A stretch of DNA of 5,405 nucleotides, taken from a virus. Taxonomy: Duplodnaviria > Heunggongvirae > Uroviricota > Caudoviricetes. This document shows positions 1-5,405 of this stretch, one piece after another (position 1 is the first letter of the stretch; every line of letters starts with the position of its first letter). The translations under genes were made by a program, and so were the position numbers. The stretch is from IMG/VR virus record IMGVR_UViG_2609459845_000005; one strand, given 5' to 3'. The notes beneath the pieces are model-generated. The model had not been told where the DNA came from and ran no database searches. It saw nothing but the letters and a program-made list of their open reading frames with translations.

Positions 1-477
1 CGTTGGCCTCAACACGATTTTACGTCACTTAAAAAACTCAGGCCGCAGTCGGTAACCTCGCGCATACAGCCGGGCAGTGACGTCATCGTCTGCGCGGAAA
101 TGGACGAACAGTGGGGCTATGTCGGGGCTAAATCGCGCCAGCGCTGGCTGTTTTACGCGTATGACAGGCTCCGGAAGACGGTTGTTGCGCACGTATTCGG
201 TGAACGCACTATGGCGACGCTGGGGCGTCTTATGAGCCTGCTGTCACCCTTTGACGTGGTGATATGGATGACGGATGGCTGGCCGCTGTATGAATCCCGC
301 CTGAAGGGAAAGCTGCACGTAATCAGCAAGCGATATACGCAGCGAATTGAGCGGCATAACCTGAATCTGAGGCAGCACCTGGCACGGCTGGGACGGAAGT
401 CGCTGTCGTTCTCAAAATCGGTGGAGCTGCATGACAAAGTCATCGGGCATTATCTGAACATAAAACACTATCAATAA
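1..477 (+). CDS. insB: IS1 InsB' transposase domain (5' partial; expressed as InsAB' fusion by -1 frameshift)
   Basis: Frame 1 is open from base 1 ([49 protein letters not shown]...HYLNIKHYQ*) and contains the track ORF 100..477. It matches IS1 InsB as recalled. Confidence 0.9.
2..55 (+). CDS. insA: IS1 InsA, 3' end only (5' partial)
   Basis: Frame 2 translates ...[17 protein letters not shown] with TAA at 53-55, which matches the InsA C-terminus from memory. Confidence 0.85.
31..37 (+). promoter_or_regulatory. IS1 programmed -1 ribosomal frameshift site (A6C slippery motif)
   Basis: AAAAAAC at 31-37 sits in the insA/insB' overlap within the context ttAAAAAACtc, the known IS1 frameshift window. 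Confidence 0.8.
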
Positions 478-557
478 GTTGGAGTCATTACCTCCAAATC
501 TGAATAATTAAGTTCAGCACTGTAAATAAAATTTAATCCTTAACTGGAGGTATATCT

Positions 558-770
558 ATGTCAAATACACAGAAAATTATTAACACTGAAAAATATAACG
601 AGTGGGTGAAAAAATTCTCTGAACAGATTTTTAAAATTACTGGCGACGAGAATGTGGCAAAAAATGAATTAGAACCGTGGACACCTGAAGGAAACGCACC
701 AAATTATTGCTGGTGGGAGGTTGATCCGGTTGATGCTGCAAATGAAGCCATGAGTTACCACAACGATTAA
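558..770 (+). CDS. hypothetical small acidic protein (70 aa), first gene of AT-rich cassette
   Basis: ATG at 558 is preceded by GGAGG at 546-550 (7-nt spacing), with TAA at 768-770. Hand count gives about 38% GC. No family recognised. Confidence 0.55.
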   Translation: MSNTQKIINTEKYNEWVKKFSEQIFKITGDENVAKNELEPWTPEGNAPNYCWWEVDPVDAANEAMSYHND

Positions 771-780
771 TGTCGGGAGG

Positions 781-796
781 CCGCCCGAAAGGGCGG
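781..796 (+). other. GC-rich stem-loop with GAAA tetraloop in the A-B intergenic spacer (not a canonical terminator)
   Basis: ccgccc-gaaa-gggcgg is a perfect 6-bp GC stem closing a GNRA loop. No U-tract follows (taagaaATG), and the 3' arm lies 6 nt upstream of the ORF B start. Confidence 0.5.
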
Positions 797-802
797 TAAG
801 AA

Positions 803-1021
803 ATGACTACATTATTCAGAAAAGAATATCCGCAAAAAAGTAGAGCGACAGAATTTTTGTTTCTCATTCTGTTTATCGTATTGATGATACCGATATCCCC
901 TCTAATTTTTGTCTGGGCAATCGGGAAAATAATTGAGCCAGTTACTGAATTGTATACCGACGTTGTATGGGCGTCGTTCAACACACTGCACAATAAAATT
1001 AATCCGTATAAGGAAAACTGA
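803..1021 (+). CDS. hypothetical small membrane protein (72 aa, one predicted TM helix)
   Basis: ATG at 803. A long hydrophobic stretch FLFLILFIVLMIPISPLIFVWAIG is flanked by charged residues. TGA at 1019-1021. AT-rich codon usage. Confidence 0.5.
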   Translation: MTTLFRKEYPQKSRATEFLFLILFIVLMIPISPLIFVWAIGKIIEPVTELYTDVVWASFNTLHNKINPYKEN

Positions 1022-1022
1022 T

Positions 1023-1286
1023 ATGGCAACTTTGACAAAAAAAGAACGGGCATGGTTGAACGAATTACAGGAAGTTCTTGATCGCTGTCCATCACCGAAA
1101 AAAATTGGCTTTTACACCATTGGCGATAAAAGCATTTACCTGTATGACCTACGTCGCATGGATGAAATCATGGAGGCTCTTGATAATCGTTCGTCGATGG
1201 ATTGGTGTGTTGCTGTTCATGATATGAATGCAGGGTTTGATGAAAAGATTTTGTTCCCCTCATCAGTTGAAAGCACTGCGGGTTAA
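1023..1286 (+). CDS. hypothetical protein (87 aa)
   Basis: ATG at 1023 lies 1 nt after the ORF B stop, with AAGGAA at 1010-1015. The track start at 933 would overlap ORF B by about 90 nt with no RBS, so 1023 is preferred. Confidence 0.55.
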   Translation: MATLTKKERAWLNELQEVLDRCPSPKKIGFYTIGDKSIYLYDLRRMDEIMEALDNRSSMDWCVAVHDMNAGFDEKILFPSSVESTAG

Positions 1287-1296
1287 GGAGTAACAC

Positions 1297-1464
1297 ATGA
1301 CCACTATTACCAAAGAACGTATTGAATTGTTCATTAAAAACCCGCTTGAAAACGGGCTTACCCGTGGTGAACAAATGGAACTGGCACGGATTGCGCTGGC
1401 ATCGCTGGAAGCAGAGCCGGTTGTGTTCTGGTTTGAAAAATATCAAGAAGGGGCTACGGCATGA
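1297..1464 (+). CDS. hypothetical small protein (55 aa), paralog of the following gene
   Basis: Absent from the track (below its length cutoff). ATG at 1297 is preceded by AAGGAG at 1285-1290. Translates [55 protein letters not shown], with the TGA stop overlapping the next ATG (gcATGAcg). Confidence 0.45.
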
Positions 1465-1706
1465 CGACTTTTACCAGAGAGCAGTTAATAGCTCACGCAG
1501 AGGAGACTATTGAAGCACAGAGACTGTGCATACCGGGCACAATCGACCATGACATCATCCGCACATATAAGATGGATATTGCTGTTCTGGAAATCGCACT
1601 GGTATCGCTGGCAGCAGAGCCAGCCGGTAAATTGCATGAATACAAACCAGTGGGATATCAGCGTCTGGTCGATGAGTTAACCATGCTGGTAAAGCAGTTA
1701 ACCTAG
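1461..1706 (+). CDS. hypothetical small protein (81 aa), paralog of the preceding gene
   Basis: Track ORF. Shares the N-terminal MTTxT(K/R)E and the IAL(A/V)SL(E/A)AEP motif with the 55-aa ORF. Start overlaps the upstream stop (ATGA). Confidence 0.5.
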
Positions 1707-1801
1707 CAACTGAGGAAAGCGAAGCCAGACTGCAAATTACCGGATAAGGCGATGAGTTATCTGGAGCGGAACGGACTGATAAGCGTGGAGGATATTTTAC
1801 G

Positions 1802-1885
1802 ATGACCTGGCCTGAAGCATTAACAACGGTAGGAATTGCGATGGCGGTGGCGCTGGTGGTGTATTCGATTTGCCGCTGGGGATAA
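1802..1885 (+). CDS. possible small hydrophobic peptide (27 aa, MTWPEALTTVGIAMAVALVVYSICRWG)
   Basis: ATG at 1802 is preceded by GGAGG at 1788-1792 and overlaps the stop of a 17-aa ORF (1752..1805) as ATGA. Coding status is uncertain because the ORF is so short. Confidence 0.2.
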   Translation: MTWPEALTTVGIAMAVALVVYSICRWG

Positions 1886-1892
1886 AAACGGT

Positions 1893-1920
1893 TTGCGGGA
1901 AAAGGAGAGTTAAGTAGAAT
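1893..1920 (+). promoter_or_regulatory. candidate promoter of the hok/mok mRNA
   Basis: -35-like TTGCGG at 1893-1898, 16-nt spacer, -10 TAGAAT at 1915-1920. The predicted start near 1927 is the beginning of the GGGUGCUUGAGGCU element, which resembles the 5' end of plasmid R1 hok mRNA as I recall it. Confidence 0.4.
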
Positions 1921-1979
1921 TGCAGCGGGTGCTTGAGGCTATCTGTCTCAGGCATGAACACCAAAAGGCAGATAGAGAA

Positions 1980-2047
1980 AAGCCCCAGTTAACATTACGC
2001 GTCCGGCAAGACGCTTAACATTAATCTGAGGCCATATCTATGCTCTA
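1980..2047 (-). ncRNA. sok: candidate Sok-type antisense RNA (approximate ends)
   Basis: Minus-strand promoter-like elements: -35 TTGCCT (plus 2078-2083), 17-nt spacer, -10 TAACCT (plus 2055-2060). The transcript would be antisense to the mok start region and carries an imperfect hairpin (GUUAA/UUAAC outer stem, GCGUC/GACGC inner stem) before a short U-run. Placement follows the known hok/sok architecture. Confidence 0.4.
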
Positions 2048-2252
2048 CACACGTAGGTTAGCCTCTTACGTGCCGAAAGGCAAGGAGAAGCAGGCTATGA
2101 AGCAGCAAAAGGCGATGCTAATCGCCCTGATCGTCATCTGTTTAACCGTCATTGTGACGGCACTGGTAACGAGGAAAGACCTCTGCGAGGTACGAATCCG
2201 AACCGGCCAGACGGAGGTCGCTGTCTTCACAGCTTACGAACCTGAGGAGTAA
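2040..2252 (+). CDS. mok: Mok-like reading frame (70 aa), in frame with and containing hok
   Basis: ATG at 2040 extends the Hok frame by 19 codons (MLYTRRLASYVPKGKEKQA-), with a GGAGG-type RBS within it just before the hok ATG. This is the same arrangement I recall for chromosomal mokC/hokC. Confidence 0.55.
   Translation: MLYTRRLASYVPKGKEKQAMKQQKAMLIALIVICLTVIVTALVTRKDLCEVRIRTGQTEVAVFTAYEPEE
2097..2252 (+). CDS. hokD: Hok-family type I toxin, HokD-like (51 aa)
   Basis: MKQQKAMLIALIVICLTVIVTALVTRKDLCEVRIRTGQTEVAVFTAYEPEE matches E. coli HokD (RelF) as I recall it: one TM helix plus the conserved C-terminal Hok region. AGGAGAAG RBS precedes the ATG. Confidence 0.9.
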   Translation: MKQQKAMLIALIVICLTVIVTALVTRKDLCEVRIRTGQTEVAVFTAYEPEE

Positions 2253-2320
2253 GAGACCTGGCGGGGGAGAAATCCCTCGCCACCTCTGATGTGTCAGGCA
2301 TCCTCAACGCACCCGCACTT

Positions 2321-2347
2321 AACCCGCTTCGGCGGGTTTTGTTTTTT
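2321..2347 (+). terminator. intrinsic terminator of hok mRNA
   Basis: aacccgc-UUCG-gcgggtt stem with a UUCG tetraloop, followed by ttttgtttttt. Confidence 0.7.
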
Positions 2348-2368
2348 CCTGGCATTCTGGTTTACAAT
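2339..2368 (+). promoter_or_regulatory. candidate promoter for the rem-ydfU-rusA-Q operon
   Basis: Near-consensus -10 TACAAT at 2363-2368, with a weak -35-like TTGTTT at 2339-2344 (18-nt spacer) that overlaps the terminator U-tract. Confidence 0.35.
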
Positions 2369-2419
2369 TCGCACGTCAGCCTGAACACCTGACACCTGCT
2401 GCGCCAGCAGAGAAAACAG

Positions 2420-2692
2420 ATGGCGCACAAAACCAAATTTCACAATTCTGATACCGACCTTGCCATCCGGCATGAGCGGCGTTCACACGCATTTAAAACC
2501 GACTGGTACCAACACCCACCATGTACTGAAGAACAGGCCGAATGGCTGATTCATTCTTACCGCAGGCGCGGGTTCGAGGTTAAGAAAGCTCTCAGCCTCG
2601 ATTATCGTCACTGGATAATCTCCGTCAGGCTTCCTTACTCTGAACGCCCACCGCGTCCGTCCCGCACATTCCAGCAACGCATCTGGAGGTAA
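2420..2692 (+). CDS. small prophage protein, Rem-like by position (90 aa)
   Basis: Track ORF with ATG at 2420 and TAA at 2690-2692. It sits between hokD and the YdfU-like gene, which is where rem lies in K-12 Qin. Sequence identity to Rem is not verifiable from memory. Confidence 0.45.
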   Translation: MAHKTKFHNSDTDLAIRHERRSHAFKTDWYQHPPCTEEQAEWLIHSYRRRGFEVKKALSLDYRHWIISVRLPYSERPPRPSRTFQQRIWR

Positions 2693-2693
2693 C

Positions 2694-3743
2694 GTGCGGG
2701 TATTACTTCGACCTGTTCTGGTACCGGAACTCGGGCTGGTGATCGTTAAGCCGGGCCGTGAATCCATGCCGGTATTCCACAATACCCGGGTACTGGTGGA
2801 GCCGGAACCGAAAAGCATGCGTAATCTGTCGTCCGGGGTCGTTCCTGCCGTTCGCCAGCCGCTGGCGGAGGATAAATCATTACTGCCATTTTTCAGCGAC
2901 GAACGAGTGATTCGTGCTGCTGGTGGCGCTGGCGCATTGTCTGACTGGTTACTGCGCCATGTTAAATCCTGCCAGTGGCCACACGGCGATTATCACCACA
3001 GTGAAACCGTCATTCACCGTTATGGTACCGGCGCAATGGTGTTGTGCTGGCACTGCGACAACCAGTTGCGTGACCAGACCTCCGAATCACTTGAGCAACT
3101 TGCTCACCAAAACCTGTCAGCATGGATGATTGACGTCATTCGTCACGCAATGAATGGCACACAGGAGCGTGAATTATCGCTGGCTGAATTATCCTGGTGG
3201 GCGGCCTGCAATCAGGTGGTGGATGCACTACCTGAGGCAGTAGCGCGTCGTTCGCTGGGATTACCAGCGGAAAAAATCCGCTCCGTATACCGTGAGAGTG
3301 ACATCGTACCGGGAGAACAGACAGCCATCAGCATACTGAAGCAGCGCACAAAAAATATTGCGCTGCCACTTCACGTCCACCAGCAACAAAATCCACCACA
3401 GGAAAAGACGGTGGTCAGCATTGCCGTTGATCCGGAGTCTCCGGAATCCTTCATGAAACGACCTAAACGTCGCCGCTGGGTTAACGAGAAATACACGCGC
3501 TGGGTGAAGACACAGCCGTGTGCGTGTTGTGGTAAGCCAGCCGACGATCCCCATCACCTGATTGGTCATGGTCAGGGCGGAATGGGGACAAAATCTCACG
3601 ATATTTTCACGCTACCGCTGTGTCGGGAGCATCACAACGAGCTTCATGCGGATCCGCTGGCGTTCGAAGAAAAGCATGGCTCTCAGGTTGATTTAATTTT
3701 TCGTTTTCTTGATCACGCCTTTGCAACCGGCGTGCTCGGGTAA
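2694..3743 (+). CDS. ydfU: YdfU-like prophage protein (DUF968 family), 349 aa, Cys/His-rich C-terminus
   Basis: GTG start at 2694, 1 nt after the upstream stop, with GGAGG at 2685-2689. Length and synteny (hokD-rem-ydfU-Q) match Qin ydfU as recalled. The C-terminus carries CACCGKPADDPHHLIGHG...CREHHNELH. Confidence 0.65.
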   Translation: MRVLLRPVLVPELGLVIVKPGRESMPVFHNTRVLVEPEPKSMRNLSSGVVPAVRQPLAEDKSLLPFFSDERVIRAAGGAGALSDWLLRHVKSCQWPHGDYHHSETVIHRYGTGAMVLCWHCDNQLRDQTSESLEQLAHQNLSAWMIDVIRHAMNGTQERELSLAELSWWAACNQVVDALPEAVARRSLGLPAEKIRSVYRESDIVPGEQTAISILKQRTKNIALPLHVHQQQNPPQEKTVVSIAVDPESPESFMKRPKRRRWVNEKYTRWVKTQPCACCGKPADDPHHLIGHGQGGMGTKSHDIFTLPLCREHHNELHADPLAFEEKHGSQVDLIFRFLDHAFATGVLG

Positions 3744-3755
3744 AAGAGGTTACTG

Positions 3756-4130
3756 ATGCGTATAGAGTTTGTTTTGCCTTACCCGCCGACGGTGAACACC
3801 TACTGGCGACGTCGTGGCAGCACATATTTTGTATCAAAAGCCGGTGAGCGTTATCGCCGGGCTGTGGCGCTTATTGTTCGCCAGCAGCGGCTGAAATTAA
3901 GCCTGTCCGGAAGGCTGGCGATAAAGATTATTGCCGCGCCACCGGATAAGCGCCGCCGTGACCTGGACAATATTCTGAAAGCGCCGCTGGATGCGCTGAC
4001 GCATGCGGGGTTGCTAATGGACGATGAGCAGTTTGATGAAATCAATATCGTTCGTGCTCAGCCAGTATCTGGTGGACGTCTGGGGGTGAAGATTTACCCC
4101 ATAATGCTTGCAGGGCAGGTCAAAAAATGA
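3756..4130 (+). CDS. rusA: RusA-family Holliday junction resolvase (124 aa)
   Basis: AAGAGG RBS at 3744-3749. LPYPPTVNTYWRRR, DKRRRDLDNILKA and SGGRLGVKI align with the RusA signature blocks (LPWPPSNNRYYR, DRRRRDLDN, KGGRL) as recalled. Confidence 0.85.
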   Translation: MRIEFVLPYPPTVNTYWRRRGSTYFVSKAGERYRRAVALIVRQQRLKLSLSGRLAIKIIAAPPDKRRRDLDNILKAPLDALTHAGLLMDDEQFDEINIVRAQPVSGGRLGVKIYPIMLAGQVKK

Positions 4131-4948
4131 AACTGGAAGATTTACCGAAATACTACTCCCCAAAATCCCCCGGCCTGACTGATGCATCGGCCTCAACGTC
4201 GAAAGATGCGCTGAGTATCACTGATGTGATGGCCGCGCAGGGCATGACACAGAATCGGGCTGGGATGGGGTTTTCTGCGTTCCTTGGGAAAATGGGCATT
4301 AGTATGAATGACAGAGAGCGGGCAACAGAATTGCTGACAGAATATGCACTCAGTCGGTGTGATCGCGTGGCGGCGTTAAGAAAACTCCCGGCAGAAATAA
4401 AACCGGCAGTGATGCGTATTATGGCTTCGTATGCGTTTGAAGATTATGCCCGTAGCGCAGCGAGCAAAAAACAGTGCCCCTGCTGTCACGGAAAAAAATT
4501 TATTGAAAGCGAGGTTTTTACAAACAAGATCCAGTATCCGGATGGTAAGCCGCCGGTATGGGCAAAGTGTACGAAAGGTGTGTATCCGTCTTACTGGGAA
4601 GAATGGAAAAAAGTCAGGGAGGTGGTAAAAGTTGCCTGTCCGGAGTGTGGCGGAAAGGGTGAGGTTTCCACCGCCTGTAAGGATTGCCGTGGGCGTGGTG
4701 TCGCCATTCATCGTGAAGAGTCGGTAAAACGTGGTATGCCTGTTATCAGAGACTGCCAGCGTTGTGGTGGTCGTGGCTGTGAAAGACTACCATCAACGGA
4801 GGCATTTAATGCCATATGCAAAGTGACGAGTGCTATCACGCTTGATACGTGGAAAAAATCAGTGAAACGCTTTTACGATACGTTGGTGGTTCGGTTTGAC
4901 ATTGAAGAGGCATGGGCGGAGCGGCAGTTAAAGAGGGTAACGCGATAG
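4127..4948 (+). CDS. putative late-gene antiterminator Q-like protein with four DnaJ-type zinc-finger repeats (273 aa)
   Basis: ATG overlaps the rusA stop (ATGA). It is the last gene before a promoter/terminator pair, as Q is in lambdoid phages. Contains CPCCHGKK, CPECGGKG, CKDCRGRG and CQRCGGRG (three perfect CxxCxGxG). Confidence 0.55.
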   Translation: MKLEDLPKYYSPKSPGLTDASASTSKDALSITDVMAAQGMTQNRAGMGFSAFLGKMGISMNDRERATELLTEYALSRCDRVAALRKLPAEIKPAVMRIMASYAFEDYARSAASKKQCPCCHGKKFIESEVFTNKIQYPDGKPPVWAKCTKGVYPSYWEEWKKVREVVKVACPECGGKGEVSTACKDCRGRGVAIHREESVKRGMPVIRDCQRCGGRGCERLPSTEAFNAICKVTSAITLDTWKKSVKRFYDTLVVRFDIEEAWAERQLKRVTR

Positions 4949-4953
4949 TGTTG

Positions 4954-4981
4954 TTGATTTTTCCCGAATCTGTGGTAAATT
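4954..4981 (+). promoter_or_regulatory. candidate late promoter (PR'-like) with embedded Q-utilisation region
   Basis: TTGATT at 4954-4959, 16-nt spacer, extended -10 TGgTAAATT at 4973-4981. It starts 6 nt after the Q-like stop. Confidence 0.4.
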
Positions 4982-5030
4982 CGCTCTAACGATGGGCGTT
5001 TTATGCCTGACGTTAGAAGATTTTTTACAC

Positions 5031-5053
5031 CCCGCCGCCTGGCGGGTTTTTTA
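5031..5053 (+). terminator. strong intrinsic terminator (tR'-like) about 60 nt downstream of the candidate late promoter
   Basis: cccgcc-gcct-ggcggg is a perfect 6-bp GC stem, followed by tttttta. Confidence 0.75.
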
Positions 5054-5174
5054 TGACTGAAATCGCGTCAGTACAGTAAACGCGCTGGTGGCGGTGAATA
5101 CCTGTCTTTCAGCTTGCTGGCTTTTTCGACAAGAGTTATTGGTGTGTCACGTTAACCGGAAAAGGGAAAAAGAC

Positions 5175-5372
5175 ATGCTAAAACAGCAGGATATGACAGA
5201 AACCGCCAGAGTAGTGTTTAATGAATTAAGCGTTACCGAACCGGCGACAGTCGGGGAGATTGCACAGAATACTTACCTTTCACGCGAACGCTGCCAGTTA
5301 ATACTGACCCAGCTGGTTATGGCGGGGCTGGCAGACTATCAGTTCGGTTGTTACAGACGCCTTCCGCAGTGA
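5175..5372 (+). CDS. hypothetical small protein (65 aa), possible helix-turn-helix DNA-binding protein
   Basis: ATG at 5175 with AAGGGA at 5162-5167. The track ORF start at 5088 is a GTG with no RBS. The segment VGEIAQNTYLSRERCQLILTQLVMAGL looks like an HTH recognition helix. Confidence 0.45.
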   Translation: MLKQQDMTETARVVFNELSVTEPATVGEIAQNTYLSRERCQLILTQLVMAGLADYQFGCYRRLPQ

Positions 5373-5383
5373 AGGCTTTTTTA
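5359..5383 (+). terminator. intrinsic terminator overlapping the stop codon of the 65-aa ORF
   Basis: gccttc-cgcagt-gaaggc stem-loop followed by tttttta. The stop TGA (5370-5372) lies in the loop/3' arm. Confidence 0.65.
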
Positions 5384-5405
5384 TTTGTGGTAAATGGGCG
5401 GCTGG

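What the first reader, a model, noticed from the sequence alone, without database searches (positions are those of the whole stretch)
493..1290. AT-rich three-gene cassette (soluble 70 aa, membrane 72 aa, soluble 87 aa) wedged between IS1 and the prophage genes
Immediately after the IS1 end the composition drops: ORF A is about 38% GC by hand count, against a visibly GC-richer ydfU-Q block. Three short genes are packed on one strand, with a 1-nt gap between the second and third and good RBSs. I recognise none of the three proteins. A compact, compositionally foreign cassette containing a single-pass membrane protein, sitting in the accessory (nin/moron) region of a lambdoid prophage, is the typical context for phage-carried superinfection-exclusion, abortive-infection or anti-defence modules. 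This is the best candidate in the window for an undescribed system.
Basis: partly seen in the sequence, partly recalled or inferred. Interest (0 to 1): 0.72.

Follow-up and report, generated by a model that had tools for sequence, protein, structure and literature searches.

The report
Three unrelated small prophage accessory genes
The three tightly packed AT-rich genes are real and conserved, but they are three separately mobile phage accessory genes of unknown function that recombination has placed side by side, not parts of one new defence or anti-defence system.

Summary
A (558-770, 70 aa), B (803-1021, 72 aa) and C (1023-1286, 87 aa) lie on the + strand directly after the IS1 end (492). 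The stretch is 39% GC against 51% for the rest. All three genes are under purifying selection.

The reading as one undescribed three-gene system is not supported.
- Each gene belongs to its own catalogued family: A phrog_4659, B Pfam DUF4014/phrog_1832, C phrog_1714 (the ST64T Orf-87 family).
- The families have different host ranges and occur apart. No deposited phage carries the block.
- C stands alone in virulent chi-like and rV5-like phages and in Vibrio, Aeromonas and Yersinia phages.
- None of 42 epsilon15-type B loci has A or C nearby.
- B-C adjacency is confined to one E. coli lineage.
- In 5,426 E. coli genomes, B has 1,704 copies and C 1,196, but the trio is found in only 401 genomes.

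The block has no promoter or terminator of its own and is read as part of the replication-to-Q early operon, here cut off by IS1. A conserved Shine-Dalgarno-plus-hairpin element before B recurs before another gene and shows all four flank combinations, so it marks a recombination joint.

No PADLOC, NCBIfam or PDB match exists. C has a confident fold with no solved relative. Functions remain unknown.

The parts
476..492 (.). Right end of IS1 (terminal inverted repeat). It cuts the block off from the upstream prophage genes.
   Evidence: The sequence ...AAGTTGGAGTCATTACC is the IS1 terminus (my own knowledge of IS1). The insB-type ORF ends at 477. Homology to IS1-free prophages starts at 493.
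493..557 (+). AT-rich leader (28% GC) with A's Shine-Dalgarno sequence GGAGG at 546-550.
   Evidence: In intact prophages this leader follows the stop of the DUF977 gene by about 40 nt.
558..770 (+). Gene A: 70-aa soluble acidic protein (pI 4.5), family phrog_4659. Invariant C-terminal DPVDAAN..S motif. Restricted to Escherichia/Shigella prophages.
775..802 (+). SD-plus-hairpin linker: GGGAGG, a 7-bp stem with a GAAA loop (780-797), then AAGAA before B's AUG. It is a recombination joint and the probable translation-initiation region of B.
   Evidence: Fold -18.8 kcal/mol, z -3.9. The same 22-mer precedes other genes, and all four flank combinations exist.
803..1021 (+). Gene B: 72-aa DUF4014 protein with a basic N-tail, one transmembrane helix (residues about 18-42) and an invariant C-terminal tail (Y51, W56, F59, LHNK, NP).
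   Evidence: Pfam PF13198, 3.7e-26. phrog_1832. Hydropathy. Alignment A3. 126 phage records, including 933W L0067 and epsilon15 gp46.
1023..1286 (+). Gene C: 87-aa soluble acidic protein, family phrog_1714 (ST64T Orf-87 family). Start codon 1 nt after B's stop.
1297..1464 (+). Gene D: 55 aa, related to the N-terminal part of EaA (DUF551) proteins.
   Evidence: 91% identical to the start of g341c 'truncated EaA'.
1461..1706 (+). Gene E: 81 aa here, cut short by an in-frame TAG. Intact 114-aa versions end at the position equivalent to 1805.

Best explanation
The block is not one system. It is a run of three unrelated, separately mobile small accessory genes in the delayed-early (replication-to-Q, 'nin-type') stretch of a Qin/Rac-like lambdoid prophage. 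IS1 has severed it from its upstream promoter.

Shown:
- Each gene belongs to its own family with its own distribution.
- All three are under purifying selection.
- The block has no promoter or terminator of its own. It lies between the replication genes and hok-DUF968-rusA-Q on one strand, so it is transcribed by read-through of the early rightward operon.
- Homologs of the same genes sit in the early-leftward 'ea' region of 933W-, P22- and epsilon15-like phages.
- A conserved 28-nt Shine-Dalgarno-plus-GNRA-hairpin element at the A/B boundary recurs at another gene boundary. All four left/right flank combinations exist, so it is a joint at which these modules are exchanged.

Inferred:
- Each product acts alone on a host target early in lytic growth.
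- B is an N-in single-pass inner-membrane protein. Its invariant C-terminal tail binds an envelope protein. The only functional label in circulation, 'O-polysaccharide acetyltransferase inhibitor', is inherited from an old annotation of epsilon15 gp46 and could not be verified here.
- C is a self-sufficient cytoplasmic factor aimed at something conserved from Vibrio to Escherichia, because virulent and temperate phages of all these hosts carry it alone.
- A is a young, host-restricted acidic binder.
- B is translated from a Shine-Dalgarno sequence brought to about 5 nt from its AUG by the hairpin.
- C is translated by coupling to B.
For: Families: Pfam DUF4014 for B, and PHROGs 4659, 1832 and 1714 over the full length of A, B and C.

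Separation in deposited phages:
- 0 of 121 matching records cover >=80% of the block.
- A is in 8 records, B in 126 and C in 81, with different hosts.
- In ArgO145, A and a B homolog lie 1.1 kb apart in the ea region.
- The B homologs in 933W, epsilon15 and g341c are flanked by Ea22-like, EaA/DUF551 or other hypothetical genes, not by A or C.
- C in ST64T, chi-like FSL SP-030, rV5-like Av-05 and a Vibrio phage has no A or B within 2.5 kb.

Profile search of flanks:
- 42 of 42 epsilon15-type B loci lack A and C.
- 56 of 87 loci fetched with distant C queries have C alone.
- The 30 loci with B all carry the E. coli-type C allele.

E. coli complete genomes:
- A in 445 genomes, 548 places.
- B in 1,003 genomes, 1,704 places.
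- C in 979 genomes, 1,196 places.
- The B-C junction is intact in 582 genomes.
- The whole trio is present in 401 genomes.

IMG/VR loci: A is alone in 23 of 62, B lacks C in 24 of 65, and C lacks both A and B in 12 of 67.

Operon context.

Signals: no promoter or terminator above chance inside the block. The first good terminator on this strand is at 2321-2338.

Linker and four flank combinations.

Coding status: dN/dS well below 1 and all alleles intact.
Against: - The A-B-C order is kept in two haplotypes about 7% apart in DNA.
- About 90% of A-carrying E. coli genomes have the whole trio (401 of 445).
- B and C are separated by 1 nt, which suits translational coupling, and they are adjacent in 582 genomes. 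A lineage-specific functional partnership therefore cannot be excluded by comparative data alone.
- No function was shown for any of the three.
- The IMG/VR locus sets keep only the best-matching loci (at most 80 per scan), so they are biased samples.
- The promoter scan covers only sigma-70-type consensus sites.
Confidence: 0.72

Rival explanations
1. A, B and C form one three-component module: a membrane effector (B) with two soluble partners, acting in superinfection exclusion, abortive infection or anti-defence.
For: - Tight packing on one strand.
- The trio is contiguous in 401 E. coli genomes, and its order is kept across 93-99% identity haplotypes.
- A is rarely found without B and C in E. 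coli genomes.
- It lies in an accessory region.
Against: - Most B and C copies lie outside the trio.
- No deposited phage has the block.
- A is alone in 23 of 62 IMG/VR loci.
- In ArgO145, A is followed by a different gene.
- Distant B and C homologs are never together.
- No PADLOC match.
- No promoter or terminator of its own.
Confidence: 0.08
2. B and C form a two-gene unit: a membrane anchor plus a translationally coupled soluble partner. A is an unrelated neighbour.
For: - A 1-nt gap between B's stop and C's start.
- The junction is intact in 582 of about 1,000 genomes that carry either gene.
- 30 of 87 loci fetched with distant C queries have B directly upstream.
Against: - The adjacency is confined to the E. 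coli-type C allele.
- 42 of 42 epsilon15-type B loci and 56 of 87 loci fetched with distant C queries lack the partner.
- C is carried alone by virulent chi-like, rV5-like, Klebsiella, Serratia, Vibrio and Yersinia phages.
- B is followed by EaA/DUF551, HNH or other hypothetical genes elsewhere.
Confidence: 0.12
3. B is a phage inhibitor of a host membrane O-antigen acetyltransferase, a seroconversion factor as its legacy name says. The block would then be a lysogenic-conversion locus.
For: - g341c gene 23 and Salmonella phage P6 are annotated 'O-polysaccharide acetyltransferase inhibitor'. The g341c note traces this to 'acetyltransferase inhibitor protein epsilon15p46'.
- The same names persist on some E. 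coli entries.
- A small single-pass membrane protein with an invariant tail is the right kind of molecule. Small phage proteins that alter O-antigen are documented (PMC12373910), and epsilon15 and D3 encode small inhibitors of the O-antigen polymerase.
Against: - I could not find any experiment behind the label. The epsilon15 genome paper is not held.
- The current epsilon15 RefSeq record no longer uses the name.
- epsilon15 gp46 lies in the early region among Eae, Ea22 and DUF551 genes. From my memory of the epsilon15 genome paper, which I did not check here, the conversion genes lie next to the tailspike gene, elsewhere in the genome.
- The family is common in Stx phages, P22-like phages and phage-plasmids of hosts with many different O-antigens.
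- No similarity to Gnarl1-3.
Confidence: 0.15
4. The ORFs are chance open frames in AT-rich spacer DNA, or remnants left by the IS1 insertion.
For: - The ORFs are short.
- IS1 lies next to them.
- A has no Pfam family.
Against: - dN/dS is 0.02-0.5, and all 62 distinct alleles are intact.
- Full-length PHROG matches at E 1e-45 to 1e-51.
- Homologs down to 39% identity for C and 46% for A keep length and motifs.
- The same block exists without IS1.
Confidence: 0.01

Closest known systems
Small early accessory genes of lambdoid and P22-like phages (the lambda nin region, and the lambda/P22 'ea' genes such as Ea22, Ead, Eae and EaA)
   Same: - Short genes packed head to tail in early operons.
- Dispensable-looking and highly mosaic.
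- Homologs of B, C, D and E sit beside Eae, Ea22/Ead and EaA/DUF551 genes in 933W, P22-like phages and epsilon15.
- Here the block lies between the replication genes and Q.
   Different: - None of A, B or C matches the named Nin or Ea Pfam families.
- Only D and E resemble the N-terminus of EaA.
- In this prophage, genes otherwise seen in the leftward ea region sit in the rightward operon.
Pfam DUF4014 (PF13198) / phrog_1832, e.g. 933W L0067, epsilon15 gp46, ES18 gp39
   Same: B matches the model end to end (residues 1-72 of 72, 91.8 bits against a cut-off of 23.2). It shares the invariant C-terminal tail.
   Different: Nothing distinguishes B from the family. The family itself has no demonstrated function. 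Its circulating names ('released from the phage upon host infection', 'acetyltransferase inhibitor') could not be traced to an experiment.
Linker (boundary) sequences proposed to mediate module exchange in lambdoid phages (Clark et al. 2001, HK620; cited in PMC2629481; the concept is from my own knowledge)
   Same: A short conserved sequence lies exactly at gene boundaries, is repeated within one genome, and has recombinant flank combinations in different phages.
   Different: Here the conserved element is also a Shine-Dalgarno sequence plus a stable GNRA hairpin placed immediately before the start codon. It may therefore also have a role in translation. This was not tested.
Gnarl proteins: small phage accessory proteins that alter O-antigen (Silas et al. 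2025, PMC12373910)
   Same: - Size class of 40-90 aa.
- Carried by both lytic and temperate phages.
- Found in hypervariable accessory regions.
- Each is a single gene that acts alone.
   Different: - No sequence similarity of A, B or C to Gnarl1, Gnarl2 or Gnarl3.
- A, B and C are absent from the supplementary tables of both screen papers by peptide or accession search.

Membership tests
Pfam DUF4014 (for B) | Score above the curated gathering threshold over the whole model | tested here: met
   91.8 bits against a 23.2 cut-off, residues 1-72 on model positions 1-72. The precomputed PF13198 assignment is present on all listed homologs.
Multi-gene phage defence, exclusion or anti-defence system (for A+B+C) | Component genes co-occur across divergent lineages more than linkage alone explains | tested here: not met
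   - 42 of 42 epsilon15-type B loci lack A and C.
- 56 of 87 loci fetched with distant C queries lack A and B.
- No deposited phage has the block.
- The trio is in 401 genomes against 1,704 B and 1,196 C copies.
Multi-gene phage defence, exclusion or anti-defence system (for A+B+C) | Similarity of at least one component to a known defence protein model | tested here: not met
   No PADLOC family at E <= 1 for A, B, C, D or E. Nothing significant in NCBIfam.
Multi-gene phage defence, exclusion or anti-defence system (for A+B+C) | A phenotype that requires the genes together | not testable with these tools
   Needs cloning and phage challenge.
Moron (autonomous phage-borne transcription unit) | Own promoter and terminator flanking the inserted gene or genes | tested here: not met
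   - The sigma-70-like sites on this strand (678-707, inside A, and 2015-2044, next to hok) are no more numerous than in shuffled sequence.
- No terminator on the + strand before 2321 except a weak 5-bp candidate at 1404.
Moron (autonomous phage-borne transcription unit) | Base composition different from the neighbouring phage genes | tested here: met
   39.0% GC against 51.2% GC.
Phage O-antigen acetyltransferase inhibitor (for B) | Demonstrated loss of O-acetylation or binding to the acetyltransferase for a family member | tested here: inconclusive
   Only annotation strings were found. The source paper is not held, and text searches found nothing.
Gnarl O-antigen-modifying proteins | Sequence similarity to Gnarl1 (KpV79 gp56), Gnarl2 (Mu Mup07) or Gnarl3 (Mangalitsa gp5) | tested here: not met
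   Best BLASTP E-value 0.16 over 9 residues.

The most novel reading that the evidence does not exclude
C (the ST64T Orf-87 family) is a single-protein host-takeover or anti-defence factor with a fold not yet seen in solved structures. It would target something conserved from Vibrio to Escherichia. In the E. coli lineage, its translational coupling to the membrane protein B could reflect a newly evolved two-part module. The comparative data do not exclude either point.
Probability: 0.2. Interest if true: 0.6.

Novelty: new member of a known kind. Interest (0 to 1): 0.3.

Why it matters
As a candidate 'undescribed system' this should be downgraded. Effort spent testing A+B+C combinations would probably be better spent on the single genes.

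What remains useful:
- C is a strongly conserved (dN/dS about 0.05), broadly distributed phage protein. Its predicted fold is confident and has no solved relative, which makes it a reasonable single-gene target for anti-defence or host-takeover screens.
- DUF4014 is present in about a fifth of complete E. coli genomes (1,003 of 5,426) and in Stx phages. It carries two untraceable functional labels that deserve either a test or removal from databases.
- The SD-hairpin linker is a clean, countable example of how small accessory genes are re-assorted at exact gene boundaries.

Tried and rejected
Sequence and structure searches that gave nothing:
- PADLOC and NCBIfam gave nothing for A-E.
- PDB sequence searches with single sequences and with the C profile gave nothing below E 0.7.
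- Foldseek of the C model against BFVD found only a family member.
- The afdb50 library was unavailable.
- Pfam on all 40 C-family members gave nothing.
- An exhaustive HMMER search with A over 1.8 billion representatives found only two distant full-length relatives.

Literature that gave nothing:
- 'DUF4014', 'released from the phage upon host infection' and 'acetyltransferase inhibitor' with prophage/O-antigen gave no paper.
- One search was wasted on histone acetyltransferase papers.
- The epsilon15 genome paper could not be opened by DOI, PMC id or PMID.
- The epsilon34 paper does not discuss the homolog.

Ideas tested and dropped:
- I tested the idea that C (87 aa) might be Gnarl2/Mup07 (also 87 aa). 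There is no similarity.
- Neither accessory-gene screen paper lists A, B or C.
- I first assigned the hairpin to A's 3' end, from the match ends. Searches showed instead that it is a shared boundary element.
- Rfam finds only sok, outside the block.

Full report
WHAT IS THERE

The window is part of a Qin/Rac-like lambdoid prophage. IS1 ends at 492. Everything that follows is on the + strand:
- A, 558-770, 70 aa.
- B, 803-1021, 72 aa.
- C, 1023-1286, 87 aa.
- D, 1297-1464, 55 aa.
- E, 1461-1706, 81 aa.
- A hok/sok locus: Rfam sok at 1927-2102 (117 bits), hok at 2097-2252.
- A 90-aa ORF.
- ydfU/DUF968, 2694-3743.
- rusA, 3756-4130.
- A Q antiterminator gene, 4127-4948.

Region 493-1290 is 39.0% GC against 51.2% for 1291-5405, and A is 37.6%. 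B's stop and C's start are 1 nt apart. B has a single strongly hydrophobic segment (residues 19-37, Kyte-Doolittle 2.96) after a basic N-tail. A and C are soluble and acidic.

ARE THEY GENES?

Yes. Across the fetched loci there are 23, 22 and 17 distinct full-length alleles of A, B and C, and all are intact. dN/dS against the window allele is 0.11-0.24 for A, 0.09-0.49 for B and 0.02-0.12 for C. Each protein matches a PHROG over its full length: phrog_4659 at 5e-51, phrog_1832 at 2e-45 and phrog_1714 at 1e-50. B is also Pfam DUF4014, at 91.8 bits against a cut-off of 23.2.

CONTEXT

In genomes without the IS1, such as NZ_AP022105, the order is: int, xis, exo, ydfD, dicB, ydfABC, repressor, cro, ydaT, replication genes, DUF977, then A-B-C-D-E, hokD, DUF968, rusA, Q, lysis genes. 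The block therefore lies in the stretch between the replication genes and Q in the rightward early operon.

A consensus scan finds no promoter or terminator above chance inside the block. The first convincing terminator on this strand is at 2321-2338, after hok. The block is not an autonomous transcription unit. In this window IS1 has cut it off from its natural promoter.

IS IT ONE CASSETTE?

This is the central test, and the answer is no.

(a) Deposited phage genomes.
- None of 121 matching records covers 80% of 493-1290. A, B and C match in different phages.
- At protein level A is in 8 records, all ArgO145-type Stx phages or Ro157c2YLVW. B is in 126 and C in 81.
- B's records include 933W, Sakai and other Stx phages, epsilon15, epsilon34, g341c, ES18, HK225 and D6.
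- C's records include P22-like ST64T, L and Emek, virulent chi-like Salmonella phages, and rV5-like myoviruses.
- C is also found in Klebsiella, Serratia, Aeromonas, Vibrio and Yersinia phages.

(b) Individual phage contexts.
- In ArgO145, A and a B homolog lie in the early-left ea region, 1.1 kb apart with three other genes between them.
- In 933W, epsilon15 and g341c, B is flanked by Ea22-like, EaA/DUF551 or other hypothetical genes.
- In ST64T, FSL SP-030, Av-05 and a Vibrio phage, C has no A or B within 2.5 kb.

(c) Loci fetched with distant family members as queries, with flanks searched using family profiles.
- 42 of 42 epsilon15-type B loci lack A and C.
- 56 of 87 loci fetched with distant C queries have C alone.
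- The 30 loci with B upstream all carry the E. coli-type C allele.

(d) The 5,426 complete E. coli genomes.
- A is in 445 genomes (548 places).
- B is in 1,003 genomes (1,704 places).
- C is in 979 genomes (1,196 places).
- The B-C junction is intact in 582 genomes.
- The whole trio is present in 401 genomes.

(e) IMG/VR loci chosen for highest similarity to the window proteins still show separation. A is alone in 23 of 62, B lacks C in 24 of 65, and C lacks both A and B in 12 of 67.

The trio is therefore a common arrangement within one group of E. coli/Shigella prophages. It is inherited by linkage and is not a property of the gene families. The residual argument for a partnership has three parts:
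- A is rarely found without B and C in E. coli genomes.
- The A-B-C order survives about 7% DNA divergence.
- The B-C gap is 1 nt.

I give the three-gene system 0.08 and a B-C pair 0.12.

HOW THE PIECES ARE SHUFFLED

Between A and B lies GGGAGG, then a 7-bp stem with a GAAA loop (780-797), then AAGAA and B's AUG. It folds at -18.8 kcal/mol, with z = -3.9 against shuffles.

The exact 22-mer GGAGGCCGCCCGAAAGGGCGGT occurs twice, about 1,064 nt apart, in many related prophages. One copy precedes B. The other precedes an unrelated 60-aa DUF7167 gene.

All four combinations of left and right flank exist:
- A | B (window, L246).
- 118-aa gene | DUF7167 gene (L246).
- A | DUF7167 gene (ArgO145, where the 60-aa protein is 100% identical).
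- 118-aa gene | B.

That is the signature of recombination at the element. It fits the 'linker sequence' idea put forward for lambdoid mosaicism (Clark et al. 2001; from my own knowledge).

The observed variants keep the stem: a C-to-U change gives a G-U pair, and the loop changes from GAAA to GGAA. No fully compensatory change was seen.

The element places a strong Shine-Dalgarno sequence 5 nt from the AUG if the hairpin is skipped. It may therefore also set B's translation, as described for some T4 genes (my own knowledge). This was not tested.

WHAT THE PROTEINS MIGHT DO

There is no match to PADLOC, NCBIfam or PDB sequences.

C:
- The AlphaFold model is confident (pLDDT 91.8), with an alpha-beta-beta-alpha-alpha-beta topology.
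- Invariant residues are W11, C22-P23, G29, G34, Y41-D42, F78 and the C-terminal G87.

A:
- It is confined to Escherichia/Shigella. Only two distant full-length relatives, about 46% identical, exist among 1.8 billion representatives.
- It is predicted as three helices at moderate confidence, with no specific fold match.
- Its C-terminal DPVDAAN..S motif is invariant.

B:
- The most conserved part is the tail after the membrane helix (Y51, W56, F59, L62-H63-N64-K65, N67-P68). These residues are invariant even at 51% overall identity. This points to a conserved binding partner, which charge distribution places on the periplasmic side.
- The labels 'O-polysaccharide acetyltransferase inhibitor' and 'sugar acetyltransferase inhibitor' on some homologs go back to an old annotation of epsilon15 gp46 (note).
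- I could not find an experiment behind these labels, and the current epsilon15 RefSeq record has dropped the name.
- Small phage proteins that alter O-antigen do exist: the Gnarl proteins (PMC12373910). A, B and C are unrelated to them and do not appear in that screen's tables.

MOST LIKELY MECHANISM

Three independent early-expressed accessory proteins are transcribed by read-through of the early operon. Each acts alone on a host target.
- B acts at the inner membrane through its conserved tail.
- C acts in the cytoplasm on something conserved across Enterobacterales and Vibrionaceae.
- A is a host-restricted acidic binder.

The shown steps are gene reality, independence of distribution, operon position, absence of the block's own transcription signals, and the recombination joint. 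The targets and activities are inferred.

VERDICT

The 'undescribed system' reading is not supported. The genes are catalogued families of unknown function, and they are ordinary members of the pool of small mosaic early genes of lambdoid and other phages. Interest is 0.3, carried mainly by C as a single-gene target and by the linker element.

Noticed in passing
window 775-802; also L246 7219-7240 and 8283-8304; L241 2902-2923: A conserved Shine-Dalgarno-plus-GNRA-hairpin element lies directly before B's start codon. It recurs about 1,064 nt downstream, before an unrelated DUF7167 gene, in many prophages. All four left/right flank combinations exist, so it behaves as a recombination joint. It may also bridge the Shine-Dalgarno sequence and the AUG for translation of B.
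   Followed up: partly
window 1461-1805: Gene E carries an in-frame TAG at 1704-1706 (81 aa here). Otherwise near-identical prophages encode a 114-aa protein ending at the position equivalent to 1805, so this copy is truncated.
   Followed up: partly
window 1802-1882 (+): A 26-aa hydrophobic ORF (MTWPEALTTVGIAMAVALVVYSICRWG). Its ATG overlaps, as ATGA, the stop of the intact form of E. It could be a small membrane peptide and is not called in the annotations I saw.
   Followed up: no
window 1927-2338: A complete hok/sok type I toxin-antitoxin locus: Rfam sok at 117 bits (1927-2102), hok at 2097-2252 with a mok-like upstream start at 2040, and an intrinsic terminator at 2321-2338.
   Followed up: partly
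window 1297-1706; L239 3223-3354: D and E both begin with an N-terminal module related to EaA (DUF551-containing) proteins. D is 91% identical to the start of g341c 'truncated EaA'. In epsilon15, g341c and 933W an EaA/DUF551-type gene lies just downstream of B (directly after it in the first two). C therefore looks like an insertion between B and an EaA-like gene.
   Followed up: partly
L247, L248, L252 (contigs CP104419.1, CP146292.2, CP022457.1; organism not checked): In these genomes IS elements have split and inverted the prophage. IS1-A-B and a C remnant abut the chromosomal ompW gene. A truncated C, then D-E-hok-DUF968-rusA-Q, lie inverted on the other side of an IS3-family element. The exact A protein of the window is recorded under Shigella sonnei names and on at least 1,000 contigs.
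   Followed up: no
epsilon15 NC_004775.2 38035-38253; 933W NC_000924.1 3326-3544: The product name 'released from the phage upon host infection' attached to DUF4014 proteins and phrog_1832 has no source that full-text search could find. It sits oddly on a 72-aa membrane protein encoded among early genes and looks like a propagated annotation artefact.
   Followed up: partly

Follow-up and report, generated by a model that had tools for sequence, protein, structure and literature searches.

Two overlapping small prophage genes share an N-terminal module of EaA and YfdT proteins that probably reassorts at a conserved hinge

Two overlapping genes in a prophage accessory region

The DNA analysed here, a stretch of 5,405 nucleotides that we refer to as the window, is a lambdoid prophage accessory region of the E. 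coli/Shigella type situated between replication genes and Q, and related E. coli prophages have the same gene order. The features that surround and make up the two overlapping ORFs, A and B, are as follows.

1-492: 3' end of IS1; non-IS1 prophage homology starts at 493, and a matching metagenome contig has PF03400 there
558-770: small ORF, phrog_4659
803-1021: small ORF, DUF4014
1023-1286: 87-aa ORF, phrog_1714
1285-1290, + strand: Shine-Dalgarno-like AAGGAG, 6 nt 5' of the ORF A start codon, read from the sequence
1297-1464, + strand: ORF A, 55 aa, starting MTTITKERI, read from the sequence
1390-1419, + strand: hinge of A, a shared motif of the IAL-SL-AEP type
1447-1453, + strand: Shine-Dalgarno-like GAAGGGG of ORF B, read from the sequence
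1461-1464, + strand: ATGA stop/start overlap of A and B, read from the sequence
1461-1706, + strand: ORF B as present in the window, 81 aa, starting MTTFTREQL, a truncated product
1593-1622, + strand: hinge of B, an imperfect direct repeat of 1390-1419 (24/29 nt) and the crossover site of the 203-bp deletion hybrid P0151
1802-1885, + strand: 27-aa hydrophobic ORF, MTWPEALTTVGIAMAVALVVYSICRWG, with an ATGA overlap with the stop codon of intact B and GGAGG at 1787-1791
1927-2252: hok/sok (Rfam sok at 1927-2102; Pfam Hok)
3' end of the window: DUF968 gene, rusA and the Q antiterminator

A preliminary description of this DNA, made from the letters, had reported the bounds of both ORFs, their common MTTIT/MTTFT start, a shared motif and the ATGA overlap, all four of which can be read in the sequence. 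The related DNA segments that it placed at about 1394-1421 and 1597-1624 are the hinge codons of A and B. The pairwise alignment that it proposed puts the A/B similarity above chance at both protein and DNA level. BLASTP aligned the two proteins with E = 4e-6 (18/54 identical, 13 gap positions), and their Smith-Waterman score of 56 was reached by none of 5000 shuffles (22.0 +/- 3.9, maximum 45). At the DNA level we found 24 matches in a 29-nt stretch, including a perfect core of 8 nt, and a local score of 38 that 0 of 2000 shuffles attained (17.2 +/- 2.4, maximum 34). The likeness is limited to the N-terminal 41 residues of A and 54 residues of B, and the two hinge copies lie 203 nt apart.

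Conservative substitutions aside, the 27-aa ORF remains intact in 79 of the 174 loci fetched, and it probably belongs to the same translationally coupled unit. A related prophage carries relBE.

A portable N-terminal module and its hinge

Both ORFs open with a portable N-terminal module of ~40-55 residues that extends from Met1, with MTT(I/F)T(K/R)E, to the hinge IAL-SL-AEP. In A and B alike, M-T-T-(I/F)-T-(K/R)-E stands at the very N-terminus, the hinge starts within the 30-55 range (residue 32 in A, residue 45 in B) and an unrelated segment follows. Our own module HMM, built from a profile that includes both A and B, matched A with E = 2.4e-20 and B with E = 3e-19. The module of A occupies the following positions.

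1297-1419, + strand: N-terminal module of A, type N00, residues 1-41, with the start patch ATGACCACTATTACC and the hinge at 1390-1419; family HMM E = 2.4e-20

The closest named relatives come from phages. The first 42-44 residues of A matched residues 1-44 of P22 EaA with 86.4% identity and HK620 hkaE with 92.9%, and 100 phage records labelled EaA, DUF551 or Ea22 matched A in tblastn, whereas the modules of A and B are 33% identical to each other. P22 EaA (317 aa) consists of the N-module followed by a PF04447 dATP/dGTP pyrophosphohydrolase (DUF550) and DUF551. YfdT of E. coli K-12 (prophage CPS-53) likewise has the module and hinge, MTTFTNKELIKEIKERISSLEVRDDIERRAYEIALVSLEVEP, and shares phrog_660 with B. 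In profile searches, A matched phrog_3323 (E = 1.3e-19) and phrog_60 (E = 4.3e-18), and B matched phrog_660 with E = 1.1e-18, and with E = 8.2e-43 as the 114-aa protein described below. The family that the preliminary description had left unnamed can thus be identified by an N-terminal module known from EaA of phage P22 and YfdT of E. coli (PHROGs 3323, 60, 660 and 5117), and A and B are two members of a large family of modular accessory proteins in lambdoid/P22-like prophages of Enterobacteriaceae.

Word-index searches retrieved 134, 238 and 878 relatives, the last with a profile of 14-15 module variants. Every plausibly named match among the 120 listed of these 878 came from Enterobacteriaceae, the sole exception among the 120 being a partial record of 586 bp with the label Leptospira. 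With the same kind of profile, a complete HMMER search through 1.84 billion representatives gave at least 2078 clusters with the module at E <= 1e-3, and in nearly all of the best 150 of the 2078 the match starts at residue 1. The strict hinge motif IAL-SL-A-(P/A) was present in 145 of 240 proteins retrieved as relatives. Copy number was surveyed in 85 sequences, made up of the window, 80 viral contigs and four annotated records. In the roughly 6 kb around a module gene, 54 of them had a single module-bearing ORF, 21 had two and 10 had three.

No Pfam or NCBIfam model matched A, B or the N-module segment. DUF551 (PF04448; GWISCSERMP...HWMPLPEPP) gave 0 matches at E <= 1 for A, 81-aa B and 114-aa B, and where near relatives of A are named 'DUF551 domain-containing protein, partial', the name refers to a part that A does not contain. 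PF04447 (MazZ-like, DUF550), which covers residues 83-179 of P22 EaA with E = 1.2e-49, is absent from A and B, and the Ead/Ea22 coiled-coil region (PF13935) had 0 matches at E <= 1 for either protein. PADLOC-DB returned 0 matches at E <= 1 for A, B, the 87-aa ORF and the 27-aa ORF. One uncatalogued N-terminal module is hidden in enterobacterial prophage genes that by the thousand are labelled 'hypothetical', 'DUF551, partial' or 'Ea22', and it would be worth a Pfam entry.

The N-module is a real protein domain under purifying selection at the protein level. Across 42 distinct DNA variants of the module type of A (N00), pooled pN/pS was 0.12, and variant pairs had a dS of about 0.4-0.5 with a dN of 0-0.01. 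An AlphaFold2 model of 114-aa B (39 aligned sequences) is all-helical, with helices at 6-22 and 30-51 in the N-module, disorder at 52-62, a long helix at 63-87 and two short helices. Mean pLDDT was 68 and pTM 0.35, with pLDDT 64-79 for helices 6-22 and 30-51; we consider the modelled secondary structure credible and the packing not. The N-module is accordingly predicted to be a two-helix hairpin, which rests mainly on secondary-structure prediction because model confidence is only moderate. From the helix bounds, the hinge IAL-SL-AEP would form the end of helix 2 and a helix-breaking proline ahead of a flexible linker. Searching PDB sequences with profiles of the N-module and of B yielded chance matches or coiled-coil designs only (E >= 0.004), and Foldseek of the B model against the PDB gave generic helical hairpins and nothing at E <= 0.001.

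What follows the hinge varies widely. Splitting 114 retrieved proteins at the hinge gave 13 N-types and 34 post-hinge types in 54 combinations, with N00 joined to 27 different continuations; many database proteins derive from short or frameshifted assemblies, and the clustering into types is crude. In a comparison of six types, which are not independent of each other and have middles <45% identical, the hinge-core DNA CTG G(C/T)A TC(G/A) CTG G(A/C)A GCA was almost invariant, third positions included, whereas the hinge-edge residues I, A, E and P were equally conserved as protein with near-random third positions. The start patch ATGACNACTWTTACC showed DNA conservation like that of the hinge core in the same six types. 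The hinge core reads CTGGCATCGCTGGAAGCAGAG at the DNA level.

Linkage tests, run on few and related sequences, placed the third positions of hinge codons 4, 5, 6, 8 and 9 (numbered 0-9) in significant linkage with the downstream flank, and codons 3 and 7 followed the same trend. Codon 0 was fully linked to the upstream flank and more weakly to the downstream flank. This pattern places the junctions inside the hinge. Within N00, contrary to expectation, synonymous sites in the hinge were not more homogeneous than those elsewhere in the module. We regard homogenisation of the hinge at the DNA level as likely, and the combinations of types show in-frame reassortment of upstream and downstream segments at the hinge. 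The idea of a 'diversifying module', an alternative in the preliminary description, comes near to these data, in which a portable segment reassorts in front of many downstream ones.

For Red-beta, efficient pairing has been reported to need at least 23-27 bp (PMC3945230), and the conserved patches, at about 20-30 nt, are near that length. Since the match between the A and B hinges (24/29 nt with an 8-nt perfect core) falls below the published minimum, recombination between hinges of unlike type must be rare. A Chi-like role of the hinge was considered and rejected: GCTGG is present twice, but GCTGGTGG is not.

Natural hybrids, a truncated B and a chimeric A

Two 101-aa proteins from E. coli and Shigella sonnei, P0151 and P0152, follow A up to the hinge and B after it. 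P0151 was found in 13 contigs, and in three of the four places shown it fills the same slot, between the 87-aa ORF and hok. Its DNA equals that of the window minus 203 bp, with the crossover inside the shared ATCGCTGG. The two hinge copies thus recombine in nature, the A/B hybrids being 203-bp deletions between them. In another variant, P0121, a deletion of 5 nt fuses A and B end to end.

The A+B unit itself is common. At least 80% of window positions 1200-1800 is covered in 316 E. coli records, and the unit occurs in 23 fetched loci, the window included, and in the phage isolate vB_EcoS-689R5. It is nearly clonal, with 7 alleles in the 23 loci and, for judging selection on A, only 3 variable sites.

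ORF B is present as an 81-aa frame, as first described, but its native length is 114 aa (1461-1805), a single G->A change at 1705 separating the two forms. E. coli FDAARGOS_536 is identical to the window at 600 of 601 nt, with that base as the sole difference, and encodes 114-aa WP_000206826.1.

1461-1805, + strand: ancestral ORF B, 114 aa, WP_000206826.1, with N-module N03 (residues 1-54), spacer and C-terminal module
1668-1805, + strand: C-terminal module of B, also present in many mosaic proteins of 160-199 aa; only its first 12 residues remain here
1704-1706, + strand: premature amber codon, TGG->TAG (W82*), changed base 1705 (G->A), relative to E. coli FDAARGOS_536

TGG, and with it the 114-aa form, is present in every one of the other 22 A+B loci fetched. 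Of 544 complete E. coli genomes that matched a 60-nt probe with the site at its centre, 0 did so at 100%, and the amber allele had no exact match in 185,579 species-representative genomes. Exactly this 81-aa product is recorded for 15 contigs, although in some the frame is simply cut off where the contig ends. We confirmed the TAG codon in three contigs from metagenomes, and the gene upstream differs in one of the three. The amber codon removes 33 of the 45 residues of the C-terminal module, which forms the end of many 160-199-aa mosaic proteins, matches its HMM with E = 1.5e-34 in intact copies and is hit by phrog_660, 924 and 8171 at their C-termini. B, disabled here by the amber at W82, is the smallest complete form of the family, made up of N-module, spacer and C-terminal module, and the 81-aa gene may be annotated as a nonsense-truncated copy of a 114-aa gene. 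Amber readthrough as a designed feature was rejected: the allele is rare and the downstream frame is the intact ancestral one.

The protein encoded by ORF A is identical to RefSeq WP_000207997.1, a hypothetical protein, and to a protein of phage vB_EcoS-689R5 labelled 'EaA protein'. Its C-terminal part has a separate relative. Window positions 1417-1465 are identical (49/49 nt) to the 3' end of an HNH endonuclease gene (L057; 121-aa product), and residues 31-54 of A match the end of phrog_2118 (HNH endonuclease) at profile positions 252-275 of 301 with E = 0.0021. The full 121-aa HNH protein matches this profile with E = 8.8e-57, and the intact gene of Stx phage ArgO145 covers positions 161-275. 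A matches the non-catalytic tail only, and the HNH catalytic core (CAYCG...HADH...HPCN) is absent from it. The gene order in ArgO145 is DUF4014, HNH and intact 114-aa B, the HNH/B overlap again being ATGA, and blastn homology to the window covers 773-1052 and then 1414-1886 at 98.9%. Two further features follow from this comparison.

1053-1413, + strand: cassette in place of the HNH gene body, made up of the body of the 87-aa ORF (1023-1286) and the N-module of A; ArgO145 has the HNH body between the same flanks
1417-1464, + strand: HNH-derived tail of A, 15 residues; the ribosome-binding region of B lies within it

Long N00-type genes of 125-332 aa follow the 87-aa ORF in the same slot of other prophages, and the tail of A stands behind at least 4 different N-types. 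These comparisons show that A is a chimera in which an EaA-type module gives way to the last 15 HNH codons, the junction lying in the shared CCGGT at the hinge or immediately behind it. Such a fusion explains the short length of A, its tail and its ATGA overlap with B, which is inherited from the HNH/B junction. With the tail and the junction both taken from the HNH gene, A and B were juxtaposed by cassette recombination. For annotation, the 55-aa gene may be described as an EaA-module stub fused to an HNH tail.

Alternative readings and known systems

The explanation that we favour, and think probable as a whole, is that A and B are modular proteins of the EaA/YfdT family, A a chimera made by recombination and B truncated by an amber codon, with reassortment at the hinge. 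In the working model, A would be a handle-only product of uncertain use, B would be inactive in this window, and the hairpin would probably serve as a common oligomerisation or partner-binding handle ahead of variable effector segments. The exchanges would probably depend on short stretches of homology and be made by homologous recombination, either of the phage Red/Erf type or by the host.

It is possible, if on the doubtful side, that A and B are functionless debris of a decaying prophage, with A a leftover open fragment and B a pseudogene. The chimeric nature of A, the premature stop codon in B and the IS1 inserted about 800 bp upstream (window 1-492) would all fit, as would the near-clonality of the A+B unit, whose persistence may reflect mere recent spread. 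Against decay, A is preceded by a strong Shine-Dalgarno site, its module, elsewhere subject to purifying selection, is intact, stubs with its tail are known for at least 4 N-types, the pair is carried by the inducible phage isolate vB_EcoS-689R5, and the amber allele persists in two different upstream contexts.

A more ambitious form of the favoured explanation, which we hold to be unlikely, casts the N-module as a dedicated in-frame 'domain-capture platform' that would supply a translation start and a soluble helical handle, perhaps for one host partner, while effectors are swapped by short-homology recombination, possibly stimulated by HNH homing. If true, it would amount to phage-encoded rapid protein diversification with a logic like that of polymorphic toxin loci.

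That the HNH protein is itself a homing-type nuclease, cutting the HNH-less allele at or near the start or hinge patches so that repair drives cassette exchange, with the window as an HNH-less allele, strikes us as improbable. The HNH stop codon overlaps (ATGA) an MTT-start gene in 74 of 80 HNH loci, at least 57 of the 74 have a recognisable N-module of many types while the HNH genes themselves are 96-100% identical, and one pair of flanks encloses either the HNH body or the '87-aa ORF + A module' as alternative cassettes. However, the nuclease activity and the cleavage site are putative, and the association of HNH with MTT-start genes could be mere conserved junction sequence. Moreover, the N-module genes of the P22 ea region show the same degree of mosaicism, and the stretch examined there has no such HNH gene. 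Free-standing homing endonuclease cassettes are known, for example the seg and mob genes of T4. The arrangement here, with a small HNH gene that lies between genes and alternates with an HNH-less allele beside a hyper-mosaic gene, is like theirs; we note this as a resemblance only.

The preliminary description had favoured tandem duplication with divergence, giving two interacting paralogues that are possibly a hetero-oligomer; on this model translational coupling would set their stoichiometry. The N-terminal homology of A and B is real, the ATGA overlap and ribosome-binding sites are present, the two genes are kept together in 23 fetched loci and 316 E. coli records, and a helical hairpin, as predicted, would be plausible as a dimerisation element. 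The origin by duplication, however, does not hold: the module of A is 86-93% identical to EaA/hkaE of other phages and 33% identical to B, and the tail of A and the ATGA junction are the 3' end of an HNH gene, so that the fusion origin of A rules out a local duplication of B. In addition, B stands equally often behind HNH or other genes without A, and a single hybrid gene replaces the pair in 13 contigs. An AlphaFold2 interaction model based on the natural fusion P0121 lacked confident packing (pLDDT 53.5, pTM 0.32); its A half had no alignment depth, since MAFFT had aligned the homologues of A all to the second module. We consider a duplicated hetero-oligomeric pair highly unlikely. A small toxin-antitoxin or defence-type two-gene module, suggested by two short, overlapping, co-oriented genes in an accessory region with genuine systems nearby (hok/sok at 1927-2252; relBE in a related prophage), is hardly credible and was rejected, as PADLOC, Pfam and NCBIfam gave no match, A and B are homologous to each other and not complementary, the place of A can be taken by the HNH gene and fusion of the pair to a single gene occurs.

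Returning to the modular, hinge-reassorted reading of A and B, the nearest known counterpart of A is P22 EaA (317 aa) with its homologues in HK620 (hkaE), ST160, SE1 and further phages, whose first ~41 residues are 86-93% identical and include IALASL(E/D)AE. EaA is a non-essential protein of a phage accessory region, and the locus described here is likewise accessory. Past the hinge, EaA runs on into PF04447 and DUF551, whereas A ends 14 residues later with the HNH-gene tail. B differs from EaA in both its module type and its C-terminal module. The settings also differ, with P22 eaa in the early-left (ea) region and the A/B pair between replication genes and Q. Our literature searches on EaA gave nothing specific.

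YfdT (101 aa), encoded by the cryptic prophage CPS-53, resembles B in its N-module, hinge and phrog_660. Its post-hinge segment differs from that of B and recurs in mosaics such as P0184, which has the N-module of B and DUF551. In multicopy, yfdQ and yfdR together with either yfdS or yfdT suppress hda-185 over-initiation and inhibit replication initiation (PMC4776307). DnaA is bound by YfdR and not by YfdT, which is a small protein that accumulates stably on overexpression (PMC4776307). By analogy, the yfdQRST genetics may offer a functional lead for the module family, and it is the only one.

The mosaic exo-xis proteins lambda Ea22 and P22 Ead (PF13935) follow the same design, in which a common N-terminal/coiled-coil part is combined with swappable C-terminal domains including DUF551, and they too are encoded by early accessory genes of lambdoid phages, as the N-module proteins are (PMC10834534). 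A and B nevertheless have no sequence match to PF13935, and 'Ea22 protein' as a label on N-module genes is loose annotation.

For phage biology, the locus offers a compact, well-documented case of mosaicism inside genes at a domain boundary, with natural recombinants on record (A/B hybrids, module swaps and cassette replacement), and it could be used as a system in which to study short-homology recombination. The finding is one of ordinary lambdoid-phage mosaicism at a domain boundary and does not overturn current understanding. At lambdoid mosaic joints, as described by the 'linker' sequences of the modular theory and by Red/Erf recombination of diverged sequences, short conserved patches likewise border swappable segments (PMC3945230, PMC2327257). 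Whereas lambdoid linkers accompany swaps of whole genes, the joints described here lie inside reading frames at a protein domain boundary and give in-frame chimeras.

Exchange at module gene junctions

The amber allele of ORF B, in which a TGG to TAG change (W82*) cuts the intact 114-aa protein to 81 aa, also occurs in locus L092 (231-988), behind a different upstream gene of 171 aa that ends in ...QEGSAA*, and the two genes are again joined through an ATGA overlap. This rare nonsense allele has therefore either been moved by recombination or arisen twice. Whichever gene precedes B carries B's ribosome-binding region within its own 3' end.

At L088 2227-2806, a cassette of the 87-aa ORF, which in the window lies directly upstream of ORF A, and the 101-aa A/B hybrid adjoins Ead_Ea22 genes and an integrase. 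This position is the early-left (ea) region and not the region upstream of Q, and the cassette therefore moves between these two accessory regions. The 87-aa ORF shares its start with the gene for the HNH endonuclease, the protein whose gene tail forms the end of ORF A:

Window 1023-1052 and L085 2243-2269: common start region of the 87-aa ORF and the HNH gene
L095-L174, L085 2243-2949 and L057 451-1568: HNH loci

The upstream DNA and roughly the first 10 codons are common to the 87-aa ORF (MATLTKKERAWL...) and the HNH gene (MALTKKQRAEL...), beyond which the two are completely divergent. This divergence point is a further mosaic boundary, just inside the reading frame, and P0137 (MATLTKEER + B), a database protein, resembles a recombinant of such an 87-aa-ORF/HNH-type start with B.

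The HNH gene itself (121 aa) is 96-100% identical across 80 viral contigs. At 74 of these 80 loci, the next gene starts with MTT(I/F/N)T and is joined by an ATGA overlap, while the genes 3' of HNH belong to many different module types. The association of HNH with an MTT-start gene could represent a homing-type cassette or merely a conserved junction.

Elements flanking the module genes

Beyond ORFs A and B, the window holds the following elements:

1-492: IS1 element, 3' part
1802-1885, + strand: 27-aa hydrophobic ORF MTWPEALTTVGIAMAVALVVYSICRWG, previously unannotated
1927-2252, + strand: complete hok/sok type I toxin-antitoxin locus
4949-5060, + strand: region 3' of the Q antiterminator gene (sequence reading only)

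In the IS1 part, the insB reading frame extends as far as 477, and the element closes at 492 with its terminal inverted repeat, ...GGAGTCATTACC. From 493 onward the window matches intact prophages; in intact relatives, a third module gene, of 146 aa, stands 5' of the 87-aa ORF.

The 27-aa ORF is preceded by GGAGG 10 nt 5' of its start, which is joined to the stop codon of intact 114-aa B via an ATGA overlap. It is intact in 79 of the 174 fetched loci, with conservative substitutions, and had no match in PHROG, Pfam or PADLOC. The ORF probably encodes a small membrane protein, the translation of which would be uncoupled by the amber codon in B.

At the hok/sok locus, Rfam places the sok RNA at 1927-2102 (117 bits), and Pfam recognises Hok in the reading frame 2097-2252 (E = 2.9e-23); a stem-loop and T run resembling a hok/sok terminator follow at about 2318-2346. 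Within the region 3' of Q (4949-5060), CCCCGCCGCCTGGCGGGTTTTTT at about 5029-5052 is a GC-rich hairpin with a T run after it; this region is the expected place for a late promoter, a Q-utilisation site and a terminator.

Relation to K-12 yfdS and yfdT

L004 7512-8179: E. coli K-12 yfdS and yfdT

YfdT of K-12 consists of the N-module, the portable N-terminal segment of these mosaic proteins, and a middle segment, and YfdS is DUF551. In P0184, a single chain combines the N-module of B with a YfdT-like segment and DUF551. K-12 YfdT and YfdS look like two pieces of single-chain mosaics found elsewhere, such as P0184. Genetic interchangeability of yfdS and yfdT has been reported (PMC4776307), on which this two-piece relation may have a bearing.

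What the first reader, a model, noticed from the sequence alone, without database searches (positions are those of the whole stretch)
1893..2347. Complete hok/mok/sok-type locus around a HokD-like toxin, in a different context from K-12 relBE-hokD
The toxin is recognisable as HokD, but here it has its own apparent promoter, an in-frame Mok-like extension, a minus-strand promoter positioned for a Sok-like antisense RNA, and a 5'/3' fold-back pair. GGGUGCUUGAGG at 1927-1938 is complementary to CCUCAACGCACCC at 2302-2314 with one bulge. In the canonical hok system such pairing keeps full-length mRNA translationally silent until 3' processing. The K-12 hokD copy is usually described as lacking its upstream regulatory region because it follows relE. 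This locus therefore looks like an intact, potentially active ancestor-type hokD module.
Basis: partly seen in the sequence, partly recalled or inferred. Interest (0 to 1): 0.55.

Follow-up and report, generated by a model that had tools for sequence, protein, structure and literature searches.

The report
Intact prophage hok/mok/sok toxin-antitoxin locus
This is a complete, ordinary copy of the well-known hok/mok/sok RNA-controlled toxin module, sitting in a lambda-like prophage; it matches the already characterised hokW-sokW locus of Shiga-toxin phages and occurs in about 72% of complete E. coli genomes, so it is real but not new.

Summary
Window 1892-2347 holds a full hok/mok/sok type I toxin-antitoxin locus. 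It has a hok promoter, a 5' tac element (1927-1938) that pairs with a 3' fbi element (2302-2314; 12 bp, one bulge), and an anti-SD box that sequesters the mok SD. It also has an in-frame mok start (2040), a hok ORF identical to K-12 HokD (2097-2252), a minus-strand sok promoter, a 71-nt Sok candidate (2048->1978) and a terminator. Rfam sok scores 117 bits (gathering score 59). The fold is kept across 18 diverse hok mRNAs with compensatory changes. K-12 relBE-hokD shares sequence only from window 2083 onward and gives no Rfam sok hit.

The interpretation (intact, unlike K-12) is right, but the locus is not novel. It is 93.7% identical to mokW/hokW/sokW, annotated in phage 933W. That locus was shown experimentally in prophage Sp5 to be a working type I TA, by mutating a sok -10 that is identical here. 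The full-length form is in 3,908 of 5,426 complete E. coli genomes. The K-12 relE-hokD junction is in 1,173.

One side observation may be new: a hypervariable patch (2033-2054) covering the Sok 5' tail. It often differs between copies in the same genome.

The parts
1892..1897 (+). hok promoter -35 (TTTGCG)
   Evidence: It lies 17 nt upstream of the -10. TTTGCG/TTGGCG/TTGGCA-type hexamers recur at this column in copies with otherwise different upstream DNA. This is inferred, not mapped.
1915..1920 (+). hok promoter -10 (TAGAAT)
   Evidence: The conservation footprint begins here. A TAnnnT hexamer is kept 6 nt before the tac G in divergent contexts, as TAGAAT, TACAAT, TAAAAT or TAAGAT.
1927..2346 (+). 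full-length hok mRNA (about 420 nt; ends predicted)
   Evidence: The Rfam sok model starts at 1927. The terminator is at 2321-2338 plus a T-run. The fold has z = -7.7. Projected onto 18 diverse hok mRNAs, 86.5% of cells pair against 37-45% in slid controls, and 42 pairs show compensatory changes.
1927..1938 (+). tac (translational activator) element at the 5' end of the mRNA
   Evidence: It pairs with 2302-2314 in the full-length MFE fold. When the 3' end is removed it refolds onto 1946-1955. It is nearly invariant in 96 loci.
1946..1955 (+). local partner of tac (metastable / 5' hairpin)
   Evidence: This is the MFE pairing of tac in RNAs that end at 2285-2300. The R1 control behaves the same way.
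1981..1988 (+). ucb / anti-SD box (AGCCCCAG)
   Evidence: It pairs with the mok SD region 2026-2032 with probability about 1. AGCCCC is invariant from this locus through hokC to R1 hok. Helix 5 is 91% paired, with 6 covarying pairs.
2028..2031 (+). mok Shine-Dalgarno (GAGG)
   Evidence: It lies 8 nt upstream of ATG 2040 and is invariant in the alignments. It is sequestered in the full-length fold.
2040..2252 (+). mok ORF (70 aa, in frame with hok)
   Evidence: The ATG is invariant in all full-length copies. mokW is annotated with the same layout in 933W.
1978..2048 (-). Sok antisense RNA candidate (71 nt)
   Evidence: The coordinates were transferred from the sokW misc_RNA of AF125520 through alignment A1. 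It folds as a 15-nt free 5' tail, a long hairpin and UUUU (-28.6 kcal/mol, z = -5.4). The transcript itself was not observed here.
2055..2060 (-). sok promoter -10 (TAACCT on the minus strand)
   Evidence: It is nearly invariant. It is identical to the 933W/Sp5 sequence TAGGTTA. The mutagenic primers YO-421/422 of PMC8621323 replace that sequence in the 'pro-less' construct, which loses antitoxin activity. That reading comes from my analysis of the primer sequences.
2078..2083 (-). sok promoter -35 (TTGCCT on the minus strand)
   Evidence: It is invariant in 70 full-length copies, with a 17-nt spacer to the -10.
2084..2087 (+). hok Shine-Dalgarno (GGAG)
   Evidence: CAAGGAG is conserved through to R1. 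Homology with K-12 hokD begins at 2083.
2097..2252 (+). hok ORF (51 aa, identical to K-12 HokD)
   Evidence: Pfam HOK_GEF, E 1.2e-23. Identical to K-12 HokD and different from HokW at 4 C-terminal residues.
2259..2282 (+). stable 3'-UTR hairpin (10 bp, GAAA loop), the likely 3' end of the processed mRNA
   Evidence: It is present in all folds. Helix 19 has 5 covarying pairs. It is analogous to the last stem-loop of truncated R1 hok mRNA (PMC9841398). Its role is inferred.
2302..2314 (+). fbi (fold-back inhibition) element
   Evidence: It pairs with tac. Helix 1 is 93.5% paired across 18 diverse mRNAs, and column pair 4/427 shows UA x14, CG x3, UG x1.
2321..2347 (+). intrinsic terminator of hok mRNA
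   Evidence: A 7-bp stem with 5 GC pairs, followed by TTTTGTTTTTT. It is shared with K-12 hokD, O157 and mEp460 but not with 933W.

Best explanation
Window 1892-2347 is a complete hok/mok/sok type I toxin-antitoxin module. It sits in the nin/Q region of a lambda-like prophage that has been damaged by an IS1 insertion. It is an allele of the hokW-sokW locus of Shiga-toxin phages, and its toxin is identical to K-12 HokD.

Proposed mechanism, by homology with plasmid R1 hok/sok and Sp5 hokW-sokW:
1. A weak constitutive promoter makes a stable mRNA of about 420 nt.
2. The 5' tac element of that mRNA is clamped to the 3' fbi element, and an anti-SD box hides the mok ribosome-binding site. The full-length RNA is therefore neither translated nor bound by Sok.
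3. Slow 3' trimming removes the terminator and the fbi.
4. The 5' end refolds, exposing the mok start region.
5. The 71-nt Sok RNA, unstable and constitutively made from the opposite strand, pairs with that region through its free 5' tail. This blocks mok translation, and with it the coupled hok translation, and triggers RNase III cleavage.
6. If Sok synthesis stops, through loss of the element, a transcription block or prophage induction, the stored mRNA is translated and the membrane toxin HokD is made.

Shown here: sequence homology, every sequence element, the full-length fold, conservation of that fold with covariation, and the contrast with K-12.
Inferred: transcript ends, 3' processing, the open conformation, Sok expression, and in vivo activity.
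For: - Rfam sok RF01794 matches 1927-2102 at 117 bits (gathering score 59). Pfam HOK_GEF matches the ORF.
- The full-length MFE fold contains tac/fbi and anti-SD/mok-SD pairing, with z = -7.7.
- Removing the fbi lowers the cost of the canonical tac/ucb open state from +16.5 to +5.0-5.8 kcal/mol. The experimentally characterised R1-type mRNA behaves alike, falling from +11.6 to +3.2.
- The fold projected onto 18 hok mRNAs (E. coli, Kluyvera, Photorhabdus, Pantoea, Erwinia, R1 type) gives 86.5% paired cells against 37-45% in slid controls. 42 pairs have compensatory changes against 11-19, and 0 of 500 shuffles reach the observed values for four of the five measures (5 of 500 for the count of further pair types).
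- tac position 4 covaries with the fbi: U-A changes to C-G.
- The locus is 93.7% identical to the 933W locus annotated as mokW/hokW/sokW.
- The sok -10, its -35 and the spacing between them are conserved.
- The Sok candidate has the canonical shape of a free tail, a hairpin and a U-tract.
- In Sp5, HokW is toxic and sokW expressed from its own promoter neutralises it. Promoter mutations abolish that protection, and both hokW mRNA and sokW RNA were probed by northern blot, with sokW RNA reported to fall after mitomycin C (PMC8621323).
- A recent screen used HokD as a toxic positive control, and HokD was not among the three non-toxic sequences (bioRxiv 10.1101/2025.08.07.668861).
- Flanking genes place the locus in a lambdoid prophage: DUF968, RusA and the Q antiterminator downstream, and small phage ORFs upstream.
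Against: - No transcript data exist for this window. Both promoters are weak by consensus, and the generic scan did not call them.
- MFE folding of 3'-shortened RNAs does not open the mok SD on its own. The R1 control does not either.
[quoted passage not shown] An intact sequence therefore does not guarantee a phenotype.
- The host prophage is damaged. IS1 ends at 492, and the upstream gene carries a nonsense mutation at 1705. A lysis-assisting role like that of hokW may therefore be moot here.
Confidence: 0.9

Rival explanations
1. The locus has an intact sequence but is physiologically silent. It would be a hok/sok copy carried along with a decaying prophage that never releases toxin under natural conditions. 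Its conservation would reflect recent spread by phages rather than selection for function in this host.
For: Native chromosomal hokA, hokB and hokC loci failed to give post-segregational killing or rifampicin activation. Faridani et al. describe the K-12 hok/sok loci as inactive. The surrounding prophage shows decay, with IS1 at 1-492 and a nonsense mutation at 1705. Most copies are more than 93% identical, so little time has passed for decay.
Against: Conservation is not uniform. A sharp footprint covers exactly the functional elements, while a patch between them and the flanks vary freely. Compensatory changes preserve the helices in distant genera. The close ortholog hokW-sokW is functional in a lysogen.
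Confidence: 0.2
2. The module works mainly as a phage lysis or release helper, or as an abortive-infection defence, and not as an addiction (post-segregational killing) element. In this view, induction or superinfection shuts off Sok and HokD accelerates host death.
For: Deleting hokW-sokW from Sp5 halves phage release after mitomycin C, and HokW accumulates in a RecA-dependent way (PMC8621323). R1 hok/sok excludes phage T4 (cited in PMC10305079). hok genes are about four-fold enriched in prophages. The locus always sits in the early-to-late nin/Q region.
Against: This concerns biological role, not molecular mechanism, and it is compatible with the best explanation. The prophage here is IS1-disrupted, so phage release may not be possible. 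No enrichment of hok near defence systems was found.
Confidence: 0.35
3. The regulatory features are chance resemblances around a bare HokD ORF, as in K-12, where only the toxin gene survives.
For: Neither promoter passes a generic consensus scan.
Against: A full-length Rfam hit at twice the gathering score. 170 nt of leader that is 93-100% identical to annotated sok-bearing loci. Structure covariation. The true bare copy, K-12, gives no Rfam hit and aligns only from 2083.
Confidence: 0.01

Closest known systems
mokW/hokW/sokW of Stx2 phage 933W and Sakai prophage Sp5 (AF125520; Takada et al. 2021, PMC8621323)
   Same: The two are 93.7% identical over window 1881-2324. They share the promoter, tac, anti-SD box, in-frame mok, sok -35 and -10, extended Sok hairpin and fbi. 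Both belong to lambdoid prophages.
   Different: The toxin C-terminus differs at 4 residues (...FTAYEPEE here...FVDYESEK in HokW). 6 of the 16 Sok 5'-tail positions differ. 933W diverges after the fbi and lacks this terminator. In 933W the locus lies near the end of the phage record, next to a YgiW-like gene, whereas here it lies upstream of DUF968, RusA and Q.
K-12 relB-relE-hokD (relF) in the Qin prophage
   Same: The HokD protein is identical, and the hok SD, ORF, 3' UTR, fbi and terminator are about 98% identical. The downstream prophage genes are the same (DUF968, then Q).
   Different: K-12 has relE directly upstream. It lacks the hok promoter, tac, anti-SD box, mok start, Sok and the sok -10, with the breakpoint at window 2083, and it gives no Rfam sok hit. 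The K-12 junction is in 1,173 of 5,426 genomes and the full-length form in 3,908.
hok/sok (parB) of plasmid R1, the mechanistic paradigm
   Same: Shared elements are tac (G[G]GCGCUUGAGG-type), the AGCCCC anti-SD box, the mok SD and ATG, CAAGGAG as the hok SD, the GCUUACGAA motif, and an fbi complementary to tac. Folding of the full-length and truncated forms behaves the same way.
   Different: The R1 Hok protein is only distantly similar (HokW is 44% identical to Hok). Translating the R1-type sequence printed, mok reads in a different frame from hok; here, as in mokW and mokC, it is in frame. This leader carries an extra stem of about 17 nt at the tip of the Sok/target hairpin. R1 hok/sok is plasmid-borne and proven for post-segregational killing.
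chromosomal hokC/mokC/sokC (gef)
   Same: The tac is identical, the fbi is similar (with a G-U pair), mok is in frame, and the Rfam sok score is 122 bits.
   Different: hokC lies at a fixed chromosomal site between nhaA and dnaJ, not in a prophage. Its CDS is 85% identical. Its leader is shorter and lacks the hairpin-tip insert.

Membership tests
[quoted passage not shown] | Small hydrophobic Hok/Gef-family toxin ORF | tested here: met
   PF01848 at E 1.2e-23, 82.9 bits against a cut-off of 22. Identical to HokD.
[quoted passage not shown] | hok mRNA leader homologous to the family covariance model | tested here: met
   RF01794 matched end to end (model positions 1-157) at 117.1 bits against a gathering score of 59.
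[quoted passage not shown] | Overlapping mok reading frame with its own SD, starting upstream of hok | tested here: met
   ATG 2040 with GAGG 8 nt upstream. The ORF is open through to the hok stop, and the ATG is invariant in full-length copies.
[quoted passage not shown] | Long-range tac/fbi pairing that closes the full-length mRNA | tested here: met
   12 bp plus one bulge in the MFE fold. 93.5% paired over 18 diverse mRNAs, with one covarying pair. The position is conserved in almost all of 96 loci.
[quoted passage not shown] | [quoted passage not shown] | tested here: met
   1982-1988 pairs with 2026-2032 at probability about 1. Helix 5 has 6 covarying pairs.
[quoted passage not shown] | Refolding to a translatable, Sok-accessible open form after 3' processing | tested here: inconclusive
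   The MFE of truncated RNAs keeps the SD closed. The forced open form costs +5-6 kcal/mol against +16.5 in the full-length RNA. The R1 control gives the same qualitative result (+3.2 against +11.6), so the method cannot decide.
[quoted passage not shown] | Convergent promoter and terminator for a short antisense Sok RNA covering the mok start | tested here: met
   -35 TTGCCT, a 17-nt spacer, -10 TAACCT, and a 71-nt RNA with a free 5' tail, hairpin and U-tract. Identical to the sokW promoter region that was mutated experimentally.
[quoted passage not shown] | Sok RNA is actually made, is unstable, and neutralises the toxin; the toxin kills when Sok is lost | not testable with these tools
   Shown only for the ortholog hokW-sokW (PMC8621323), and for HokD overexpression as a toxic control.
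K-12-type relBEF (relB-relE-hokD) operon | hokD immediately downstream of relE, with no hok leader | tested here: not met
   The upstream DNA is phage ORFs plus a 170-nt hok leader. K-12 homology starts only at 2083, and no relE-like ORF appears in the ORF list.

The most novel reading that the evidence does not exclude
The 22-nt patch at 2033-2054 covers the single-stranded 5' tail of Sok, its target around the mok start, and the sok discriminator. It is hypervariable, while everything around it is nearly invariant, and copies in the same genome usually carry different versions. This could mean diversifying selection for mutually orthogonal Sok/hok pairs. Each of several co-resident lambdoid prophages (up to 10 matching places per genome) would then keep its own private antitoxin, much as the incompatibility loops of plasmid antisense RNAs do. 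The latest Hok survey states that it did not analyse the Sok, Mok or mRNA elements.
Probability: 0.25. Interest if true: 0.5.

Novelty: already known. Interest (0 to 1): 0.1.

Why it matters
It matters little as a discovery. The locus type was annotated in phage 933W, has since been tested experimentally, is catalogued by Rfam, Pfam and RefSeq, and is present in most E. coli genomes.

It is a useful reminder that the K-12 'hokD' is the degenerate minority form of a widespread, intact prophage module.

The side observation could make one question testable: how many near-identical RNA-controlled toxin modules can coexist in one cell without cross-neutralising? That hypothesis rests on the hypervariable Sok tail, and it remains untested.

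Tried and rejected
1. The generic sigma-70 scan found only a plus-strand TTAACA/TATGCT site at 2015-2044 and neither family promoter. I judged that hit to be chance (1 found against 0.7 expected) and relied on comparative conservation instead.

2. I expected the MFE of 3'-shortened mRNA to show the open, translatable conformation. It did not. The R1 positive control fails in the same way, so I treat this as a limit of the method and not as evidence against the locus.

3. The Rfam isrK (27 bits against a gathering score of 50) and ceN48 hits are below threshold and I did not pursue them.

4. I looked for the exact source genome. No complete E. coli genome holds the whole window at 99% or better; the best covers 91% at 96.8%. 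The window is a mosaic or comes from a genome outside that set.

5. A literature search using the term 'hok/sok' was rejected by the tool's syntax. Two other searches found no description of the hypervariable Sok tail, but those searches were not exhaustive.

Full report
**1. What is in the window.** The 5.4-kb window is part of a lambda-like prophage.
- Positions 1-492 are the end of an IS1 element: the IS1 transposase domain lies at 100-477, and all non-IS matches in other genomes begin at 493.
- Small phage ORFs follow.
- Downstream of the finding lie a DUF968 protein (2694-3743), a RusA resolvase (3756-4130) and a Q antiterminator (4127-4948).
- Many E. coli prophages show the same gene order.

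**2. Check of the observation.**
- ORF 2097-2252 is a Hok/Gef toxin (Pfam E 1.2e-23). It is residue-for-residue identical to K-12 HokD.
- An in-frame ATG at 2040, preceded by GAGG, gives a 70-aa Mok-type ORF.
- The Rfam sok/hok-leader model matches 1927-2102 end to end at 117 bits, twice its gathering score.
- Folding the predicted 420-nt mRNA (1927-2346) gives -173.1 kcal/mol with z = -7.7.
- In the same fold the mok SD (GAGG, 2028-2031) is bound by the AGCCCCAG box at 1981-1988, with pairing probability about 1.
- A terminator follows at 2321-2338.

**3. Promoters.** The generic scan missed both promoters, because each has one hexamer with only 3 of 6 consensus matches. Comparative data support them.
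- Across 70 distinct full-length copies, conservation begins abruptly at TAGAAT (1915-1920), 6 nt before the first tac G. A TAnnnT hexamer stays at that spot even where the upstream DNA is unrelated.
- On the minus strand, TTGCCT (2083->2078) is invariant and TAACCT (2060->2055) nearly so, with a 17-nt spacer between them.

**4. The antisense RNA.** I transferred the sokW coordinates from the 933W record through alignment A1. This gives a 71-nt RNA running from 2048 to 1978. It folds into a 15-nt single-stranded 5' tail, a long hairpin and a U-tract (z = -5.4), which is the canonical Sok shape. Compared with hokC and R1, the hairpin carries an extra stem of about 17 nt at its tip. A minority of prophage copies lack that insert.

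**5. Is the structure more than chance?**
- I collected 133 further loci from species-representative genomes and from viral contigs.
- tac is almost invariant. A complementary fbi lies 45-50 nt past the stop codon in almost all of 96 distinct sequences, with variation mainly at the bulge.
- In the Photorhabdus and Pantoea copies, tac position 4 changes U to C and the fbi changes A to G. One Erwinia copy shows the U-G intermediate.
- I projected this window's full-length fold onto an 18-sequence alignment spanning hokD/W, hokC, Kluyvera, Photorhabdus, Pantoea, Erwinia, Kalamiella and R1 types. 86.5% of cells pair, against 37-45% when partners are slid by 1-3 columns. 42 pairs have changes on both sides, against 11-19. 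For four of the five measures, 0 of 500 shuffles reach the observed value; for the count of further pair types, 5 of 500 do.
- One caveat applies. The structure was derived from one member of the alignment, which favours it over the slid versions. The covariation counts do not depend on that.

**6. The conformational switch.**
- Removing the 3' end (RNAs ending at 2285-2300) moves tac onto 1946-1955, a local hairpin. The MFE still keeps the mok SD closed.
- I ran the experimentally characterised R1-type mRNA as a control. It behaves the same way: tac/fbi forms in the 398-nt form, and the local hairpin forms with the SD still closed in the 361-nt form.
- Forcing the canonical tac/ucb pairing costs +11.6 kcal/mol in the full-length R1 form and +3.2 in the truncated form. 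For this window the costs are +16.5 and +5.0-5.8.
- Loss of the fbi therefore lowers the barrier by about 11 kcal/mol here. Thermodynamic folding alone cannot show the open state, even for R1.

**7. Contrast with K-12.**
- K-12-type genomes match only query positions 204-467, which is window 2083-2346.
- In alignment A1 the K-12 sequence upstream of AGGAGAAGCAGGCTATG is the end of relE and is unrelated to the window.
- The K-12 locus gives no Rfam sok hit, whereas the 933W, O157 and hokC loci do.
- K-12, mEp460 and the window share the downstream neighbourhood, so K-12 looks like the derived state.
- The full-length form is in 3,908 of 5,426 complete E. coli genomes, with a median of 2 matching places (full-length or partial) and a maximum of 10 per genome that has any. 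The relE-hokD junction is in 1,173.

**8. Comparison with what is known.**
- The locus is 93.7% identical over 1881-2324 to the locus of Stx2 phage 933W. That record annotates mokW, hokW and a SokW antisense RNA.
- Takada et al. (PMC8621323) studied the same locus in prophage Sp5. HokW is toxic, and sokW expressed from its own promoter neutralises it.
- Mutating the sok promoter abolishes that protection, and sokW supplied in trans partly restores growth. RNase III and Hfq contribute.
- Mitomycin C lowers sokW RNA and raises HokW. Deleting the locus halves phage release.
- Their mutagenic primers replace TAGGTTA, the sequence found at window 2054-2060 (this is my reading of the primers).
- The R1 mechanism (tac/fbi, ucb, 3' maturation, Sok and RNase III) is summarised in PMC9841398.
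- A recent survey reports that hok is enriched about four-fold in prophages and used HokD as a toxic control.

**9. Verdict.** The finding is real and correctly interpreted, but it is an ordinary, already described kind of locus. I rate it 'already known', with interest 0.1. Expression itself remains untested for this copy.

**10. Noticed in passing.**
- The patch 2033-2054, between the invariant mok SD and the sok -10, has a mean column entropy of 0.715 bits. That compares with 0.016-0.14 for neighbouring elements and 0.064 for hok third-codon positions. It has at least 15 variants.
- Three co-resident copies in E. coli ECMA0423 and three in S. flexneri SFBU1023 all differ there. Two contigs from one IMG genome were identical.
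- This could reflect selection for Sok specificity or simply relaxed constraint. Most other positions are structurally constrained, so there is no clean neutral benchmark.
- Other passing observations (a nonsense mutation, a conserved small ORF, the editing-site codon, the isrK sub-threshold hit, and the IS1 end) are listed separately.

Noticed in passing
window 2033-2054: A hypervariable patch lies between the invariant mok SD and the sok -10. It covers Sok nucleotides 1-16 (the free 5' tail) and mok codons 2-5. Its mean column entropy is 0.715 bits, against 0.02-0.14 for the flanking elements and 0.064 for hok third-codon positions, and it has at least 15 variants. Co-resident copies usually differ there (L008/L009/L016; L011/L013/L017). 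This may be a Sok specificity determinant or simply an unconstrained stretch.
   Followed up: partly
window 1704-1706 (ORF 1461-1706): The upstream phage gene carries a nonsense mutation, TGG to TAG (G to A at 1705), compared with the otherwise identical 114-aa gene WP_000206826.1 in E. coli CREC-U1. It is truncated to 81 aa here.
   Followed up: yes
window 1802-1885: A 27-aa hydrophobic small ORF (MTWPEALTTVGIAMAVALVVYSICRWG) overlaps the stop of the upstream gene (ATGA) and ends 7 nt before the hok -35. It is conserved in CREC-U1, O157 F6294 and 933W but is not annotated in the records of those three loci. It is possibly a small membrane protein.
   Followed up: partly
window 1-492: This is the end of an IS1 element (transposase domain 100-477; terminal sequence ...GGAGTCATTACC ends at 492). 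It is inserted into the prophage early region. Related prophages match only from 493 onward, so this prophage is disrupted.
   Followed up: partly
window 2235-2237 (GCTTACGAA, 2231-2239): The Tyr47 codon TAC sits in the conserved GCUUACGAA motif, which is invariant from hokD to R1 hok. The literature reports low-level A-to-I editing (Tyr to Cys) of K-12 hokD mRNA at this cysteine-46-equivalent position (6% edited; PMC12214031). The sequence here is identical to K-12.
   Followed up: partly
window 2261-2342: A sub-threshold Rfam match of the hok 3' UTR (hairpin, fbi and terminator) to the Salmonella prophage sRNA family isrK: 27.2 bits against a gathering score of 50, E 0.0064. It could be chance, or it could mean that isrK descends from a hok 3' end.
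   Followed up: no
L001 4017-4409 (E. coli CREC-U1) versus window about 2325-2350: The closest genome copy is 100% identical across the locus. It carries an extra insert of about 665 bp with a 130-aa hypothetical gene just downstream of hokD, which this window lacks. In 933W a YgiW/YdeI-like gene follows hokW, and that locus lacks the window's terminator. The 3' boundary of the module is therefore a recombination hot spot.
   Followed up: partly
L077, L081, L088, L090, L118, L128, L138 (viral contigs): A short-leader variant of the hokD-type locus has 147 nt between tac and the hok ATG, instead of 169-170 nt. It lacks the extra stem at the tip of the Sok/target hairpin and so resembles hokC and the Rfam consensus.
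   Followed up: partly
L021, L026, L059 and hit H34: HokD-type sequences appear on short contigs labelled Acinetobacter idrijaensis, Xanthomonas pisi and a Candidatus Scatousia MAG, and in a record labelled as an Actinobacillus pleuropneumoniae phage (PP818812, 97.4% identical). These are most likely E. coli contamination or mislabelling and not real host range.
   Followed up: no

Follow-up and report, generated by a model that had tools for sequence, protein, structure and literature searches.

The gene at 4127..4948 (+) of the analysed DNA (5,405 nt of a Caudoviricetes record in IMG/VR, IMGVR_UViG_2609459845_000005; this whole stretch is called the window) belongs to the lambda Q family, in which it is already annotated and very common, and has a two-zinc arm of the phi80/QuuQ type. 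With a probability of roughly 85%, it encodes the late antiterminator (Q) of a lambdoid prophage, a PF03589 protein in the common long-arm form, and its homology to lambda Q suggests that this allele would carry out antitermination. The first-pass annotation had described a Q-like zinc protein that represented either a new class of Q or a foreign zinc-finger protein; the Q identity has stood, while both of these explanations have fallen.

Family membership and predicted fold

Yin et al. 2022 (PMC9388147) distinguish three families of Q proteins that are unrelated to one another, PF03589 being that of lambda Q. The protein encoded in the window scored 165.6 bits against PF03589 ("Antitermination protein Q"; E 2.8e-49, cut-off 26.7) and was matched by phrog_127 'anti-termination protein Q-like' at E 4.9e-112. 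The Q21 (PF06530) and Q82 (PF06323) families gave no match to it in the Pfam scan at E ≤ 0.01, and Q21 structures were absent among its PDB matches at E ≤ 10 by phmmer and Foldseek. In the PDB, phmmer found lambda Q (PDB 7UBM chain Q) at E 2.9e-40; lambda residues 1-113 are matched by aa 1-113 of the protein, and lambda residues 116-207 by aa 182-273. The gene is divided as follows.

4127..4948, + strand: Q gene, 273 aa plus stop; probable lambda-family late antiterminator, long-arm (phi80/QuuQ) type
4127..4306, + strand: aa 1-60, N-terminal segment, by homology the counterpart of the lambda Q part that forms the exit-channel nozzle
4307..4465, + strand: aa 61-113, first half of the helical body, aligned with lambda Q 61-113
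4466..4669, + strand: aa 114-181, inserted zinc module missing from lambda Q, with knuckles 1 and 2 and a predicted beta-hairpin
4670..4792, + strand: aa 182-222, predicted lambda-type zinc ribbon ('arm'), aligned with lambda Q 116-156
4793..4945, + strand: aa 223-273, second half of the body, with the helix-turn-helix equivalent and the C-terminal helix, aligned with lambda Q 157-207

Identity to lambda Q was ~40% over all 207 alignable residues and 52%, 32%, 37% and 37% segment by segment, the closest segment being aa 1-60 (compared with lambda Q 1-60). The alignment ran to the chain end, where both proteins carry a C-terminal VTR, and its sole break was one insertion of 66-68 residues (phmmer, MAFFT).

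An AlphaFold2 (AF2) model of the full-length protein, for which 75 homologues served as input, reached a mean pLDDT of 80.9 and placed helices at 60-80 and 92-111 (pLDDT >90), 223-233 and 239-272. Searched with Foldseek, this model retrieved lambda Q chains as its best eight PDB matches (E 3e-12 to 2e-6, TM-score 0.61-0.75 normalised to target length), followed in ninth place by a DnaJ homologue at E about 1. The predicted structure thus has the lambda Q fold, and the structure prediction that the first-pass annotation had put forward as a check came out in favour of the solved lambda Q structures.

A fourth family beside those of lambda, 21 and 82 would be consistent with a protein 66 residues longer than lambda Q and bearing twice as many zinc knuckles. 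Such a distinct structural class is nevertheless highly improbable, since the ~40% identity extends over every alignable residue of lambda Q, the Pfam family and the predicted fold are shared, and the difference amounts to one inserted module that is cleanly deleted in close relatives.

PF03589 reported two stretches in the protein, aa 24-111 and 178-265, and an internal duplication was considered and rejected: the two stretches showed no BLASTP similarity to each other, and the insertion alone gave no PF03589 match, which also removed it as a candidate duplicate. The double match seems to stem from the Pfam model itself and not from a repeat.

Zinc knuckles and the inserted module

Exactly four C-x2-C-x-G motifs were found in the 273-aa translation by regular expression.

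4475-4498, + strand: motif 1, CPCCHGKK, aa 117-124
4637-4660, + strand: motif 2, CPECGGKG, aa 171-178
4676-4699, + strand: motif 3, CKDCRGRG, aa 184-191
4754-4777, + strand: motif 4, CQRCGGRG, aa 210-217

The strict CxxCxGxG form is met by three of the four, motif 1 having a final K in place of G. The four DnaJ-type repeats that the first-pass annotation had placed at 4474-4780 were therefore recovered as the same strings (nt 4475-4777), enough for two zinc centres. Shuffling the protein 100,000 times never produced four or more CxxCxG motifs, and all eight cysteines were invariant both in a 75-sequence homologue alignment (identity down to 56%) and in a 55-sequence alignment (identity down to 26%); the pattern is for these reasons not due to chance.

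The same knuckle is native to lambda Q. The published structure comprises a helical body (61-113, 153-207) and a zinc-ribbon "arm" (114-152), which touches the DNA of the Q-binding element (QBE) and the zinc-binding domain of the RNA polymerase (RNAP) beta' subunit (PMC9388147). The lambda knuckles, C118-RD-C121-HGTG (CRDCHGTG) and C144-GR-C147-KGVG (CGRCKGVG), are both of the CxxCxGxG type; C184, C187, C210 and C213 of the protein in the window align with lambda C118, C121, C144 and C147, and the C-to-C spacing from motif 3 to motif 4 is 26 residues in both proteins. By this alignment, motifs 3 and 4 form a predicted zinc ribbon of the lambda type. The zinc chemistry of the protein elaborates that of lambda Q and is not different in kind, so that the supposed departure from the lambda arrangement was a misreading. 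The misconception corrected here is a general one, as the CxxCxGxG knuckle is the native zinc motif throughout this family, and lambda Q is no exception.

A resemblance to DnaJ is real at this level only. The protein matched the Pfam DnaJ_CXXCXGXG model (PF00684) below threshold at 27.9 bits (cut-off 32.7), and lambda Q alone also gave a sub-threshold match to that model (23.1 bits). The TIGR02349 DnaJ_bact match reached 21.9 bits (cut-off 377.2), anti-TRAP matches were likewise sub-threshold, and one database homologue (P0046) bears the name 'chaperone protein DnaJ'. These signals might be taken to indicate a DnaJ-like chaperone or an anti-TRAP-like module that occupies the Q position and is no antiterminator, a reading effectively refuted by the full-length homology to lambda Q and almost certainly wrong. 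The TIGR02349 alignment covered the knuckles only, and the Pfam scan found no J domain, G/F region or C-terminal substrate-binding domains in the protein. Because PF00684 stayed below threshold and nothing else of DnaJ was found, the DnaJ likeness lies at the knuckle level and not at the domain level.

The inserted module corresponds to a 66-residue gap in lambda Q at aa 114-181 in the MAFFT alignment, and runs from knuckle 1 through a long beta-hairpin, variable at its tip, to knuckle 2. In the AF2 model the hairpin between motifs 1 and 2 is formed by strands 125-136 and 159-170; a prediction on the arm alone gave the same hairpin (mean pLDDT 80.9), and short strands flank each knuckle in the AF2 models, as in the zinc-ribbon pattern. 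Across the family, the stretch from knuckle 1 to knuckle 2 ranges from 6 to 55 residues with the four cysteines kept. A clean 67-residue deletion separates the homologue P0173 from its close relative P0134, motifs 1 and 2 being gone and motifs 3 and 4 left, and in P0126, P0133 and P0154 the module is shortened to a bare pair of knuckles. As the extra zinc module can be lost, in lambda and P0173, or reduced to bare knuckles, it appears to be accessory.

Two pairings of the knuckles can be weighed. In the DnaJ cysteine-rich domain (PDB 1EXK) the zinc pairing is interleaved, 1+4 and 2+3, and in anti-TRAP a 13-residue motif spacing lets neighbouring motifs share one zinc. A DnaJ-type two-zinc hairpin in the Q arm, with knuckle 1 paired with 4 and 2 with 3, would suit the fixed spacing of motifs 2 and 3, which are 13 residues apart, and the weak anti-TRAP matches over that stretch (aa 167-195 in the PDB search, E 0.032; RtpA, E 5.7e-4). 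This pairing is rather unlikely. By topology and homology, the arm most likely consists of two tandem zinc ribbons (1+2 and 3+4), with the second zinc most likely coordinated by knuckles 1 and 2 (C117, C120, C171, C174), at the foot of the predicted beta-hairpin. The tandem pairing is favoured because the lambda site known from crystallography (PMC9388147) corresponds to motifs 3 and 4 in the alignment, because the predicted hairpin brings motifs 1 and 2 together, because the natural deletion takes these two motifs jointly and spares the other two, and because the stretch between knuckles 1 and 2 varies in length while the knuckles stay fixed.

The insertion point falls between lambda residues 113 and 116, at the arm hinge and the beta' interface. 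The lambda Q arm reaches the far half of the Q-binding element by a swing of about 75 degrees, and residues 110-112, 117 and 122-126 touch the beta' zinc-binding domain (PMC9388147). By analogy, the extra module might stiffen or extend the base of the arm and add a contact with the polymerase or the promoter DNA, a proposal made with low confidence.

The long arm is widespread. Four strict motifs were present in 111 of the 120 best database homologues, most of the others being fragments, although library matches were ranked by similarity to a long-form query. All four cysteine pairs were found in 27 of the 33 near-full-length sequences surveyed (7 named sequences, that of the window among them, and 26 representatives of clusters at 50% identity), motif 3 often being CxC rather than CxxC among the family members surveyed. 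The long forms include those of HK225, mEp237, ES18 (gp73), SfV, Erwinia phage 49 and some Stx2 phages, and the four pairs occur in phi80 Q and K-12 Qin YdfT/QuuQ as in HK225, ES18, SfV and Erwinia phage 49. In a neighbour-joining tree of the body, which is rough and approximate, lambda and P0186 formed a small short-form clade nested among long forms, and P0173 is a separate case of the short form. The extra module thus appears to have disappeared on two or more occasions, once in the lambda clade and once in P0173, and from these sequences the two-zinc arm looks like the usual state, with lambda's short arm a reduced and minority form.

A stronger proposal, that the two-zinc arm is both ancestral and the majority form, that lambda Q is a reduced derivative and that the module provides a contact lambda lacks, is possible but doubtful. 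If it were true, candidate partners for the contact would be the RNAP beta' zinc-binding domain or the promoter DNA beside the Q-binding element, and the published structures of the lambda Q loading complex would show only a minimal version of the mechanism. To our knowledge, the solved structures of the PF03589 family are all of short-armed lambda Q, and we know of no solved structure of the extra zinc module; structural coverage is accordingly confined to the form that is in the minority among the sequences surveyed.

The late promoter region and its neighbourhood

The gene order in the window is RusA, Q, promoter, AACGATGGG, terminator. RusA lies just before Q with a 4-nt start/stop overlap at 4127-4130, and Q closes the nin/early-right region, directly upstream of a late promoter, a pause element and a terminated leader, the position characteristic of its family. 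The first-pass annotation had assigned the gene to the Q position, in agreement with the RusA gene before it and with the promoter-like site and the hairpin at 5031-5046 with its T-run after it. The elements around the promoter are given below.

4954..4981, + strand: late promoter (pR'-like), from a reading of the sequence and its likeness to lambda, phi80 and HK225
4954-4959, + strand: -35 TTGATT
4960-4975, + strand: 16-nt spacer TTTCCCGAATCTGTGG, candidate Q-binding element
4976-4981, + strand: -10 TAAATT, with TGG before it
4988..4996, + strand: putative pause element AACGAT then GGG (AACGATGGG), 6 nt past the -10
5031..5052, + strand: intrinsic terminator CCCGCC-GCCT-GGCGGG then T6, from a terminator scan and RNA folding
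5175..5372, + strand: first ORF past the terminator, 65 aa, presumed first read-through target

A generic promoter scan of 4900-5405 found none, because the site fits only 8 of 12 consensus positions; the promoter call is based on its correspondence with lambda, phi80 and HK225. Lambda pR' (TTGACT, 17 nt, TAAATT, 6 nt, AACGATGGG) has the same layout, and AACGATGGG is found at the identical 6-nt distance in lambda, HK225, mEp237, SfV and K-12 Qin. The AACGAT of lambda resembles a -10 element and keeps sigma70-RNAP in a promoter-proximal pause, the point of Q loading, and by analogy the AACGAT of the window would be a sigma-dependent pause element. Transcription would start at about 4988, giving a predicted leader of ~65 nt that ends at a GC-rich hairpin and U6. 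The fold of 4988-5056 (-21.9 kcal/mol, z -2.8) includes the hairpin at 5031-5046.

Within the spacer, a block TTTCCCGAA(T/A)CTG is common to HK225, mEp237 and Erwinia phage 49, the Q proteins of which are 52-61% identical to the one encoded in the window; the comparison of Q and promoter across clades covers a handful of named phages. The annotated Q-binding site of phi80 (TCGCGGA) lies just after the -35, in the same place as the TTTCCCGAA block, which makes the block a candidate Q-binding element.

Among viral-contig loci with 95-100% Q protein identity, the stretch from the -35 to the terminator was almost invariant in 27 distinct relatives, with sequence past the terminator varying; the terminator stem was kept and its loop was variable. 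By comparison, the synonymous sites of Q diverge up to dS 0.39. The gene itself is under strong purifying selection in the same set of loci (median dN/dS 0.08, 53 alleles).

Besides RusA, the part of the window upstream of Q contains an IS1 fragment, small ORFs, a hok/sok module and a YdfU-like DUF968/HNH protein. The fragment is of an IS1 transposase at the window's left end, and because of it the prophage may be partly decayed. The 65-aa ORF matches phrog_331 (E 1.4e-37) and weakly, below threshold, a TrmB winged helix (E 0.0026); SfV (orf47) and E. coli DA33133 have this ORF after Q as well. Downstream of Q in an E. coli locus of 99.6% identity come a small ORF, genes for a methyltransferase, tRNAs and an esterase, and after these the holin gene, which constitute the late region of a Stx-phage-like prophage.

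Near-identical copies of Q are present in 2,495 of 5,426 complete E. coli genomes, annotated as "antitermination protein"; with annotations in close to half of these genomes, the gene carries little weight as a discovery. A 100% identical Q protein is encoded on another IMG/VR contig (L004), a 96%-identical gene occurs in a Stx2a-converting phage and a 91%-identical gene in phage vB_EcoS-640R1. In the Stx2a-converting phage, Q controls toxin expression.

An inactive relic of a decaying prophage, Q-like but non-functional, has been weighed against this record. The IS1 transposase fragment would fit it, as would the position of the closest K-12 analogue in the cryptic prophage Qin and an internal stop in one related locus (L034). 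On the other side, the ORF is full-length and equal in length to clusters with thousands of members, the selection on the gene and the near invariance of promoter, pause element and terminator speak for function, and the close copies in the two phages just named point the same way. A relic is thus distinctly unlikely.

Since Q, promoter, pause element and terminator all match lambda by homology, a lambda-type mechanism is proposed. Q would bind the Q-binding element (candidate TTTCCCGAATCTGTGG) in the late promoter just 3' of its own gene, and would capture RNA polymerase while AACGAT (about +1 to +6) keeps it in the sigma-dependent pause. The N-terminal segment of lambda Q refolds into a nozzle on the RNA-exit channel (PMC9388147); with NusA, the N-terminal 60 residues of the protein encoded in the window may likewise refold into such a nozzle, the role expected of aa 1-60 by analogy. 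The modified polymerase would then pass the terminator at 5031-5052 and later ones into the late and lysis genes.

Comparison with known systems

The DnaJ cysteine-rich domain (PF00684; 1EXK), anti-TRAP and BSD2 share with Q the CxxCxGxG knuckle, which is present four times, and the local structural similarity of Q to this group extends over about 45 residues. Compared with the DnaJ domain, Q has another motif spacing, with a 46-residue hairpin, and its context is transcription rather than protein folding. The figures recorded by structure are listed below.

DnaJA2: 3.3
lambda Q: 2.9
DnaJ cysteine-rich domain (1EXK): 2.5
anti-TRAP: 2.3
BSD2: 2.0

Lambda Q (PDB 4MO1, 7UBJ-7UBN) shares with the protein of the window the family PF03589, the predicted fold, the nozzle-type N-terminus and the zinc ribbon of motifs 3 and 4, together with the gene position and the logic of pR', AACGAT pause and terminator. 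It differs in being without the 66-residue module that carries motifs 1 and 2. The lambda leader is also much longer than the ~65 nt predicted here, as there is no terminator in the 260 nt 3' of lambda Q; the lambda late leader is the ~194-nt 6S RNA.

YdfT (QuuQ, b1559) of the K-12 prophage Qin has the motifs CEHCSGTG, CQHCHGKG, CRGCKGKG and CGRCNGNR, the same upstream neighbours hokD, rem and DUF968/YdfU, a pause element that likewise reads AACGATGGG, and a short leader ending in a terminator. With 250 aa it is shorter, the hairpin between motifs 1 and 2 comprising 27 residues versus 46 in the protein of the window; in addition, the prophage is cryptic and has no RusA gene between YdfU and Q.

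Phi80 Q (gp17; JX871397, AFV29194), a protein of 269 aa, has the same lambda-like N-terminus, the body and four cysteine pairs (CDCCDGGG, CKPCNGKG, CRCHGKG and CDRCGGRG) at equivalent positions. The GenBank record names gp17 the late antiterminator and also marks pR' and a Q-binding site, and phi80 Q has reportedly been studied experimentally as an antiterminator by Guo and Roberts in 2004. The layout of the late promoter is shared, the site after the -35 being TCGCGGA in phi80 and TCCCGAA in the window. The two proteins are only 41% identical overall, and motif 3 is CxC in phi80 but CxxC here. Identity is as low as 20% in the C-terminal DNA-reading helices, and the promoter spacers differ in sequence, so the DNA specificity of phi80 Q is expected to be different. 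The inserted module, at 53% identity, is the best-conserved segment between the two. The alignment with comparators that the first-pass annotation had called for decides its question in this way: QuuQ and phi80 Q carry the same four motifs, which settles the matter against a new class and places the gene with these established long-armed members of the lambda Q family.

Domain matches and homologues of the Q protein

In every lambda-family Q protein tested, namely the Q of the window (aa 24-111 and 178-265), lambda Q, phi80 Q and YdfT, the QuuQ protein of the Qin prophage, the PF03589 model of 87 positions gave two full-length matches, the first in the N-terminal and the second in the C-terminal half. 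Although the model matches twice, BLASTP detected no similarity between the two matching halves of Q, and the double match is probably a quirk of the way in which the Pfam model was built rather than an internal repeat.

P0001 (337 aa), a database homologue of the protein, carries six zinc-knuckle motifs, apparently because an additional copy of the motif 1-2 module is present at its N-terminus. Another homologue, P0046, is named "chaperone protein DnaJ" at NCBI, likely a mis-annotation caused by the knuckle motif.

A Q 96% identical to that of the window, annotated as quuQ, is encoded by the Shiga-toxin 2a-converting phage Stx2_EH1910 (LC567834.1, 54683-55501), so that in some STEC lineages the expression of the toxin may be under the control of this Q allele.

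The left edge and the hok/sok module

100-477, + strand: IS1 transposase ORF (PF03400, positions 7-131 of 131, E 2.9e-74)
1927-2252, + strand: hok/sok type I toxin-antitoxin module (Rfam sok and PF01848)

The window opens in the interior of an IS1 element (1-477) that includes the transposase ORF, suggesting insertion into, or truncation of, the prophage segment at this edge. Within the hok/sok module, sok was matched by Rfam at 1927-2102 with 117 bits, and the Hok/Gef ORF ending at 2252 was recovered by the Pfam scan (PF01848, E 1.2e-23); the module takes the position occupied by hokD in K-12 Qin.

Genes on either side of Q

2694-3743, + strand: DUF968 protein, YdfU-like, 349 aa (PF06147, E 1.5e-76)
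3756-4130, + strand: RusA Holliday-junction resolvase gene (PF05866, Pfam)
5175-5372, + strand: first ORF past the leader terminator, 65 aa (phrog_331, unknown function, E 1.4e-37)

The DUF968 protein occupies the slot filled by NinG/Rap in other lambdoid phages, and its C-terminus, which is rich in Cys and His, gave a weak, below-threshold match to an HNH nuclease (PF16784, E 1.1e-4). The stop codon of rusA overlaps the start of Q in the tetranucleotide ATGA (4127-4130), suggesting that RusA and Q are translationally coupled.

The product of the 65-aa ORF weakly resembles a winged-helix protein (TrmB), and after the ORF comes a terminator-like hairpin of its own at 5359-5376. The same ORF, known as orf47 in SfV, follows Q in that phage, and Q likewise precedes it in E. 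coli DA33133.

Follow-up and report, generated by a model that had tools for sequence, protein, structure and literature searches.

The window, the whole 5,405-nt stretch of viral DNA analysed here, ends in a region organised much like the lambda late region (Q, pR'/qut, 6S RNA, tR'), with a gene for a Q homologue, a putative late promoter, an intrinsic terminator, a small open reading frame (ORF) and the first nucleotides of a structured leader RNA (Table 1). The Q protein matches the lambda Q structure (PDB 7ubm) with an E value of 2.9e-40, residues 1-113 and 182-273 being aligned; between them lies an extra zinc-finger insert (CxxCxGxG, ~68 aa, residues 114-181) that lambda Q lacks. The Q gene ends at 4948, directly 5' of the promoter element. 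This promoter was assigned through the comparison with lambda, since a generic sigma-70 scan of 4700-5405 called no site, pR' included (it scores 8 of 12, and the cut-off is 9 of 12). The -10 hexamer TAAATT is that of lambda pR' without a single difference, and AACGATGGG stands 6 nt from the hexamer in the window and in lambda alike (L084 790-798). Because hexamer, spacing and AACGATGGG are identical to lambda and the gene upstream encodes a lambda-Q homologue, the first copy of the 10-mer TGTGGTAAAT, which is repeated further downstream, can be taken as part of pR'. In lambda, Q binds the spacer between -35 and -10, and a -10-like element in the initial transcribed region makes sigma-70 pause while Q loads. 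The spacer is where the two promoters differ: TTGATT lies 16 nt 5' of the -10 hexamer, whereas lambda reads TTGACT-17-TAAATT, and the extended -10 TG at -15/-14 is a feature of the window. As read from the letters, 4954-4998 is a lambda-type late promoter with a terminator next to it, and the candidate late promoter that the first-pass annotation had placed upstream of the ORF stands.

Table 1. Features at the end of the window, with the basis of each assignment
Feature	Position	Strand	Basis or remark
Q antiterminator gene, 273 aa	4127-4948	+	Pfam PF03589, E 2.8e-49
-35-like hexamer TTGATT of pR'	4954-4959	+	read from sequence; by-eye alignment with lambda pR'
First TGTGGTAAAT and the next T	4971-4981	+	extended -10 TG at 4973-4974; -10 hexamer TAAATT at 4976-4981
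AACGATGGG: predicted start (~4988) and -10-like sigma-70 pause element	4988-4996	+	lambda analogy
Predicted ~65-nt pR'-to-tR' RNA, expected in a lysogen without Q	4988-5053	+	ends inferred
tR' intrinsic terminator, CCCGCCGCCTGGCGGG and T6	5031-5052	+	fold
Conserved block: CTTGCTG, ~11 variable nt, AGAGTTAT, TG.TG	5113-5146	+	28/28 aligned loci, many genera
Gene for 65-aa stand-alone winged-helix protein (PHROG 331)	5175-5372	+	equivalent to SfV orf47 and phiP27 L23
Intrinsic terminator: hairpin with the ORF stop codon in its loop, then U-tract	5359-5385	+	fold
Second TGTGGTAAAT, lineage-specific form of a single-stranded flank (consensus CUGUGRAAAU)	5386-5395	+	alignment of relatives
First 12 nt of the leader RNA	5394-5405	+	alignment A2 (27 species-level loci); pair counts

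The tR' stem (5031-5046) folds at -12.6 kcal/mol and is followed by T6; its first position, 5031, is also where homology with most phage relatives, among them most Stx phages, begins. The RNA predicted between pR' and tR' would consist of a 5' hairpin and the terminator hairpin (-21.9 kcal/mol, z = -2.45) and would be far shorter than its counterpart in lambda, where the terminated RNA is 194 nt. A precedent is StxS, likewise a short RNA that comes from a constitutive late promoter and is ended at tR' in lysogens, where it acts as an sRNA; however, StxS belongs to a 144-aa Q type and is cut to 74 nt from a 258-nt precursor (PMC7547250). HnrS (66 nt; PMC13502914) and PasD (bioRxiv 10.64898/2026.05.13.724894) may also be set beside the ~65-nt RNA. 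Comparison of this RNA with the start region of hha found no complement of the hha ribosome-binding site.

The first gene downstream of tR' had been described as encoding a small HTH-like protein, and the AlphaFold2 model bears this out: it is a winged helix, with three helices and a beta-hairpin wing, at a mean pLDDT of 93. The ORF is conserved in relatives with dN/dS of 0.00-0.06. Eleven synonymous and 0 nonsynonymous differences separate it from phiP27, and 16 and 3, respectively, from SfV, whose copy also carries an in-frame 3-nt deletion. Judged by this synonymous excess, the in-frame deletion and the confident model, the ORF is a real gene. Some databases carry an N-terminally extended form of 94-106 aa, but across genera the reading frame is not maintained in the upstream region, and for this reason the 65-aa form is taken as the real one. 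In profile searches, Pfam TrmB gives 18.0 bits (E 0.0026), below the curated cutoff of 25.6, no NCBIfam model matches the protein, and PADLOC returned nothing for the ORF. Its winged-helix fold matches are generic, its net charge is about -1, it has no CxxC zinc motif, and a search for an operator found no clear palindrome. Lambda orf-64, which occupies the same region, was considered as a homologue and dropped, there being no similarity. As for the strong terminator that had been ascribed to the ORF, a terminator is present, but with a stem (5359-5376, followed by T6) of only -8.9 kcal/mol it must be called moderate. It takes this form in the E. coli lineage; in other genera the hairpin is kept through covarying changes and the U-tract is weak, and Providencia lacks the hairpin.

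What follows is known mostly from relatives, because the window contains no more than the first 12-20 nt of the leader; the remaining ~120 nt and the gene beyond it were taken from related loci, three of which (L001, L002 and L003) were read directly for the leader. In SfV (orf47-orf48), phiP27 (L23-L24) and 1720a-02 (AGR48370/AGR48369), the same ORF (92-100% protein identity), leader and a methyltransferase gene follow Q and tR', although the Q and pR' types of these phages differ from those of the window. The gene pairs are annotated there as hypothetical, TrmB-family or DNA methyltransferase, and the leader carries no annotation; nor was a description of the ORF or the leader found in the Stx-phage, methylome and M.EcoGII papers searched. 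The methyltransferase gene begins ~150 nt after the ORF stop in 30 of the 31 species-level loci, and both genes are present at 104 of 110 leader instances located with a leader-only pattern and having enough flank. There are exceptions, with one locus (L199) having leader and methyltransferase without the ORF and four in which the methyltransferase is missing and the ORF is accompanied by a truncated leader; hence, the 65-aa protein is not strictly required for the enzyme. Thus, the first-pass annotation was right about the slot, between Q and the lysis genes, but the cargo is not a free-standing gene: it is part of an ORF-leader-methyltransferase unit. The strong linkage to the methyltransferase suggests a phage-internal role for the small protein, rather than regulation of host genes, and most likely it acts inside the unit by regulating the unit's expression.

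The enzyme itself, 349 aa long, belongs to PF01555, with an N-terminal DPPY and a C-terminal FxGxG motif, and PADLOC matches it to type II methyltransferase models. It is 95% identical to the sole such gene product of phage 1720a-02, an enzyme described as very similar to M.EcoGII (PMC5778455). The same design (349 aa, beta class, DPPY and FxGxG, prophage-encoded) is found in M.EcoGII and M.EcoGI, two adenine methyltransferases without sequence specificity from E. coli O104:H4 prophages (PMC5778455), with the difference that the gene of the unit discussed here lies outside the window. The methyltransferase therefore fits a beta-class N6-adenine enzyme of the M.EcoGII/M.EcoGI type, the link to M.EcoGII (EGT69837.1) being made through the statement in PMC5778455 and through annotation. 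According to the same source, the lysogen does not express M.EcoGII, and constitutive production of the enzyme does harm (PMC5778455).

The leader, ~130 nt long and conserved from Escherichia to Plesiomonas, keeps a mean column identity of 78% while synonymous sites in the ORF are saturated. Its structure was assigned to the plus-strand RNA because many of its pairs are G-U. Covariation in the alignment supports two mutually exclusive folds. AUGGGC (5394-5399) forms the 5' strand of helix P1a, and hairpin P1b begins with GGCUGG (5400-5405). In fold A, AUGGGC is base-paired with GCUCAU, and AGGUCA.AAGC with the 12 nt immediately 5' of the methyltransferase AUG; 94.5% of cells are paired, against 29-43% with slid partners, and 11 pairs show compensatory changes. 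Helix P2, which covers -1 to -12 of the methyltransferase AUG, contributes 4 compensatory pairs and has 94.4% of its cells paired. In fold B, UUCGCUCAUG pairs with CACAAGCGAA and the methyltransferase start region is free; 93.2% of cells are paired and there are 10 compensatory pairs, one of which occurs as CG, UG, AU and UA. In Providencia and Plesiomonas, CACAAGC has changed to CACGGAC or CACGGGC, and the change is compensated in both of the alternative partner strands. The two folds are nearly iso-energetic, with a mean difference of -0.2 +/- 4.8 kcal/mol, and the start region has no Shine-Dalgarno sequence. A search of Rfam 15 at E up to 1 with five relatives (L002, L003, L088, L107 and L115) gave no match over the leader; only tRNAs reached curated thresholds, and the other matches were sub-threshold and outside the leader. 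The same search with the window returned only sok and sub-threshold matches. The leader RNA is apparently undescribed so far. In the closest relative (L001, 99.6% identical), it is interrupted by an IS66-family element.

The feature that first drew attention to this end of the window was the exact recurrence of the promoter 10-mer. The recurrence is real: TGTGGTAAAT occurs exactly twice on the plus strand, at 4971-4980 and 5386-5395, but neither of the explanations offered for it is supported. Exact direct 10-mer repeats are common in the window, with 37 pairs compared with 18 +/- 6 in first-order Markov simulations, and at least one exact pair is seen in 13% of simulated 457-nt regions; for the narrower, post hoc question of a promoter-overlapping 10-mer that recurs downstream, the figure is 0.7%. 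It is the comparative data that mark the repeat as chance. Among the 80 homologous loci with enough flank to be counted, only 30 have the second 10-mer, and 16 of these 30 lack the first copy upstream, their promoters being unrelated; 49 of the 80 read TGTGGTAAT, as phiP27 does, and SfV reads TGTGAAAAT. Other genera have CTGTGAAAAT or CTGTGGAAAT at this position. GAAAAT or GGAAAT is found in other genera and in SfV, and the GGTAAAT spelling occurs only in a subset of E. coli phages; since the resemblance fades in the other-genera consensus CTGTGAAAATGGGCGG, this spelling is derived rather than ancestral. What is conserved is the flank CUGUGRAAAU, immediately 5' of leader helix P1, and on the alignment of relatives the second copy is the E. 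coli-lineage spelling of this flank, its identity with the promoter 10-mer a coincidence.

Against this background, a duplicated late promoter or an insertion scar that gives the downstream genes their own start, as the first-pass annotation had suggested, is very improbable. The idea draws on the identity of the two 10-mers, on the TGn before TAAATG and the T-rich stretch that precedes it, on the rarity of a promoter-overlapping repeat in the simulations, and on the SfV variant, which would make a fair extended -10. However, TAAATG has G instead of T at -7, either A at -11 or T at -7 is missing from the commoner allele TGTGGTAAT, and neither the AACGAT pause element nor a -35 is found at the second site, which is moreover unconserved and co-occurs with unrelated upstream promoters in the loci just described. 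The insertion of a small module that had copied the promoter fares no better: in most phage relatives, homology begins at 5031 and continues without a break at 5386, past the second 10-mer, until the query ends, and the 10-mers accordingly bracket no mobile unit. No more credible is the notion that the second site is an ancient relic of a lambda-type pR', now inactive and 13-14 nt shorter in its initial transcribed region. It would explain why the first site reads TGTGGTAAAT-TCGCTCTAACGAT-GGGCG and the second TGTGGTAAAT-GGGCG, 15 of 15 letters matching across one gap, but the likeness fades in the other-genera consensus, the GGTAAAT spelling is derived, and ATGGGCGG is under the constraint of helix P1. 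We have treated this gapped match (10-mer, 13 nt, GGGCG) as most probably chance.

We consider it probable that the end of the window is the start of a lambda-type late operon, in which the winged-helix ORF, a switch leader and the methyltransferase form one unit, with the 10-mer repeat being coincidental. RNA polymerase would start at pR' near 4988 and pause at AACGAT, the -10-like element, giving the lambda-type Q encoded upstream a site at which to load. Without Q, transcription would stop at tR' (5031-5052) and leave the ~65-nt RNA; with Q, it would read through both tR' and the weaker terminator after the ORF. The first late genes are those of the conserved unit: the 65-aa winged-helix gene, the ~130-nt leader and the M.EcoGII-type methyltransferase. 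Fold A would hide the methyltransferase start and fold B would free it. In lysogens, a toxic, non-specific methyltransferase would be kept silent jointly by tR', by the terminator after the ORF and by fold A; if the leader switched to fold B late in the lytic cycle, the enzyme could be translated, and progeny DNA could then be methylated against restriction. In this scheme, we infer the transcript ends, the on and off meaning of the folds, the trigger of the switch and the role of the protein, whereas the sequence features, homologies, linkage and covariation were observed directly.

Two other readings of the unit have to be weighed here. According to one, the ORF is an independent moron (the block at 5113-5146 as promoter, the gene, its terminator) that is expressed from the prophage and acts on host or phage promoters, its adjacency to the methyltransferase being historical. 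The upstream block is indeed promoter-like (TTGCTG-17-TAnnnG), with the -35-like TTGCTG and a variable spacer in all genera and no consensus RNA structure (-0.17 kcal/mol), the gene is followed by a terminator in E. coli and absent from lambda itself, and ORF and methyltransferase are found apart in a few loci. Yet no lineage has T at -7 in the -10-like hexamer of the block, the sigma-70 scan calls no site there, the U-tract of the terminator is weak or absent beyond E. coli, and the ORF-leader-methyltransferase spacing is fixed in nearly all species-level loci despite saturated synonymous sites, and we regard the independent moron as unlikely. The other reading concerns the trigger and has ribosomes, not the 65-aa protein, flip the leader in the style of ermC or trp: a ribosome finishing the ORF or starting at the AUG at 5394-5396 would melt P1a, segment 2 would pair with segment 3, and the methyltransferase start would be freed. 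The layout invites the comparison, because in the window leader, as in the ermC and trp leaders, there are four segments, pairing 1:2 and 3:4 excludes 2:3, and segment 4 lies over the methyltransferase start; both alternative pairings covary. Moreover, all 27 species-level sequences keep the AUG although the bases it pairs with vary, the ORF stop lies a constant 18-24 nt upstream of it (10 nt in Providencia), and the sequence 5' of the AUG is A-rich and unstructured. Unlike the ermC and trp leaders, however, the window leader has no conserved leader peptide with its own Shine-Dalgarno sequence and no known stalling signal. A conserved leader peptide was considered and rejected, since the mini-ORF ranges from 3 to ~45+ codons without a Shine-Dalgarno sequence (most sequences reach only about -2 to -3 kcal/mol in anti-SD pairing) and the peptide changes wherever the helix covaries, the tandem Trp codons of the mini-ORF (MGGWWVL) being lost there; pairing can account in part for the invariance of the AUG. 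A ribosome-driven switch is thus conceivable, though we would not expect it.

Returning to the late-operon reading, the part left to the 65-aa protein can be sketched only tentatively. The more ambitious version, to which we assign rather low odds, is that the bistable leader is an RNA switch operated by the 65-aa protein, with Com/Mom-like logic built on a winged helix, and that translation of a toxic, sequence-independent adenine methyltransferase is thereby licensed only in the late lytic phase. Phage Mu com-mom is the obvious point of reference: there, too, a small ORF directly precedes a DNA-modification gene, RNA structure hides the translation start of that gene, and Mom, like the enzyme of the unit as proposed here, is a harmful enzyme made late. 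The parallel has its limits, as Com is a zinc-finger RNA-binding protein whereas the window protein has a winged-helix fold and no zinc site, and mom has a single inhibitory stem in place of the four-segment alternative pairing of the window leader. A different role is suggested by the finding that winged-helix domains are known sensors of 6mA (PMC11037411): the 65-aa protein may read or shield the N6-methyladenine DNA made by its neighbour methyltransferase.

The succession of promoter, terminator and small ORF is mostly ordinary, being present in 2489 of 5426 complete E. coli genomes, and the repeat that prompted the analysis is a product of chance. The noteworthy part is the conserved two-fold leader, apparently uncurated in Rfam, in front of an M.EcoGII-type methyltransferase. 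M.EcoGII is widely used as a reagent. No mechanism for its reported silence in the lysogen came up in the papers searched; two terminators and a start-hiding fold offer a concrete and testable account of how the methyltransferase could be kept silent. If either the protein-operated switch or the 6mA-reader reading were true, thousands of E. coli prophages would possess a control point that is new. In many Stx2 phages, the late promoter and stx are separated by the unit, and in those of the phiP27-like and 1720a-02-like kinds, where the ORF-leader-methyltransferase unit is upstream of the stx genes, it may also affect the transcription that reaches the toxin genes. That this slot is shared with stx had been anticipated by the first-pass annotation and is plain in phiP27, where the order is ORF, methyltransferase, tRNAs, stx2e and lysis genes.

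The 65-aa ORF that follows the late promoter and its terminator is part of a three-part unit, together with a leader RNA (the spacer) and a DNA methyltransferase gene. In phages SfV and phiP27 and in E. coli 14EC047, a ~1050-bp DNA methyltransferase gene lies after the ORF, followed in phiP27 and 14EC047 by tRNA genes and then by the stx or lysis genes. When one genome was scanned per species, 31 loci emerged, ranging from Escherichia to Providencia, Erwinia, Mixta and Plesiomonas, and 30 of them have the methyltransferase gene ~150 nt after the ORF stop. Moreover, a spacer-only pattern found 121 instances in viral contigs, 110 of them with enough flank, and both ORF and methyltransferase were present in 104 of the 110. 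In four others (the related sequences L129, L161, L183 and L198) the ORF is present, but the spacer is truncated to its first hairpin and a different gene lies downstream, and in one (L199, reverse strand, near 10568) the ORF is missing and spacer and methyltransferase come directly after a promoter region. The antiterminators preceding the unit are of at least three types: PF03589, PF06323 and the phiP27 type. New here are the conserved bistable leader that precedes this M.EcoGII-type methyltransferase and the association of that leader with a small winged-helix gene.

The ORF is a genuine gene and encodes a winged-helix protein, which bears out the HTH-like product claimed in the first-pass annotation: the AlphaFold2 model (pLDDT 93) shows three helices plus a beta-hairpin wing. 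The gene differs from that of phiP27 by 11 synonymous and no non-synonymous changes, and from that of SfV by 16 synonymous and 3 non-synonymous changes plus an in-frame 3-nt deletion; dN/dS stays at 0.00-0.06 as far as Salmonella and Citrobacter. The identical protein is found on at least 1000 contigs, and the family is narrow: it falls into 61 clusters at 50% identity, which consist only of short enterobacterial-type proteins. It corresponds to PHROG 331, annotated as function unknown; NCBIfam models gave no match to it, and a match to Pfam TrmB fell under the Pfam cutoff. Conservation is highest in the N-terminal MLKQQDMTE (residues 1-9, window 5175-5201), although the model leaves these residues unstructured (pLDDT about 76); they may serve as a contact motif or reflect an mRNA constraint.

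Within a lambdoid E. coli prophage, the window covers the right-hand early region together with the early/late junction, and since it opens with an IS1 end, the prophage is truncated or interrupted on that side. Lambda Q (PDB 7ubm) aligns with residues 1-113 and 182-273 of the window Q (E 2.9e-40); compared with lambda Q, the window protein has an extra 68-aa insert (residues 114-181, window 4466-4669), in which additional CxxCxGxG (DnaJ-like) zinc-finger motifs are seen. After hok/sok there is a match to IsrK, a Salmonella prophage sRNA (2261-2342), sub-threshold at 27 bits (cutoff 50).

Features of the prophage region, with coordinates in the window unless another sequence is named
Feature	Coordinates	Remarks
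IS1 end	1-492	InsB C-terminal part 100-477, terminal inverted repeat ending 492; read from sequence
Several small ORFs		after IS1 end, before hok/sok
hok/sok toxin-antitoxin locus	1927-2252	Rfam sok, 117 bits; Pfam HOK_GEF
DUF968 gene, then RusA gene		between hok/sok and Q
Q antiterminator gene	4127-4948	273 aa
First 10-mer	4971-4980	
tR'	5031-5052	intrinsic-terminator-like stem + T6
Winged-helix ORF	5175-5372	65 aa
Second 10-mer	5386-5395	
Methyltransferase gene of the unit	L001 (closest relative) 9163-10212; L237 (related sequence) 2993-4051	outside window

The lambda late region, fetched for direct comparison, reads TTGACT, 17 nt, TAAATT, TGACTC, AACGATGGG, and the window reads TTGATT (4954-4959), 16 nt, TAAATT (4976-4981), CGCTCT, AACGATGGG (4988-4996), with the same -10 hexamer, the same 6-nt distance and the same 9-mer thereafter. 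The first element is thus, to judge from this likeness, a lambda-type late promoter, pR', and it has the TG at -15/-14 of the extended -10 that had been claimed for it. In lambda, AACGAT is a -10-like element at +1 to +6 that causes sigma-70 to pause, which allows Q to load. The two terminators that had been described, after the late promoter and after the ORF, both correspond to intrinsic-terminator-like sites. The one after the late promoter has a stem at 5031-5046 of -12.6 kcal/mol followed by T6; the second, described as strong, is moderate (stem 5359-5376 plus T6, -8.9 kcal/mol). The ORF stop codon sits in the loop of this second hairpin, at the same position in the relatives L086-L115. 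The hairpin is kept across genera by covarying changes and is absent in Providencia, and only the E. coli phages have a strong version of the U-tract that would make it a terminator. Upstream of the ORF, all genera examined have a block (5113-5146 in the window) of CTTGCTG, ~11 variable nt, AGAGTTAT and TG.TG; its layout is promoter-like, with a -10-like hexamer always lacking T at -7, and no consensus RNA structure was found in it.

The 10-mer TGTGGTAAAT does occur exactly twice, and its second copy had been read as a duplicated late promoter or as the mark of an inserted module that copied the promoter. As a repeat it is not statistically remarkable: exact direct 10-mer pairs number 37 in the window, compared with 18 +/- 6 when sequences are simulated by a Markov model, and one or more such pairs turn up in 13% of simulated regions of 457 nt, the length of the stretch after Q considered here. 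A promoter-overlapping 10-mer recurred downstream in 0.7% of simulations, which answers a narrow, post-hoc question. The statistics by themselves are not decisive, and therefore the loci were compared. The arrangement is a common one, with a region match in 2489 of 5426 complete E. coli genomes and at least 80% of 4900-5405 covered at one place in 1076 of the 5426. Phage homology usually starts at 5031, in the tR' stem (4985 in SfV), and extends as far as the query does; no breakpoint at 5386 was found in the phage matches, and therefore the two 10-mers do not flank a mobile unit.

Upstream of tR', the 80 ORF-encoding viral contigs collected, nearly all with the identical protein, have many unrelated sequences. 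Among loci with enough flank, the second site is TGTGGTAAAT in 30, TGTGGTAAT in 49 and something else in 1, and 16 of the 30 have neither a lambda-like pR' nor the first 10-mer. Other genera carry CTGTGAAAAT, CTGTGGAAAT or CTGTGAAAT, so the GGTAAAT spelling is a variant derived within some E. coli phages. The second site is poor as a promoter: position -7 of its hexamer, TAAATG, is a G, either A at -11 or T at -7 is missing from the commoner allele, and neither a -35 nor a pause element is present. Neither a duplicated promoter nor a promoter-copying module is supported, given the missing breakpoint, the 30 and 49 loci, and the poor hexamer. Both sites do share a match with a gap, TGTGGTAAAT followed after 13 nt by GGGCG, but the same evidence makes their common ancestry unlikely.

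The second 10-mer is instead the single-stranded flank and first two bases of helix P1a in the leader. This leader was read in relatives (L002 4343-4495, L003 3882-4033 and 25 other loci), the window holding its 5' edge (5386-5405). It is ~130 nt long and conserved from Escherichia to Plesiomonas, with a mean column identity of 78% even though ORF synonymous sites are saturated between genera; the Rfam 15 families gave no match to it. The leader has two mutually exclusive folds, each backed by covariation. Fold A comprises P1a (AUGGGC, window 5394-5399, with GCUCAU), hairpin P1b, inside which the window ends, two inner helices and the long-range P2, which pairs AGGUCA.AAGC with GCUU..UGAUCU, the 12 nt directly before the methyltransferase AUG. 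In fold B, UUCGCU..UG pairs with CA..AGCGAA in place of P1a and P2. In an alignment of 27 sequences, paired cells make up 94.5% in fold A (29-43% with partners slid 1-3 columns) and 93.2% in fold B, with changes on both sides at 11 and 10 pairs, respectively; one fold B pair takes CG, UG, AU and UA forms. In Providencia and Plesiomonas, CACAAGC has become CACGGAC or CACGGGC, with compensation in both alternative partner strands, as a true switch would predict. Because G-U pairs are frequent, the structure can be placed on the + strand RNA, and under constrained folding the energies of the two folds differ by -0.2 +/- 4.8 kcal/mol. No Shine-Dalgarno was found before the methyltransferase AUG in the leader sequences. 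GATC is invariant there, within CUGAUC(U/C)AUG, in 27 of 27 aligned leaders (e.g. L002 4484-4492), which P2 pairing explains at least in part.

The methyltransferase (PF01555, 349-352 aa) has an N-terminal DPPY and a C-terminal FxGxG. According to Murray et al. (PMC5778455), M.EcoGII, a 349-aa beta-class prophage enzyme, methylates adenine regardless of the surrounding sequence, goes unexpressed in the lysogen and harms cells when produced constitutively, and they name the enzyme of phage 1720a-02 as very similar to it. Phage 1720a-02 has a single candidate methyltransferase gene, directly after the ORF, whose product shares 95% identity with the enzyme encoded by the window's closest relative. 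This strong but indirect link, by way of 1720a-02, would place the unit's methyltransferase in the M.EcoGII/M.EcoGI family.

To the features, linkage and covariation observed here we add, by inference, a direction and a trigger for the switch. Without Q, transcription from pR' would stop at tR', and, at least in E. coli, transcription begun between tR' and the ORF would stop at the ORF terminator; transcripts reaching the methyltransferase gene would adopt fold A, with the start region hidden. In lytic growth, Q-modified polymerase would pass both terminators, and a shift to fold B would permit methyltransferase translation, leading to progeny DNA methylated against restriction. The winged-helix protein is a rather unlikely trigger, and ribosomes, whether positioned on the invariant AUG or coming in from the ORF, are about equally doubtful; a small ligand is less probable still, and the rest of the probability lies with something else.

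In a lysogen without Q, pR' would yield an RNA of ~65 nt, starting near 4988 and ending at tR' (4988-5053). No complement of the hha ribosome-binding site was found in this pR'-tR' RNA. Its predicted size and context are near those of the prophage sRNAs HnrS (66 nt, PMC13502914) and PasD, and StxS is an example of a related terminated RNA that acts as an sRNA (PMC7547250).

L001 is 99.6% identical to the window over 4900-5405. In the closest complete genomes (L001 6597 onward), an IS66-family element (ISEc23) lies inside the leader after GAATGAGC and parts the ORF from the methyltransferase gene.
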